Source: Oscillospiraceae bacterium
Lineage (GTDB): Bacteria; Bacillota; Clostridia; Oscillospirales; CAG-272
Direction of reading: 5' to 3'
Assembly: GCA_015064245.1 (NCBI GenBank)
Contig: SVSQ01000002.1
Location: forward strand, 1-59,503
Length of the DNA: 59,503 bases
Part shown: positions 1-59,503 of the stretch, piece after piece
How positions within the stretch are numbered: the first letter of the stretch is position 1
How the letters are laid out: every line of letters begins with the position of its first letter
Notes under the pieces: generated by a model
Databases searched by the model: none
Told to the model about the DNA's origin: nothing
Seen by the model: the letters and a program-made list of their open reading frames with translations, nothing else
Position numbers and translations under genes: made by a program

Positions 1-293
1 AGGATAACTGATAACGTCAGCCGAGGGTGACCTCCGGGAAAGTGCAACAGAAATAAACCGCCTCATTTGAGGTAAGGATGGAAAGGCGAGGTAAGAGCTC
101 ACCGGCAGTTCGGTAACGAACTTGCAAATGTAAACCCTATCCGAAGCAACACCGTATGCGAGAGGAGCGAAAGCTCACGTTTGCCCGACGGAATCTCGTA
201 GGTGGCGAGGAGCTATATGGCGACATATAGACAAGATAGATAATTGCGGTCGGTCTTAACCGGCACAGAACCCGGCTTACAAGCCCACTCATA
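1..293 (+). ncRNA. rnpB: RNase P RNA (bacterial type A-like), 3' portion; 5' end lies outside the window
   Basis: GGTAAGAGCTCACCGG..GGTAACG..GTAAACCCTATCCGAAGCAA (90-149) parallels the E. coli M1 RNA core. The universal P4 strand ACAGAACCCGGCTTA is at 265-279. No ORF; a terminator follows. Confidence 0.85.
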
Positions 294-300
294 ACCAAAA

Positions 301-340
301 AAGACCGTATCTGAAGTTTAAATTCCGATGCGGTCTTTTG
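301..340 (+). terminator. intrinsic terminator after rnpB
   Basis: AAGACCGTATC (301-311) pairs with GATGCGGTCTT (327-337, one G-U), followed by a T run. Confidence 0.7.
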
Positions 341-371
341 CGATTATACTAATCTGCTTGGAGGAACGGTA

Positions 372-1723
372 TTGAAAACTAACGGTTTTTTCGGAAGTTT
401 AAATGGAAGCGTCAGCGTTTTGCTCGGCGCAGGAAGAAGCAATATAGCCCTTGCAGCGTATCTGTCTAAATGCGGCGGAAGGGTAATGATTTGCGACAGA
501 AGCTTATCTGAGAAGGAAATCGTTAAAATAGCAGAGGAAAATAAGATAGGAAACTGCGCTCCCATAAAATACGGAACGTTGCCAAAAGCCGATCTCGTGT
601 TCAGAACCCCTGTGATACGTCCTGATGACGGTTTGATCTCAAGCTTTGTCAGTCGTGGCGCGTACCTCACGAGCGAGACCGAGCTGTTTTTTGAAAAATG
701 CAGAGGAAATATATACGGAATAACGGGAAGCGACGGCAAGACCACGACCGCTACGATAACTGCTGAGCTGTATAAAAAACAGCTTGAGGTACTGAGCGCA
801 GCGTCTTTCTCGGCGGAAATATCGGAGTGCCGCTTATAAGCTTTATCGATGACTTCAGGGATAGCGACGTAGTTATCGCGGAACTGTCCAGCTTTCAGTT
901 GATGACCGCAAAAGCGTCACCGGTGCGCAGCGCGGTGACGAATATAACCGAAAATCATCTGGATTGGCACGCAAATATGCGGGAATACCTTTCAGCAAAA
1001 GCAAATATATACGCTTTTTCGGAGTGTGAAAGATTGGTAACGGAGCCGAAAGCGTATTATGAGCTGAGAAAGCTTCCGCGACGTATGCCATCCGAGAGAA
1101 TACTTACGCAAGCTGAAAACGGAGTGTATTCGGACGGTGAAGGTATATACCTTGGAGGCGAAAAGCTGCTCGATATCTCCGATATTTTAGTAAAAGGAGA
1201 GCATAACGTCAAAAATTTTATGACGGCGATCGCATTATCATATCCCGATATATCACGTGAAAGTGTTTTAAAGACCGCGAGAGGATTCAAAGGCGTTCCC
1301 CACAGAATAGAGTTCGTAGATAAAAAAATGGGGATATCCTTTTATAACAGCTCAATAGACTCAACGCCTTCAAGAACGCTCAATACTTTAAAGTGCTTTG
1401 ACGAAAGTGTAACACTTATATGCGGCGGCTACGATAAAAACTTAGATTATTCGGAGCTTGCCGAGTACGTAAACAGCCGAGTCAAAAACCTCGTTCTTTA
1501 CGGCGAAGCCGCCGAAAAAATTTACTCTTGCTTCAGATCAAAGGGATATGCGGCGGTAAGGATATTTACGGAAGAGCTTTTTGACAAAGCCTTTGCAAAA
1601 GCCGTAAGTGTCACGGGAGAGGGAGAAACGGTGCTGCTGTCTCCGGCTTGCGCCAGCTTTGACCAGTTCAAAAGCTTTGAGGAAAGAGGAGAGCGCTTTT
1701 CGGAATCAGTCCGCGCTCTTTAA
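372..1723 (+). CDS. murD: UDP-N-acetylmuramoylalanine--D-glutamate ligase (MurD), reading frame interrupted: two ORFs 372-839 and 827-1723
   Basis: TTG start 7 nt after GGAGGA. Mur ligase P-loop GITGSDGKTTT in ORF1. (FL)GGNIGVPLISF and the rest of MurD continue in the frame one base earlier from about 788-812. 155+298 aa matches a normal ~450 aa MurD. Confidence 0.85.
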
Positions 1724-1759
1724 ATAATTACTTTTGGGATAAACATTTATAATTTATTA

Positions 1760-1788
1760 TTGACACGGAAAAAAAGATATAGTAAAAT
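1760..1788 (+). promoter_or_regulatory. sigma-A type promoter for the SPFH gene
   Basis: TTGACA (1760-1765), 17-nt spacer, TAAAAT (1783-1788). Confidence 0.6.
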
Positions 1789-1824
1789 ATATTGTAGATA
1801 AGATAAAACAAGGAGGAAATCAAA

Positions 1825-3090
1825 ATGGGACTTATAAAGGCATTTGCATCATCTGTCGGCTCGGTATTTGCCGATCAGTGGAAGGAATATTTTCAGGTCG
1901 ATTCAATGACGAACGATCAGCTCGTAGTCAAAGCAAAGAAAACGACCAAGGGTAATAATAAAGGAAATAACGATATCATATCAAACGGATCTGTGGTCTC
2001 CGTTGCGGACGGTCAGGTAGCGCTTATAGTCGAGGATGGCAGAATAGTTGAGTTCTGCGCCGAGCCGGGCAGATTCGTTTGGGATTCGTCAAGCGAGCCT
2101 TCAATGCTCTGCGGCGAGTTTTTCAAGGGAATGGTCGACTCCTTCAAGAAGATAGGCGAACGCTTCACATTTGGCGGAGATACGGGAAAGAATCAAAGAG
2201 TGTACTTCGTAAATACCAAAGAGATCATAGACAATAAATTCGGGACCACCACTCCTATGGTCTATGACGACAGATATTACGGTACCGCGCTTTATATCAG
2301 ATATTTCGGTCAGTTTTCCTTCAGGATCAAGGATCCTATCCTGTTTTTCACGTCAATCGCAGGGAACGTAAGTGACGGCTATAATAAGGACGAGCTCATG
2401 AGCTTTTGCAGAGAAGAGTTCATGACGGCGCTTGACACCTCGCTTTCAATGCTCTCGGCAGACGGTATAAAATTCAGCCAGATACCTCAGAAGCAGCGCG
2501 AGATAGCGAGATATATGTCTGAAACACTCGACGAGGAATGGGGACGCAGACGCGGAATGGATATAGTTTCCGTCGCGATTTCAAAGGTAACTCCGGACGA
2601 AAAGAGCAGGGCGAGAATAGAGGAGTTCGATACAAATCTTATGCATTCAAATCCCGGCGCAATGGCAGGCGGTCTTGCGTACGCTCAGATGCAGGCTATG
2701 CAGAACGCCGCGAAGAATTCCGGCGGAGCGGTAAACGGTTTCGTAGGACTTGGAATGATGAACGGACTCAGCGGCAGCAGCGCCCCCGCTCAGCAAACGC
2801 TTATAAACACCGCAAAGCAGCTTCACGGCGATAGCGCTCCCGAGACTCCTGCAAGAGCAGATACGTGGAAATGCTCCTGCGGAGCGGAGAACAGCGGTAA
2901 GTTCTGCGCGGAGTGCGGAAGCAAAAAGCCGGAAAAAGAGGAGTGGAAATGCTCCTGCGGTCATATGAATACGGGAAAGTTCTGCTCAGAGTGCGGAGCG
3001 AAGAAGGTAACAGGCTACGTCTGCCGATGCGGTTATACCAGTCCCTCTCCCTTTAAATTCTGTCCGGAATGCGGAAGCAAACAAGAGTAA
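1825..3090 (+). CDS. SPFH/band-7-like (COG4260 virion-core-like) protein with three C-terminal zinc ribbons
   Basis: AGGAGG RBS. N-terminal MGLIKAF...VFADQWKEYF typical of YdjI-like SPFH proteins. The C-terminus carries three CxCG-x(9-12)-CxECG repeats. Confidence 0.7.
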   Translation: MGLIKAFASSVGSVFADQWKEYFQVDSMTNDQLVVKAKKTTKGNNKGNNDIISNGSVVSVADGQVALIVEDGRIVEFCAEPGRFVWDSSSEPSMLCGEFFKGMVDSFKKIGERFTFGGDTGKNQRVYFVNTKEIIDNKFGTTTPMVYDDRYYGTALYIRYFGQFSFRIKDPILFFTSIAGNVSDGYNKDELMSFCREEFMTALDTSLSMLSADGIKFSQIPQKQREIARYMSETLDEEWGRRRGMDIVSVAISKVTPDEKSRARIEEFDTNLMHSNPGAMAGGLAYAQMQAMQNAAKNSGGAVNGFVGLGMMNGLSGSSAPAQQTLINTAKQLHGDSAPETPARADTWKCSCGAENSGKFCAECGSKKPEKEEWKCSCGHMNTGKFCSECGAKKVTGYVCRCGYTSPSPFKFCPECGSKQE

Positions 3091-3106
3091 GGACGGCGCA
3101 AGGTAA

Positions 3107-4459
3107 ATGAATTACGATCTTACGGTAGGAGAGCCGAGAAAAACGCTGTGGCGCTTTACCTTTCCGATGTTTATCAGCGTCGTTTTCCAGCAGTTTTACA
3201 GTATTACCGACAGCGCAATAGCCGGACAGTTCGCGGGAGAGAGCGCTCTTGCCGCGATAGGAGCGTCTTATCCTATCACGATGATCTTTATGGCTATTGC
3301 AACGGGAAGCAATATCGGATGCACTGTTGTTCTTTCACAGCTTTTCGGCGCAAAGAAGTATAAGGACGTAAAAACGGCGGCTTATACCGCGTTGATATTC
3401 GGCGCCGTGCTTTCGGGAATTCTGACGGTCATAGCGCTGATATCCTCTTCGGCATTACTAACCGCTATACAGACGCCTGCTTCCATATTTACGGACGCTG
3501 CCGCGTATATGAATATATACCTTGGCGGATTTTCGTTCCTATACCTATACAATATGGCAAACGGCGTCTTCAACGCCCTCGGAGACTCCAAAACACCGCT
3601 TTATCTCCTTATAATGTCCTCAATTGCGAACGTAGTTCTGGATTACGTTTTCGTAGCGATACTGAACATGGGAGTCAGCGGCGCGGCTTGGGCAACCTTT
3701 ATAGCGCAGGGCGCGGCTTGTATTTTAGCTATTATAATACTTCTATTCAGACTTTCAAAGCTTGACAGCGAAAAGAATATATCATTGTTTTCAGTGCCAA
3801 AGCTGAAGCTGATACTTTTTATAGCAATTCCAAGTATATTGCAGAGCAGCTTCGTTTCAGTAGGAAACTTCTTTATCCAGGGACTTATAAATTCCTGCGG
3901 CGAGGCGGTCATAGCAGGTTTTTCCTCGGCGTTCAAGCTCAACACCTTCGCCCTTACCTCGATAACCACGGTAGCAAGCGCGGTTTCGTCATTCACCGCG
4001 CAGAATATAGGCGCAGGTAAATACGACAGAGTCCGCGCAGGACTTAAATACGGACTTATCCTTGCCATGAGCTTTACGGTGGTATTTGCCTTTTCCTACT
4101 ATTTTGCAGGACGTCATCTCCTTGGAATATTCATGGAGAGCGATTCATCCGACGCTATGGCGACGGGAATAGAATTTCTGAAAATGATAGGACCGTTCTA
4201 TTTCGTTGTGTGCTCAAAATTAGTCTTTGACGGCGTGCTCAGAGGCGCAAAGGCTATGAGATACTTTATGATCACCACGTTTTCGGATCTGATCATCAGA
4301 GTCGTTATCTCATACGTTTTGTTCCCAAGCATGAAGCAGCACGGAATATGGCTCTCCTGGCCGATCGGCTGGGTGATAGGCGCGTTCCTTTCCGTACTCT
4401 TTTATTTCCTCGGTGTCTGGAACAAGAGCGAAAAAGCTGGAGTAAAGCAAGAAGCGTAA
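3107..4459 (+). CDS. MATE family efflux transporter
   Basis: 450 aa, about 12 hydrophobic segments, MatE-type N-terminus FPMFISVVFQQFYSITDSAIAGQ. Confidence 0.85.
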   Translation: MNYDLTVGEPRKTLWRFTFPMFISVVFQQFYSITDSAIAGQFAGESALAAIGASYPITMIFMAIATGSNIGCTVVLSQLFGAKKYKDVKTAAYTALIFGAVLSGILTVIALISSSALLTAIQTPASIFTDAAAYMNIYLGGFSFLYLYNMANGVFNALGDSKTPLYLLIMSSIANVVLDYVFVAILNMGVSGAAWATFIAQGAACILAIIILLFRLSKLDSEKNISLFSVPKLKLILFIAIPSILQSSFVSVGNFFIQGLINSCGEAVIAGFSSAFKLNTFALTSITTVASAVSSFTAQNIGAGKYDRVRAGLKYGLILAMSFTVVFAFSYYFAGRHLLGIFMESDSSDAMATGIEFLKMIGPFYFVVCSKLVFDGVLRGAKAMRYFMITTFSDLIIRVVISYVLFPSMKQHGIWLSWPIGWVIGAFLSVLFYFLGVWNKSEKAGVKQEA

Positions 4460-4517
4460 CATTTTTACGCCGATAACGTATAATTTAATAAATACGTTAT
4501 TTTCGGAGGTAAAATGT

Positions 4518-5084
4518 ATGGCTATCAGAATCTACATAGATCAGGGACACAATCCCACGAACCCAAACGCAGGCGCGGAAGGAAACGGACTGCGTGAGCA
4601 GGATATAACCTACGCAGTAGGAACGGCGCTCGCGGAGCTTTTAAGACAGAACGGAAATTTCGAGGTCATGGTATCGAGGAATACACCGAATGAGATACTT
4701 GGCTCTTCAAACGCCGAAAGTCTTCGGATCCGAACGGAGGAGGCAAACGCCTTCGGAGCGGACGCTTTTATTTCGATACACGTCAACTCATCAAATATCG
4801 AGTCAGCAACGGGCAGCGAAGCCTACGTTTTCAGACGTGACACACCTGCATTTTCTCTGGCAGAGGATATACTGCTGAGGCTTTCCGAGGCGACGGGATA
4901 TACAGCGAGAGGCGTATTTGTCCGCCCATCGCTGTACGTGCTCAGAAATACTGATATGCCCGCGGTTCTCGTTGAGCTTGGGTTTATCAGCAACAGAGAA
5001 GAAGCGATATATATGTACGAAAACCCAACCCTCTACGCAAGAGGAATATTTAACGGAATATTGACCTATTACGGGCTTTACTGA
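4518..5084 (+). CDS. N-acetylmuramoyl-L-alanine amidase (Amidase_3 family), no signal peptide
   Basis: IYIDQGHNP, GADAFISIHVNS, PAVLVELGFISN motifs; GGAGG RBS. Confidence 0.8.
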   Translation: MAIRIYIDQGHNPTNPNAGAEGNGLREQDITYAVGTALAELLRQNGNFEVMVSRNTPNEILGSSNAESLRIRTEEANAFGADAFISIHVNSSNIESATGSEAYVFRRDTPAFSLAEDILLRLSEATGYTARGVFVRPSLYVLRNTDMPAVLVELGFISNREEAIYMYENPTLYARGIFNGILTYYGLY

Positions 5085-5102
5085 CATAAAGGAACTGAAA
5101 AA

Positions 5103-6047
5103 ATGAATTTGTTTAAATTAAAGCCATATTGCGCGAAAGCAATATGGGGCGGAGATAACCTTAGAAAAAAATACGGAAAGATAAGCGATGAGAATATCGC
5201 GGAAGCCTGGGAGCTTTCGGGATATCCGGGAAAAGAGAGCGTTATAGTCGGCGGTGAGTTTGACGGCAAAACTATAACAGAGCTTATTTCTGTTCTCGGA
5301 TCCCGCGCGCTTGGAATAAAAGCGGAAGGATACGACAAGTTTCCTATGCTTATAAAGCTTATAGACGCGGCGGCGCCCCTCTCGATACAGGTACATCCAA
5401 ACGACGAGATAGCGCAAAAATTAGGCGCTGACGGCGGAAAAACGGAGATGTGGATAATCTGCGACTGCGAAAAGGACGCCTTTATCTACTACGGTATGAA
5501 AGAGGTGCTCAGCTCAGAAGCTTTTGAAAAAGCAATCCTTGACGGAAGCATCACCGAGCATCTTAACAAGGTGTACGTAAAGCCGGGAGATACCTTCTTC
5601 ATCAAAGCAGGTACGGTCCACGCCATAGGCGCGGGCATAACCATCTGCGAGATACAGCAGACCTCTGATACTACATATCGTCTTTTCGACTACAAACGCA
5701 AGGACGCAAACGGAAACGAAAGAGAACTGCATATAGAGAAGGGGATCATAGCCACCGATCAGACACCGCCGGAAAAGTTCTACGAAGAAGGCGTCCGCAA
5801 AGGCGGCGAAACAGTTCTTGTGAGCTGTCCGTACTTTAACGTCTCAAGACTTGACGTAAAAGGCGAAGCTTTGGTAACTGTAGGTAAAGAAAGCTTTTCC
5901 GCATTCACTGTGACTGACGGTGACGGTACAATTTCTAACTGCGGCGACGAGATGTCGCTAACGAAAGGCGAGACTGTATTTATCCATGCTGACAGCGGTA
6001 ACGTTAAAATTTGCGGCAATATGACGGTCGTAAGATCACAGCTATAA
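5103..6047 (+). CDS. manA: mannose-6-phosphate isomerase, class I
   Basis: 314 aa; KAIWGG, LSIQVHPND, TEMWII, VHAIGAG cupin motifs of type I PMI. Confidence 0.85.
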   Translation: MNLFKLKPYCAKAIWGGDNLRKKYGKISDENIAEAWELSGYPGKESVIVGGEFDGKTITELISVLGSRALGIKAEGYDKFPMLIKLIDAAAPLSIQVHPNDEIAQKLGADGGKTEMWIICDCEKDAFIYYGMKEVLSSEAFEKAILDGSITEHLNKVYVKPGDTFFIKAGTVHAIGAGITICEIQQTSDTTYRLFDYKRKDANGNERELHIEKGIIATDQTPPEKFYEEGVRKGGETVLVSCPYFNVSRLDVKGEALVTVGKESFSAFTVTDGDGTISNCGDEMSLTKGETVFIHADSGNVKICGNMTVVRSQL

Positions 6048-6065
6048 AAAGGACGGAAAAATACT

Positions 6066-6779
6066 ATGGATTTCTGCGGATTTGAGAGAATAGATTTCAC
6101 TTTTCAAGACAGAGAGGCTATCTTAGTCCTGCCAAACAAGGAGAACGAGAAGAAGGAATGGATGCTGAAAACGGAGTACTTCGGCGCGTTCCCGAAATTC
6201 GAAGCAGATATGCTTGCAAAAGGCTACTATCTTGCGTATCTGAAAAACAACAACCGCTGGGGAACGGACGAGGATCAGAGAGCGAAGCGCGACTTTGCCG
6301 AGTTCCTGCATGAAAAATACGGTCTGAATCGCAAATGTATATGTGTAGGAATGAGCTGCGGCGGATTCCACGCGGTGAACTTCGCATCCCGTTATCCTTC
6401 TTACGTTTCGCTTCTGTACCTTGACGCTCCGCTTCTTTCATTCTACGGCTGGAGCGATGAATTCGGAAACAAGAAAAGCTGGATAGAGGAACAAAAAAAG
6501 GCTTACGGTTTTAAGACCGAAGCCGAGGTTTACGTTTATAACGATCTGCCAATCCATAGATTGCATACGCTTACAGAGAATAATATTCCCGTGGCGCTTG
6601 TTTATGGTGGCAGTGATAAAGTGGTCGATCCCCATACAAACGCAGGAATGCTGAAGGAGTATTACGAGCTTCAGGGAGCTCCCATAAGATCCTGGTGCAA
6701 GCCCGAGTGTGACCACCATCCTCATGGGTTTGAAGATAATACTGATCTTATTGAGTATATAGAGAGTGTGAAGCTGTAA
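6066..6779 (+). CDS. alpha/beta hydrolase (esterase-like)
   Basis: 237 aa with nucleophile elbow GMSCGG and a C-terminal D/H-containing region; family not assignable by eye. Confidence 0.55.
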   Translation: MDFCGFERIDFTFQDREAILVLPNKENEKKEWMLKTEYFGAFPKFEADMLAKGYYLAYLKNNNRWGTDEDQRAKRDFAEFLHEKYGLNRKCICVGMSCGGFHAVNFASRYPSYVSLLYLDAPLLSFYGWSDEFGNKKSWIEEQKKAYGFKTEAEVYVYNDLPIHRLHTLTENNIPVALVYGGSDKVVDPHTNAGMLKEYYELQGAPIRSWCKPECDHHPHGFEDNTDLIEYIESVKL

Positions 6780-6809
6780 AAGTAACAAAAGCTTCGAAGG
6801 AGATAAGTT

Positions 6810-7436
6810 ATGAAAAAGGTGAATTTTTTATTATTTATCATTATAACAATACTGATTTTTTCTTCGTGCAACCAAGCAAATGAACCCTCTCGTCCGAGCG
6901 TTGAGCATTCCGGCGGCGAAATACCGCTGTTCGGGTTATATTCTGAAGACGAATATAATGCGTATATGGCTGATGCAACACTTCCGGAGCATTTTATATC
7001 ATACGAACAATTGTCGCACCTCGGTTTGTTTGAAAGCATTGTGTTCTTAGAAGACGCAAGATCGTTAAAATTCGAATCGTATCTATACCAATTTTTCTCA
7101 GAAAAAGAAGAAATAAATCTGTATGTATATCATTCGATAGAGAAGTTCGAATCTTATGCTAAAGGTCAGAGCGTTTCTCAAACCAACACGGATTTAAGAA
7201 CTTTACCGTCAAACGAATCAGGAGTATATATAGAGCAGAATGTAATATACAACTATATTAAAGGTGAGTTATTTTCTGTTACCTGGGTGAGTTCAGGAAT
7301 AACCTACGTGATGTATACTGAACCAAACTTGAGCAACTACAAATCAGGAAACGACTTTATTAACGCTTTACTTATAAAAGATGAAATTGCATCTGCGATG
7401 GAGATCTTTGACCAACATATAAGCTCGTCTAAATAA
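6810..7436 (+). CDS. hypothetical lipoprotein
   Basis: Signal peptide MKKVNFLLFIIITILIFSSC with lipobox Cys; no recognisable domain. Confidence 0.6.
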   Translation: MKKVNFLLFIIITILIFSSCNQANEPSRPSVEHSGGEIPLFGLYSEDEYNAYMADATLPEHFISYEQLSHLGLFESIVFLEDARSLKFESYLYQFFSEKEEINLYVYHSIEKFESYAKGQSVSQTNTDLRTLPSNESGVYIEQNVIYNYIKGELFSVTWVSSGITYVMYTEPNLSNYKSGNDFINALLIKDEIASAMEIFDQHISSSK

Positions 7437-7480
7437 ATATGATTTGGACGGTTAGCTTTGATGTAGGGAAAACTTCAGAA

Positions 7481-7512
7481 GAAAAAGCCGCCTAATTGGC
7501 GGCTTTCATTTA
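7481..7512. terminator. bidirectional intrinsic terminator between convergent genes
   Basis: AAAGCCGCC (7484-7492) / GGCGGCTTT (7498-7506), flanked by an A run and a T run. Confidence 0.75.
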
Positions 7513-7516
7513 TTTC

Positions 7517-8599
7517 TCAGCAGATAGTTCCCCCGCCGACAACAATGTCACCGTCATACAGCACAACGGCTTGCCCTTTTGTAACGGCTCTTTGAGGAGT
7601 ATCGAAAACAATGCGGAGCTTGTCTTCACCAATCTGCTCAACGGTAGCGGGCGCTTCCTGCTGGCGATACCTGATCTTAGCTTTAATATTTAGCTTTCCT
7701 TCGATCTTCTCGCAGGCGATAAGGTTGATATTCTCGGCGTAAAGCTCCCTTGTGAAAATGTCCGCCTCTTTTGATAAAAGAACGGTATTTGTCTCTTTAT
7801 CAACCTTTGAAACGTAAAGCGGTTCGGGAAGAGCCAGACCAAGTCCCTTCCTCTGACCGACGGTATAACGGATTATACCCTTATGCCTTCCGAGAACCTT
7901 TCCGTCTGCGTCAACGAAGTTTCCTTCGGGGTATTTCTTCCCCGTATAGTTTTCAATAAACTCGGAATAACTGCAATTTTTTACAAAGCAGATATCTTGG
8001 CTGTCGCCTTTATCGGCGTTTATAAAGCTGTTGCGCTCGGCGATCTCTCTGACCGTGTCCTTTGAAAGGGAACCGAGAGGGAAGCAAGCTCTTGAGAGCT
8101 GGCTCTGAGTAAGCGCGTACAGAACGTAACTCTGATCCTTTGAAAGATCGTCCGCTTTTTTCAGCAGATATCTGCCGATTTTTTCATCGTATTCCACCTT
8201 TGCGTAGTGACCGGTAACGACCAATGAGCAGCCAAGCTCTTCTGCCTTTCCGAAAAGCGCGGCGAATTTAAGGTGTCTGTTACACTCAACGCAAGGATTG
8301 GGAGTTCTGCCGTTTTCATAGCAGGAGACAAAGTTATCTATAACGCATTCCTTGAACCTGTCGGAAAAATTATATAGATAATGGGGAATACCTATGCTTT
8401 TTGCAACCTTTTGAGCGTCTTCAATATCCTTTTGAGTACAGCAAGAGGCTTCAAAGTCGATCACGTCAGTATCGTCGGGAATAAGCTTCATAGTTACTCC
8501 GACGCAGTCAAACCCCTTGTCCTTCATCAAAAGCGCCGCAACGCTCGAATCAACACCGCCGCTCATAGCTATGACGGCTTTTTTGTTTGTATTTTCCAT
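7517..8599 (-). CDS. mnmA: tRNA 2-thiouridine(34) synthase
   Basis: 360 aa; PP-loop AMSGGVDSSVAA, TPNPCVECN, VVTGHYA. Confidence 0.95.
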   Translation of the reverse strand: MENTNKKAVIAMSGGVDSSVAALLMKDKGFDCVGVTMKLIPDDTDVIDFEASCCTQKDIEDAQKVAKSIGIPHYLYNFSDRFKECVIDNFVSCYENGRTPNPCVECNRHLKFAALFGKAEELGCSLVVTGHYAKVEYDEKIGRYLLKKADDLSKDQSYVLYALTQSQLSRACFPLGSLSKDTVREIAERNSFINADKGDSQDICFVKNCSYSEFIENYTGKKYPEGNFVDADGKVLGRHKGIIRYTVGQRKGLGLALPEPLYVSKVDKETNTVLLSKEADIFTRELYAENINLIACEKIEGKLNIKAKIRYRQQEAPATVEQIGEDKLRIVFDTPQRAVTKGQAVVLYDGDIVVGGGTIC

Positions 8600-8669
8600 A
8601 TTTTGCGTACCTTTTTGATTTACTGATATTATTATATAATATTATAAAGATAAAGTCAAGTAAAAATAA

Positions 8670-8698
8670 TTGACAACCTTTAATAAATATGTTATACT
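8670..8698 (+). promoter_or_regulatory. sigma-A type promoter for DUF1653-luxS cluster
   Basis: TTGACA (8670-8675), 17-nt spacer, TATACT (8693-8698). Confidence 0.6.
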
Positions 8699-8730
8699 GT
8701 AATTACATCAAGCTTTAAGGAGAATACCTT

Positions 8731-8946
8731 ATGGAAGATATCAAGATAGGAAAATACAAACATTTCAAAGGAAACGAATACCGCGTGCTGTATATCGCTA
8801 AGCACTCCGAAACTCTTGAGCCGATGGTGGTCTATCAGGCTCTGTACGGAGAAGGCGGAGTATGGGTGCGTCCCGCTTCCATGTGGAACGAGACCGTCGA
8901 GCGTGACGGCAAGGTATTTAAAAGATTTACATATATTGAGGATTAA
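8731..8946 (+). CDS. DUF1653 domain protein
   Basis: 71 aa; GKYKHFKGNEYRVL...EPMVVYQALYG...WVRP pattern typical of DUF1653. Confidence 0.75.
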   Translation: MEDIKIGKYKHFKGNEYRVLYIAKHSETLEPMVVYQALYGEGGVWVRPASMWNETVERDGKVFKRFTYIED

Positions 8947-8951
8947 GCATT

Positions 8952-9422
8952 ATGAAAAAAATAGCAAGCTTTACAGTAAACCACGATACGCTTAAAAAAG
9001 GAATATATATTTCCCGCGTTGACGGTGACGTGATCACTTACGATGTCCGCGTAAAGATTCCAAACGGCGGAGATTATCTCGGAAACGGCGCTATGCACAC
9101 ATTCGAGCATCTTTTCGCAACGTACGCGAGAAACAGCGCTTACGAAAAGGACGTTATATACGTCGGACCTATGGGCTGCAGAACGGGCTTTTATCTGCTT
9201 CTCCGCGATAACGTATCAGGCGCTGACGCTATTAGTCTTATAGTTGAAAGCTTTGATTTTATATCAAAGTTCGAGGGCAATATACCGGGAACGAATAAGA
9301 TCGAGTGCGGAAACTATCTCGAGCACGATCTTGAAGGCGCGAAGGCGGTAGCTGAGGATATGCTCTCCGTTCTGAAAGGATATACTGAGGAAATGCTTGA
9401 TTATGGCTATGAACGCGCTTAA
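8952..9422 (+). CDS. luxS: S-ribosylhomocysteine lyase
   Basis: 156 aa; metal-binding HTFEHL motif and GCRTGFY. Confidence 0.9.
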   Translation: MKKIASFTVNHDTLKKGIYISRVDGDVITYDVRVKIPNGGDYLGNGAMHTFEHLFATYARNSAYEKDVIYVGPMGCRTGFYLLLRDNVSGADAISLIVESFDFISKFEGNIPGTNKIECGNYLEHDLEGAKAVAEDMLSVLKGYTEEMLDYGYERA

Positions 9423-10011
9423 AGATAAGATATACGGTTATCTTGAATTTAAAGGGATATACCGAAGCGAGGCAAACGACGCGTTGATAGAGCAGAGCAT
9501 AAAAGAGCTTGCCGAGCTTAACAGCTACAGATGCGTATATAAAAAATATTCAGAGCCGATCGATTTCTTGCTGAAGGAGCCGTACGTCTCATTTTTAAGC
9601 GGCAGTAACGGTTATTATCTCTGCGCTTTGACTCTGGGAGATGCAGTCGACTTAAAAACCGAATACTATCTGAAAGCGGATAAAGAAAAAGGTGTGATAT
9701 TCGACGCCTGCGCAAACGCGTATCTTGAATTCAAAGCTGACGAATACGAAAAAACGCTTGAACAGGATATTTCCTATAAATTCGCGCCCGGTTATCAGGG
9801 AAGTGATATAAAAGACCTGCAAGCGATCTTCGATATTCTTGAGGCGGAGAGAATAGGAATGTATTTGACGGAAGGCTACAGGATCGTACCGCAAAAATCA
9901 ATGGTCGGCATAATAGCTATCGGAAAAACGGCGCTTAAACAATGCGGAAAATGTGTAATGTTAAACTCCTGCGTATTCAGAAACGCAGGAAAAAGATGTT
10001 TTGATCTATAA
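9397..10011 (+). CDS. stand-alone methionine synthase (B12-dependent) activation-domain-like protein
   Basis: FAPGYQGSDIKDL..., VPQKSMVGIIAIG resemble Met_synt_B12 domain proteins of Clostridia. Cys-rich tail. Overlaps the luxS end; alternative ATGs at 9403/9409. Confidence 0.55.
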   Translation: MIMAMNALKDKIYGYLEFKGIYRSEANDALIEQSIKELAELNSYRCVYKKYSEPIDFLLKEPYVSFLSGSNGYYLCALTLGDAVDLKTEYYLKADKEKGVIFDACANAYLEFKADEYEKTLEQDISYKFAPGYQGSDIKDLQAIFDILEAERIGMYLTEGYRIVPQKSMVGIIAIGKTALKQCGKCVMLNSCVFRNAGKRCFDL

Positions 10012-10028
10012 ACTAACGAGGTATAAAA

Positions 10029-11306
10029 ATGAATTTAAACGCAATAATTGACTCACTTAAGGATTGCCCTTGCGGCAGAAAACACAGCTTCGATTTGAAA
10101 TATTACGAGTGCGAGAGCGGACTCGTTCACAGATGCGGAGAGATACTTAAAGCAAATAGTTTTCCAAAAAAGATATACGTTGTTACAGATGAAAGCGCGT
10201 TCAGAGCCGCAGAGGGAATCGTCGAGTCCCTTGAAAAGGCGGGCTTTGACATGGAGATCAAAGTGTATCCGGATATGAAATACGCGTATATGGCAACCTC
10301 AGACGAGATATTAAAAGCAAGCGAAAGCTTTGACGGAATACTGTCTGTCGGAACAGGCTCGGTAAACGACGTATGCAGATATGCCGCTGCAAGAGCAGAC
10401 AAAGCTTTTGCAATATTCGGAACAGCGCCCTCTATGGACGGCTTCGCCTCGGATTCCGCGCCGCTTATCGCAAATAACTTCAAAATATCCTATCCTTGCC
10501 GTCAGCCCTCGATAGTTCTCGCAGACGCTGATATCCTCGCCGCATCTCCGGATGAACTCAAGAGCGCGGGATTTGGAGACGTTATCGCGAAATATGTCGG
10601 AATAGTTGACTGGAAGGTGGCAAGATACACGGTAGGGGAGTACTACTGCGAAAATATAGTCAAGCTTGTAAAGGATACGGTAGATAACGTAATGACCTTG
10701 GCTGACAAGGTGACGTCAAAATCTCCCGAAGCCGCCAAGGCTATAATGGATACGCTCATTCTCACGGGCTGCGCTATGCAGCTGGCAAAATGTACGCGTC
10801 CGGCATCGGGCTCAGAGCACGTCGTGTCTCATTTTTGGGAGATACATAAGCTTGAGAAGGGAATATGGCCCGACTACCACGGTAAAAAGGTAGGTATGGC
10901 GACGCTTCTCGTTACCAAAATATATAAAGCTCTGCTTAAATACGACGAGATCGAGCCTAAAAAGGAGCGCTTCGTAATCGATGACGTCCTCAGTCACTAC
11001 AGCGAAAGAAACAAGGATGAGATACTGGGCTATAATATTCCGCTGCCCACGGACGAGATCGATCTTGAAAAGTTTAAAGCGGATTGGAAGCTCATAAAAG
11101 AGGATATAAGAACCGTTCTGCCGGATTACGACGTTCTTCTCGAAGCGATGAAGAAAGCTGGATGCGCCACAACTCTTGAAGAGTGCAACCTCAGCCCCGA
11201 ATTTGCTATAGAAGGACTTATCTACAGCCCGTATATGAGAAGAAGGATCACACTTCTCAGAATCATGTGTATGTTCTGCGATATGGAGGAGGATATTTTT
11301 CTATGA
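10029..11306 (+). CDS. sn-glycerol-1-phosphate dehydrogenase family (iron-containing ADH superfamily, AraM/EgsA-like)
   Basis: 425 aa; GTGSVNDVCRYAA, SGSEHVVSHFWE metal-site motifs. Confidence 0.7.
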   Translation: MNLNAIIDSLKDCPCGRKHSFDLKYYECESGLVHRCGEILKANSFPKKIYVVTDESAFRAAEGIVESLEKAGFDMEIKVYPDMKYAYMATSDEILKASESFDGILSVGTGSVNDVCRYAAARADKAFAIFGTAPSMDGFASDSAPLIANNFKISYPCRQPSIVLADADILAASPDELKSAGFGDVIAKYVGIVDWKVARYTVGEYYCENIVKLVKDTVDNVMTLADKVTSKSPEAAKAIMDTLILTGCAMQLAKCTRPASGSEHVVSHFWEIHKLEKGIWPDYHGKKVGMATLLVTKIYKALLKYDEIEPKKERFVIDDVLSHYSERNKDEILGYNIPLPTDEIDLEKFKADWKLIKEDIRTVLPDYDVLLEAMKKAGCATTLEECNLSPEFAIEGLIYSPYMRRRITLLRIMCMFCDMEEDIFL

Positions 11307-11740
11307 TGAAATTTTTAAAGAATAACGCATATCCTGAGATCAGCCTGCATGATAAGGCTTTCAAGCTCGTTAAGCTACAGGACGGAATAAAGTTTGTTTT
11401 TTCAGATGGATTTATCCATGTTTGTGAAGACGGAAACAAGGACGTCAAGGGAGAAATAGTCATAAATAACATTGATCCTGACGAATTCAGAATAACCTGC
11501 GTAAAGCCATTTAATTTTTGGGGTTATCACCGTATGATAACCAGAGATCTTACGTTTGCGGAATTCGAGAGGATTTTTGATAATTATGAGCTGGAGATCT
11601 TTGACGAATATTACGCGTATAATTCATTTATTTGGCGATGCGCTTTTAAACCCTACGACAAAAAAATGCGAAGTAAATACTATCAAATTGAGATCGAGGT
11701 GTATTCGGAATCTCCGCTTGAATATTTTATAGACGAATGA
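11303..11740 (+). CDS. hypothetical protein (145 aa)
   Basis: ATG at 11303 overlaps the upstream stop (ATGA) and follows GGAGGAGGA; the longer track ORF from 11183 lies inside the upstream gene. Confidence 0.55.
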   Translation: MMKFLKNNAYPEISLHDKAFKLVKLQDGIKFVFSDGFIHVCEDGNKDVKGEIVINNIDPDEFRITCVKPFNFWGYHRMITRDLTFAEFERIFDNYELEIFDEYYAYNSFIWRCAFKPYDKKMRSKYYQIEIEVYSESPLEYFIDE

Positions 11741-11747
11741 TTTACAT

Positions 11748-11779
11748 AAAAAAACAGGCTTTTAAGCCTGTTTTTTTTA
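11748..11779. terminator. bidirectional intrinsic terminator
   Basis: A run, ACAGGCT (11754-11760) / AGCCTGT (11765-11771), then T8. Confidence 0.8.
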
Positions 11780-11788
11780 TGTATAACC

Positions 11789-14755
11789 TTATTTAACGTC
11801 GATTCCGAATCTCACGAAGCTGTAATCGTGAACGAAGGCGGAACATTCAGCGCCATTCCACTGCTTTTCAAAGGAGAAGGTCTTTGGGCTGATGCCGTAA
11901 GGCTCAGCGTTCTGACAGTGGTGAGGACCGAGCAGATTTCGCATAGAGTTGCAAAGCGTAAGCACGATCTCGTTCTTACCTTCTTTAAGGTAGGGTGCAA
12001 GGTCGAGATATTTAGAGAACATTACCGTTCCTGCAAATTCACCGTTTATTGTAACGTCGCAAACGCAGAATCTTCCGTCAAGCTTCAGAACCGTCGCGTC
12101 ACCGGATCTATAATCAAGCGTGGTCTTCATCTCCAGCTTGCCGCAGTAGAAGGGATATCCGTCCGTTACGACGTTCGACGCATCGATAGACTTCTTCTGC
12201 TCCGTGAGCGCGAATCCGCAGGAGAGGGGATAGCGGTAAGCGGCGTTGGGCTCAGACTTGAAAGCGTCGGCGTCCGTCTTGACCTCAAAGCTTCCGAGGA
12301 GGTAGATCGCTTCTATCTCGGTGTTGAATACGAGACAGTTACGAAGGCTCTCCATTACGTTATCGTTAATAACGTGGAATACGTAGTCGCTCTGATAGTA
12401 GTTCAGATGCAGAACGACGGTATTTTCTCCGACGCAGGTGAAGGGTGCGATATTCGTGAGCTTGAAATATTGGTCAAACCAAGCCTTTTTGCCCATTTCC
12501 ACAGGCTGACCGTTCACAATAACATCGAGAATTCCGGGTTTTTCAATAACTACCGAGAGCTTCTTGGGAATAAATTCGGAATTGAACTTGAATTTGAGCC
12601 AGATATCGCCGTTGAAACGTTCTGTAAGCAGATTGTCTCTTATGCGCTCGATTGGACGCTCCTCGGAGAATTCCTTGCCGTCGAAGGAGATCTCGGCTCT
12701 GTCGAGAGTCATCATATTTTCAGGCAGCTTATTGAATACGAACTTGTTTTCAAGCTTGATCAGAGCCTTTTCCGGAACGCTTACAAATTCGTCAAAGGGA
12801 ATTTCGCCTTCGCAGATCACGTAAGCCTGACTTCCTTCAAAGTCGAGGAGGACTTCGGTGTTTTCGCCGTTGTATCTTCCGCGAAGAGCCTTAGGCTCAA
12901 GGGTGAGAATGTCAAGAGAAACAAGCTTTGAATTACCCTTTACTGTGAATACGGTATCCTTAAACTCGGTGTTTGAGAGATTGGTCAGATAGTAGACTTT
13001 TCCGTACTTAGTTTCTCTGACCATGGCGTTAATCTGAGGGATATTGTTACCGTCAGCGCCGCGGAGGGTATATTCGCAGTTACCGCAGAGTGAAGCAAAA
13101 ACTTCTTCGTCTGCAAGATCGGGACAGCCGTTTAAGAATTCGAAGGCGCAAGCGTCGATCTCTTTACCGTCAACGTATTTCGGAAGATGCTTTTTGAAGG
13201 TGTATATCTTTCCGCCGTTTTCCTTGAAATTTTTAAGGAGATAAAGAGTATTTGAATCAATGGTATCGACCGCAGGGAGAATTACCGTCTTGTAGGAGCA
13301 TTTTCCGACCTTGAAAACGTCTCCCTTCACGGAAGCAAGCTCGTTCATCATGCTTTCCTCGCCGAAATGATAGGGAAGCTGATGCTGAGAAAGCTTGACG
13401 AATAACTGATTAAAGTCGTTTTCAACGTTAGCCACGGATCCGCCGACGTGACGGCGGTAAGTAAGCCAAGCGGTATGTATCGGATGGATAACGAGTATAT
13501 CCGCGTGCTCCTTGCCCATTGAAAGAATATATCCGAGATTGTTGAAATACTCGTCGAATTCTCTGAGCTTGTATTGCCAGGGGTTATGCTCGGAATAGTG
13601 AGCGGGGTAGTCACGCTTTCTCTGACCTCTTTCGGAGTAAGGATACAGGTGCTGGCACATAATGTTCACGCCGCCTGCGTACTGAAGCTCTGCGATATGC
13701 TTGAGCTCCGTGGGAGAGACGTCCCAGCCGCAGCAGGCGAACATCTCGGAAAGCGCTTTTTTCTTACCAAGCTGCTGGCAGGCAGAACCGAGCTGCTTGC
13801 CGGAAAGGGGAGTCTGAAGTCCTCTGCCGAGATAGTCGATGCCCGGAATATGCTCGTACTGATAAAAAGGCATTATCGAGCCCATGCACGCCATCTGTCC
13901 TGCAAGGCTGGACTCTTCGATACCGTGACCGGTTATCATGATACCGTTTTCTTCCGCCCAGTCATATATCTTTTTTGCAAAATTCTCCATGAATTTAACG
14001 TGGATCATTTTATTGTAGTCGTAAAGATATTTTTCAAAGCCTTCAAAATCGCAGAAAATAGCGGGAATAGCGTCAAAAACGGAATAGCCGTAATCTTCCT
14101 CAAACCATTTTTCCATAAATTTTGAATATGGGGAAGCGTATCTGTAATACTGGGGCTCGTCGGTAAAGAAGCCTGGCATTGAAGTACCGAAGGTCTTACC
14201 AAGACGCTTCTGATATTCAACGTGTGTGTGCTCGATGAATTTTTCTGTGATATCGCCTCTCAGCGTGTCAACGTAAGAGGAGTCTGTGCAGTAATAAACA
14301 GCCAGATATTTTTCAGCGTTTTCAATGGGAGCTTTGGTAAGAACGGGCTTATCTTTGCCGCATACAGCGTAGAGCGCGTATATACCGTCGGTATCCTCGG
14401 GGAAGGTCTCAAAAAACTTGTGTTTAAGAAAAACGGAATGGTTGTCGGGATCTTCGAGAAGAATACCGCCTGCAAATCCGCTTGGCCATCCGTTTTCATC
14501 GTAGGACCAGGCTTCCATGCCAAGCTTTTCAGCCTCGTCGATACAAGCCTTGACACATTTGAACCAATCATCTGAAAGATATTCAGTTTCAAGACCGCCG
14601 CGGGCATGCATGAAAAAGCCGTTTATGCCCATATCGTGCATATTTCTTATCTGACGGCGAAGCTCCTTCGGGTCAAGCTTGTCGTTCCAGCTCCAGAAAG
14701 GGATGCTTCCATAGCTGAGTGCATTTTTCTTGATTTCATTTATCATTTTTTTCAT
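11789..14755 (-). CDS. large intracellular glycoside hydrolase (988 aa), family not assignable by eye
   Basis: No signal peptide. N-terminal IPFWSWNDKL...GINGFFMHARGGL...YDENGWPSGFAGG TIM-barrel-like module. C-terminal galactose-binding-like module (VTINGEFAG...LKEGKNEIVLTL). Confidence 0.65.
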   Translation of the reverse strand: MKKMINEIKKNALSYGSIPFWSWNDKLDPKELRRQIRNMHDMGINGFFMHARGGLETEYLSDDWFKCVKACIDEAEKLGMEAWSYDENGWPSGFAGGILLEDPDNHSVFLKHKFFETFPEDTDGIYALYAVCGKDKPVLTKAPIENAEKYLAVYYCTDSSYVDTLRGDITEKFIEHTHVEYQKRLGKTFGTSMPGFFTDEPQYYRYASPYSKFMEKWFEEDYGYSVFDAIPAIFCDFEGFEKYLYDYNKMIHVKFMENFAKKIYDWAEENGIMITGHGIEESSLAGQMACMGSIMPFYQYEHIPGIDYLGRGLQTPLSGKQLGSACQQLGKKKALSEMFACCGWDVSPTELKHIAELQYAGGVNIMCQHLYPYSERGQRKRDYPAHYSEHNPWQYKLREFDEYFNNLGYILSMGKEHADILVIHPIHTAWLTYRRHVGGSVANVENDFNQLFVKLSQHQLPYHFGEESMMNELASVKGDVFKVGKCSYKTVILPAVDTIDSNTLYLLKNFKENGGKIYTFKKHLPKYVDGKEIDACAFEFLNGCPDLADEEVFASLCGNCEYTLRGADGNNIPQINAMVRETKYGKVYYLTNLSNTEFKDTVFTVKGNSKLVSLDILTLEPKALRGRYNGENTEVLLDFEGSQAYVICEGEIPFDEFVSVPEKALIKLENKFVFNKLPENMMTLDRAEISFDGKEFSEERPIERIRDNLLTERFNGDIWLKFKFNSEFIPKKLSVVIEKPGILDVIVNGQPVEMGKKAWFDQYFKLTNIAPFTCVGENTVVLHLNYYQSDYVFHVINDNVMESLRNCLVFNTEIEAIYLLGSFEVKTDADAFKSEPNAAYRYPLSCGFALTEQKKSIDASNVVTDGYPFYCGKLEMKTTLDYRSGDATVLKLDGRFCVCDVTINGEFAGTVMFSKYLDLAPYLKEGKNEIVLTLCNSMRNLLGPHHCQNAEPYGISPKTFSFEKQWNGAECSAFVHDYSFVRFGIDVK

Positions 14756-14774
14756 AACGTTAGTTTCCTTACCT

Positions 14775-15929
14775 TTATAAAATTATAAAAAAGCAAAAGA
14801 TTGTGAGAATGAATAAAAACGCAAAATTAAATATTGTGAAGACTTTTATGAATCTTCCGGCAGAGCCGGGATTAAAAGAAACGTAATTCTTAAATGTAAT
14901 AAGCGAAGCCAAAGACGCGATCAATGTTCCGGTGCCGCCGATGTTGACTCCAAGAAGCAAGGCTTTATAATCTGTTGTGAAATGTGAGAGCAGAACAGCG
15001 GACGGAACATTTGAAATGAACTGGCAGGATATTACGGAAAAAATAAGCGTGTTTTTTGAAAGCAGATAGGAAAGCAGCTCGTTCACCGCATCGATCCGCG
15101 CCATATTTCCGGCAAAGATGAAAAAGAATACGAACGTAAACAGAAGAGCATAATCTACTTTCTTAAGGGCATCTCTGTCCGAAAAAAGTATTCCGATGAA
15201 AACTATCGGCAGACCAATAAAGTAGGGTATAACTCTGAATACGATAATTATTGAAACTGCGAAAAGAGCAAGATAATAAGCCGTACGTTTTACACTTAGT
15301 CTTTTATGATCGAAGCTGCTCATGTGAAGCTCAGTCTTGGGAAAGAGAAAACAGCAGAGGGTGATCATAGCGATAGCGAGTGCAAAGGGCAGGAACATTA
15401 TTTGCATAAATTCTGCGGTGGGAATATTAAAGTAGGAGTAGAGATAGAGGTTTTGAGGATTTCCGAAGGGGGTGAGCATACCGCCGAGATTAGCGGAAAT
15501 ATTCTGAAGAACGAAGAGCTTAGCCATATGCTTTTCATTATCGGTACGCTGCAAAACAAAATAACCAAGCGGCAAAAACGTCAGCAGAGCCATATCGTTG
15601 GCGATCAGCATCGAGCCGATAAAGGTTATATAAACTATAGCAATTACGGAAGTTCTTAGATTTCCCGTAAGAGCGACGATCTTTTCTGCGAGAATCGAAA
15701 AGAATCTGATATTTTTCAGCGCGCAGATCACTGCAAGAGTGGCGAACAAGCAGGACAGTGTATTAAGATCAAAATAATCTAAGTATTTACTGTCCGGCGG
15801 AACAATGATCGAGGTAATAAGCGCCGCTGCAAAGGCGATGCAGAGAACGGCGTTCTTTTTTAAGAATGTTTGAAAATCAGTTATAAAGGTTTCAAAAGAG
15901 TATTTTTTTAGTTTTATGTCAGATATCAT
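14775..15929 (-). CDS. ArsB/NhaD (CitMHS-like) superfamily anion permease
   Basis: 384 aa polytopic membrane protein with GGMLTPFGNPQNLYL and GVNIGGTGTLIASLA motifs. Confidence 0.7.
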   Translation of the reverse strand: MISDIKLKKYSFETFITDFQTFLKKNAVLCIAFAAALITSIIVPPDSKYLDYFDLNTLSCLFATLAVICALKNIRFFSILAEKIVALTGNLRTSVIAIVYITFIGSMLIANDMALLTFLPLGYFVLQRTDNEKHMAKLFVLQNISANLGGMLTPFGNPQNLYLYSYFNIPTAEFMQIMFLPFALAIAMITLCCFLFPKTELHMSSFDHKRLSVKRTAYYLALFAVSIIIVFRVIPYFIGLPIVFIGILFSDRDALKKVDYALLFTFVFFFIFAGNMARIDAVNELLSYLLSKNTLIFSVISCQFISNVPSAVLLSHFTTDYKALLLGVNIGGTGTLIASLASLITFKNYVSFNPGSAGRFIKVFTIFNFAFLFILTIFCFFIIL

Positions 15930-15953
15930 ATAAGTTGTGCCGATTTTGATCCT

Positions 15954-17558
15954 TTACATTTTTTCAGCAGCTTTAGCCGCTTTCATTTCAACGAATTCTT
16001 CATAGGTTCCGAGGAAGTCCGTCATTCCGTCGGGGGTGATCTCGATTATTCTGTTTGCAACGGTGTTTACGATCTCATAGTCGTGTGAGGTGAAGAGAAC
16101 GATGCTCTTGAAATCGCTGAGACCGTTGTTTACCGCGGTTATAGATTCAAGGTCAAGATGGTCGGTGGGCTGATCGAGAATAAGAACGTTTGCGCCCTTG
16201 AGCATCATACGTGAGAACATACAGCGAACCTTTTCGCCTCCTGAAAGGACGTTAACAGGCTTATAGACGCTGTCGCCCGAGAAGAGCATACGTCCGAGGA
16301 AGCCTCTGAGATAAGCCTCGGTCTGATCGGTGGAGTAGTTTCTCATCCAGTCGATGATAGTCTCGTTATGACCGTTGAAGTAAGCGGAATTATCGTGAGG
16401 GAAGTAGGAGCGGGAGGTGCTGATGCCCCACTTGAATTCACCCTTTGTCTGCTCAGCCTCTTCCATAAGGACTGAAAAGAGAGCGGTAATAGACATTTCA
16501 TTTCCAACGAAAGCGATCTTATCGTCCTTACCAACGGTAAACGAAACGTTTTTGAAGAGAGAAACGCCGTCCTTTTCAAGAGAAAGTTCTTTTACGGTTA
16601 GGATATCCTTACCAAGCTGACGGTCGATATCAAAGCCGATGTACGGATATCTTCTGCTGGATGCGGGAAGCTCCTCAATAGTGAGCTTTTCAAGAAGCTT
16701 TCTTCTGGAGGTAGCTTGTCGCGATTTTGATTTATTTGCGGAGAAACGGGAGATAAAGGACTGAAGCTCCTTGATCTTGTCCTCGTTCTTCTTGTTCTGC
16801 TGCTTGATCATCCTCTGGATGAGCTGGCTGGATTCGTACCAGAACTCGTAGTTACCGACGTACATCTTTATTCCGTTATAGTCTATATCAACGATGTTGG
16901 TACAAACGTCGTTAAGGAAGTGACGGTCGTGAGAGATAACGAGGACCGTTCCGAAATAGTCAGCAAGGAAGTCTTCGAGCCAAGCCACTGCCGCGAGATC
17001 GAGACCGTTGGTAGGCTCGTCGAGAAGGATAATGTCGGGATTTCCGAAAAGCGCCTGAGCAAGAAGGATCTTGACCTTGTCGCTTTCCTTGAGAGTGGAC
17101 ATCTCGTCATAAAGAATGTCAACGGAAAGACCAAGACCTGCGATAAGCTTGGAAGCCTCGGATTCAGCCTCCCAACCGTTAAGCTCTGCAAATTCAGCTT
17201 CAAGATCGGAGGCGCGGAGACCGTCCTCCTCCGTAAAGTCTTCCTTTGCGTAAAGCTCGTCCTTTTCCTTCATAATGTCGTAAAGACGCTTGTTGCCCAT
17301 AATTACCGTGTCAAGTACTGTAAATGCTTCAAAAGCGAAGTGGTCCTGCTTGAGCACGGACATTCTGATGTCTTCGGGAATGGAGATATCACCGGTCGCA
17401 GGCTCCAATTCTCCGCAGAGAAGCTTAAAGAAGGTGGATTTTCCGGCGCCGTTTGCACCGATGATGCCGTAGCAGTTACCGGGTGTGAATTTAAGATCTA
17501 CGTTTTTAAAAAGCGTTTGTCCACCGAAATGGAAGCTTAGATTATTGACTGTGATCAA
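15954..17558 (-). CDS. ABC-F family ATPase (two ABC cassettes)
   Basis: GANGAGKST and second Walker A; LSGGEKVR signature. The TTG start at 17558 begins ITVNNLSFHF, 20 nt after the upstream stop. The longer track ORF overlaps the upstream gene. Confidence 0.85.
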   Translation of the reverse strand: MITVNNLSFHFGGQTLFKNVDLKFTPGNCYGIIGANGAGKSTFFKLLCGELEPATGDISIPEDIRMSVLKQDHFAFEAFTVLDTVIMGNKRLYDIMKEKDELYAKEDFTEEDGLRASDLEAEFAELNGWEAESEASKLIAGLGLSVDILYDEMSTLKESDKVKILLAQALFGNPDIILLDEPTNGLDLAAVAWLEDFLADYFGTVLVISHDRHFLNDVCTNIVDIDYNGIKMYVGNYEFWYESSQLIQRMIKQQNKKNEDKIKELQSFISRFSANKSKSRQATSRRKLLEKLTIEELPASSRRYPYIGFDIDRQLGKDILTVKELSLEKDGVSLFKNVSFTVGKDDKIAFVGNEMSITALFSVLMEEAEQTKGEFKWGISTSRSYFPHDNSAYFNGHNETIIDWMRNYSTDQTEAYLRGFLGRMLFSGDSVYKPVNVLSGGEKVRCMFSRMMLKGANVLILDQPTDHLDLESITAVNNGLSDFKSIVLFTSHDYEIVNTVANRIIEITPDGMTDFLGTYEEFVEMKAAKAAEKM

Positions 17559-17577
17559 TTTTAATGTTACCTTTCTT

Positions 17578-18108
17578 TTAATTGAATAGAGAATCGCCGT
17601 AAATATCGTTGCCGACGACGAGAGGGAAGTTCTCAAAAACCATCTTCTTGCAGGATTCGCATCCGAGCTCTTCAAAAGCTATGACCTCGACGCTCTTTAT
17701 GCAGCTTGCGGCGATAGCTCCCGCCCCGCCCATAGCGCAAAGATACACGGCTCCGTGTTTTTTCATCGCGTCATTTACTTGTTTTGAACGTCCGCCCTTG
17801 CCGATAGTCGCGAGAAGCCCCATTTCCAGCAGCTCTTCCATAAAACCGTCCATTCTCGAGGAGGTAGTCGGACCGCAGGAGCCGATTGCCATGCCGGGCT
17901 TTGCAGGCGTAGGACCGCAATAATAGATAACCGCGTCTTTAATCTCGAAAGGAAGCTTTTTGCCCTCTCGGATAAGAGACGTTATTTTTTTATGTACGGC
18001 ATCGCGGGCGCAATAGACCGTTCCGGAAAGGCAGATCGCATCTCCGGCTCGCAGCTCTGAAAGATGCTCTCTCAAATCAGCGGTATTATAATGTTTACAG
18101 GTATCCAC
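17578..18108 (-). CDS. Fe-S hydro-lyase beta subunit (class I fumarate hydratase / L(+)-tartrate dehydratase C-terminal domain family)
   Basis: 176 aa; GTVYCARDAVHKK, YYCGPTPAKPG, GPTTSSRMD, IGKGG. Confidence 0.8.
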   Translation of the reverse strand: MDTCKHYNTADLREHLSELRAGDAICLSGTVYCARDAVHKKITSLIREGKKLPFEIKDAVIYYCGPTPAKPGMAIGSCGPTTSSRMDGFMEELLEMGLLATIGKGGRSKQVNDAMKKHGAVYLCAMGGAGAIAASCIKSVEVIAFEELGCESCKKMVFENFPLVVGNDIYGDSLFN

Positions 18109-18238
18109 ATCAATTTTCCTTTTATTTATATTTATTTAATTATAGCATAGCATCAGATTTTTTTCAATAGCTTTATGTGTCTTTAACAATTTGTTAAAAA
18201 ATAGCTTGCAATACTAAAATTTCTTTTGCTTGCAGATT

Positions 18239-18271
18239 TTGACACTTTTCGCGACAGCAGTTTGGTATAAT
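18239..18271 (+). promoter_or_regulatory. spoIIG-type promoter with over-long spacer (candidate Spo0A-dependent)
   Basis: TTGACA (18239-18244), 21-nt spacer containing TTCGCGACA (0A-box-like), TATAAT (18266-18271). Confidence 0.5.
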
Positions 18272-18301
18272 TACTTTACTGCAGGAAAAGAGGGGATAGT
18301 A

Positions 18302-19153
18302 TTGAAGCAGGTGGTTTACGGAGACGTGCTTTTTATAATAAATTTTTGCATGGATTATTTAGCCCTATACATAACTTCATATTTATTAAGGATCAAATAT
18401 AAGCGCTGGGGAGCATTTGTTTCAGCTATGCTCGGTTCGCTGTATTCTTTGATATGTATAATGAACTCAGAAGATCATATAGTATTTTCGGTGCTGTGCG
18501 CGTTTATAATGTGTTTCGTGGCTTTTTGGGGAAACAGTAAGAAATATCTGCTTTATGAGGTCATCGTATTTTTTGCGGTGAATTTCCTGTTAGGCGGCGG
18601 AATGACGGCGGTATTCAACCTATTCAACTCCTTGGGGAACAGCAGGGAGATACTGATATTCGGAGAACTGAATACGGTGTCGAAAAATATGCCGCTCGGA
18701 ATATTTACTCTTGGATTTTCGCTCATAACCGTTGTAGCTATAGTTTTTGGAAGAATAATGACAAGAGAATCCAAAAGCAGAAAAGCGATAATTACAATAA
18801 CGGTAAATAACGAAGCGGAAAACTTTTTAGTGCGAGAGGATTCCGGAAATCTTCTAACTGAGGTTGTAAGCGGAGAATCCGTCATTTTTCTGACGGAGAG
18901 CGCTATGCTCAGGCTCTTTAATCAGTCCGAGTTAGACGCTATTAAGAATATAGACCTGCCAAAGGTAACTGAAAGTAATATAAAAGCCAGAATATTGGTA
19001 TATGAAACAGTAAGCGGAAAAGAGCTTTGCGCTTGCATAAAGCCTTCAAAAATACAGACTGAAGATAAAGAACTGAGCGCTTGGATAGCGGTGGGGAAAA
19101 ACATGTCGTTCGGCGGTTGCGAGGGGATCGCGCCATCTGCAGCGCTTAGTTGA
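18302..19153 (+). CDS. spoIIGA: sigma-E processing peptidase SpoIIGA
   Basis: TTG start after [30 protein letters not shown] membrane N-terminus. Aspartic protease motif EDSGNLL. Immediately upstream of sigE. Confidence 0.85.
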
Positions 19154-19172
19154 TAAAGGGGAGAGGGTAAAT

Positions 19173-19877
19173 ATGGTTATTCTTAAACAAATAATAAATT
19201 CGATCAGAAGTAAGCTGATCAAAGCAGAGGGCGTTTTTTACATAAACGGTCCCGAAACCTTACCGCCCCCTCTGACGCAGGAGCAAGAAAACGAAGCCAT
19301 CGCAAATATGCATACGAGCTCGGAGGCTAAGACCGCGCTGGTTGAGCACAATCTGAGGCTGGTTGTCTATATAGCAAAAAAATTTGAAAACGTAAATGCA
19401 GATATCGAGGACCTTATATCGATCGGAACGATCGGGCTTATGAAAGCGGTAAACACGTACAATCCGGAAAAAAACATCAAGCTGGCAACTTACGCGTCAA
19501 GATGTATAGAAAATGAGATCCTGATGTACGTCAGAAAAAACAGCTCCGCCAGATGTGAGATATCTATAGACGAGCCGCTGAAGACCGATTGGGACGGAAA
19601 TGAGCTGCTGCTTTCCGATATACTCAGCAGCGACGAGGAGCAGATATACAGCGAGCTTGAGAGTGAGGATGAGAAGAAGACGATTCAGAACGCGCTGTAC
19701 GGGCTGAGCAAGCGTGAGAGGGAGATAATAGTGCTGAGGTTCGGACTGAACGGAAGCAATAAGGAGCTTACTCAAAAGGAGGTCGCCGACCTGCTCGGCA
19801 TATCACAGTCTTATATTTCGAGACTTGAGAAAAAAATAATGCAAAGGCTGAAAAAAGAGATAGAAAATAAAATATAG
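19173..19877 (+). CDS. sigE: RNA polymerase sporulation sigma factor E (pro-sigma-E)
   Basis: 234 aa; pro-sequence then [24 protein letters not shown], region 4 [20 protein letters not shown]. Confidence 0.9.
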
Positions 19878-19885
19878 AGCTGAAA

Positions 19886-19922
19886 CGCCGTATCAGATGC
19901 AAATCCGATGCGGCGCCTTTAT
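19886..19922 (+). terminator. intrinsic terminator after sigE (weak T tract)
   Basis: CGCCGTATC (19886-19894) pairs with GATGCGGCG (19907-19915), then CCTTTAT. Confidence 0.5.
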
Positions 19923-19970
19923 ATAAATAGGATAATTTTTTAACATATCCAAAACATTACAGCAAATAAA

Positions 19971-19999
19971 TTGACAGAATGGCGTAATTGTGGTATAAT
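19971..19999 (+). promoter_or_regulatory. sigma-A type promoter with extended -10
   Basis: TTGACA (19971-19976), 17-nt spacer ending TGG, TATAAT (19994-19999). Confidence 0.65.
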
Positions 20000-20045
20000 A
20001 ATATAAATATGAAATTTCAAAAACACGATAATATGGAGTTAAAAA

Positions 20046-20588
20046 ATGTCTGAGATATTAAATTCATTACATCCGATCGTAGTCTGCTTGATAGTTTGCT
20101 TTGCAAAGATCATAGAAATAACTATCCAGTCTTTGAAGACCTGCATGATGGTGAGAGGTCAGAGGCTGAAAGCCGCCGGACTCGGCTTTATAGAGTGCGT
20201 TATATGGGGAGTGGTGATCTCAACGATAATCGGAACCTTGGGGGACAACCTCTTTCTTCTGCTGTTCTATTGCATCGGTTATGCAACGGGACTATTCCTT
20301 GGCTCTACTATTGAAAACAAGATAGCTCTCGGAACTTCAAACCTTGAGCTTATCGCAAACGATGAAAGCACGGAGAAGATCACGGATTACCTTAAAAAGA
20401 ATAATAAGGGATATACGGTTTTGAGCGGACACGGCTCGAAGGACAAGATGAATATGATCTTCATAGTCCTTCCGAGAAAAGAAGCTTCCAAAGTGATCAA
20501 AGAGATACGAGCTATATGCGAGAATAAGGTGTTCGTAGCAGCATCTGAGGTCAGCAGATACGCGGGCGGATACGGAATGGTAAAGTAA
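20046..20588 (+). CDS. UPF0316 / DUF2179 membrane protein
   Basis: 180 aa; three N-terminal TM segments then a soluble C-terminal domain (GYTVLSGHGSK...FIVLPRKE). Confidence 0.65.
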   Translation: MSEILNSLHPIVVCLIVCFAKIIEITIQSLKTCMMVRGQRLKAAGLGFIECVIWGVVISTIIGTLGDNLFLLLFYCIGYATGLFLGSTIENKIALGTSNLELIANDESTEKITDYLKKNNKGYTVLSGHGSKDKMNMIFIVLPRKEASKVIKEIRAICENKVFVAASEVSRYAGGYGMVK

Positions 20589-20718
20589 TAAGTTAGCATT
20601 TAAAAACGGCTCCAAAAAATTTTCAAAAATATTTTTCAAAAATTTTTTCGAAACGCGCAACCTAAGCAAAAAAAAGTTGTCTATATTAGTGTAAGGCGCT
20701 TCGTAGAACGGAGGAAAT

Positions 20719-21273
20719 ATGCAAGACAGTCAGATAATTGATCTGTATTTCGCAAGGAACCAGGAAGCCATCGCGGCGACCTCGGCGAAATACAATTCAT
20801 ATTGTATGAAGATTGCGATGAATATTTTGAACAGCAGTGAAGACAGCGAGGAATGCGTAAACGACGCGTATCTCGCCGCTTGGAACTCGATCCCGCCAAA
20901 TCGTCCGGAGAAGCTTTCCGCGTATCTTGGAAAGCTAACGCGCAATCTTTCGCTTAACCGCTATAAATCAAATACGGCGGAGCGGCGCGGAGGAGGAGAA
21001 TTTGCGCTCTCTCTTGACGAGCTTGATGACTGTATAGTCGACAGTATAGCCGAAGAGCAGACCGAAGAGGAGCTCGGACGGTATATAAGCGATTATTTAT
21101 ACACTCAATCAAAGGAAATGCGGCAGGTGTTCGTCAGAAGATACTTTTTTAATGATTCGATAGTCGATATATGCGAAAAGTTCGATATGAGCGAATCAAA
21201 GGTAAAATCAATGCTTCATCGGGCTCGTCTTGGTCTGAAGACCTATCTTGGCGAAAACGGCGTCTACATATAA
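20719..21273 (+). CDS. ECF-type RNA polymerase sigma-70 factor
   Basis: 184 aa; region 2 (ECVNDAYLAAWNSIPP) and region 4 HTH (ICEKFDMSESKVKSMLHRARLGLKTYL). Confidence 0.85.
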   Translation: MQDSQIIDLYFARNQEAIAATSAKYNSYCMKIAMNILNSSEDSEECVNDAYLAAWNSIPPNRPEKLSAYLGKLTRNLSLNRYKSNTAERRGGGEFALSLDELDDCIVDSIAEEQTEEELGRYISDYLYTQSKEMRQVFVRRYFFNDSIVDICEKFDMSESKVKSMLHRARLGLKTYLGENGVYI

Positions 21274-21296
21274 ATATAAAGGACAAAACTGAAACG

Positions 21297-21851
21297 ATGA
21301 AAAATGAACTCATGGCTCGCGCCATGACACATATCGACGATGCTTTGATAGAAGAAGCGAATGAGACCGCAGTAAGCCGCAAATGGTTTATGCGCTCGGA
21401 ATTCACAAAGCGCTTGTATCAATACGGAAGCCTTGCAGCTTGCGCGTTTCTCATAGTCGGTGTGCTGTTAATGAGCGGACTTGGCGGAAACGACGTGCTT
21501 CTTTACGGAGAAAGCATTTCGCAGTCGCCCCAGACGATAACGGAATACATGCCTCGCGCCGTTACCCATTCCATCGATCCGTCACTTCTCACGGAGGTCA
21601 ATCTTCCGCTGGAATTTGATTTCGGGAAGAAGACCATGCTTAGGCTCGACACGGGAACTATGATAGTTCTTGACAAGGACGGAAACACTGTCTTTGAAGG
21701 AACGGATTATGAAGCTAAAGGACACATCTCAGTGTGCGTAACGCTTCCCGTAGGAGAGACCAAATGCCGAATCGAAACAAACAGAGGCTATAATATAGTA
21801 CTGAATCAGGATGAACAGTCCGGACTTTGGTACGTTAATATAGAAAAATAA
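21297..21851 (+). CDS. single-pass membrane protein, candidate anti-sigma factor
   Basis: ATG at 21297, 24 nt after the sigma gene. Cytoplasmic N-terminus, TM LAACAFLIVGVLLMSGL, extracellular C-domain. Position only; no zf-HC2 motif. Confidence 0.5.
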   Translation: MKNELMARAMTHIDDALIEEANETAVSRKWFMRSEFTKRLYQYGSLAACAFLIVGVLLMSGLGGNDVLLYGESISQSPQTITEYMPRAVTHSIDPSLLTEVNLPLEFDFGKKTMLRLDTGTMIVLDKDGNTVFEGTDYEAKGHISVCVTLPVGETKCRIETNRGYNIVLNQDEQSGLWYVNIEK

Positions 21852-21898
21852 AAACAAAAATTTAAAAACAAAAAAACAATTTTAAGGAGAAAAACAAA

Positions 21899-22516
21899 AT
21901 GAAAAGAATTTTAGCTCTCACACTCGCAGTACTTATGCTCGCTATGTGCTTCGTAGCATGCGGCAAGACAGAAGATCCCAACACAGACGACAAGAACGAA
22001 ACAGTTGAGCCCGACTACAAGAGCGCGCTCGAGCTTATCAACAAGATCTTCACCGGTTACAATGCAACAGCAACAGAAGAGACAATGCTCTACGTTGTTG
22101 GCGGTAATATGTTCAACTTTGAGACATGCAATCCCGAAGGACCCGCAGAGTTCGTTTCTCTTGCTGATACAGACTATAACGAGAATCTTGGCATTGCTGT
22201 TGAAGATGTTGCAAAGATCGAAGGCGCTGCTTCCATGCACAACATGATGAACGCTAATATGTTCACTTCTTACGTTATCAAGGTTAAGGCTGATGCAGAC
22301 ATCGACGCTCTTGCGACTGCTCTCAAAACAAACATCCTTGCTCGTCAGTGGATCTGCGGAGCTCCCGATAAGCTCGTTATCGCTAAGGCTCCCGGCAACT
22401 ACCTCATCGTAACTTGGGGCGTTTCTGTTGACGGCGGTATCGTTAACCCCTACACAGAAAGCTTTGCTACAGTTGTTCCCGGTTCTTCCATCGTTGTAAC
22501 TGAGACAATAGCATAA
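21899..22516 (+). CDS. hypothetical lipoprotein
   Basis: MKRILALTLAVLMLAMCFVACGK lipobox; AGGAGA RBS. Confidence 0.65.
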   Translation: MKRILALTLAVLMLAMCFVACGKTEDPNTDDKNETVEPDYKSALELINKIFTGYNATATEETMLYVVGGNMFNFETCNPEGPAEFVSLADTDYNENLGIAVEDVAKIEGAASMHNMMNANMFTSYVIKVKADADIDALATALKTNILARQWICGAPDKLVIAKAPGNYLIVTWGVSVDGGIVNPYTESFATVVPGSSIVVTETIA

Positions 22517-22532
22517 GTTTAATTGAACTTCT

Positions 22533-22569
22533 TTCGGCGCCGTTATCGCAGATCGGTAACGGCGCCGAA
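22533..22569 (+). other. 13-bp GC-rich perfect hairpin without U tract
   Basis: TTCGGCGCCGTTA (22533-22545) / TAACGGCGCCGAA (22557-22569), 11-nt loop. Confidence 0.7.
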
Positions 22570-22620
22570 CCAATAATATCAAAAAAAGACGGTAAATATA
22601 AGAAAGGACAAGATTTTAAA

Positions 22621-24018
22621 ATGCTTTTTTCAAGTATATCTTTTCTGTATTATTTTCTTCCCGCGGTACTTATCCTGTATTTTATAGTTCCGTTTAAATT
22701 CAAAAACGCTGTTTTACTTGCATTCAGCTTGTTCTTCTACGCTTGGGGCGGTGTAAAATACGCGATCACAATGGTCGTGGCAATAATCCTCGGATATATA
22801 TTCGGATTGCTTGTTGAAAAATACCGCGGACGTAAGATCTCTAAATTATTCTTATTCTTAGCGGTAGCGTCTATAATATCCTTCATGCTTTATTTTAAGT
22901 ATATGGACTTCTTTATAGATAACTTCAACAAGATTCTCGGTCTTAATATACCGCTTCTCAGAATCGTTCTTCCCATCGGCATCAGCTTCTACACCTTCCA
23001 GATAATCAGCTACGTGGTTGACGTCTACAGAGGAGAGAAGGCTCAGAAGAACCCTATAAACCTCGCAGCTTACGTCGCTATGTTCCCTCAGCTCATCGCA
23101 GGTCCTATCGTAAGATACGCAGACGTTGCAAGAGAGCTAGAATGCCGTACACACAGCCTTGAGCTTGTAGCGGCAGGCGCAAGAAGATTTATAATCGGTC
23201 TTGCAAAGAAGGTTCTTATCGCGAACTCAATGTACGATATAAGCGAGATAGTTTATAAGGCTGACGAAAAGACGGTCCTGTTCTACTGGATCTACGGCAT
23301 CTCCGTAGCGCTTTACATCTACTTTGACTTCTCCGGATATTCCGATATGGCTATCGGACTTGGTAAGATCTTCGGATTCAACTTCCTTGAGAACTTCAAC
23401 TATCCTTACATCTCCAGAAGCGCAACGGAATTTTGGCGCCGCTGGCATATGTCCCTCGGTTCCTGGTTCCGCGATTATGTTTACATTCCGCTGGGAGGTA
23501 ACAGAGTTCCAAAGTGGAGATGGTTTATCAACATCTTCGCAGTATGGCTCTTCACCGGATTCTGGCACGGAGCGTCCTGGAACTTCATCCTTTGGGGACT
23601 GTTCTTCGGCGTACTGCTGGTAATAGAGAAGTTCTGGCTACTCAAGTACCTTGAAAAGACAAGAGTTCTCAGCCGTATCTACATCCTGCTGGCAGCTATG
23701 ACAAGCTTCATGGTATTCAACATCAACACTCTCGGAGAGGCGTTCCAATACATCGGAGGACTCTTTGGAGCAGGCGGAATACCGTTTGTAAACGCAGCGA
23801 CTCTTTATCATCTCCGCAACTATGCGGTGCTTCTGATATTCGCTATCGTTGGCTCTACGCCGCTCATCAAGAACGTAGCTACCAAGCTGGCAAATTCGCC
23901 GAAGACCGCGAAGGTCGTAAGCATCGTCGAGCCTATCGTTCTCGTAGCGCTGCTCGTTGTTGTTACTGCGTTCCTCGTTGATTCCTCTTCCAACCCCTTC
24001 CTTTACTTTAGATTCTGA
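22621..24018 (+). CDS. MBOAT family O-acyltransferase (AlgI/DltB/PatA-like)
   Basis: 465 aa polytopic; FWRRWHMSLGSWFRDYVYIPLGGNR and FTGFWHGASW catalytic His region. Confidence 0.9.
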   Translation: MLFSSISFLYYFLPAVLILYFIVPFKFKNAVLLAFSLFFYAWGGVKYAITMVVAIILGYIFGLLVEKYRGRKISKLFLFLAVASIISFMLYFKYMDFFIDNFNKILGLNIPLLRIVLPIGISFYTFQIISYVVDVYRGEKAQKNPINLAAYVAMFPQLIAGPIVRYADVARELECRTHSLELVAAGARRFIIGLAKKVLIANSMYDISEIVYKADEKTVLFYWIYGISVALYIYFDFSGYSDMAIGLGKIFGFNFLENFNYPYISRSATEFWRRWHMSLGSWFRDYVYIPLGGNRVPKWRWFINIFAVWLFTGFWHGASWNFILWGLFFGVLLVIEKFWLLKYLEKTRVLSRIYILLAAMTSFMVFNINTLGEAFQYIGGLFGAGGIPFVNAATLYHLRNYAVLLIFAIVGSTPLIKNVATKLANSPKTAKVVSIVEPIVLVALLVVVTAFLVDSSSNPFLYFRF

Positions 24019-24038
24019 TAGGAGGAGAGTTAAACATT

Positions 24039-25163
24039 ATGAATACAAAAATTAAAAGTATAATAGTATGTTCCATCATGGCGCTGTTTATATTTGGCTT
24101 CAGCGCGCTCTGCATATTCATGCCAAAGCCCGAGTTCCTTGACAGCGAACGCCGTGAGCCTGAAAAGCTTCCTGCGCTTACCTTAGAGAACATCATGAAG
24201 GACGGTAAAGATTACGGCACCAGCTTTATGAAGCTGTTCGACGATAAATATACTCCCGATAACTTCCCCTTCAGAGAAGCGTTCAGAAAGATCAAGGCGT
24301 TTATCGGAACTTACGTTTTTGCTCAGAGAGATAAGGACGGCGTATTCATCGCAGACGGATACGCTACCGAAATGCAGGAGCAGATCAATAAGGATTCGAT
24401 CGACCACGCGGCAAATAAGCTTCAGTTCATATACGATAAGTATCTGAAGGACAAGGGCATCACACCTTATGTATCCATTATTCCCGATAAGGCGTATTTC
24501 CTTGCGGAAAAGAACGGATACCTTTCCATGAACTACGATCAGTTTATTACAGAGATGCTGGCAGGCGTTGATTTTGCTAAGTATATCAATATCAAGGACA
24601 GCCTTACGATAGAGAATTACTATAATTCAGATACCCACTGGCGTCAGGAGACTCTTACAGATATCGCAGGACTCCTTATCAATGGTATGGGCGGAAATTA
24701 CGACAGTAAGTACACCGTAAATACCCTTGACAATCCTTTTTACGGCGTTTACGCAGGCAGAGCTCCCAAGCCTCTGGATCCCGAGACTATATATTATCTC
24801 ACAAACGATAATATGCAGAACATTATAGTAACGGATTATCAGAACGGCGGAAAGCAGACCACTCTTTACGATATGGAAAAGGCATACGGAAAGGACCCTT
24901 ACGATATGTTCCTTGGCGGTGAGCTCTCAAAGATCACCATTGAAAACCCTAACGCAAAGACTGATAAAGAGCTTATCGTTTTCCGTGATTCCTTCGGCAG
25001 AAGCATTCTTCCTCTTATGGCAGAAGATTACGCAAAGATCACAGTTATTGACATCCGTTATCAGATTCCTCAGATCCTTCTTAACGGCGTTGAGTTTGAA
25101 AACGCAGACGTACTGTTCCTTTACAGCACGCTCGTTCTCAATAACAGCTTCGAGCTCAGATAA
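24039..25163 (+). CDS. DHHW family protein (AlgX/AlgJ/PatB-like SGNH-type partner of MBOAT)
   Basis: N-terminal TM anchor, YNSDTHWRQE motif, located directly after the MBOAT gene. Confidence 0.75.
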   Translation: MNTKIKSIIVCSIMALFIFGFSALCIFMPKPEFLDSERREPEKLPALTLENIMKDGKDYGTSFMKLFDDKYTPDNFPFREAFRKIKAFIGTYVFAQRDKDGVFIADGYATEMQEQINKDSIDHAANKLQFIYDKYLKDKGITPYVSIIPDKAYFLAEKNGYLSMNYDQFITEMLAGVDFAKYINIKDSLTIENYYNSDTHWRQETLTDIAGLLINGMGGNYDSKYTVNTLDNPFYGVYAGRAPKPLDPETIYYLTNDNMQNIIVTDYQNGGKQTTLYDMEKAYGKDPYDMFLGGELSKITIENPNAKTDKELIVFRDSFGRSILPLMAEDYAKITVIDIRYQIPQILLNGVEFENADVLFLYSTLVLNNSFELR

Positions 25164-25176
25164 TAAATAGAGAATA

Positions 25177-25208
25177 CCGCTTTGTAGAAATACAGAGCGG
25201 TTTTTTTA
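25177..25208 (+). terminator. intrinsic terminator
   Basis: CCGCTTTGTA (25177-25186) / TACAGAGCGG (25191-25200), then T7. Confidence 0.8.
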
Positions 25209-25216
25209 TAAAGCTA

Positions 25217-25245
25217 TTGACATAAACGCAGATCGGATTTATAAT
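25217..25245 (+). promoter_or_regulatory. consensus sigma-A promoter for heparinase-like paralogue 1
   Basis: TTGACA (25217-25222), 17-nt spacer, TATAAT (25240-25245). Confidence 0.7.
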
Positions 25246-25275
25246 TAGTATGTAATAAAGAGGTAGGAGGTTAAT

Positions 25276-27129
25276 ATGGACAGTAACATCAGAGTATTCA
25301 AGGAACGAGAAATAACGGCAAAGGGAAATATACTTCCTTTGTCTGAGTTTGAATTTGCAAGAGATATTCCGAATAAGATAATTAACGACGAGATCGGAGC
25401 TTATTTCGTTGCACAAGCTGAAAAAATGCTATCTGAGGAGATACCGCTCCTTCCGCTGTCTCTTTACAGAGATAAAGCTTTGACGGACGTGCGTTCAAGA
25501 TTTGAAAAGCCTCATCATAGAAGAAGAAATATACTCATGCACCTTACTCTTGCAGAAGCATACGAAAGAAAAGGCAGATTTACCGAAAAGCTGGCGGACG
25601 TTTTGTGGGCGATACTTGAGGAGACCTGCTGGGTGATACCTGCGCATTATTATCATTCTCCTAACGATCCGAAAACGCCTATTCCCGAGGTATATACCGA
25701 ATCACAGATGCCGGGACTTGATCTCTACGCCGCAAGCTGTTGCGCGTCGGTGGCTCTTACAAAATATCTTCTCAAAGAACAGCTGGACGCGATATCTCCC
25801 GTTATATGCAAAAGAATAGACCATCTTATATATCTTCGCGGAATCAGACCTTTTGTTTCGGTAACGTTTTCCTGGGCGGGAGAGAACGGTACCTGCAACA
25901 ACTGGGTCACCAATATAACGTCCAGCATACTTACAGCCGCTGCCCTTACGTTAAACGACCTCGAGCTTCGTGAAAGAGTAGCGGAAAAGGCGATGCATCT
26001 TCTCGATAACTTTTCGTCTCACTATCCCGTCGACGGCTGGTGTGACGAAGGCCCCGGATACTGGAGCGGCGCGGGCGGAAACTATTTTGATTGCCTTGAG
26101 ATTCTTGAGGATATGTCAGGCGGAAGGATCAAGGTTTACGATCATTTTCTCATAAAAAGAATGGTAGAATATATCGCGTCAGCAAATATCGACGGGAAAT
26201 ACTATCTGAATTTCGCGGATGCGAAGCCGGTTCTTGAGCAAACGGGAAAGCTGATAATGCGGTTTGCAGAGAAATGCGGTTCGGAAAAGCTGTATTCCTT
26301 CGGACGTATGACTGCGGCTAACAATCCTGTAAACACCGGGCTGTTTTTCGGAATGATCTACAGAGTTTATAAGAACTGTCTGACCGAGGAGATAAAGGAA
26401 GCCCCTGCGGTTCTCGGAGAAAAAAGACTTTGGTACGAGGAGAACAAGATAGCTATTTTCAGAGAGAACGAGGATACGTCCAAAGGGCTGTATCTTGCGT
26501 TTAAGGGCGGACATAACAGAGAGAGTCATAATCACAACGACGTCGGTTGTTTCGTGGTATATGCAAACGGAAAGCCGGTAATAATCGATCCGAGCCACGG
26601 CTCGTACGATAACGGATTCTTCGGACCTACAAGATATAAGCGATGGTATATGAAATCAAGCTATCACAGCATTCCGACAGTTGACGGCATCGAGCAATCG
26701 GCAGGAAAGACGGAGTATTCATCATCCGAAGAAACGATTGACAAGGATTTTAACATAGTCTCAATGGAGCTGAAAAACGCATTTCCGAAAAGCGCGGGTA
26801 TCGTCAGCATGAAACGCACCTGCTCGCTGTGCGACGGAAATATCAAGGTAAAAGACGATATCAGCTTAGACCACACGGGAGATATTCAGTTCAATTACGT
26901 TACGGTCGACGAGCCGAGAGTTTTAGATGAAAAGACGTTGCTTCTGGCTGAAAATGTGGCGTTTGAGTACGAATGTGACGGAGCTGAGCTTGTGATCGAG
27001 AGGGTAGAAAACACGTATCTGCCGTACGAGGATCTGAATTTTCGTTCGGTTTGGGGCAGAGACTGCCTGTGGCGTATCTGTCTGAAGACCAAAGCGAGTG
27101 AAAAAACAGCGGTAATAACTATAAAGTAA
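25276..27129 (+). CDS. heparinase II/III-like protein, paralogue 1 (no signal peptide)
   Basis: 617 aa; LEETCWVIPAHY, WCDEGPGYW, GHNRESHNHNDVGCFVVYANGKPVIIDP (Hepar_II_III signature). Confidence 0.8.
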   Translation: MDSNIRVFKEREITAKGNILPLSEFEFARDIPNKIINDEIGAYFVAQAEKMLSEEIPLLPLSLYRDKALTDVRSRFEKPHHRRRNILMHLTLAEAYERKGRFTEKLADVLWAILEETCWVIPAHYYHSPNDPKTPIPEVYTESQMPGLDLYAASCCASVALTKYLLKEQLDAISPVICKRIDHLIYLRGIRPFVSVTFSWAGENGTCNNWVTNITSSILTAAALTLNDLELRERVAEKAMHLLDNFSSHYPVDGWCDEGPGYWSGAGGNYFDCLEILEDMSGGRIKVYDHFLIKRMVEYIASANIDGKYYLNFADAKPVLEQTGKLIMRFAEKCGSEKLYSFGRMTAANNPVNTGLFFGMIYRVYKNCLTEEIKEAPAVLGEKRLWYEENKIAIFRENEDTSKGLYLAFKGGHNRESHNHNDVGCFVVYANGKPVIIDPSHGSYDNGFFGPTRYKRWYMKSSYHSIPTVDGIEQSAGKTEYSSSEETIDKDFNIVSMELKNAFPKSAGIVSMKRTCSLCDGNIKVKDDISLDHTGDIQFNYVTVDEPRVLDEKTLLLAENVAFEYECDGAELVIERVENTYLPYEDLNFRSVWGRDCLWRICLKTKASEKTAVITIK

Positions 27130-27168
27130 AAAAACTACGGGAGGCTTTTATGCTTCCCGTAGTTTTTT
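27129..27168. terminator. bidirectional intrinsic terminator
   Basis: A run, CTACGGGAGGC (27135-27145) / GCTTCCCGTAG (27152-27162), then T6. Confidence 0.8.
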
Positions 27169-27206
27169 ACTTCAACTGACTGCATATTTGCTGATTTAAG
27201 ACACTG

Positions 27207-28091
27207 CTACGGACACTCTATTTTTTCCGCAACCTCAATAAGATAAGCGTTTGGATCATCGTTAAACGTATAATTTTTTCCTGTTATCTCGTTATAGAAT
27301 ATATCGAAATAACGGTAACCGAAAACTCTGAGGCTTGGAGCGTCAAAATGTCCGTAATTCTCCCAAGCAGACAGGCCTTTTGCAGACGCCACGCCGTAAT
27401 TCTCGTAAAAAGAGCCAAGATCAACAAGATATTTGTTTATGGTGTAATCTGCATAGTAGAGGTCTGCGAGCTCGCCCGCTACGATAACTATCTTTTCTTC
27501 GTCAAGCCTCAGATCCTTGATAAAGGAATCGAGAATGTTTTTAAGCTGAGGAGTATAATCAGGATTATCCATGTCGCTTTCGCCCTGATGCCAGAGGATA
27601 GCGCATATTTCGCTGGTATTCTGCGCGGCTTTAGCCATTTCAAGAGCGCGGCTATAATAGAAACCGCCGGGCTCCCAATCAGCAAGACTGGTTCCGCCGA
27701 ATGCGCCGGGGATCAGACCTACTTCACAGTCAAAGGTCTCGACGAACGCCTTTGCAAAGCTCGCTCCGAGACCTACTCCTGCAATATCGGGCTTGTCGGT
27801 ATGGATCGGTTCTTGCATTTTTACGAATTTGCCGTCCCGTATCATAAATATTCTGTCATCGCTTATGGGTACAACGCTTTCAGTATCTCCTCGTCCGGCC
27901 ATATTTGACTGACCGAGCAGAAGCACGGATTGCATTTTGTTATATATTTCCTTGTCATTTACGGTGTCTTCAGTTCCGGCTTCGCCGTCGTTGTCAGTAT
28001 TCGGCGGCTCGGTTTTACCGCAGGATACCGTTAAAAGTGAAATGATAAGCACCAGTACCAAAAGCAAATAATTAAATCTTATTTTTTTCAT
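27207..28091 (-). CDS. SASA-family (sialate O-acetylesterase-like, SGNH) carbohydrate esterase lipoprotein
   Basis: ATG at 28091 after GAGG gives MKKIRFNYLLLVLVLIISLLTVSCGK. LLLGQSNMAGRG, GAFGGTSL and WHQGESD motifs. Confidence 0.75.
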   Translation of the reverse strand: MKKIRFNYLLLVLVLIISLLTVSCGKTEPPNTDNDGEAGTEDTVNDKEIYNKMQSVLLLGQSNMAGRGDTESVVPISDDRIFMIRDGKFVKMQEPIHTDKPDIAGVGLGASFAKAFVETFDCEVGLIPGAFGGTSLADWEPGGFYYSRALEMAKAAQNTSEICAILWHQGESDMDNPDYTPQLKNILDSFIKDLRLDEEKIVIVAGELADLYYADYTINKYLVDLGSFYENYGVASAKGLSAWENYGHFDAPSLRVFGYRYFDIFYNEITGKNYTFNDDPNAYLIEVAEKIECP

Positions 28092-28190
28092 ATCATTCAA
28101 CCTCGTCTTAATAGTTAAATTAAGTATAACACAGTACATATGAATTGTCAACACATCGTGATAAAAAATCAGATTTTAAAAGCATTTATA

Positions 28191-28219
28191 TTGATTTTTC
28201 AAGGAAAGCGTGATATAAT
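28191..28219 (+). promoter_or_regulatory. sigma-A type promoter for cysK
   Basis: TTGATT (28191-28196), 17-nt spacer, TATAAT (28214-28219). Confidence 0.6.
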
Positions 28220-28248
28220 AATGATATATTAAAATGTTGAGGTGGATA

Positions 28249-29178
28249 ATGAATATCTATAATAATATAACCGAGCTGATCGGTAACACAAAGCTTCTTT
28301 ATTTATCTAATTATTGCGCAAAGCACGGAATCAAAGCAAAGCTCTGTGTAAAGCTTGAATGTACCAATCCTGCGGGAAGCATCAAGGACAGAGCCGCTTA
28401 TTATATGATCAAATCGGCGGAAGAAAAGGGCGTATTAAAGGAAGGCTCTGTTATCATAGAGCCAACCAGCGGAAACACAGGAATCGGACTTGCAGCGATA
28501 GGACGGGCAAGAGGGTACAGAGTAATTCTGACTATGCCTGACACAATGAGTGTCGAACGCAGAAATCTTCTTAAAGCTTACGGCGCGGAGCTGGTTCTGA
28601 CAGAGGGCAGTAATGGAATGAGCGGAGCGATCGAAAAGGCAAAGGAGCTGGCAAAGGAAATGGAAAACAGTTTTATTCCAAGCCAGTTTGACAACCCTGC
28701 CAATCCAATCGCGCATTACGAAACAACAGGTCCGGAGATATGGAACGATACGGACGGTCAGGTCAAGGCATTTGTCGCAGGGATAGGAACCGGCGGAACG
28801 CTTTCCGGAACAGCAAACTATCTCAAGCTTCAGGATCCGAGGATCTTCGTTGCAGGAGTCGAGCCCGCGTCCTCGCCGATGATAACAAAGAATACTTCAG
28901 GCGCGCATAAGCTACAGGGGATCGGAGCTAATTTTATTCCGGATAACTACGATCCCGATATATGCGATGAGATCGTCTGTATAGAAAACGACGAAGCGTA
29001 TACGGCAGGAAGAGAAGTAGCTGAATGCGAAGGAGTACTGATAGGCATTTCGGGCGGAGCGGCAGTTTGCGCCGCTAAAAAACTTGCTGAAAGCGGAAGG
29101 TTTGACGGGGAGATAATCGTGGCGATAGCACCCGACAGCGGAGAGCATTATCTTTCCGTGCCGGATTACCTTATATAG
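28249..29178 (+). CDS. cysK: cysteine synthase A (O-acetylserine sulfhydrylase)
   Basis: NPAGSIKDRAA PLP-lysine motif, GTGGTLSG; ATG at 28249 follows GAGGTGG. Confidence 0.9.
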   Translation: MNIYNNITELIGNTKLLYLSNYCAKHGIKAKLCVKLECTNPAGSIKDRAAYYMIKSAEEKGVLKEGSVIIEPTSGNTGIGLAAIGRARGYRVILTMPDTMSVERRNLLKAYGAELVLTEGSNGMSGAIEKAKELAKEMENSFIPSQFDNPANPIAHYETTGPEIWNDTDGQVKAFVAGIGTGGTLSGTANYLKLQDPRIFVAGVEPASSPMITKNTSGAHKLQGIGANFIPDNYDPDICDEIVCIENDEAYTAGREVAECEGVLIGISGGAAVCAAKKLAESGRFDGEIIVAIAPDSGEHYLSVPDYLI

Positions 29179-29188
29179 GAGAAAGTAA

Positions 29189-30139
29189 ATGACAGCGTTT
29201 ATTTTTATAGGTGTACTGATCTTACTTCTTTTGATATATTTGATAATTGCGTGGTCATATTTCAAGCTTGCGGTAAAACGCCCGTTCGTTGAAGATATGT
29301 GTACGAAGGAAGGTATCGCGAAGCTGAAGCTGACCGATCACGAGGAGGTACTGCTTGCAGGAAGAAAGCAGCTTGATACGACGGAATATGAAAAAGCAGA
29401 AATAAAGTCCTTTGACGGTCTGACGCTCAGAGGACGGTTTTACACCTTCACAGGCGCAAAAGCGACGGTCATCTTCTTTCACGGATATCGATCTTCACCG
29501 CTTATAGAATTCACCGCTTCTTTCAACTTTTACAAAAACAATAATATAAATGTGCTTCTCGTGCATCAGCGCGCTCACGGCGAAAGTGACGGGGAATACG
29601 TGACCTACGGAGTCAAAGAGAGAAGAGACGTTTTCAGCTGGATAGATTTTGTCAAAGACAGACTTGGCGAAGATGCCCCGATATTGCTCAGCGGAGTCTC
29701 AATGGGAAGCGCTACGATACTTATGGGCGCAGGCCTCGGATATCCCAAAAACGTCATAGGTCTTATCGCGGATTGCGGATTTACAAGTCCGTATGAAATA
29801 ATAAAGCACGTTGTAAAAACTCATATCAAGATACCCTTTAGGCCGCTGATCTATACCGTGAATTTTTTATGCAATAAGCTCGCAGGATTTGATCTTCGGG
29901 AGTATTCCACCGTTGAAGGCATAAAGAATTGCGATATACCGATACTTTTCGTTCACGGAAATGCAGACGATTTCGTGCCGCCCTCCATGACTAAAGCGAA
30001 TTTTGACGCGTATCAAGGACCAAAACAACTGCTGCTCGTAGACGGCGCGGGACATGGATACAGCTATCTGATAAATAAAATGGAATACCAAAAGAAAATA
30101 GAAGACTTTATTTTGAAAACATTGGACGAAAATGCTTGA
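29189..30139 (+). CDS. membrane-anchored alpha/beta hydrolase
   Basis: N-terminal TM, FHGYRSS, nucleophile elbow GVSMGSAT, C-terminal HG..D/GAGHG. Confidence 0.7.
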   Translation: MTAFIFIGVLILLLLIYLIIAWSYFKLAVKRPFVEDMCTKEGIAKLKLTDHEEVLLAGRKQLDTTEYEKAEIKSFDGLTLRGRFYTFTGAKATVIFFHGYRSSPLIEFTASFNFYKNNNINVLLVHQRAHGESDGEYVTYGVKERRDVFSWIDFVKDRLGEDAPILLSGVSMGSATILMGAGLGYPKNVIGLIADCGFTSPYEIIKHVVKTHIKIPFRPLIYTVNFLCNKLAGFDLREYSTVEGIKNCDIPILFVHGNADDFVPPSMTKANFDAYQGPKQLLLVDGAGHGYSYLINKMEYQKKIEDFILKTLDENA

Positions 30140-30198
30140 CAAAACAAATATTTTGTAGTAAACTTACTTTAGTTAATTTTAGTAAAGGGGACTGAAAA

Positions 30199-31863
<1,665 letters not shown>

Positions 31864-31885
31864 TACTCTTAAACAGATATTCAAC

Positions 31886-31920
31886 ACAGGAGATCGAAGA
31901 TCGGTCTCCTGTTTATTTTT
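31886..31920 (+). terminator. intrinsic terminator after fhs
   Basis: ACAGGAGA..TCTCCTGT stem (31886-31912) followed by TTTATTTTT. Confidence 0.8.
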
Positions 31921-32132
31921 GGCTGAAAAACGTCAAAATGTCGAAAACGACATTTTGTGCTATTAAGCACACATCAACAAGACAATAAATAATATAAATG
32001 AGGCAAATTTAAAAGATAACTCGACAATAAATGCTTGAGCAAAGAGAAGAAAAGTGCTCAGAATTTGCCTTTTTAGCGAGAATTGAGTAATATTTTGTGA
32101 AAAACGTAGATGAAGTTTGTGCAAAATGCATA

Positions 32133-32161
32133 TTGAATATTTCGCGAAAAAATTGTACAAT
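32133..32161 (+). promoter_or_regulatory. sigma-A type promoter for heparinase-like paralogue 2
   Basis: TTGAAT (32133-32138), 17-nt spacer, TACAAT (32156-32161). Confidence 0.55.
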
Positions 32162-32202
32162 ATAAATGTCACTAATTTCTGGCAGACAAGGAGGAATTTG
32201 TA

Positions 32203-34053
32203 TTGAAACGTAGGTTATTTGAAGAACGAAACTTTAATGTGACCGGCAAAGTCGTTCCGTACCAAAGTTTCAAACTGTTTATTGATAAACCCGAAGGTTT
32301 CAACATATGTGAAGAACATCGGGCAAAAATTATCAGTACCGCAGAGGAATGGCTTGAATATGAGTTTCCCGTAATTCTGGCGACAGATTATATGATGTTC
32401 AAAAGAACCGGTGACAGAACCGTGTACGGCGGGAAGTACGGAAAGCGGCGGCAGGCTGTAATGGCACTCGCTCTCGCAGAGTACTTTGAAAGACAGGGCA
32501 GGTTCACTGACAAGCTCATCGACGTTATCTGGATGACTCTGGAGGAAACAACGTGGGTAGCGTCAGCGCACAATCCTTCGAAAGAGGGAGTAAATACTTG
32601 TTTACCGTACGCTCATTCCGGCAAAGTCGATTATATCGACCTGTTCTCAGCTACCATAGCCGCAACGCTTTCATTTATATATTACCTGTGCGGTGATATC
32701 CTTGACGGCGTTACGACCCTGATCAACGAGAGGATCTTATATGAATTAAACAGAAGGATCCTTGAGCCGTTCCTTGATGACTACTGCATCTTAAGTAAAA
32801 TGGGATGGACGGGTGTAAAAGGAAATAAAGTTAATAACTGGAATCCCTGGATAGTTTCAAACGTGCTTACGGTTTGTGCTCTTACAGAAAGAGACCCGAT
32901 AAGAAGGGAAGCCGTTGTAAGACGAGCTATGAAATATCTCGATAACTTTACATCAGTTTACCACGATGACGGCGGATGCGACGAGGGACCGAGCTACTGG
33001 GGCGCGGCAGGCGGAGCGCTGTTCGATTGTTGCAACATACTGTACGATCTGACAGACGGATACGTTGATATCTTTGACGACGAACTATTACGAAAAATGG
33101 GTGAGTATGAGGCTAAGGTTGCAATACATGGTAACCGCTTCCTCAATTTTGCGGATTCACCCTCTAAACTGAACCCAAGCGGTGGACTGATTTACGACTG
33201 GGGCTGCAGATGCAATTCCGAAATGCTGAAAACATTCGGACTGTCACGTCTGAACGGCGGACTCATAAGTTCGAAGCCCGACATAAATCACATCTATCGA
33301 TATTTCCGTTTAGCAAGCGAGCCTAAACACGAAGCGGCAGAGTACATCGCGCCCACGAAATTCTACCTTGACGGTATAGTAGTGGCGGCTGCGCGAGAGA
33401 CCGAAGCTACGGACAAAGGCTTGTATCTCGCATTAAAGGGCGGAGCGAATAACGAAAGCCATAATCACAACGATATTGGTAACGTTATAGTCTTCGCGGA
33501 CGGAAAGCCGATCTTCATCGACGCGGGTTCCGGAACATATACTCGCAGAACCTTCAGTAAGGACAGATACACGATATGGGCTATGCGCTCCGATTATCAC
33601 AATTGCGCAACAGTGAACGGAGTGATACAAGAAAAAGGCGCTGAGTACCATTCGGAAGACGAAGAGTATGACGAGACGAGCGGAAAGCTGAAAATAAGTC
33701 TCAAGCGCGCATATCCCGAATCAGCAGACATAGCAGAATACACACGAAGCGCGGTCCTTGAAAACGCAACGGCAATCATTGAAGATGACATCAAGTTTAA
33801 TAACGAAGGAGATATCGTCTTTAACTATCTGTGCGTGGAGGAACCCTCAGACGTAACGGAAGATTCCTTTGTTCTGAGCGGTCGCAGGATAACCTTTGAC
33901 GCATCTCTTGAGTTCAAGTACGAGACAGTTGATTGCTCCTGGGTTGAAACAGCTAAAATTCCTACAAACTGGGGCGTTGAAAGCATATACCGCATAACAC
34001 TGACAAGCAAAGACAAGATAAAAGAGAAAAAATACGTTCTGACAGTTAAATAA
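32203..34053 (+). CDS. heparinase II/III-like protein, paralogue 2 (no signal peptide)
   Basis: TTG start after AAGGAGGA. 616 aa; LEETTWVASAHN, GCDEGPSYW, NNESHNHNDIGNVIVFADGKPIFIDAGSGTYTRRTF. Confidence 0.8.
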   Translation: MKRRLFEERNFNVTGKVVPYQSFKLFIDKPEGFNICEEHRAKIISTAEEWLEYEFPVILATDYMMFKRTGDRTVYGGKYGKRRQAVMALALAEYFERQGRFTDKLIDVIWMTLEETTWVASAHNPSKEGVNTCLPYAHSGKVDYIDLFSATIAATLSFIYYLCGDILDGVTTLINERILYELNRRILEPFLDDYCILSKMGWTGVKGNKVNNWNPWIVSNVLTVCALTERDPIRREAVVRRAMKYLDNFTSVYHDDGGCDEGPSYWGAAGGALFDCCNILYDLTDGYVDIFDDELLRKMGEYEAKVAIHGNRFLNFADSPSKLNPSGGLIYDWGCRCNSEMLKTFGLSRLNGGLISSKPDINHIYRYFRLASEPKHEAAEYIAPTKFYLDGIVVAAARETEATDKGLYLALKGGANNESHNHNDIGNVIVFADGKPIFIDAGSGTYTRRTFSKDRYTIWAMRSDYHNCATVNGVIQEKGAEYHSEDEEYDETSGKLKISLKRAYPESADIAEYTRSAVLENATAIIEDDIKFNNEGDIVFNYLCVEEPSDVTEDSFVLSGRRITFDASLEFKYETVDCSWVETAKIPTNWGVESIYRITLTSKDKIKEKKYVLTVK

Positions 34054-34358
34054 AAGGACATAAGCAAGCCTGATATTGACCAAGGAAATTAAGTTACATC
34101 ACAAAACCGCGTACTTACCGAGACACGGCGGTCAAGGTAAGATAGGCGTCACCTTCGGATATTTGCTCACGGCTCTCAAAACTTTTGCGAGAAATGCACG
34201 GTACTATAGGAGGAATTACGTATCTGCTTCAAACAAAGTTAGCGAATGACGAAATAGCATAGTCGGCATTCCGAATCAGAGCTTTGATAAATATACGTTA
34301 CGGATTTAGCTCAAGTGATTGCTTTAAACTGACTAATGAGTAACACCGAGATGCAAAA

Positions 34359-34561
34359 CCAATAGCGAAACCTTATATGACAATAGAGAAATGACAAAAC
34401 AAACCTAATAGATAAACCCAATAGAAATAGTAAACCCAATAGAAACCCAATAGAGAAGACCAATAGAAATAGAAAACCAATAGTAAACCAACAGAGACCC
34501 ATAGAAAACAATAGCATACAATAGACATAGCAAACCCTAAATAGAAAGAACAGAGCAATAG
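34359..34561 (+). repeat. array of about 15 C(C)AATAG direct repeats (A-rich, strand-asymmetric)
   Basis: 10 exact CAATAG copies (6 as CCAATAG) plus single-mismatch variants in 203 nt, mostly 10-13 nt apart. Over 34381-34560 the + strand is 56% A and 12% T. Confidence 0.9.
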
Positions 34562-34774
34562 AGTTCCGATTATCACAGAGTAGTTCGGTCTTCGGAACTG
34601 ACCGAGCGGCGATGTGAATATTGCTCAACCAATCTGTATCTGAAATGAAGTTTCAACGGCTAAGCGATGCAAAGCGACACAAAGTGATTCAGTCGACAGT
34701 TTCACCAAGTGAAGCGATGCAGAACGAGGTTTTTGATTCCGAATAGCTTTTACAGATCAGACCTAAAAACAAAG

Positions 34775-34819
34775 ACGGTTCTCCTGCCTGAATCCCGGGA
34801 GAACCGTTTAATTTTTTTA
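34775..34819 (+). terminator. strong intrinsic terminator closing the ORF-free tract (also hairpin+T run on the minus strand)
   Basis: ACGGTTCTCC (34775-34784) / GGAGAACCGT (34798-34807), then TTAATTTTTTT. Confidence 0.8.
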
Positions 34820-34831
34820 TCAAAAGAATAA

Positions 34832-34863
34832 TAAAAAAAGATCCCGCAACAATGTGCAGGATC
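34832..34863 (-). terminator. intrinsic terminator of tRNA-Val
   Basis: Minus strand GATCCTGCA..TGCGGGATC hairpin (34840-34863) followed by T7. Confidence 0.75.
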
Positions 34864-34865
34864 TA

Positions 34866-34942
34866 TGGTGGAGACAACTGGGATCGAACCAGTGACCTCA
34901 TGCATGTCAAGCATGCACTCTAACCAGCTGAGCTATGCCTCC
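34866..34942 (-). tRNA. tRNA-Val (anticodon GAC), CCA encoded
   Basis: Minus strand GGAGGCATAGCTCAGCTGGTTAGAGTGCATGCTTGACATGCATGAGGTCACTGGTTCGATCCCAGTTGTCTCCACCA. 7-bp acceptor stem, anticodon loop TTGACAT, GTTCGATCC T-loop. Confidence 0.95.
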
Positions 34943-34952
34943 GTACTTTAGT

Positions 34953-34981
34953 ATTATATCATATTTTAACCTAAAATGCAA
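34953..34981 (-). promoter_or_regulatory. sigma-A type promoter of tRNA-Val
   Basis: Minus strand TTGCAT (34976-34981), 17-nt spacer, TATAAT (34953-34958), about 10 nt upstream of the tRNA 5' end. Confidence 0.65.
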
Positions 34982-35062
34982 TATGTAATATTGCACAAAA
35001 TTTGCGTGGATAACGCCTTATTTTCTTTAGTATTTTTTATTTAAGAAAGGACTTAGCCAAAA

Positions 35063-36934
35063 ATGAACGAAAGAGTATTCGACAAAAGAAATTACAACAT
35101 TGTAGGTAAGCTCGTTCCATACGAACATTTTAAGATATTCTGCGATAATCCTGATGGTTTTAAGATCGATCCCGGACATTATTCCAATATTATTTCAAGA
35201 GCTGAAGGACTGCTGGATAAAGAATACCCAATGCTTATTGCCTCGGATTATATGATGTATAAGCGTGACGGCAACCGCGCCATTTACGAGCTCAAGTATA
35301 TGGAAAGAAGACAGGATATTCTGGTACTTTCTCTTGCAGAGTTTATTGAGAAAAAGAACAGATTTACCGATACTATCATAAATCTTATGTGGATGCTACT
35401 TGAGGAAACAACTTGGGTTATACCTGCGCACAACCATCCTAAAAAGGACGTAAATACCTGCCTGCCGTACTCTTTTTCAGAAAAAGTTGACTTCTTCGAC
35501 CTCTTTTCCGCTATGACAGGAGCTTGCGTCGCATTAGTATATCACCTTATGAAAGAGCGCTTTGACAGCGTTACTACGATCATTAATGACCGAATAATCT
35601 CCGAACTTGACAGAAGACTGATAGAGCCATTCCTAAACGACGTTGATATGATAGAGCATCTGTGGTGGTCTGGCTCAAGAGGCAATAAGGTAAACAACTG
35701 GTGTCCTTGGATCGTCTCAAATATTCTAACTGTTTGCGCTCTTTGCGTCAAAGAAAAGGGGAAGAGAGAAGCGATCGTAAAACGTTCACTCCCTCTCCTC
35801 GACGCATTTACCGCTACCTACCACAGCGACGGAGGCTGCGATGAAGGTCCCAGCTATTTCAACGTTGCAGGAGGCGCACTGTTTAATGCCTGCGAGGTAC
35901 TGTACGACCTAACAAACGGATATATAAATGTTTACGACGATCCGCTGATCAAAAATATGGGCGAATACGCGGTAAAGGCGATAATCAACGGCGTAAGAGC
36001 TATGAATTTTGCGGATTCGCCGTCTAAAGTAAATATAAATCCCGTGATGATGTATCTATGGGGGAAACGCTGTAATTCGGAAATGATGATAAGCTACGGT
36101 CAGAATCGTCTGAACGGCGAGCTTTATGATACGGTCGCTCAAAACGGAATCAATATGAACCTTGTTTATATTCCGTATAGGGCATTCAAGTTTTTGTGTA
36201 TTCCGAGACTTGAAAAGACCGATTTCGTAGCGCCGAAAAAATTCTATCTGGACGGCATCAAGATCGCAGCTACAAGAGAGTATACCGATACTTCAAAAGG
36301 CCTATACGTGGCGTTTAAGGGCGGTACAAACAACGAAGGTCATAACCACAACGACTTAGGTACTACAATAGTCTTCGCGGACGGAGAGCCGATCTTCCTT
36401 GACGCAGGCTCGGGAACATATACACGCAGGACATTTAACGAAGAAAGATACACCATCTGGTCAATGCTCTCCGACTATCATAACTGCGCCACGATCAACG
36501 GAGTCACTCAGAAGCAGGGAGCAGAGTACGTCACCTGCGACGAGGTATATGACGAAAATATCGGTAAGCTTACCATGTCTCTTTTAAAGGCATACCCCGA
36601 GGAAGCGGGAATCGAGTCGTATTACAAGAGCGCTGTTCTTGAAAACTCTGCGGTGATTATTGAAGACAAGATCAAACTCAAAGCGCCCGGACAAATTATG
36701 TTCAGCCTTATTTGCGATTGCGAGCCCGAAAACGTTACGGATAGTTCCTTCACCGTACACGGAAGGGAAGTCCGCTATGACGCTTCACTTGAATTTAGTT
36801 CCGAGCCCCTTGATAAGACCTGGTCCGAGACGGCAAATATCCCTTCGCATTGGGACGTGGAGACTCTGTACCGCATAACTCTTACTACCAAAGAAGACAT
36901 AAGTGAAAAGAATTATTTGTTAACTGTTAAATAA
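35063..36934 (+). CDS. heparinase II/III-like protein, paralogue 3 (no signal peptide)
   Basis: 623 aa; colinear with paralogue 2 (roughly 60% identical by eye). LEETTWVIPAHN, GCDEGPSYF, NNEGHNHNDLGTTIVFADGEPIFLDAGSGTYTRRTF. Confidence 0.8.
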   Translation: MNERVFDKRNYNIVGKLVPYEHFKIFCDNPDGFKIDPGHYSNIISRAEGLLDKEYPMLIASDYMMYKRDGNRAIYELKYMERRQDILVLSLAEFIEKKNRFTDTIINLMWMLLEETTWVIPAHNHPKKDVNTCLPYSFSEKVDFFDLFSAMTGACVALVYHLMKERFDSVTTIINDRIISELDRRLIEPFLNDVDMIEHLWWSGSRGNKVNNWCPWIVSNILTVCALCVKEKGKREAIVKRSLPLLDAFTATYHSDGGCDEGPSYFNVAGGALFNACEVLYDLTNGYINVYDDPLIKNMGEYAVKAIINGVRAMNFADSPSKVNINPVMMYLWGKRCNSEMMISYGQNRLNGELYDTVAQNGINMNLVYIPYRAFKFLCIPRLEKTDFVAPKKFYLDGIKIAATREYTDTSKGLYVAFKGGTNNEGHNHNDLGTTIVFADGEPIFLDAGSGTYTRRTFNEERYTIWSMLSDYHNCATINGVTQKQGAEYVTCDEVYDENIGKLTMSLLKAYPEEAGIESYYKSAVLENSAVIIEDKIKLKAPGQIMFSLICDCEPENVTDSSFTVHGREVRYDASLEFSSEPLDKTWSETANIPSHWDVETLYRITLTTKEDISEKNYLLTVK

Positions 36935-36958
36935 AGCGATATAGGAGGATGATCTTAA

Positions 36959-37879
36959 ATGGAAGAGACCTTTCCTTACCTATGGATAGACCGCAAGGAC
37001 AGAAAAAGATGTGTTAAGTATTCCGCCAAAGCCACATCGATAAGGATCAAATATGAGAACGGAATCGATCAGCTTCTCATAGATCAAGTTGATGCGCTTG
37101 CAGAGTATTTGAGGAAACACTATTATTTTCCTGTAAGATGCAATATCCATATTACTGATCACAAAAGATATCGCTCAGATTCTGACGGTCATATTTTTTA
37201 CGGTGTATTTTATGATAACAATGACGTGTACCGGAAGCGAAAGCTCTATCCTGAGATATATGTCGCCGGTCGGCTTTACCGCAGTTCAAGTATCGAGCAG
37301 ATACTCTACACGATACTTCACGAGCTATCTCATTATTATCAATGGTTTTTCGATGAAATACGCGATAGAACAGATCGCAGTATTGAAATAGAAGCTACAA
37401 AATGGGCGAGGATCATACTTGAAGAGTATAAAGAGTCCCAAACTATCTCAACACCGTTTGGTAAGCTCAATATTTATGTCGACGGAGCGCCCATAAATTA
37501 TCTTCCTATAAAGCTACGATACGACCGTCCGCCATGTAAGCCGCTTTCTGCGTGCTATAGGATAAAAGGCATCGTCTCAAATGTATCCGAAGTAAAATGC
37601 GTAATAGAAACGACGGAAGACGTTGACTTTTCCCCCGAGTCAGGAGAGGATTATATATGCACAACTCTTACAAAAGATAATGTAATGCTCACCGTCGGAA
37701 CTGAAGACCCATCATACGGCAAAACTTCTAAATATAGCGTAAGACATATAGAAAACGGCTTGATATTTACGGATTTTTCGGAAAAAACTAAGTTGATCTT
37801 AGGCGTTGCATGGGTAAGTGACGCAGACGATTATGACACGCGAACATGGTACGCCGCTGATATAGCACTCGACAGATAA
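36959..37879 (+). CDS. uncharacterised protein with HExxH (HELSH) zinc-metallopeptidase-like motif
   Basis: 306 aa; TAGGAGGA RBS; 24 nt after paralogue 3 with no terminator between. ILYTILHELSHYYQWF plus downstream Glu (IEIEATKWA). C-terminal half without recognisable motifs. Confidence 0.5.
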   Translation: MEETFPYLWIDRKDRKRCVKYSAKATSIRIKYENGIDQLLIDQVDALAEYLRKHYYFPVRCNIHITDHKRYRSDSDGHIFYGVFYDNNDVYRKRKLYPEIYVAGRLYRSSSIEQILYTILHELSHYYQWFFDEIRDRTDRSIEIEATKWARIILEEYKESQTISTPFGKLNIYVDGAPINYLPIKLRYDRPPCKPLSACYRIKGIVSNVSEVKCVIETTEDVDFSPESGEDYICTTLTKDNVMLTVGTEDPSYGKTSKYSVRHIENGLIFTDFSEKTKLILGVAWVSDADDYDTRTWYAADIALDR

Positions 37880-37884
37880 ATGAA

Positions 37885-37924
37885 AAAGGTACAGATTTTA
37901 ACTTCTGTACCTTTGTTTTTTTTA
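37885..37924. terminator. bidirectional intrinsic terminator between convergent genes
   Basis: AAAGGTACAG (37885-37894) / CTGTACCTTT (37905-37914), A run before and T run after. Confidence 0.8.
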
Positions 37925-38752
37925 TTCGTGCTCACCCTCGTGAAGTCTGTATTTTTCAGGAGAAACGCCGGTAAAGCGCTTAAATGTATGAGAAAAATGG
38001 TAGCTGTCCGCAAAATGATAGGTCATAGCGATCTCCTTGATCTGCAGGGAAGTGTTGAGCAAGAGGAGCTTAGACGCGTTTATCTTGGTTTTTAATATGT
38101 ACTGTTTTGGTGTAACACCGAATTTCTCTCTGAAGATTCTGATAACGTGAGTTTCGCTCAGATAGAACTGCTTTGCTATGGTGGTTACGGAAATATCAGA
38201 GTCTATATTCGTTTCTATGTAATGCTTGATCTTCTGCGCGATAACGGCGGATTTACATTCTACCGTATGGTTTTGAGCGAATATAAGCTCGATAAACAGC
38301 TTATAGAACTGCAGAGCCATTTGGTTCGTAGTCTCGACCTTGTTATCAGATTCATCCATAAAGTCGCATATTTCATTAAAATAGTCAATAGACGTTGGAC
38401 GGAGAGAGATGTGAGTCTGAAAGGCGTTACATGAAAACGCAAAGGAATCAGCAAGCCAACCGTAGCAAGCGATGCCGGAAATAAAGGCTATTGAATCAGG
38501 CGTAGTAATGGTGTACTCAACGCCGGGACCGATATAACAGAGCGAGCTTTCCTGCGGAGTGATCTCGCTTCCGTCTTCAAATTTAATTACACAGCTGTCT
38601 GATCTGAAATATAGAAAATGATGATATCTATTACCTTTAACGTCGGAAAGAAGCTCGTTTTCCTTCAGCTCCTTGTAATAGAAAAATCTGCCTTTTGTGA
38701 ATTCGGTTAAAAATTCAGGTGGTAAAACGTTCATAGGAAAATTCCAAATCAA
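37922..38752 (-). CDS. AraC family transcriptional regulator (cupin-type sensor + HTH)
   Basis: 276 aa; C-terminal IKEIAMTYHFADSYHFSHTFKRFTGVSPEKYR AraC HTH. Confidence 0.9.
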   Translation of the reverse strand: MIWNFPMNVLPPEFLTEFTKGRFFYYKELKENELLSDVKGNRYHHFLYFRSDSCVIKFEDGSEITPQESSLCYIGPGVEYTITTPDSIAFISGIACYGWLADSFAFSCNAFQTHISLRPTSIDYFNEICDFMDESDNKVETTNQMALQFYKLFIELIFAQNHTVECKSAVIAQKIKHYIETNIDSDISVTTIAKQFYLSETHVIRIFREKFGVTPKQYILKTKINASKLLLLNTSLQIKEIAMTYHFADSYHFSHTFKRFTGVSPEKYRLHEGEHE

Positions 38753-38887
38753 TTAGATTTCAAACTGAAAAAATGAACAATATGAACATTTAAATGTTTG
38801 ATATAACCATTTTACCATAGAATTATTAAGAGAAATACAAGCTTGTATTAACAAAATATAAAATGAATATACTTTTTTACAGGAAAT

Positions 38888-40162
38888 TTATTCTATGAAA
38901 TCAAATTCAAAATCGTAAATGCTTACAGTCTTGCCCTCTCCGCAGCCTGCCTTTTCAAGGGCGTCTATAACGCCGTTGTCTCTCAGTACCTTCTGAAAAT
39001 ACATAAGCGATTCGCGGTCGGCAAAATTGATGGTTCCCATAAATTTATAAAGCCAATCTGCCTCGACCTCGTAAACGCCGTTGACGTTTCTGATAGTAAC
39101 GGACTTGTCCTTGGGATCGTAAGCTTCTTCCTCGACGATCTCCTTTTCATATATAGTAAGGGGAGGGAGGAAGCGCAGACGCTCGGAAACAAGATGCACA
39201 AGAGTATCAACGTTCTCGCCCGTTGCGGCAGATATATAAACCAGCTCGTATCCCTTTTCATCGATATACTTTTCAAATTCATCAAGATCGACCAGGTCGG
39301 GATCGTGTATATCATACTTATTAGCCGCGATAATGCGCGGACGGTTTGCAAGCTCGGGACTGTACTTTTCAAGCTCAGCGGAAATAGTTTCCATATCTCC
39401 GATGGGATCAACGCTCTCATATCCCGAGATGTCAACCACGTGGATAAGCATACGGCATCTGTCTATGTGGCGAAGGAAGTCAAGACCGAGTCCCGCGCCA
39501 TCTGACGCGCCTTCAATAAGTCCTGGAATATCCGCGCAGACAAATCCCTGATTTCCTGCCATGTTTACTACGCCTAAATTGGGCGTGAGCGTAGTGAAGT
39601 GATACGCCGCTATCTTTGGTCTTGCGGCGCTGATCGCGGCGAGAAGAGAGGATTTTCCTGCGCTGGGAAGACCTACGAGTCCAACGTCTGCCAGCATTTT
39701 AAGCTCCAGTATTACCTCACGCTCTTCGCCCTGAGTACCCGCCTTTGCAAAACGCGGGATCTGTCTGGTGGGAGTTGCGAAATGTCTGTTGCCCCAGCCG
39801 CCTCTGCCGCCTTTGCAAAGGATGTAGTCCTCGCAATCCGACATATCCTTAATTATTTTTCCTGTTTCCGCGTCACGAACGACAGTACCTTCGGGGATCA
39901 TAAGGATTATATCCTCGGCGTTTGCGCCGTGCATTTTGCCGTTCATTCCGTCAGCGCCGTTCGATGCCACGAACTTTCTGCGGTTCTTGTAGGCAAAAAG
40001 AGTGTTCGAGCCCTTATCTATTCTGAGAACGATATTTCCGCCCTTTCCGCCGTCACCGCCGTCGGGACCGCCGTGTGAAACGTATTTTTCTCTGTGAAAG
40101 GAAACACAGCCGTTTCCGCCGTTTCCCGCTTTAACGAATATTTTTACTTTATCTATAAACAT
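38888..40162 (-). CDS. obg: GTPase Obg
   Basis: MFIDKVKIFVKAGNGGNG, GGPDGGDGGKGG, GLPSAGKSS, C-terminal OCT domain; ATG at 40162 preferred over 40174. Confidence 0.95.
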   Translation of the reverse strand: MFIDKVKIFVKAGNGGNGCVSFHREKYVSHGGPDGGDGGKGGNIVLRIDKGSNTLFAYKNRRKFVASNGADGMNGKMHGANAEDIILMIPEGTVVRDAETGKIIKDMSDCEDYILCKGGRGGWGNRHFATPTRQIPRFAKAGTQGEEREVILELKMLADVGLVGLPSAGKSSLLAAISAARPKIAAYHFTTLTPNLGVVNMAGNQGFVCADIPGLIEGASDGAGLGLDFLRHIDRCRMLIHVVDISGYESVDPIGDMETISAELEKYSPELANRPRIIAANKYDIHDPDLVDLDEFEKYIDEKGYELVYISAATGENVDTLVHLVSERLRFLPPLTIYEKEIVEEEAYDPKDKSVTIRNVNGVYEVEADWLYKFMGTINFADRESLMYFQKVLRDNGVIDALEKAGCGEGKTVSIYDFEFDFIE

Positions 40163-40307
40163 ATATATGACCATTCCTTTCTTACACCAAATAGCGTTTT
40201 GCTACGTTTTGCCAAATGGCAAATTTGAGCTATGATCTACGGCTAAAAAGGCACAAAATGCGTGTTTGAAAATTTATTTTCAAACATACTCCAAATGCTT
40301 TTAAAAG

Positions 40308-42290
<1,983 letters not shown>

Positions 42291-42344
42291 TCAGATATTT
42301 TGATATAAATATATTATAACACAGGTTTATAAAAAAATCAAGTG

Positions 42345-42374
42345 AAAAATAAAAGGTGCAACGAGCGTTGCACC
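42345..42374 (-). terminator. intrinsic terminator after rplA
   Basis: Minus strand GGTGCAACGCTCGTTGCACC (42355-42374) followed by TTTTATTTTT. Confidence 0.8.
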
Positions 42375-42392
42375 AGATATTATTAAGTTTGA

Positions 42393-43085
42393 TTAGCCGC
42401 CGATCTTTGTAGCGTTGATCTTGATGCCGGGGCCCATTGTAGATGCGATAACGCAGCTCTTAATGTACTGACCCTTAGCAGCAGCAGGTTTAGCCTTGAT
42501 GATAGCGCCCATAAGAGTATTGAAGTTCTCAGCGAGCTTTTCAGCGCCGAAGGAAGCCTTACCGATGGGGCAGTGGATGATGTTGGTCTTGTCGAGACGG
42601 TACTCGATCTTACCTGCCTTAGCCTCGTTTACTGCACGAGCTACATCCATTGTAACAGTACCAGCCTTAGGGTTAGGCATAAGTCCCTTAGGACCGAGAA
42701 CCTTACCAAGACGACCGATAACACCCATCATATCGGGAGTTGCGATAACAACGTCGAATTCGAACCAGTTTTCCTTTGTGATCTTTTCAACGAAGTCAGC
42801 GCCGCCAACGTAGTCAGCGCCAGCCTCTTTAGCAGCTGCGTAGAGGTTTTCCTTACAGAAAACGAGTGTACGAACAGTCTTACCTGTACCGTTGGGAAGA
42901 ACAACAGCGCCTCTGACCTGCTGGTCAGCGTGACGGGAGTCAACACCGAGACGAACGTGAAGCTCGATAGTCTCGTCGAACTTAGCCTTAGCTGTCTGGC
43001 AAACGAGAGCGAGCGCGTCAGCAGAATCATACTGCTTGTTCTTTTCAATAAGCATTAAGCTTTCTTTGTACTTTTTGTTAGCCAT
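42393..43085 (-). CDS. rplA: 50S ribosomal protein L1
   Basis: 230 aa; [23 protein letters not shown]. Confidence 0.95.
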
Positions 43086-43101
43086 TTCTATTTACCTCCA
43101 A

Positions 43102-43527
43102 TCACTCTTCAACTGTGATACCCATGGAACGAGCTGTTCCTGCGATCATGCTCATAGCTGCCTCGATAGAAGCTGCGTTGAGGTCGGGCATCTTTGTTTC
43201 AGCGATCTGACGAACCTGCTCTTTTGTGAGCTGAGCTACCTTAGTCTTGTTAGGAGCAGCGGAAGCTGTCTCGATTCCGCAAGCCTTCTTAATAAGAACG
43301 GGAGCCGGAGGTGTCTTTGTGATGAATGTGAAGGAACGGTCTGCGTAAACAGTAATTACAACAGGGATAATAAGACCGATCTGATTCTTGGTTCTTTCGT
43401 TGAATTCCTTTGTAAAGTTAGGAATGGAAACACCGTGCTGACCGAGCGCGGGTCCGATAGGGGGCTGGGGTGTTGCTTTACCTGCCGGGATCTGCAGTTT
43501 AATATACCCGGTAATTTTCTTTGCCAT
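43102..43527 (-). CDS. rplK: 50S ribosomal protein L11
   Basis: 141 aa; [24 protein letters not shown]. Confidence 0.95.
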
Positions 43528-43637
43528 GTCTTTAATCCTCCATGTGGTTATTTTTTGATTCGGAAGAATTTAATCTTCCTCCCACTTAATTTACAGTTAT
43601 ATGAACTCTGTAGAAACTTAATTATTTTTTTGAAATA

Positions 43638-44165
43638 TCAATCTACGCGCTTGATCTGGTTTGATTTAAGATCAACGGGCGTATTTCTTCCGAACATAGA
43701 AGCAAGCACCTTAACGGTCTTTTTGTCATCGGATATGGACTGAACCACACCTGTATAACCTGCAAGAGGTCCGTCGGTGATAGTAACGGAGTCGCCAACC
43801 TCGTAGTCGAGCGTAACGACCGATACCTCAATACCGATTCTTGCTACTTCTTCATCTGTAAGCGGAACAGGCTTTGATCCGGGGCCGACGAAACCGGTAA
43901 CACCTGTAATATTTCTGACGACGTGCCAGTTGGCATCGTTCATAAGCATCTTCACCAGAACGTAGCTGGGCAGAAGCTTGCTTTCGACCTTTTTTTCGCC
44001 CTCTTCTCTGATTTCGAGAGGGATTCGGATATCGACTATCTCATCCTGGATACCGCGGTTTTCGATAATCTTTTCCAAACTTGCTTTGACCTTGTTTTCG
44101 TATCCCGAGTAAGTATGAACTACATACCAGTGTATCTCGGGGATAGCATCGCTGAAATCACTCAT
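43638..44165 (-). CDS. nusG: transcription termination/antitermination factor NusG
   Basis: 175 aa; WYVVHTYSGYENKVK NGN domain, C-terminal KOW (GDSVTITDGPLAGYTGVV). Confidence 0.95.
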   Translation of the reverse strand: MSDFSDAIPEIHWYVVHTYSGYENKVKASLEKIIENRGIQDEIVDIRIPLEIREEGEKKVESKLLPSYVLVKMLMNDANWHVVRNITGVTGFVGPGSKPVPLTDEEVARIGIEVSVVTLDYEVGDSVTITDGPLAGYTGVVQSISDDKKTVKVLASMFGRNTPVDLKSNQIKRVD

Positions 44166-44181
44166 TACAAATCACCTTTAA

Positions 44182-44523
44182 TTAAAAGAGATTGGCAAGA
44201 CCTTCAAGTCCCATAGAGAAGAGAACGTCAAGAACACCGATGACTGCCGCTGAAATACCCATTACAACAAGAACCAGAAGTGTGCTGAGAACTGTCTGTT
44301 GACGGCTGTACCATGTGATCTTTTTGAGCTCGCTCTTCATTGTTTTCCAAAACTTTTTAAGCTTTGCTCCGAGTCTTGCGAAGAACCCGGGACCTTTGCT
44401 CTTTTCGGATTTCTTTTCTTTCTTAGATTCCTTTACCTCGGATACCTCTTCCTTAACTTCGCTTTCAACGACTTCGGATTCGATCTCCTCGGAAGTAACC
44501 TTCTTTTCCTTATCCGACATCAC
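44182..44523 (-). CDS. secE: preprotein translocase subunit SecE with ~55-aa charged N-terminal extension
   Basis: C-terminal ELKKITWYSRQQT + single TM matches SecE. Position between rpmG and nusG. AAGGAGG RBS 6-9 nt before GTG 44523 / ATG 44520. Confidence 0.8.
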   Translation of the reverse strand: MMSDKEKKVTSEEIESEVVESEVKEEVSEVKESKKEKKSEKSKGPGFFARLGAKLKKFWKTMKSELKKITWYSRQQTVLSTLLVLVVMGISAAVIGVLDVLFSMGLEGLANLF

Positions 44524-44534
44524 TAAACCCCTCC

Positions 44535-44684
44535 TTACTTAGTTTCTTTGTGGGGAGTGTGCTTGCGGCAAAAACGACAGTACTTGCTCATTTCAAGTCT
44601 GTCAGGATCGTTTTTCTTATTCTTTGTGGTATCATAATTGCGCTGCTTGCATTCCGAACAAGCCAATGTAACCTTAACTCTCAC
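44535..44684 (-). CDS. rpmG: 50S ribosomal protein L33 (49 aa; below the ORF-track cutoff)
   Basis: GTG start after GGAGGTG. Manual translation [49 protein letters not shown] with the two CxxC pairs. Confidence 0.9.
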
Positions 44685-44791
44685 TTGGTTGCACCTCCTG
44701 AATTTTGATTCGATACGGTATATACCGTTCTTTTCTCCCTCAACGGAGAAAAATCAGCACACAAAAAAAGCCTCTCCGCAGAGGTATTTCT

Positions 44792-44820
44792 ATTATAACA
44801 TATACATTTTCGAATGTCAA
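44792..44820 (-). promoter_or_regulatory. consensus sigma-A promoter of the rpmG-secE-nusG cluster
   Basis: Minus strand TTGACA (44815-44820), 17-nt spacer, TATAAT (44792-44797). Confidence 0.7.
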
Positions 44821-44894
44821 GAACAATTTTTGTCTTATAATTTATTTTACTTTTTGATAACAATTAGTTAATATTTGTCGTTAATATTTGGCTA

Positions 44895-44923
44895 TTGATT
44901 TATTCATAAAAGTATGATATGAT
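44895..44923 (+). promoter_or_regulatory. sigma-A type promoter of the glycosyltransferase gene
   Basis: TTGATT (44895-44900), 17-nt spacer, TATGAT (44918-44923). Confidence 0.5.
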
Positions 44924-44954
44924 AATAATACTGAATTTATTTAGGAGAAACATA

Positions 44955-46058
44955 GTGAAAACACTTATACTAACCGTATCAACAGGCCAGGGACATAATT
45001 CCACCGCTTCTGCTATTCATTCCTACCTTACTGCGTCCGGCAGTGAATGCAGAACCCTTGACGCTTGTTATTATGTAAATAAAATACTCGGCTTTACAGT
45101 TTCAAAGGGATACATGCTGTCCGTTGATTCTTTTTCAAAAAGCTACGCGAATATCTACGAAAAGCTGGAGAAGAGAAGACCTTCCAAGAGGCTTACAAAA
45201 TCCGCGGCATTTAACGTCGTAGCTTCAAAGCTCAGAGACTATATAAATGATTACGAGCCGGACGTCGTTGTATGCACGCATATTTTTGCCGCGCTTGCGG
45301 TCGAGAATCTCCTGCAGAAACATCAGATAAGCTGCAAGACGATCGGTATAGTCACAGATTTCACCATCCATCCGTATTGGGAAGACGTAACGAACTTTGA
45401 TTACATCGTTTTCCCCTCCGAGCGTCTTGCCTGGCAGTGCAGAAAGAAAGGCTTTAAACCCTCTCAGATGCTGCCGTTCGGTATTCCGATAAACCCTAAA
45501 TTTTCAACTAAGGTAGATAAAAAAACGGCGAGAGAGAGACTTTGCCTATATCCTGATGTGCCGACGATAACGGTTATGAGCGGAAGTATGTGCTACGGCG
45601 GTCTCACCAATACGGTCAAGAAGCTTGATAAACTGAAAAAATGCTTCCAGATCATAGCCGTCTGCGGTTCATCTGAAGAGGAGTTCAATAAGCTGACCAA
45701 GGCGAATTTCAAGCATAAGGTCTTAAAGCTTGGATACACGGACAAAATAAGCCTTATAATGGACGCCTCCGACTGTATCTTAACCAAGCCCGGTGGACTT
45801 TCGACCTCGGAAGCATTGGCAAAAGGTCTTCCTATGATACTTACTACGCCCATTCCCGGACATGAAGAGAGAAACCTCACCTTCCTTCTCAACAGCGGAG
45901 CGGCTATGGCGGTATCGGATAACTGTCCTGTTGAAGAGATAGTCTGGCAGTTCCTTTCCGACGAAGTTATAAGAAAAGATATGTCTGAGGCGGCAAAAAA
46001 ACTGGGGAAGCCCAATGCCGTTAAAACTCTTGGTGATTTTATAATGAAACTGAAATAA
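44955..46058 (+). CDS. MGDG-synthase-family diacylglycerol glycosyltransferase (UgtP-like)
   Basis: GTG at 44955 after AGGAGA; LILTVSTGQGHNS N-terminal motif and C-terminal GT28-type KPGGLSTSEALA. Confidence 0.75.
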   Translation: MKTLILTVSTGQGHNSTASAIHSYLTASGSECRTLDACYYVNKILGFTVSKGYMLSVDSFSKSYANIYEKLEKRRPSKRLTKSAAFNVVASKLRDYINDYEPDVVVCTHIFAALAVENLLQKHQISCKTIGIVTDFTIHPYWEDVTNFDYIVFPSERLAWQCRKKGFKPSQMLPFGIPINPKFSTKVDKKTARERLCLYPDVPTITVMSGSMCYGGLTNTVKKLDKLKKCFQIIAVCGSSEEEFNKLTKANFKHKVLKLGYTDKISLIMDASDCILTKPGGLSTSEALAKGLPMILTTPIPGHEERNLTFLLNSGAAMAVSDNCPVEEIVWQFLSDEVIRKDMSEAAKKLGKPNAVKTLGDFIMKLK

Positions 46059-46064
46059 AATATT

Positions 46065-46094
46065 AAAAAGCCACGCTTTGTGCGTGGCTTTTTT
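46065..46094. terminator. bidirectional intrinsic terminator
   Basis: AAAAAGCCACGC / GCGTGGCTTTTTT. Confidence 0.85.
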
Positions 46095-46104
46095 ACTTTA
46101 AAAA

Positions 46105-47901
46105 TTATTCTTCTTCCTTTGTAACAGCTATTGAAAGCTCGTTCAGAGCCTTATTATCTGCAGGAGCGGGAGCGCCTGTCATAAGCTCTGACGCGTTCTG
46201 GACCTTCGGGAAGGCGATAACGTCGCGGATATCGTCTATGCCGAGAAGGAGAGAGACGAGACGGTCAAGACCGAATGCAAGACCTGCGTGAGGCGGTGCG
46301 CCGTAGCGGTAAGCTTCGAGCAGGAATCCGAACTTTTCCTCGTATTCTTCCTTTTCCATACCGAGTACGGAGAACATCTTCTGCTGTACCTCGGGAATAT
46401 TGATACGAACGGAGCCGCCGCCCGCTTCCATACCGTTGATAACGATATCGTAAGCAATAGCGCGGACTCTGCCGGGATCGCTGTCAAGATGTTGAATATC
46501 CTCTTCCATAGGCATGGTAAAGGGGTGATGCTTTGCGTAGTATCTGCCGTCCTCCTCGGAATACTCGAGGAGCGGGAACTCTGTTATCCAGAGCATCTTG
46601 TAATCGCCGGGCTCAATAACGTCCATTCTGAACGCAACCTCGCGGCGAAGAGCGCCGAGAGAATCGAATACGACTTCATTCTTAGCGTCACCGACGATAA
46701 GGAGAAGGTCTCCGTTCTGAACGCCCATGAAATCAAGAATTGCCTTATTTTCGTCTTCTGTAAGGAATTTTGCGTAAGAAGAGGAGAATGTGCCGTCCTC
46801 TGCAAGCTTGTACCACGCAAGTCCCTTAGCTCTGTATGTCTTTACGAATTCACCGAGAGAGTCGATCTCTTTTCTGGAGAACTTAGAGCCGCCCTCGATC
46901 TTGATAGCGCGTACGGAACCACCGGCTTCTACTGCGCCTGTGAATACCTTGAAACCGCAGTCCTTAACGATATCGGAAATGTTCTTAAGCTCATAGCCAA
47001 AACGAAGGTCAGGCTTGTCCGAGCCGAAGCGCTCCATAGCTTCAGCGTAAGTCATGCGGGGAAGGGGAGTCTCGATATCCTTTCCGAGGAAATCCTTGAA
47101 GACTCTCTTGAGGAAGCCTTCGTTGATCGCGATAACGTCATCCTGAGTAACGAAGGAAAGCTCCTCGTCGATCTGAGTGAATTCGGGCTGTCGGTCAGCT
47201 CTGAGGTCCTCGTCCCTGTAGCATCTTGCGATCTGGATGTATCTGTCAAATCCGGAGAGCATAAGAAGCTGCTTATAAAGCTGAGGAGACTGAGGAAGAG
47301 CGTAGAATGAGCCGGGATGAACACGAGAGGGAACGAGATAGTCTCTTGCTCCTTCGGGTGTGGGCTTAACGAGGTTCGGTGTCTCTATCTCGATAAAGCC
47401 CTGCTCTTCAAAATAGTCGCGGGTTATCTTTGTGATCTTGCTTCTTGCGATTATGTTCTGCTGCATATCGGGACGGCGAAGGTCAAGATATCTGTGCTTA
47501 AGACGAAGCTCAGGCTTAACGTCGCTCTTTTTAACGATAGCGAAGGGAGGAGTCTGAGCTGCGGAAAGGACCTTTAGCTCCTTGACTGCGATCTCGACCT
47601 CACCCGTAGGAAGATTGGGGTTTACAGCGCCCTCTCCGCGCGCGCGGACCGTACCCTTAGCGCAGAGAACGAACTCGGAGCGCACCTTGAAAGCGGTGTT
47701 ATATACTTCTTTGGGAGTATTTTCGTCAAAAGCGAGCTGAACTATACCTGTTCTGTCGCGGAGATCTATAAATATAAGACTGCCGAGGTCTCTCTGTCTC
47801 TGACACCATCCCATGACGCATACGTCAGTTCCGATATCAGCGGATGTATACAGACCGCAGTATTTGGTTCTTTTATCTGTACTGCTGAGAAATTCTGCCA
47901 T
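46105..47901 (-). CDS. aspS: aspartate--tRNA ligase
   Basis: 598 aa; class II motifs FYALPQSPQ, CYRDEDLRADRQPEFTQ, GLAFGLDR. Confidence 0.95.
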   Translation of the reverse strand: MAEFLSSTDKRTKYCGLYTSADIGTDVCVMGWCQRQRDLGSLIFIDLRDRTGIVQLAFDENTPKEVYNTAFKVRSEFVLCAKGTVRARGEGAVNPNLPTGEVEIAVKELKVLSAAQTPPFAIVKKSDVKPELRLKHRYLDLRRPDMQQNIIARSKITKITRDYFEEQGFIEIETPNLVKPTPEGARDYLVPSRVHPGSFYALPQSPQLYKQLLMLSGFDRYIQIARCYRDEDLRADRQPEFTQIDEELSFVTQDDVIAINEGFLKRVFKDFLGKDIETPLPRMTYAEAMERFGSDKPDLRFGYELKNISDIVKDCGFKVFTGAVEAGGSVRAIKIEGGSKFSRKEIDSLGEFVKTYRAKGLAWYKLAEDGTFSSSYAKFLTEDENKAILDFMGVQNGDLLLIVGDAKNEVVFDSLGALRREVAFRMDVIEPGDYKMLWITEFPLLEYSEEDGRYYAKHHPFTMPMEEDIQHLDSDPGRVRAIAYDIVINGMEAGGGSVRINIPEVQQKMFSVLGMEKEEYEEKFGFLLEAYRYGAPPHAGLAFGLDRLVSLLLGIDDIRDVIAFPKVQNASELMTGAPAPADNKALNELSIAVTKEEE

Positions 47902-47917
47902 TTTATTTTACCTGTCC

Positions 47918-49174
47918 TTACTTTAATATATTTATAAGTTCGTTTATATCTGAAAGAGATATCTCGCTCTGCTCGCCGTTCTGCATATTTCTGAGCTGAG
48001 CTTTGCCGCTCTCAAGCTCACCGTCACCGACGATAAGGGTATTCTGAGCGTTTATCTTATTTGCGTACTTCATCTGAGCCTTGAGGCTTCTGCCGACTAT
48101 ATCAGTCTCAGCAGAAATGCCTTCGTTGCGAAGAAGCGCGCATATTTCGGTAGCCTTTACGGAAGCTTTTTCTCCGAGAGCCGCGATATAGAGCGGAACG
48201 GAGCTTTCTTCTTCCTTATACGCGGAACCGTTCTCCATGGTAAGGATAAGGCGGTTGATTCCTGCTGCAAATCCTATTCCCGCAAGCTCGGGACCGCCGA
48301 TCTGTTTAACGAGACCGTCGTATCTGCCGCCTCCGCAGACTGTGCTCTGAGCGCCGATACCTTCGCTGATAAACTCAAATACCGTTCTCGAATAGTAGTC
48401 AAGTCCTCTTACGATATGGGAATCCACCTCATACTTGATGCCGATAGCGTCCAGTCTTGCTTTAAGACCTTCAAAATGCTCGGAGCACTCAGTACAAAGG
48501 CTGTCGATAGTCTTTGGAGCGTCCGCCGCGATCTTAGAGCAGATGGGGCTCTTACAGTCAAGAATACGGAGAGGGTTTGAAAGAAGTCTTGATTTGCAAG
48601 TATCGCAAAGCTCATCCTGATTAGCTGAAAAATACTCGACGAGAGCCGCCTTGTACTGAGGACGGCAGCTAGGACAGCCGATTGAATTGATGTGAAGGGA
48701 AGTGTTTGTAATTCCCAGCTCCTTCAAAAAATCGTCTGCAAGTGAGATAAGCTCTGTATCAGCCGTAGGAGTAGTAGCTCCGAAGAGCTCCGCGCCAAAT
48801 TGGTAAAACTCGCGGTATCTGCCCGCCTGAGGTCTTTCATGACGGAAGCAGTTTATGATATAGAACAGCTTGAGGGGCATGGTATCGCCTGCAAGTCCGT
48901 TTTCAATAACGGAACGTGCAACGCTGGCCGTACCCTCGGGACGAAGCGAATAACTGGTGCCGTCCCTGTCTATAAAAGTATACATTTCCTTCTGAACGAC
49001 GTCTGTAGTATCGCCGACGCCTCTTGAGAAAAGGCATGTCTCTTCAAACGTAGGGAATCTGATCTCCCCGAATCCGCGCTTTTTACATACTTTTCTCGCA
49101 GCTTTTTCAATAAACTCCCATTTTTTAGAATCCTTTGGGAGAATATCCATTGTTCCTCTTGGTTTCTGAATCAT
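47918..49174 (-). CDS. hisS: histidine--tRNA ligase
   Basis: 418 aa; PRGTMD, LRPEGT, CGGGRYD. Confidence 0.95.
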   Translation of the reverse strand: MIQKPRGTMDILPKDSKKWEFIEKAARKVCKKRGFGEIRFPTFEETCLFSRGVGDTTDVVQKEMYTFIDRDGTSYSLRPEGTASVARSVIENGLAGDTMPLKLFYIINCFRHERPQAGRYREFYQFGAELFGATTPTADTELISLADDFLKELGITNTSLHINSIGCPSCRPQYKAALVEYFSANQDELCDTCKSRLLSNPLRILDCKSPICSKIAADAPKTIDSLCTECSEHFEGLKARLDAIGIKYEVDSHIVRGLDYYSRTVFEFISEGIGAQSTVCGGGRYDGLVKQIGGPELAGIGFAAGINRLILTMENGSAYKEEESSVPLYIAALGEKASVKATEICALLRNEGISAETDIVGRSLKAQMKYANKINAQNTLIVGDGELESGKAQLRNMQNGEQSEISLSDINELINILK

Positions 49175-49302
49175 TATTATGTCCGTTCCTTATATTTTTC
49201 TTCATTAAAGAGATTACATTTTGCTATATACAATATATAATATACTAAAAATTACTATTTGTAAAGAGTTTTTTTAATATTTTTTGTAAATTATCTTAAA
49301 TT

Positions 49303-49340
49303 AATAATAAAAAGACCGCTTTTATACAGATAAGCGGTCT
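49303..49340 (-). terminator. intrinsic terminator after spoIIIAG
   Basis: Minus strand AGACCGCT..AGCGGTCT hairpin (49313-49340) followed by TTTTTATTATT. Confidence 0.8.
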
Positions 49341-49350
49341 GATTTTGCCT

Positions 49351-49827
49351 TCAAGAAGCTCTTATAACGGATATTCGGTTCGTTCCGACGTTAAATAAAG
49401 CTGACAGCGTCGTTATCATCTGCTGCTTCAATTCCTCGCTTTCATAGTTACACACCACGGCGATCCCGCGTACAGTCGCGGTAATTTCGGTAAGCTTTAC
49501 CGTTGACTGATTTCCCGACGAATCGGTCAGGATGACGTAATCATAATTCGCTCCTTCAGTTGCGTATACGTTTTCCTTGCTGTTATCAATGGTAATTACC
49601 ACCGCAACGTCTGATACACCGCCTATCTTCTCAAGAAAGCCCGATATTTTATTCTCCAGACGCTCGGTGTATATCTCAAGCTCGTTCGAAGAATAGACAG
49701 ATCCGTCGGCTTCGGTTGCTTTTTTTTCGCTATTACCGACCTCTCCGTAAAATATCAGCGCTCCTCCTACAAGTATTCCGAGTATTACTATAATAACGTT
49801 TTTATTCTTAAAAATGCTCTTAAACAT
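49351..49827 (-). CDS. spoIIIAG: stage III sporulation protein AG
   Basis: N-terminal TM. YTERLENKISGFLEKIGGVSDVAVVI and VRGIAVVCNY...RISVI parallel the B. subtilis SpoIIIAG ring-forming domain. Operon position. Confidence 0.75.
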   Translation of the reverse strand: MFKSIFKNKNVIIVILGILVGGALIFYGEVGNSEKKATEADGSVYSSNELEIYTERLENKISGFLEKIGGVSDVAVVITIDNSKENVYATEGANYDYVILTDSSGNQSTVKLTEITATVRGIAVVCNYESEELKQQMITTLSALFNVGTNRISVIRAS

Positions 49828-49848
49828 ACTTAAGTTTCTTCCTTAAAT

Positions 49849-50331
49849 TTATTTAATTATAACGGTACAGCCGCATCCGAGCATATCAGCCACGTATCTT
49901 GAAATATCTGCAGATATATCCGAATGCGCCTTTTCTAAGGTTACGGTAACGCTCTTTATTACTATATTCTGTGGTTCGTCGTTATTTACCGTTACCGAGA
50001 CCTTCAGGTCATCCTCCGGAATACAGTATCTTGAGCATATCACGCTTTTAACGCTTTTGCAAATACCGACGGAAACATGATTTACGTATTCGTCAGATGG
50101 ATCGTTGCTCTCGTCGGATATCTCGGGCGCGTTTGGCTGTTCAGTATTTATAAGCTCAGCGACAGCGCAGTACAGCGGCATAAAAGCCCGTATCATATAC
50201 GCGATAACTATTATAGAGCATATAAAACGTACAGATTGATAAAGATTGGTCTTATAAAAGAGCATCGTAAGCAGAGAGCAGGCGATGCATACGGTTATAA
50301 GAGCTTTGCTCAAATCAAAAAGATCATCCAT
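49849..50331 (-). CDS. spoIIIAF: stage III sporulation protein AF
   Basis: ATG at 50331 (MDDLFDLSKALITV...), two N-terminal TMs, operon position; the upstream part of the track ORF overlaps spoIIIAE. Confidence 0.7.
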   Translation of the reverse strand: MDDLFDLSKALITVCIACSLLTMLFYKTNLYQSVRFICSIIVIAYMIRAFMPLYCAVAELINTEQPNAPEISDESNDPSDEYVNHVSVGICKSVKSVICSRYCIPEDDLKVSVTVNNDEPQNIVIKSVTVTLEKAHSDISADISRYVADMLGCGCTVIIK

Positions 50332-50339
50332 ATTCTTAA

Positions 50340-51455
50340 TCAGTAAGAGGTAATAAACCCCGTAGTTATAAATAAGATCATTGACAAAAGAGAAACAAGA
50401 AGCGTAAAAATGATGATGGCGTTGATTATATTCAGTATATCTACTGCCGAGTCGTAAAGCGATTTTTCCACGCCTGCGCCAAGCAGTCCGCAAAACATAG
50501 AAAACATTCCGAATACGGTCTTCAGAAGCAGCAGATCTGTAATTATCGGCAGAGCCGTAAGAACCATCGCGAAAATAAACGTTCCGCCAACGCTTGTCCT
50601 AAGGAGCTTGAATCCGGCTGAGACCGTACGCATAGATTCGCTTACTGCGCCGCCGACTATAGGGATAAAATTCGTAGCTGCAAACCTGATCGTTCTCATC
50701 CCTAAGGAATCCTTAGAAGCTCCGAGGATGGACTGAAAGCTCATAACCGACAGAAGAAGGGTGGTTATGAATTTAAGCGTATTCATAACCGTGTTTTTAG
50801 CTACTTTAAATATACCGGTATCTGAAAGATAGCTCGTCATTTTTTCAAATAGCATAATGACCATAAGTATATATACGAGAGGAGCGATAAAACGCATTAT
50901 AATATCGTTGATAAACGACAGCGCAACGCCTACAGATGCTCCCGAAACAAGAGCAGAAACCGTGCACCCTGAGCTAAGCAAAATGGCGTATAGAGAGGGA
51001 AGTGTCAGCCCAAGAATATCGGTAAGCGATGCAAGCGCGGCTTCTGAGCTCTTGACGACTTCCGAAAATATGCCGAATACAGCCACGATATGGACAAGTG
51101 ACGTAACATAACCCTCAGAAATCATAAATCGTTCGCTTCGCACGATCCTTTTTATGACAGATGAAAGAAATATCATTATCATAATAAGATTTATATATCC
51201 TGAATACTTTGAAAACGAGCTTTTTATGTATGATCCTACGATCTCAAGCACGTTGGTCATCTCGATATTATCGGTATCGGAAACTCCGTTTTCGCTGAGA
51301 ATATCTTCAATTTCCGTTGAGATATATTGCTCCGACGAATATTTTTCCAGCTCTGTATCTTCATTTATTATAATATCATCAGCTAAAACACGCAAATCAA
51401 AGCAAAATAGCCAAATGATAAGCGAAAAAGCCAATATAAACAGCCTTTTATTCAT
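50340..51455 (-). CDS. spoIIIAE: stage III sporulation protein AE
   Basis: 371 aa, signal sequence plus multiple TMs, operon position. Confidence 0.8.
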   Translation of the reverse strand: MNKRLFILAFSLIIWLFCFDLRVLADDIIINEDTELEKYSSEQYISTEIEDILSENGVSDTDNIEMTNVLEIVGSYIKSSFSKYSGYINLIMIMIFLSSVIKRIVRSERFMISEGYVTSLVHIVAVFGIFSEVVKSSEAALASLTDILGLTLPSLYAILLSSGCTVSALVSGASVGVALSFINDIIMRFIAPLVYILMVIMLFEKMTSYLSDTGIFKVAKNTVMNTLKFITTLLLSVMSFQSILGASKDSLGMRTIRFAATNFIPIVGGAVSESMRTVSAGFKLLRTSVGGTFIFAMVLTALPIITDLLLLKTVFGMFSMFCGLLGAGVEKSLYDSAVDILNIINAIIIFTLLVSLLSMILFITTGFITSY

Positions 51456-51850
51456 GTTTTAAGCAGCGAAAATACGTCGGAAAGCAGAGCTTTAAGTACG
51501 GGAAGCGACATAATTATTATTGAAGCGTTTCCCGCGAATTCCACGGCGTTTACCAGCGTATTCTCACCGTGATCTTTGCAAATATCTGAGGTTATCTGGC
51601 AAATTATAGCGATCGCGGCTGTTTTTAATACAATGGGAAGAAGGTCAACGTTAAGAATATTGCCGTCAAAGGCTTTTTTAAGCAGATTTATAAGCGGTTC
51701 AAGGGATAAAACGACTATGCTCAGTATTATTACAGCAGCGCTTTCCGAGCTGTATCTTGATAAAACAGAGCCCTGAGATCTGAGAATAACCCCTAAAACC
51801 ACCGCAATAACCGCTATTCCGCATATTTTCAATATATCAGACAACGCCAA
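51452..51850 (-). CDS. spoIIIAD: stage III sporulation protein AD
   Basis: 132 aa polytopic membrane protein, operon position after AC. Confidence 0.8.
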   Translation of the reverse strand: MALSDILKICGIAVIAVVLGVILRSQGSVLSRYSSESAAVIILSIVVLSLEPLINLLKKAFDGNILNVDLLPIVLKTAAIAIICQITSDICKDHGENTLVNAVEFAGNASIIIMSLPVLKALLSDVFSLLKT

Positions 51851-52034
51851 ACACTCCTTTGATAACGTCTATAAGCTCGCCGACCTTATTTATAAGTATG
51901 AAAATTACTATCATTATTCCCGCAAGAGATACGTAATCCGATTGATCGCTTCGTCCGTTTTTTGCCAGAACCTGGCATAATACGGATACTATTATGCCTA
52001 TTCCGGCAATTTTCAATATCAGATTTACTTCCAT
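51837..52034 (-). CDS. spoIIIAC: stage III sporulation protein AC
   Basis: 65 aa two-TM protein (ILKIAGIGIIVSVL...), operon position. Confidence 0.8.
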   Translation of the reverse strand: MEVNLILKIAGIGIIVSVLCQVLAKNGRSDQSDYVSLAGIMIVIFILINKVGELIDVIKGVFGVV

Positions 52035-52058
52035 TTATTTATATACCTTTCCACGGAA

Positions 52059-52502
52059 TCAAATGAACAGTATAGCTATCATAGCGGTTATTCCCGGATA
52101 TACGTAAAACACGGTTTTTTTGCATTTTAAGTATTCCGAGGATGCTTTTTCATAACTTGACCGAGTGATCCTGATCAGTTCGTCGCATTTTTCTTCAAAA
52201 TTTGATAATACTGCCGATGTGATGTCTCTCAGCCTTTCGTATATATCCGAGGCTGATATCGCGTTATGTGTCATAGTTCTCAGAAGATCGGAAATCTCCG
52301 AAAAATCGCTGCAGGAAACGCCTATAGCGTCTGCAATGATATCGCTGACGGGAGACATTTTATATACGTGATCTTCCTTGATATTTTCTGCTATATCACA
52401 AAGCAGCTTGTTGCTTTCAAGGACAGAACGCATGTTTTTTTCCTTGTTAACCGCCGCGAGCATTGACAGTGCTATTGCCAAAAAGCATATAAATGTTCTC
52501 AT
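52059..52502 (-). CDS. spoIIIAB: stage III sporulation protein AB
   Basis: 147 aa with terminal TMs flanking a helical cytoplasmic domain, operon position. Confidence 0.75.
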   Translation of the reverse strand: MRTFICFLAIALSMLAAVNKEKNMRSVLESNKLLCDIAENIKEDHVYKMSPVSDIIADAIGVSCSDFSEISDLLRTMTHNAISASDIYERLRDITSAVLSNFEEKCDELIRITRSSYEKASSEYLKCKKTVFYVYPGITAMIAILFI

Positions 52503-52505
52503 ATT

Positions 52506-53372
52506 TCAAATTTCCGTTATATCGTAATAATACTTATTATCCCGTCTATGGATATTTACAGCTGCGTCGAACACGTTATTTTCAAGGAGAAACGCTATAT
52601 TTTTCCGTCTTTTAACCTGATTTATATCATTACCGTGAGCAGACGCTATTATAGGTACACCGGCGTTCAACGCTTCACAAACAGCCTCGGTCTCATGGCT
52701 GGATCCAAGCTCGTCGCATATGATATACTGTGGATTAAAATATCCGGTAGCTATAGATATACCTTCAGCCTTGGGATAACCGCTAAATAGATCGATAAGC
52801 CCGCTTTTAACGGTATCACAGTACAGCTCGCGCTTAGTGTCTATGACCGAAACTCTGCGCAAGTGTGGCGGAGACGACAGTATAGCGGAAAGCGAGCGAA
52901 GTAGCGTTGTTTTACCGCAGCCGGGCGCAGATACTGCAAGAAGACTGACACGGTAGTTTTTTGATTTTATGTAATCTATAACGTCATCACATTCAGCGAC
53001 AGAGCTAAACGGTATTCTGATATTGATATAACTGATACGACGTATAGATTTGATAACACCGTCTGCAAGAAATGCATCACCGCCGACGCCTGCGCGTATA
53101 TTATATTTTAAAGGTATAAACCCGAGGCGTATCAAAGGCTCGTAAAGGATAAGATTATTATCTGTAAGCTTGGCGACTATGTAGTCTATATCCGAATACG
53201 TTACTGTAAGCGCTGTGGTGATATTATCATCGCGGGCGGTAAACGATAGTGGTAAATTTAAACGCAGACGGATCTCGGAGACGCTCGTATATATAGTAAG
53301 GAAATTTTTAACCGCAGGACGAAAATGAGTCGGAAATAATGACAGAATATAATCAAGCATAATACCGTTCAT
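52506..53372 (-). CDS. spoIIIAA: stage III sporulation protein AA (secretion-type ATPase)
   Basis: 288 aa; Walker A SAPGCGKTTLLR, Walker B YIICDELG; first gene of the operon. Confidence 0.85.
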   Translation of the reverse strand: MNGIMLDYILSLFPTHFRPAVKNFLTIYTSVSEIRLRLNLPLSFTARDDNITTALTVTYSDIDYIVAKLTDNNLILYEPLIRLGFIPLKYNIRAGVGGDAFLADGVIKSIRRISYINIRIPFSSVAECDDVIDYIKSKNYRVSLLAVSAPGCGKTTLLRSLSAILSSPPHLRRVSVIDTKRELYCDTVKSGLIDLFSGYPKAEGISIATGYFNPQYIICDELGSSHETEAVCEALNAGVPIIASAHGNDINQVKRRKNIAFLLENNVFDAAVNIHRRDNKYYYDITEI

Positions 53373-53411
53373 AACAGCACCTCACAAATGAACTTGTCCG
53401 CATCCGTATAA

Positions 53412-53439
53412 TATATATGCGTATCCAAATATAAATATG
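53412..53439 (-). promoter_or_regulatory. candidate sigma-E-dependent promoter of spoIIIA
   Basis: Minus strand ACATATT (-35-like, to 53439), 14-nt spacer, CATATATA (-10-like, 53412-53419). Compare the B. subtilis sigma-E consensus kmATATT-N14-CATACAhT. Confidence 0.4.
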
Positions 53440-53553
53440 TCATCAAGGCAAGCTATAAATACCATATATATTCCCTGACCCCAAAAAATCTATTCTCCTT
53501 ATTATACTAAATTTCCATTTAGTATAATTCACCTTATGTAATTCCCGGATAGA

Positions 53554-53584
53554 ATATAAAAGGAACAGATACGCTCTGTTCCTT
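53554..53584 (-). terminator. intrinsic terminator after the ABC-F gene
   Basis: Minus strand AGGAACAG..CTGTTCCT hairpin (53561-53583) followed by a T-rich run. Confidence 0.7.
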
Positions 53585-53596
53585 AAATTATTGAAT

Positions 53597-55426
53597 TTAT
53601 ACTTCTTCACCGATCTCCATAAGGAATTCGTAGTGCTCCAGAAGCTTTGCTTCTATCTGATTTCTTTTTTCAAACAGCTCAGCCAGTCTCTTGTGATCCG
53701 TAGCCGCAGGACCGTTGCACTCCTCGTCGATCTCCTGTATCCTCGCCTCAATAGATCTCACTTCTCTTTTAGCTACTTCTATCTTGTGAGCGAATTTGCG
53801 TTTATTGGATTGTTCTTCCTTCTTGCGGTTGTATTCAGCCTTTGAAGCAGTCTCGGCTTTGACCGTCTCCTGCGTCTCGTTTGCTATCAGATATTTTTCT
53901 TTATATTCCAGATACTCGGAATACCCGCCCTTATAATCAAATACTCTGTTCTGATCGACAGCGTTGAATACAAGCATACGGGTTGACAGCTTATCTATAA
54001 AATATCTGTCGTGGCTTACCGCAAGTATCGTACCGTCGAAATCCTCAAGAGCGCTTTCAAGTGCTTCTCTGCTGTTTATATCCAGATGGTTCGTCGGCTC
54101 GTCGAGTATAAGGAAATTATTCTTTGACATTATCAGCTTAGCCAGAGTAAGACGGGCTCTTTCTCCGCCTGACAGCACGCTCACTTCCTTGAAGCAGTCC
54201 TCTCCCGTAAACAGGAATCTTGCAAGGATCGCCCTGATCTCTCCCGGAGAAAGACTGTCGTTTACGTTCCAAAGCTCATCCATGACCGTGTTGCTCGTAT
54301 CGAGATCCTGGTTTTCCTGATCGTAGTACGCACAATGGACGTTGTATCCGATATCAACAACTCCGTTATCCGCAGGGATCCTTCCGGCGATTATCTTGAT
54401 CAGAGTTGATTTGCCGCAGCCATTATTTCCAAAAAGAAAGGCTTTGTCCTGATATTTAAGCTCAAAGGATACGTCCGAAAACAGCTCTCTTTCTCCGTAA
54501 CGCTTGCCTACCTTGCGGACGGACAAAACGTCATCACCCGAGCGTCCTGCCGAAGCAAATGAGAGCTTTATCTTTTCAGGCAGAGCCGATACCTTTTCGA
54601 CTCTTTCCATCTTTTTCAGCTGTTTTTCACGGCTTTCTGCGGCAATTATATTGCGTTCTCTGTTCCATTTGCGCTGATTAGCTATATAAGCCTCGATCCT
54701 GGCTATCTCTTTCTGCTGATCCTTATAATGCTTTTCCTGGACCTCTCTGTCCTTTTTCTTCTGATTTGCGTAGAAAGTATAGTTACCGTTATAAAGCTTT
54801 CCTTTATGGTTCTCTATCTCAAGTGTTTTTGTGGTAACTTTATCAAGAAAATACCTATCGTGGGATATTATCAGCACTGTTTTACCGCTGTTTTTAAGGT
54901 ATTCCTCAAGCCAGTCCAGCGACGATATATCAAGATGGTTAGTGGGCTCGTCCAGCATCAGGATATCGTAGTTTTTGAGCAACACCGACGCCAGCGCGAT
55001 CCTTGTCTTTTGTCCGCCGCTCAAAGCAGATACGGGCAGACCGTGTATCTCGCCATCGCTGAATCCGAGATTTTTCAAAAAGCCTTTTACGCGGCTGATA
55101 TACTCGCCTTTAGCCTGTTCTATCGCGTTTACGTCGTTTACCCTCGGCGGAACGAATTCGTCCGCAAGGGCGTCGTAAATATTCTTGTCGCTTTCATATT
55201 CAATATGCTGTTTAAGTACGCCCAGCCGCAGATTCTTCGATATATATATATTACCTTCGTCGGATGAATACTCACCCGAAAATATCTTTATAAGCGTTGT
55301 TTTTCCCGCTCCGTTTACACCAACTATTCCAAGTCTTTCCCCTTCGTTTATACTGAAGGTTACTTTGTCCAGAATAATTTCAGTACCGTAGCTTAATGAA
55401 ACGCTTTCGCAACCAATTGCTATCAT
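53597..55426 (-). CDS. ABC-F family ATPase with C-terminal coiled-coil (Uup-like)
   Basis: 609 aa; two Walker A (GVNGAGKTT, GNNGCGKST), two LSGG signatures, Lys/Glu-rich C-terminal helix. Confidence 0.85.
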   Translation of the reverse strand: MIAIGCESVSLSYGTEIILDKVTFSINEGERLGIVGVNGAGKTTLIKIFSGEYSSDEGNIYISKNLRLGVLKQHIEYESDKNIYDALADEFVPPRVNDVNAIEQAKGEYISRVKGFLKNLGFSDGEIHGLPVSALSGGQKTRIALASVLLKNYDILMLDEPTNHLDISSLDWLEEYLKNSGKTVLIISHDRYFLDKVTTKTLEIENHKGKLYNGNYTFYANQKKKDREVQEKHYKDQQKEIARIEAYIANQRKWNRERNIIAAESREKQLKKMERVEKVSALPEKIKLSFASAGRSGDDVLSVRKVGKRYGERELFSDVSFELKYQDKAFLFGNNGCGKSTLIKIIAGRIPADNGVVDIGYNVHCAYYDQENQDLDTSNTVMDELWNVNDSLSPGEIRAILARFLFTGEDCFKEVSVLSGGERARLTLAKLIMSKNNFLILDEPTNHLDINSREALESALEDFDGTILAVSHDRYFIDKLSTRMLVFNAVDQNRVFDYKGGYSEYLEYKEKYLIANETQETVKAETASKAEYNRKKEEQSNKRKFAHKIEVAKREVRSIEARIQEIDEECNGPAATDHKRLAELFEKRNQIEAKLLEHYEFLMEIGEEV

Positions 55427-55441
55427 TATTCAGTCTCCGAG

Positions 55442-55798
55442 TCAATTTATGTATGGAACGCTCTCGCTTGCTTTTTCTATCCTTGAATACGTGATCGCAA
55501 ACGCGATAAATCTGATAGGAAATGCAGAAGCTATAGCAAGGAGTACAGCAGCAGTGTTTCCTCTTCCCTGCTCTTCGTAGCTATCGAGCGTACGGTTCAC
55601 GGAATACGTCCAGTATATTCCGTAAATACCAAAGGTTATTATATTAAGGATAAACTCCTTCATAGGATAAATAACGTTTCCGTCCTTGTCAAATCTGAGC
55701 ATCCTTGAAAAAGTATAAACAAATATAAGATCAGCGATACCGAACGTACAGAAGCCAAGAATGAACACGATGCTTGGCTTTAATTTTCTCTGTTTCAT
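55442..55798 (-). CDS. DUF4234-like small membrane protein
   Basis: 118 aa, three TMs, FGIYGIYWTY motif. Confidence 0.6.
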   Translation of the reverse strand: MKQRKLKPSIVFILGFCTFGIADLIFVYTFSRMLRFDKDGNVIYPMKEFILNIITFGIYGIYWTYSVNRTLDSYEEQGRGNTAAVLLAIASAFPIRFIAFAITYSRIEKASESVPYIN

Positions 55799-55822
55799 TT
55801 ATACGACCATTCCTTCACGCTT

Positions 55823-56158
55823 TTAAAATTTGTAGCCGCAGTACGGGCAGAAGGCAGCGTCCGCCGGTACCTTCTCTCCGCACCAGCTGCAGGATCTCTC
55901 ACCTTTTTCGGCGTCTCCGAGCTCTTCAAGCTTGGCTTTAAGACGCGTGATCTCCTCGGAAAGCTTCGTGCTCTCCTCGGTCGCGTCGGTACTGCTTATA
56001 AGCTCCTCGTATCTGATCCGTCCGAGAGTTTTGTATAGCTCGTCAAGCTCCGATGCAGTCTTATACTTAGTATGAGTATTTTCAACCTTTTCTGCGATTG
56101 CTCCCGCGGTCTTCTTTATATCCTCTGCCGCTTTTTTTAAATAACTTGATATTTCCAT
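55823..56158 (-). CDS. coiled-coil protein with C-terminal zinc ribbon
   Basis: CSWCGEKV...CPYCGYKF. ATG at 56158 has better RBS spacing (GAAGGGA, 12 nt) than the track start at 56170. Confidence 0.55.
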   Translation of the reverse strand: MEISSYLKKAAEDIKKTAGAIAEKVENTHTKYKTASELDELYKTLGRIRYEELISSTDATEESTKLSEEITRLKAKLEELGDAEKGERSCSWCGEKVPADAAFCPYCGYKF

Positions 56159-56196
56159 AAATATGAACATTCCCTTCGTATATCAATAGCGTTTCG

Positions 56197-56469
56197 TTAC
56201 CAGGAAAGCTGTCCGCTGGTCAAAATATCGGATTTTTGCACCACACCAACCCTGCTTTCAATGTATTCAAGTATATCAGCCACGGTCTTGACTGACATGA
56301 TCTCCTCGTCGCTTATCTCGATATTAAATACTCTCTCGAACTCCGCCGCCATCTGTACTATATCAAGAGAATCAGCGCCAAAATCACCCACTACGTCCGC
56401 ATCGAGCGTTATATCATCGGGATCCAGCGAAAGCTGAGCGGACAGTATCTCCATTATTTTTTCAAGCAT
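56197..56469 (-). CDS. acyl carrier protein-like (stand-alone)
   Basis: 90 aa; phosphopantetheine site GADSLDIVQM. Confidence 0.75.
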   Translation of the reverse strand: MLEKIMEILSAQLSLDPDDITLDADVVGDFGADSLDIVQMAAEFERVFNIEISDEEIMSVKTVADILEYIESRVGVVQKSDILTSGQLSW

Positions 56470-56559
56470 AACCTTATCATCCTATTAAAAATATAATTAT
56501 ATTTATTATATATTATATAAAAAAATAAATCAATATTGAATTTGTAAATTAAAGCTCTC

Positions 56560-56588
56560 TTGACAAAGGCGAAAATATATAGTATAAT
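56560..56588 (+). promoter_or_regulatory. consensus sigma-A promoter for rlmA
   Basis: TTGACA (56560-56565), 17-nt spacer, TATAAT (56583-56588). Confidence 0.7.
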
Positions 56589-56614
56589 AAGGAAAAAGCA
56601 CTCGGAGAAGCGTT

Positions 56615-57436
56615 ATGTATATATGTCCAAAATGTTCACAAAAGTTGATCAGAAATGAAAATACCTATAAATGCGAGCTCGGACACAGCTACGATATCGC
56701 CTCTGCCGGTTACGTCAACCTGATATTATCAAGCAAAAAGAGCGCAGTACACGGCGATAACAAGGAAATGATCGACGCCAGAAGAAGATTTTTGTCTCTC
56801 GGTCATTACAGCGCAATACCAAATATATTATTCGATCTGATACGCTCATATATAAATGATTCAGACGGTATCAATATATTGGACGCAGGCTGCGGAGAGG
56901 GCTATTATACCGGAGCGCTTGCAGATAAATGTAGTTCCGACGATATTTCGGCAAATATTTACGGCGTCGACGTGTCAAAAGACGCAGTTTTGCCTGCAGC
57001 CAAGCGATACAAAAGCATAAATTTCGCCGTTGCAAGCGTAAACGCGTTACCTTTCGCTAACGAAAGGTTTGACGTAGTTTTGTCGCTTTTCGCTCCGCTT
57101 GCGGAAAAAGAATTCCACAGAGTTCTTAAAAACGGCGGTATCTTAATAACCGTAAGCCCATCACCCAGACATCTTTTCGGACTGAAGGAAAAGATCTATG
57201 ATACGCCTTATCTCAATCCCATCACGACCTTTGAGCCGGAAATTCTGACAAAAGCCAATGAGATCATCCACTCCGAAAAAATTCATTTATCGTCTCAGAA
57301 TGAAATACAAGACCTTTTCAAAATGACTCCGTATTATTATAACACGGGCAAAAAAGACATTGAAAAGCTCTCGCCACTCTCGGATCTTGACACCGAGATC
57401 GGATTCGTATTCGGCATCTACAGGAAATACCCATAA
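56615..57436 (+). CDS. rlmA: 23S rRNA (guanine745-N1)-methyltransferase RlmA-like
   Basis: N-terminal Zn finger CPKC...C.LGH, SAM motif ILDAGCGEGYY. Confidence 0.8.
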   Translation: MYICPKCSQKLIRNENTYKCELGHSYDIASAGYVNLILSSKKSAVHGDNKEMIDARRRFLSLGHYSAIPNILFDLIRSYINDSDGINILDAGCGEGYYTGALADKCSSDDISANIYGVDVSKDAVLPAAKRYKSINFAVASVNALPFANERFDVVLSLFAPLAEKEFHRVLKNGGILITVSPSPRHLFGLKEKIYDTPYLNPITTFEPEILTKANEIIHSEKIHLSSQNEIQDLFKMTPYYYNTGKKDIEKLSPLSDLDTEIGFVFGIYRKYP

Positions 57437-57518
57437 CGGATAATCGCACCAAATATGAGCGTTTTTTTAACAAGTGCAACAAAAATTAAATTTATTGATA
57501 TACAGAGGAGTAAAAATT

Positions 57519-58937
57519 ATGAAAAAATTCATGGATGAAAGCTTTCTCCTGAAAACCGAGACAGCGAAGCTGTTGTATGATAACTATGCGTCTAAGCTCC
57601 CTATCATCGACTACCACTGTCATATAAGCCCTAAGGAGATGGCTGAAAACAAAAGCTACAGAAACATTACAGAGCTTTGGCTCGGCGGCGACCACTATAA
57701 GTGGAGAGCTATCCGTTCCTGCGGTGTTCCGGAAAAGTATATTACCGGCGACGCGTCGGATTATGAAAAGTTCAAGGCGTTTGCAACTGTAATGCCCAAG
57801 CTTATTGGAAACCCTCTTTACCATTGGTCACACCTCGAACTCAAGAGATATTTCGGCTACAACGGAATACTTAACGCGGATACCTGCGACGAGGTATGGG
57901 AGCTTTGTAACGAAAAGCTCGCATCTCCCGAAATGACCGCTAAGAATATCGTTATGAGTTCAAACGTTGAGCTTCTCTGCACAACAGATGATCCTATTGA
58001 CAGCCTTGAGTATCACAAGATCATAGCTGAGGACAAGAATTTCACAACAAAGGTTCTGCCCGCATTCCGTCCCGACAAGGGGCTTAAGGTGTGCGACGCA
58101 GGATATAAGGCGTACATCGACAGTCTCGCGAAAGCCGCAGAGGTTGATATCAAGGACGTCTATACACTTAAAGAGGCATTTGTAAAGCGTATCGATTACT
58201 TTGCTTCTCTCGGATGCAAGACGTCTGACCACGGTATCGATAACTATATCCCCTTCTCTCTCGCAGTAAATGAAAAAGAGATCGACGATATCTTCAAGAA
58301 GGCGTACGAGACTGACGGCGGAGTTTCCGTTGAGGATGCAGACAAATTCAGAACTTATATGTTCAAGTTCTTCGGCGGAGAGTTCAAGAAGCGCGGCTGG
58401 GTAATGCAGTTCCATTACGGCGTTCTCCGCAACTCTAACTCCATTGAGTTCAAGAAGATGGGCCCCGATACAGGATACGACGTTATCGACGGTAACGCTT
58501 CTTCCGGAGCGAACCTCGCAAGACTTCTTAACTATATGCATACAGGTGACGCGCTCCCCAGAACTGTCATCTACTCTATCAACCCCGCTGATAACGCTGT
58601 TATCGGTACTATAATCGGAGCTTTCCAAACCGACTCCGAGGGCGGTATGCCCAGAGTTATGCAGGGCAGCGCTTGGTGGTTCAATGATAACAAGACCGGT
58701 ATGCGCTCTCAGATGGTATCTCTTGCAAACCTTTCCGCTTTCGGTAATTTCCTCGGAATGCTCACCGACTCCAGAAGCTTTATCTCCTATCCCAGACACG
58801 AATATTTCCGCCGCATCCTCTGCAACCTTATCGGCGATTGGGTTGAAAACGGCGAGTATCCCGCAGATTATGAGGCTCTTGCCGATCTTATTATGGATAT
58901 CTGCTATAATAACACCAAGAACTTCTTTGGTTTTTAA
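57519..58937 (+). CDS. uxaC: glucuronate isomerase
   Basis: ATG at 57519 after AGGAG; MKKFMDESFLL, IIDYHCHISPKE, WLGGDHYKWR, TDSRSF. Confidence 0.9.
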   Translation: MKKFMDESFLLKTETAKLLYDNYASKLPIIDYHCHISPKEMAENKSYRNITELWLGGDHYKWRAIRSCGVPEKYITGDASDYEKFKAFATVMPKLIGNPLYHWSHLELKRYFGYNGILNADTCDEVWELCNEKLASPEMTAKNIVMSSNVELLCTTDDPIDSLEYHKIIAEDKNFTTKVLPAFRPDKGLKVCDAGYKAYIDSLAKAAEVDIKDVYTLKEAFVKRIDYFASLGCKTSDHGIDNYIPFSLAVNEKEIDDIFKKAYETDGGVSVEDADKFRTYMFKFFGGEFKKRGWVMQFHYGVLRNSNSIEFKKMGPDTGYDVIDGNASSGANLARLLNYMHTGDALPRTVIYSINPADNAVIGTIIGAFQTDSEGGMPRVMQGSAWWFNDNKTGMRSQMVSLANLSAFGNFLGMLTDSRSFISYPRHEYFRRILCNLIGDWVENGEYPADYEALADLIMDICYNNTKNFFGF

Positions 58938-58957
58938 TTAACTGCGAAATATAAACA

Positions 58958-58992
58958 AACACCGCCAAGCTTTATTGCTTGGCGGTGTTTTG
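58958..58992. terminator. bidirectional intrinsic terminator
   Basis: AACACCGCCAAGC (58958-58970) / GCTTGGCGGTGTT (58977-58989), then TTT. Confidence 0.8.
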
Positions 58993-59003
58993 ACATCGTG
59001 TAA

Positions 59004-59503
59004 TTATTTCTTATATTTTTTTACGAACTTTTCGATCTTTTCAAGGGCGAGCGTGATATGCTTAACTGAATACGCGTAGGAAATGCGCGCAAAGCCTTCT
59101 CCGCAGGCTCCGAATGCCGTGCCTGGGACTATTGCGACTTTCTCTTCATATAAAAGCTTTTCACAAAATTCCTCGCTTGTCATACCGAAGCCGCTGATGT
59201 TCGGATAAACGTAGAACGCGCCCTCAGGCTCGAAGCAGCTTAGTCCGATCTTACGGAGTCCGTCAACGATCAGTCTTCTTCTGCGATTATATTCCGCCGT
59301 CATCTCCGCAATATCCGGATCTCCGAATTTCAGCGCCTCGATCGCCGCCTTCTGACTGGTGGTCGGAGCGCACATGATAGCGTACTGGTGGATCTTATGC
59401 ATCTGCTCGGTTATCTCATGCGGTGCGGCAACATAACCCATTCTCCAGCCCGTCATCGCATATGCCTTTGAAAAACCGTTTACAACTATAGTCCTCTCTC
59501 TCA
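59004..59503 (-). CDS. class I/II pyridoxal-phosphate aminotransferase, C-terminal part (N-terminus beyond window end)
   Basis: Frame open to the window edge; TGWRMGY, FEPEGAFY, VAIVPGTAFG, RISYA motifs. Confidence 0.8.
   Translation of the reverse strand, partial: RERTIVVNGFSKAYAMTGWRMGYVAAPHEITEQMHKIHQYAIMCAPTTSQKAAIEALKFGDPDIAEMTAEYNRRRRLIVDGLRKIGLSCFEPEGAFYVYPNISGFGMTSEEFCEKLLYEEKVAIVPGTAFGACGEGFARISYAYSVKHITLALEKIEKFVKKYKK

Follow-up and report, generated by a model that had tools for sequence, protein, structure and literature searches.

A putative modular structured RNA of about 770 nt between a heparinase-like gene and tRNA-Val in uncultured gut Clostridia

Genomic context and boundaries of the tract

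The DNA analysed in this work, hereafter referred to as the window, is the whole stretch of 59,503 nt from an Oscillospiraceae bacterium (assembly GCA_015064245.1, contig SVSQ01000002.1, positions 1-59,503). The locus of interest carries, in this order, fhs, the heparinase II/III-like gene hep2, a gene-free tract, a minus-strand tRNA-Val(GAC) and hep3 (Table 1). The stop codon of hep2 occupies 34051-34053, and the 1009 nt between hep2 and hep3 form the third-largest ORF-free gap of the assembly if a spurious minus-strand frame is ignored. The tRNA gene, which has a terminator of its own, is a neighbour of the tract and lies outside the putative RNA. Metabolic genes make up the neighbourhood in the window, and phage genes are absent nearby. 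In its own 2.15-Mb assembly the tract is single-copy, with no paralogous copies.

An earlier note on this DNA, made from the sequence alone, had read the tract as a long non-coding RNA or a very long 3' UTR of about 770 nt, devoid of + strand ORFs of at least 60 aa and of any good sigma-A promoter, with no terminator near the hep2 stop and a strong + strand terminator at its far end. All of these features were recovered in our analysis. The longest frame is a TTG-initiated one of 57 aa (34076-34249), a promoter scan of the tract returned no sigma-70-like site, and a pattern scan of 34054-34774 returned no + strand terminator-like site. The terminator at the end of the tract is real and its stem amounts to 12 bp: the 5' arm ACGGUUCUCCUG (34775-34786) pairs with CGGGAGAACCGU (34796-34807), and the stem is followed by UUAAUUUUUUU, which reaches 34818. 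It was missed by the pattern scanner because the loop is 9 nt long and the scanner accepts loops of up to 8 nt. The terminator, loop included, is almost invariant across the lineages described below, and its stem is usable in either direction. The tract RNA is thus predicted, from sequence, to end at this intrinsic terminator, which is kept in all lineages.

Searching Pfam with the six frames of the tract gave no match, and blastx against all ORFs of the genome gave self matches only. A decayed pseudogene was rejected, since there is no residual protein similarity in the tract and no intact gene at the homologous loci. Also rejected was a small ORF opened by the ATG in GAAATGCACG: its frames of 15-54 aa lack a proper SD and shift between sister lineages, the frame after this conserved ATG differing even between L033 and L097. 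A minus-strand ORF of 105 aa running through the repeat gives a hydrophobic repeat translation that has no Pfam match and is not conserved. An integration scar at the tRNA was likewise discarded, as the search turned up no att-like copy of the 3' end of the tRNA. With no conserved ORF, the tract appears to be non-coding.

Table 1. Features of the hep2 to tRNA-Val locus, in window coordinates
Feature	Position	Strand	Remarks
hep2	32203-34053	+	heparinase II/III-like; Pfam PF07940 (Hepar_II_III_C)
Gene-free tract	34054-34819	+	between hep2 stop and tRNA-Val(GAC)
Predicted 5' structured domain	34061-34329	+	full-length RNAalifold; P0 encloses P1-P4
P0 closing helix	34061-34067 with 34319-34325	+	AAAGCAA with UUGCUUU; both strands of helix invariant
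P1 hairpin	34108-34148	+	CGC/GCG clamp, inner GAC/GUC helix, invariant ACGGCG loop
P2 long-range helix	34155-34176 with 34278-34298	+	closes junction holding P3 and P4
P3	34180-34240	+	inside P2; conserved GGAGGA
P4 hairpin	34244-34271	+	GAAUG..CAUUC; inside P2
Hypervariable linker	34354-34552	+	A 0.55, G 0.12 in window; degenerate CAATAG tandem array
Long 3' hairpin	34553-34626	+	74 nt; invariant basal stem, covarying inner stems
GUGA/UCAC hairpin	34684-34705	+	invariant 14-nt loop with palindrome GUCGAC (34692-34697)
Intrinsic terminator	34775-34818	+	12-bp stem, 9-nt loop, U tract
Terminator of tRNA-Val itself	34864-34839	-	from scan
tRNA-Val(GAC)	34866-34942	-	convergent to tract; neighbour, outside the RNA

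Homologous loci and phylogenetic distribution

Homologous tracts were recovered by synteny rather than by sequence search. They were found at loci L033, L097 and L098, L102 and L103, and in the same-species copies L104 and L109, and they represent three species-level lineages including that of the window, the further two being recovered from metagenomes. All of them keep the gene order fhs, hep2, tract, tRNA-Val (minus strand) and hep3, and their hep2 DNA has an identity of 0.88 (L102/L103) or 0.82 (L033/L097) to that of the window. Three loci have an uncharacterised minus-strand ORF in the interval from the terminator to the tRNA; in the others this ORF is truncated, read through or deleted, and the window lacks it. 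Within the species of the window, more SNPs fall in the tract than in its flanks.

BLAST of 40 relatives revealed no homologous tract and a single chance match of 27 nt, nor did DNA and covariance-model searches detect the tract in any of 12 further species of the genus. Two covariance models, R1 and R2, found no further copy in 13 genomes of the genus and 2 x 400 genomes of the family: R1 matched the homologous loci only, and the one match in these genomes, with an E-value of 0.008, is no better than chance for a set of 400. When 185,579 species genomes were scanned for an exact signature of the 3' hairpin, one match appeared, in a Rhizobiales genome, against a chance expectation of about three; viral contigs gave none, and blastn against phage and plasmid collections found nothing similar. 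In species G012, which has the same hep / tRNA-Val / hep order, only 40 nt separate the stop codon from the tRNA, and the tract was therefore added within the genus. The element is missing elsewhere in the genus and family and is thus dispensable for hep genes in general.

Predicted secondary structure

Two domains of nearly constant length flank a variable linker. The 5' domain, which begins 8 nt past the stop codon, measures 302-309 nt in every lineage and the 3' domain 272-283 nt, so that domain lengths are held within 7-11 nt, whereas the linker ranges from 96 to 199 nt and thus varies twofold.

When the window and L033 sequences are folded singly, each independently gives the same 5' architecture as the alignment. 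A pairing CTTACC/GGTAAG (34114-34141) that the earlier note had pointed out is present and covaries in relatives; it corresponds to the P1 stem, in which UACUUACC (34112-34119) pairs with GGUAAGAUA (34136-34144). Both partners have changed in 7 of the 14 P1 pairs (for example from A-U to G-C or from C-G to U-A) and in 6 of the 20 pairs of P2, where 91.7% of cells are paired. The idea that the GGAGGA of P3 is a decoy that varies in step with the hep2 RBS was rejected, as no such co-variation was seen.

In the 3' domain, the basal stem GAGCAAUA/UAUUGCUC of the long hairpin is invariant and the inner stem, GUUCGGUC (34583-34590) with GACCGAGC (34600-34607), covaries; 7 of the 15 inner pairs show change on both sides. 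The helix TCGGTC/GACCGA proposed earlier turned out to be part of this covarying 8-bp stem. A second pairing proposed there, AGTTCCGA with TCGGAACT, could also be located in the hairpin, and neither of its segments varies in any lineage. The apical loop UUCGGAACU and the internal-loop segment AGUUCCGA (34562-34569), both invariant, are complementary to each other. If this complementarity is drawn as a pseudoknot, no loop is left between the second strands, which makes a classical H-type knot less likely than an alternative fold or a contact between molecules. Farther downstream, one stem pair of the GUGA/UCAC hairpin changes from G-C to A-U, and its loop run is the 14-nt CAGTCGACAGTTTC. The stretch between the two hairpins is variable and includes a duplication of AAGCGATGCA: the earlier observation that this sequence occurs twice is correct, but the segment that holds it is not conserved.

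The linker cannot be aligned between lineages. In every lineage it nevertheless contains much A (0.47-0.58) and little G (0.07-0.12), and C exceeds G. TRF resolves the array of the window into degenerate units of 10-11 nt and 41-42 nt; 10 of the 31 exact CAATAG copies in the window lie within 34360-34561, all on the + strand, and no CAATAG clusters occur elsewhere in its own genome. Array length differs among strains by indels of 11, 17, 31 and 47 nt, and sister lineages have non-repetitive A-rich sequence in its place. The earlier inclusion of the repeat core in the element could not be upheld, the CAATAG array being confined to the species of the window and not conserved.

Transcription

RNA data were taken from the gut metatranscriptomes of one study, in the form of assembled, unstranded contigs of low depth. 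X26 has two contigs on hep2 (32193-32993 and 33131-33538), a single 791-nt contig of depth 9 that crosses the hep2 stop codon (33547-34335), and a 276-nt contig of depth 3.1 in the 3' domain (34486-34760), the last detected at an identity cut-off of 80% and not at 95%. RNA depth is thus about threefold lower downstream of the linker (9.0 to 3.1). Further contigs cover 33985-34242 in X17 and 34124-34348 in X25. Among the sister lineages, L033 is represented in X27 by an exact contig (L033:1186-1364) that again crosses the hep2 stop, and X27 also has a contig of an L102-type 3' domain. No RNA contig covered hep3 and the downstream genes, which makes carry-over of DNA unlikely, and the same was true of fhs save for short conserved bits. 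The tract is transcribed contiguously with hep2, with no intervening terminator. The earlier note had taken read-through from hep2 as the simplest transcript model, in agreement with the contigs that cross the stop codon in two lineages.

Sequence conservation and covariation

The covariation set consisted of five distinct sequences from three lineages, all close to one another (hep2 DNA identity of 82-88%). Identity within the tract (0.72 and 0.59-0.61) is similar to that at codon third positions (0.71 and 0.63-0.65), and invariant ungapped columns make up 0.47 of either; with mean conservation equal to that of third positions, most positions of the tract are unconstrained. The hep2 promoter region, for reference, has about 90% identical columns. 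Figures of this kind favour the view that the tract is a mostly neutral spacer, left over from an old insertion, a decayed gene or a mobile element beside the 3' end of tRNA-Val, in which only the terminator would be functional and the alignable blocks and compensations would reflect limited divergence and chance. The same view is favoured by the minisatellite-like behaviour of the repeat array, by the adjoining minus-strand ORF that is decaying or deleted in some strains, by the 40-nt hep / tRNA-Val junction of G012, by the weak z-scores of single-sequence folds (-0.9, -1.3 and -1.6) and by the narrow distribution of the element. We regard it as possible but doubtful, because the distribution of changes along the tract and between paired positions argues against it.

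Four invariant runs of at least 10 nt were found where 0.19 were expected, namely the terminator (24 nt), CAGTCGACAGTTTC (14 nt), ATTGCTTTAAAC (12 nt) and CGGAACTGACC (11 nt); hairpin loops are among them, and the longest invariant run in 5000 simulations was 19 nt. In consensus structures derived from the very alignments used for the pair counts, the 5' domain has 75 pairs and the 3' domain 71, with 90% of cells paired in each, and change on both sides affects 20 of the 75 and 16 of the 71. Shuffled partners give 12.3 (5') and 8.5 (3') such pairs, none of 500 shuffles reaching the observed counts, and controls with slid partners leave 1-8 pairs changed on both sides. Relative to column-shuffled alignments, the + strand has consensus-energy z-scores of -4.85 (5') and -11.26 (3', a value inflated by the terminator) and 18 and 16 compensated pairs; the column-shuffled null is 4.8 +/- 2-3 compensated pairs (4.8 +/- 2.1 for the 5' domain), and none of 60 shuffles reached the observed numbers. 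On the minus strand, the corresponding values are z-scores of -2.3 and -5.7 with 9 and 11 compensated pairs, and several invariant G-U pairs become A-C there. Overall, 34-36 pairs with compensatory change exceed the shuffled, slid, column-shuffled and minus-strand controls in these five sequences, and the substitutions preserve pairing on the + strand.

A neutral spacer would thus have to account for compensated pairs and a consensus energy far beyond the column-shuffled and slid controls, with a strand asymmetry, as well as for invariant runs in hairpin loops. Also against it are the near-constant lengths of the two domains beside a linker that varies twofold, the lack of both residual protein similarity and an att-like duplication of the tRNA end, and the fact that the tract is transcribed.

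Alternative explanations for the conserved blocks and the transcript

Conserved blocks in the tract might act as DNA rather than as RNA, being bound by a regulator of the hep genes or by another protein, for example through DNA looping to the hep3 / tRNA-Val control region. We consider this distinctly unlikely, although several similarities point towards it. The half-sites ATATTGCT/GAGCAATA and ATTGCTTT resemble the palindrome ATATTGCA located before hep3, and AATATTGCTCAA (34617-34628) matches AATATTGCACAA (34987-34998), a half-site of the hep3 operator, at 11 of 12 positions. Moreover, no variation occurs in the three blocks of ATTGC type or in the GTCGAC palindrome, an invariance that pairing alone does not need, and the operators of the hep promoters are very strongly conserved in these lineages. 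The ATATTGCWC motif, however, is not clustered (two of its four copies in the window lie outside the tract), and the blocks pair with one another as RNA, in P0 and in the basal stem of the 3' hairpin. Sites of this type would also leave unexplained why P1, P2 and the inner 3' stem show compensatory changes, as well as the G-U asymmetry in favour of the + strand.

One or more independent small RNAs transcribed from promoters of their own, with a start just past the hep2 stop for instance, are in our judgement very unlikely. Such a start is suggested by promoter-like hexamers, TTCGAC-17-TAAAAT, that follow the stop codon in L033 and L097, and by X27, which of L033-type sequence shows the junction and the 5' domain only, without the body of hep2. 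In the window, however, the counterpart of these hexamers is TTGACC-17-TCACAA, with a poor -10, and the scan of the tract found no promoter; in both lineages, furthermore, the contigs start upstream of the candidate site and run across the stop codon. Since contigs cross the stop and the -10 of the window is poor, read-through from the hep2 promoter is the best supported origin of the transcript, and an additional internal start may exist in some lineages.

Membership in a known large RNA family, as a diverged relative of ROOL, GOLLD, OLE, raiA or HEARO or of a leader such as the T-box, is effectively refuted: the size class, the tRNA-adjacent position and the herbivore-gut origin recall ROOL and GOLLD (PMC5737381), but unstructured linker makes up one third of the element, the surroundings contain no prophage genes, and Rfam 15, searched at E up to 10 with permissive filters using the window (33500-35500), L033 and L103, gave no family. 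The only matches in that search were the tRNA itself and weak, sub-threshold matches on the terminator, and the doubt that the earlier note had voiced about ROOL and GOLLD was borne out by this covariance-model scan.

Comparison with known RNA elements

Long functional 3' UTRs and small RNAs derived from 3' UTRs are represented in bacteria by the icaR 3' UTR of S. aureus, the hilD 3' UTR, CpxQ and SroC. Like these, the tract is transcribed together with the ORF upstream of it and is not separated from it by a terminator; it shares the intrinsic terminator of the mRNA and has conserved single-stranded motifs with the potential to pair or to bind proteins. Unlike these, it is 2-5 times longer and combines two covarying folded domains with a hypervariable linker.

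The large RNAs ROOL and GOLLD often sit near tRNA genes and/or in prophages (PMC5737381), and ROOL, GOLLD and OLE form homo-oligomers (PMC12286853). The tract resembles the three in belonging to the 600-800-nt class, in its multiple stems, in its position next to a tRNA and in its gut or rumen source, and its self-complementary GUCGAC loop could mediate RNA-RNA contacts. It differs from them in failing their covariance models, in being joined to an mRNA, in having a long unstructured A-rich segment, and in being limited to a sub-clade of one genus and located outside prophages; with regard to the tRNA proximity of ROOL and GOLLD, the tRNA-Val is adjacent yet convergent, and the neighbouring genes are metabolic.

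Two further types of element share the repeats of the tract. As in minisatellite or VNTR arrays, the length of the CAATAG array shifts by whole repeat units between strains; unlike such arrays, it is placed inside a transcribed element with conserved flanks and is replaced by non-repetitive A-rich sequence in sister lineages. The ToxI-like antitoxins of type III toxin-antitoxin systems also consist of tandem repeats upstream of an intrinsic terminator. The repeats of the tract, however, are short, degenerate and lineage-specific, the array is missing in sister lineages, and no toxin ORF follows the tract on the + strand before hep3, the optional ORF lying on the opposite strand. A type III system was therefore rejected.

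Proposed function and significance

Our data support the reading of the earlier note, that of a long non-coding RNA or very long 3' UTR. A lack of transcription beyond about 34.1 kb, an intact gene in homologues, or a lack of conservation or covariation had been named there as reasons to give it up; RNA contigs extend past that point, to 34335 and over 34486-34760, the homologous loci carry the same non-coding tract, and both conservation and covariation are found in relatives. The tract looks like a previously undescribed modular structured RNA of about 770 nt, found so far in a few closely related uncultured gut bacteria. As to its role, we lean towards a functional structured 3' UTR of the hep2 mRNA, or an RNA derived from this 3' UTR.

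As a structured 3' UTR, the tract would have its two folded domains as functional parts. The invariant loops ACGGCG, CGGAACU/AGUUCCGA and CAGUCGACAGU may be the sites at which a protein docks or another RNA makes a kissing interaction; for kissing, or for a switch, the candidates are the palindromic GUCGAC loop and the CGGAACU/AGUUCCG pair. Between the domains, the linker, rich in A and poor in G, might act as a flexible unstructured spacer, and it would be a probable entry site for an RNase (RNase Y) or for Rho; entry at this point would explain the roughly threefold drop in RNA depth across it. Together with the terminator, the 3' domain may shield the message from 3' exonucleases and, once the linker has been cut, could remain as a small RNA derived from the 3' UTR. 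Candidate roles for the element include control of hep2 mRNA stability or translation, or action as an RNA in trans.

We think it unlikely that the tract instead represents a large modular RNA class that acts alone once released from the hep2 message. In that event, the GUCGAC loop and the CGGAACU/AGUUCCG pair would drive the formation of dimers or oligomers, or a conformational switch, and the element would be a small-clade counterpart of the self-assembling ROOL, GOLLD and OLE RNAs.

Bacteria rarely have long structured 3' UTRs or large non-coding RNAs, and the classes known so far stem mostly from large comparative screens, which are biased towards widespread families. The element that we describe is of a rarer kind, being clade-restricted, about 770 nt long and made up of two covarying domains with an unstructured spacer, and its host message encodes a cytoplasmic heparinase-like enzyme of uncultured herbivore-gut Clostridia. 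If functional, the hep2 structured 3' UTR would offer a compact system for learning how a 3' UTR in bacteria regulates its own mRNA or gives rise to a regulatory RNA, how such elements originate de novo between a gene and a tRNA, and how a minisatellite is tolerated inside an RNA.

Gene content around the tract

Three relatives (sister-lineage loci L097, L033 and L102) carry a 146-210-aa ORF, with a variable N-terminal membrane segment and no Pfam family match, between the terminator of the gene-free tract and tRNA-Val. This ORF is deleted in the window (34820-34838), in the sister-lineage locus L103 and in L109, a copy from the window's own species. Since the upstream heparinase II/III-like gene hep2 is 99.6% identical in L102 and L103, the ORF is undergoing loss at present. 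Four further ORF-free gaps of 800-1260 nt occur in the window's assembly (G000), and these could contain rRNA fragments or additional non-coding RNAs.

Coordinates of ORFs, heparinase-like paralogues and ORF-free gaps (C, contig)
Feature	Location	Strand
Minus-strand ORF	L097:3189-3743	-
Minus-strand ORF, truncated copy	L033:1966-2406	-
Minus-strand ORF, stop lost, reading through terminator	L102:4075-4707	-
Heparinase-like paralogue	window 25276-27129	
Heparinase-like paralogue (hep2)	window 32203-34053	
Heparinase-like paralogue (hep3)	window 35063-36934	
Heparinase-like paralogue	G000:C67:12184-14031	
ORF-free gap	G000 C58:9472-10734	
ORF-free gap	G000 C85:6223-7259	
ORF-free gap	G000 C22:13830-14716	
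ORF-free gap	G000 C19:21992-22795	

Heparinase-like genes and their candidate operators

The hep2 promoter and 5' UTR (window 32094-32215) show ~90% column identity across lineages and include a long invariant block, TTTGTGAAAAATGTAGATGAAGTTTGTGCAAAATGCATATTGAATATTT. Related to this block is a perfect palindrome upstream of hep3, TGCAATATGTAATATTGCA (window 34975-34998), which is retained in L097 and has a near-identical version, TCAATATGTAATATTGCA, in G012, another species of the genus. Block and palindrome are likely operators for a single hep-gene regulator.

Downstream of hep3, the window encodes a 306-aa HExxH-type ORF (36959-37879) that is missing from the relative L096 (2018-2889), where a hep3 91% identical to that of the window is followed directly by the AraC-family gene and obg. 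The window's genome holds at least nine heparinase II/III-like paralogues, among them those tabulated, and tandem hep-hep pairs immediately follow tRNA-Val in the relatives G010 and G002. The hep family is in expansion and rearrangement around tRNA-Val.

Follow-up and report, generated by a model that had tools for sequence, protein, structure and literature searches.

A C(C)AATAG Repeat Array in the Linker of a Candidate Large Structured RNA From an Oscillospiraceae Bacterium

Introduction

Short sequence motifs repeated in one region are found in several described bacterial systems. The protein-sponge RNAs CsrB and RsmZ carry GGA motifs, mostly in hairpin loops, and CrcZ carries A-rich Hfq-binding motifs; sponge RNAs of this type retain their motif across species. 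The sites of the TRAP and HutP type are arrays of UAG/GAG triplets that must follow each other regularly at 2-4 nt, a TRAP site having 9-11 (G/U)AG triplets with 2-3 nt between them. Rut sites are unstructured, contain more C than G and display spaced YC dimers, and at the level of DNA, plasmid centromeres built of short direct repeats exist.

Another group of systems is formed by the large ornate bacterial RNAs such as ROOL, GOLLD, OLE, and raiA, the functions of which are largely unknown (PMC5737381; PMC12286853). ROOL and GOLLD have often been reported beside a tRNA gene (PMC5737381), and ROOL, GOLLD, and OLE form homo-oligomers (PMC12286853). Only a few RNAs of this size and structure have been described in bacteria (PMC5737381; PMC12286853). 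A new one adds a case for study even if its distribution is narrow.

Here, we analyze a repeat array found in a 59,503-nt stretch of DNA from an Oscillospiraceae bacterium (contig SVSQ01000002.1), the whole of which is referred to as the window. Taken alone, this array is a real but ordinary unstable tandem repeat, and its value lies in marking the candidate for an undescribed large structured RNA within which it is located.

The Repeat Array

The tract had been described in an initial annotation, made from the letters of the sequence, as an array of C(C)AATAG direct repeats:

34359..34561, plus strand: C(C)AATAG array of 203 nt, with 10 exact copies and degenerate copies

A pattern search returns the same ten exact copies of CAATAG, all on the plus strand (starting at 34360, 34381, 34419, 34437, 34448, 34461, 34478, 34509, 34519, and 34556), six of which read CCAATAG in the sequence, and the degenerate hexamers CAACAG, CCATAG, and TAATAG occur in the array as well. 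The remainder of the window (59.3 kb, both strands) contains 21 copies of CAATAG, corresponding to 0.036 expected per 203 nt, and shuffled versions of the 203-nt tract contain a mean of 0.11 copies (mononucleotide shuffling, 20,000 shuffles) or 0.30 copies (dinucleotide shuffling, 5,000 shuffles), with a maximum of 3 as compared with the 10 observed. The array is unique in the window, where no similar tract was found by pattern search or by self-search, and the base content of positions 34381-34560 (56.1% A, 18.9% C, 12.8% G, and 12.2% T) agrees with that noted before. Inside the array, the spacers vary more than the hexamer does. Tandem Repeats Finder resolves the tract into nested imperfect periods of 11, 13, 18, and 41-42 nt with 70-95% matches, and the corresponding array of the related locus L176 into periods of 6, 12, 13, and 59 nt; in both, the units are imperfect and lie head-to-tail, as expected of a VNTR or minisatellite.

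The reading of the tract changes in two respects. The regular spacing of about one helical turn that had been proposed is not borne out, the successive intervals between ATAG cores being 21, 25, 13, 6, 12, 11, 13, 6, 11, 21, 10, 10, 6, 14, and 17 nt, with only 7 of the 15 falling within 10-13 nt and a range of 6-25 nt. Fourier analysis detects no phasing of A-tracts at periods of 9.5-12.5 (maximum power of 0.23 vs. a shuffle mean of 0.65, with 96% of the shuffles equal to or above the observed value). The last of the ten copies (34556-34561) is indeed present as a hexamer but is not a free repeat, being the 5' strand of the conserved helix P1 described below. The minus-strand ORFs over the array (105, 67, and 42 aa) had been dismissed as artefacts, and they are not credible in our analysis either, as they match no Pfam family and the repeat keeps no constant frame in them.

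Genomic Setting and Parts of the Host Element

The array sits in an 812-nt gap between a heparinase II/III-like gene, hepA, and a tRNA-Val gene, beyond which a paralogue of hepA is located:

32203..34053, plus strand: hepA, heparinase II/III-like gene upstream of the element (Pfam PF07940, ORF list)

34839..34942, minus strand: tRNA-Val(GAC), 34942-34866, with its own terminator hairpin, 34864-34839 (ARAGORN, Rfam tRNA, terminator scan)

35063..36934, plus strand: hepB, paralogous heparinase II/III-like gene downstream (Pfam PF07940)

The gene order around hepA is the same in all six related loci presented below. The tRNA-Val gene, which is convergent with the noncoding element, was also detected in L127 and L172, and inspection of the sequence shows it in L176, L128, and L129. 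Heparinase II/III-like genes occur as three paralogues in a stretch of 12 kb (25276-27129, 32203-34053, and 35063-36934), the RNA element being placed between the second and the third. The approximately 20 kb around the array are ordinary chromosome, with an MBOAT gene, the third heparinase-like paralogue, and genes for an esterase, a PLP enzyme, FTHFS, an AraC regulator, Obg, LigA, and ribosomal protein L1, and a Pfam scan of 14 ORFs between 22.6 and 43.1 kb returned no rep, par, integrase, or other replication, partition, or mobile-element genes near the array. At the very beginning of the window, positions 1-295 correspond to a bacterial RNase P RNA of class A (188 bits), its 5' end being truncated by the window edge.

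In every locus that carries it, the element begins immediately behind the stop codon of hepA and extends to the same hairpin in front of tRNA-Val. It is single-copy in the window, where it measures about 760 nt, and 660-750 nt long in the relatives. No terminator was found between the hepA stop codon and the element, the parts of which are the following:

34054..34815, plus strand: whole candidate structured RNA element, comprising 5' domain, A-rich linker, 3' domain, and terminator (from homologous loci)

34061..34325, plus strand: 5' domain, with a predicted closing long-range helix UAAGCAA 34061-34067 / UUGCUUU 34319-34325 (RNAalifold)

34209..34214, plus strand: invariant, Shine-Dalgarno-like GGAGGA in the apical part of the 5' domain (alignment)

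34344..34353, plus strand: conserved single-stranded junction CACCGAGAUG at the end of the 5' domain (alignments)

34354..34552, plus strand: inter-domain linker, A-rich and G-poor (composition, predicted unpaired)

34553..34626, plus strand: core of the 3' domain (RNAalifold)

34553-34560 / 34619-34626, plus strand: predicted helix P1 of the 3' domain, GAGCAAUA / UAUUGCUC (RNAalifold)

within the 3' domain, plus strand: predicted inner helix CACA/UGUG (RNAalifold)

34583-34590 / 34600-34607, plus strand: predicted helix P3 of the 3' domain, GUUCGGUC / GACCGAGC (RNAalifold)

34562-34568 / 34593-34599, plus strand: candidate pseudoknot of the 3' domain, AGUUCCG / CGGAACU (RNAalifold)

34684..34705, plus strand: hairpin GUGA/UCAC with the 14-nt loop UUCAGUCGACAGUU at 34688-34701, including the palindrome GUCGAC at 34692-34697 (alignment)

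34775..34818, plus strand: terminator-like 12-bp hairpin and T-rich run at the 3' end of the element (read from sequence)

Each of the two domains is closed by a predicted long-range helix, that of the 5' domain being nearly invariant, with 6 of its 7 pairs showing no variation. Behind the Shine-Dalgarno-like GGAGGA (34209-34214), the alignment contains 1-nt indels and no conserved start codon or reading frame. The loop UUCAGUCGACAGUU is invariant in all seven loci, the stem of its hairpin showing a G-C to A-U compensatory change, and the loop with its palindromic GUCGAC is a candidate site of kissing-loop self-association. Pairing of the tRNA-Val anticodon with the GUC of this loop was considered and set aside, as it would involve 3 nt only. 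In the variable part of the 3' domain, positions 34721-34736 are the exact 16-nt reverse complement of positions 1482-1497, 1.2 kb from the RNase P gene (E ~0.01). This antisense match, the only one obtained when the window was searched with the flanks of the array, is not conserved in L128 and is probably due to chance.

The terminator-like hairpin (34775-34818) is kept in the relatives with one-sided G-U/G-C changes and is missed by the terminator scanner, as its loop is longer than 8 nt; it could be active on the minus strand, too. The scanner found no plus-strand promoter for the element, so the RNA may be the 3' part of the hepA transcript, produced by run-on or released by processing. 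The promoter-like sequence TTGACC-17-TCACAA at 34076-34104 was rejected as a 5' end, being weak and not conserved. Between the RNA terminator and tRNA-Val, an extra minus-strand ORF of 146-210 aa occurs in L127 (7548-8102), L128 (4075-4707), and L172 (1966-2406); it has no Pfam family on record and is missing from the window, L176, and L129. The site between the RNA terminator and tRNA-Val is indel-prone.

Evidence for RNA Structure

Across lineages, each of the two domains retains no more than 60-75% identity, yet RNAalifold yields consistent multi-helix folds for both. In alignments of six sequences from three lineages, standard pairs fill 91.7% of the pair cells of the 3' domain vs. 36-47% when the partners are slid by 1-3 columns, and 91.8% vs. 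35-39% in the 5' domain, a contrast that is inflated by the fact that the same alignments gave the structure. Subject to the same inflation, the pairs changed on both sides number 15 in the 3' domain (3-8 in the slid controls) and 14 in the 5' domain (1-4 in the slid controls). The covariation score reaches 0.216 in the 3' domain and 0.223 in the 5' domain, the maxima of the slid controls being 0.084 and 0.080, respectively, and none of 500 shuffles attained the observed score in either domain. Within the 3' domain, the P2/P3 helix shows compensatory changes at 6 pairs. Helix P1 and the candidate pseudoknot are invariant, and covariation neither supports nor contradicts either of them. Predicted helices that are kept by compensatory changes in diverged homologues, the general mark of a structured noncoding RNA, occur in both domains.

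A coding function was considered for the element and rejected, its ORFs being short and without a Pfam match; moreover, the indels in the domains are mostly of 1-2 nt throughout, which speaks against a reading frame and excludes coding. The Rfam covariance models gave no match to the element at the gathering score in a search of the whole window, none at E<=10 over positions 33950-35070, which cover the element, and none at E<=1 in L172, L129, and L177. We regard the host element as a candidate for an undescribed large structured RNA. The alignment folding energies are lower on the plus strand than on its reverse complement (-55.5 vs. -42.1 and -39.9 vs. -29.0 kcal/mol), and this better folding, together with the predicted structure and the terminator-like hairpin at 34775-34818, suggests that the element is transcribed, and suggests the strand and the ends of the transcript. 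On the plus strand, the element would most likely be a long 3' extension of the heparinase-like gene, or be processed from it, and would end at the hairpin and U-run facing tRNA-Val.

Relatives and Distribution

The element is homologous and located at the same position in six other loci (L176, L177, L128, L129, L127, and L172), and a further locus, L001, is identical to the window. These loci were reached through the 90% cluster to which the hepA protein belongs, with the exception of L172, which was reached via a metagenome scan. L176 and L177 are near-identical strains, and the hepA protein is 93% identical to that of the window in L128 and L129 and 86.7% identical in L127. The metagenome scan, performed with a conserved 19-nt block of the loop, returned one true homologue (L172) and four chance matches. 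Five more distant loci (L002, L123, and L124-126), with hepA about 60% identical, keep hepA, and some of them tRNA-Val and hepB, and have a short spacer in which the element is missing; L002 retains the arrangement of tRNA-Val and hepB without the element.

Outside bacterial chromosomes, blastn in distant mode detected no match of the element to phages and plasmids, and five scans of IMG/VR viral contigs with conserved blocks gave no homologue by nhmmer. One of these scans returned a G+C-rich chance match (L130), another 40 matches in coding DNA, among it a repeated phage sequence, a third five pattern-only matches, and two returned none. The distribution of the element is very narrow, comprising seven loci of three lineages at one genomic position, and the element is rare or divergent outside this clade, the exact-pattern scan being a weak test of its presence.

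A scan of genome contigs for three CCAATAG with short gaps matched at least 120 loci, and it has no bearing on the relatives, as the species of the window itself is absent among the matches listed. Nearly all of the matches listed are perfect tandem repeats with periods of 7-21 from unrelated phyla. A Candidatus Omnitrophota MAG (L109, JAJDCA010000013.1) carries at 3425-3535 seven irregularly spaced intergenic AAACCAAT(A/G)G units with a long hairpin behind them; this unit is identical to that of the window, the phylum is unrelated, no Rfam match was found, and the resemblance could be a coincidence. The same scan revealed Bacteroidales/Bacteroidota MAGs with long degenerate arrays of heptamers (GCCAACA, GCCAATA, GCCAAAA, and GCCAAGA), located at approximately 6280-6630 on the minus strand of L037, at approximately 850-1290 on the minus strand of L064, and at 1-150 of L103, that of L064 being directly upstream of an ATG-started ORF.

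Variation of the Linker and the Array

The linker is 199 nt long in the window and 96-185 nt in the relatives. Its composition is similar in all lineages (47-58% A, 15-20% C, and 7-12% G), C exceeding G in every linker, and its predicted mean unpaired probability is 0.70-0.82 vs. 0.37-0.48 in the domains. A comparison of 4- and 5-mers revealed none whose enrichment the linkers of the three lineages have in common. The linker of the window contains 9 CAATAG, those of L176 and L177 contain 7, and those of L128, L129, L127, and L172 contain none; among the loci that bear the element, the array is confined to the window (with L001), L176, and L177. The 5' strand of P1, GAGCAAUA(G/A)AG, is common to all lineages and holds the tenth CAATAG, which suggests that the repeat unit grew from the sequence flanking this helix. 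The L172 linker has different tandem repeats of its own, ACAAAAAG in 2.4 copies (1607-1625) and a 14-mer in 1.9 copies (1632-1658), and the linker therefore appears to be expansion-prone in more than one lineage.

The window and L176 are 97.7-100% identical in the neighboring coding sequence, in the two RNA domains, and around the tRNA vs. 93.8% in the array, where they also differ by two indels of 17 and 31 nt, both made up of repeat units. The total of CAATAG is 10 in the window vs. 8 in L176. The density of substitutions is also higher in the array than in the flanks. The substitutions affect hexamer cores (3/60) and spacers (5/117) alike (Fisher p = 1), a comparison of little power given only 8 substitutions; of those in the cores, two abolish in L176 a CAATAG of the window and one makes a new CAATAG. 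L176 and L177 have 2 differences in 1140 nt, both in the array. Each allele is present in two independent assemblies (the window and L001; L176 and its near match L177), which makes an assembly error unlikely. At least two strains have retained the array, albeit with changes.

Origin of the Array and Alternative Explanations

The array is real, it lies between two conserved, covarying domains, the two nearest sister lineages lack it, it varies between strains by whole units, and the few substitutions observed show no sparing of its hexamer cores. The last three of these observations make a slippage-generated minisatellite the best supported of the three roles initially put forward. What the initial annotation had named as evidence against a functional array is found at the level of the sister lineages, the array being missing in these close relatives and no conserved unit being present. 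In our opinion, the array is probably a recent, lineage-specific, and unstable expansion by duplication or slippage in a single-stranded linker with a constrained composition and tolerance for changes in length.

From these data, we infer the following mechanism, origin of the unit, and role of the tract. The repeat unit would be an A-rich sequence of about 11 nt, AAACC-CAATAG, probably derived from the sequence abutting helix P1 (...AAAGAG-CAAUAG-AG), and slippage or unequal recombination in the low-complexity tract may have multiplied it. The linker would be under selection for an A-rich, G-poor, and hence unpaired composition and for a tolerated length of about 100-200 nt, with no selection for a motif. 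The hexamer would have no recognition role of its own, the tract presumably serving as a flexible unpaired tether that joins the two domains. Overlapping duplications of different lengths (6, 11-13, 18, and 41-59 nt) can explain the uniformity of the hexamer without invoking an array of binding sites.

It may also be proposed that the array is a multivalent platform or sponge of single-stranded RNA, in which CAAUAG or the surrounding A-rich unit binds an Hfq-like, S1-like, KH, or other protein or a small RNA, and in which changes in copy number tune the valency of the sponge or of an assembly scaffold. An array of binding sites would be expected to look like this one, with a hexamer core exact in 10 copies and varying spacers, in a region that is predicted to be unpaired and that belongs to an RNA-like element with a terminator; moreover, the A-rich, G-poor composition is maintained in all lineages, and the array persists in two diverged strains. 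However, the sister lineages, with 93% and 87% identity of the neighboring protein and the same RNA domains, have neither CAAUAG nor a common enriched motif in their linkers, hexamers are made and lost by substitution at the rate of the spacers, the degenerate copies CAACAG, CCATAG, and TAATAG are tolerated, and the Pfam scan found no candidate binding protein encoded nearby. We consider this role unlikely, and of the original suggestion of a protein-binding platform inside a long RNA, the long RNA-like element with covariation-supported structure stands, whereas CAAUAG as a conserved binding motif does not, as no k-mer is common to the three lineages. A more elaborate scenario, in which the element would be a new class of two-domain RNA with a pseudoknot core, a GUCGAC loop driving dimerization, a linker acting as a docking platform, and a CAAUAG array providing adaptive, tunable valency in one lineage, appears doubtful to us as well.

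Loading of Rho onto the linker, especially onto the CC dimers found about every 11-13 nt in the array, with transcripts being ended or trimmed between the domains, would agree with an apparent resemblance of the linker to rut sites, with the excess of C (15-20%) over G (7-12%) in every linker, and with the predicted lack of pairing in the tract, but A, rather than C or U, dominates it, the spacing is irregular, and the conserved, covarying 3' domain and the intrinsic terminator downstream argue for a full-length RNA, making such a site highly improbable. We give even less credit to a role of the array as DNA, in the form of iteron- or centromere-like repeats with a DNA-binding protein or of phased A-tract curvature. 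The short-unit direct repeats are often 10-13 bp apart, but 96% of the shuffles match or exceed the observed A-tract power at 9.5-12.5 bp, the neighbors are ordinary chromosomal genes among which the Pfam scan returned no rep, par, or integrase gene, sister lineages that keep the gene order lack the array, no plasmid or phage match was obtained by blastn, and the array is flanked by two covarying RNA domains. The earlier proposal of an iteron, a centromere, or phased curved DNA finds no support, there being no replication, partition, or mobile-element genes among the neighboring ORFs scanned, no phase of about 10.5 nt, and no conservation.

With the array probably being a recent expansion within a length-tolerant linker, the interest of the locus shifts to the element. 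Its predicted domains keep their helices through 25-40% sequence divergence, and the linker is conserved in composition only. The linker represents a natural experiment, in which length and repeat variants of 96-199 nt are tolerated, and which may inform on the freedom with which two domains can be connected. If the array were a true binder of a factor, it would be a rare sponge-like site born of a recent repeat expansion.

Comparison With Known Systems

The array resembles VNTRs and minisatellites in its imperfect head-to-tail units with nested periods of 6, 11-13, 18, and 41-59 nt, and in a copy number and arrangement that differ between near-identical strains with stable flanks. Unlike these, it lies inside a conserved structured RNA-like element with a linker of conserved composition, and is not simply neutral intergenic DNA. 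It is not a CRISPR, as had been recognized before, its units measuring 6-13 nt and its spacers 0-19 nt vs. the 23-50 nt of CRISPR repeats with unique spacers of similar length. An iteron or a plasmid or phage origin was rejected on account of the neighboring housekeeping and carbohydrate-metabolism genes and the lack of a phage or plasmid match by blastn, and a short-repeat centromere of the parC/parH type on account of the Pfam scan, in which none of the 14 ORFs at 22.6-43.1 kb encodes a partition ATPase or a centromere-binding protein.

With the sponge RNAs, the array shares a short motif in many copies in the unpaired part of a noncoding RNA candidate, and with CrcZ its A-rich composition, in which many A-R-N triplets can be read. 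Unlike CsrB and RsmZ, the linker has no GGA, and the tract is predicted to be unpaired and free of hairpins; unlike sponge RNAs in general, CAAUAG is not conserved in the homologues of the sister lineages, and the predicted element has no known partner protein. The many UAG triplets on one strand recall the sites of TRAP and HutP, but the intervals between ATAG cores are 6-25 nt, only three of them being 6 nt.

The element as a whole has no covariance-model match to ROOL, GOLLD, OLE, raiA, or HEARO, and it differs from the first four in its narrow distribution, in its two-domain organization with a long, expandable A-rich linker, and in directly following a coding gene. Like ROOL, GOLLD, OLE, and raiA, this candidate RNA is large (660-760 nt), with multiple predicted helices and a candidate pseudoknot, originates from uncultured anaerobes, and is located beside a tRNA gene, and its invariant palindromic loop could, by analogy with ROOL, GOLLD, and OLE, mediate self-association.
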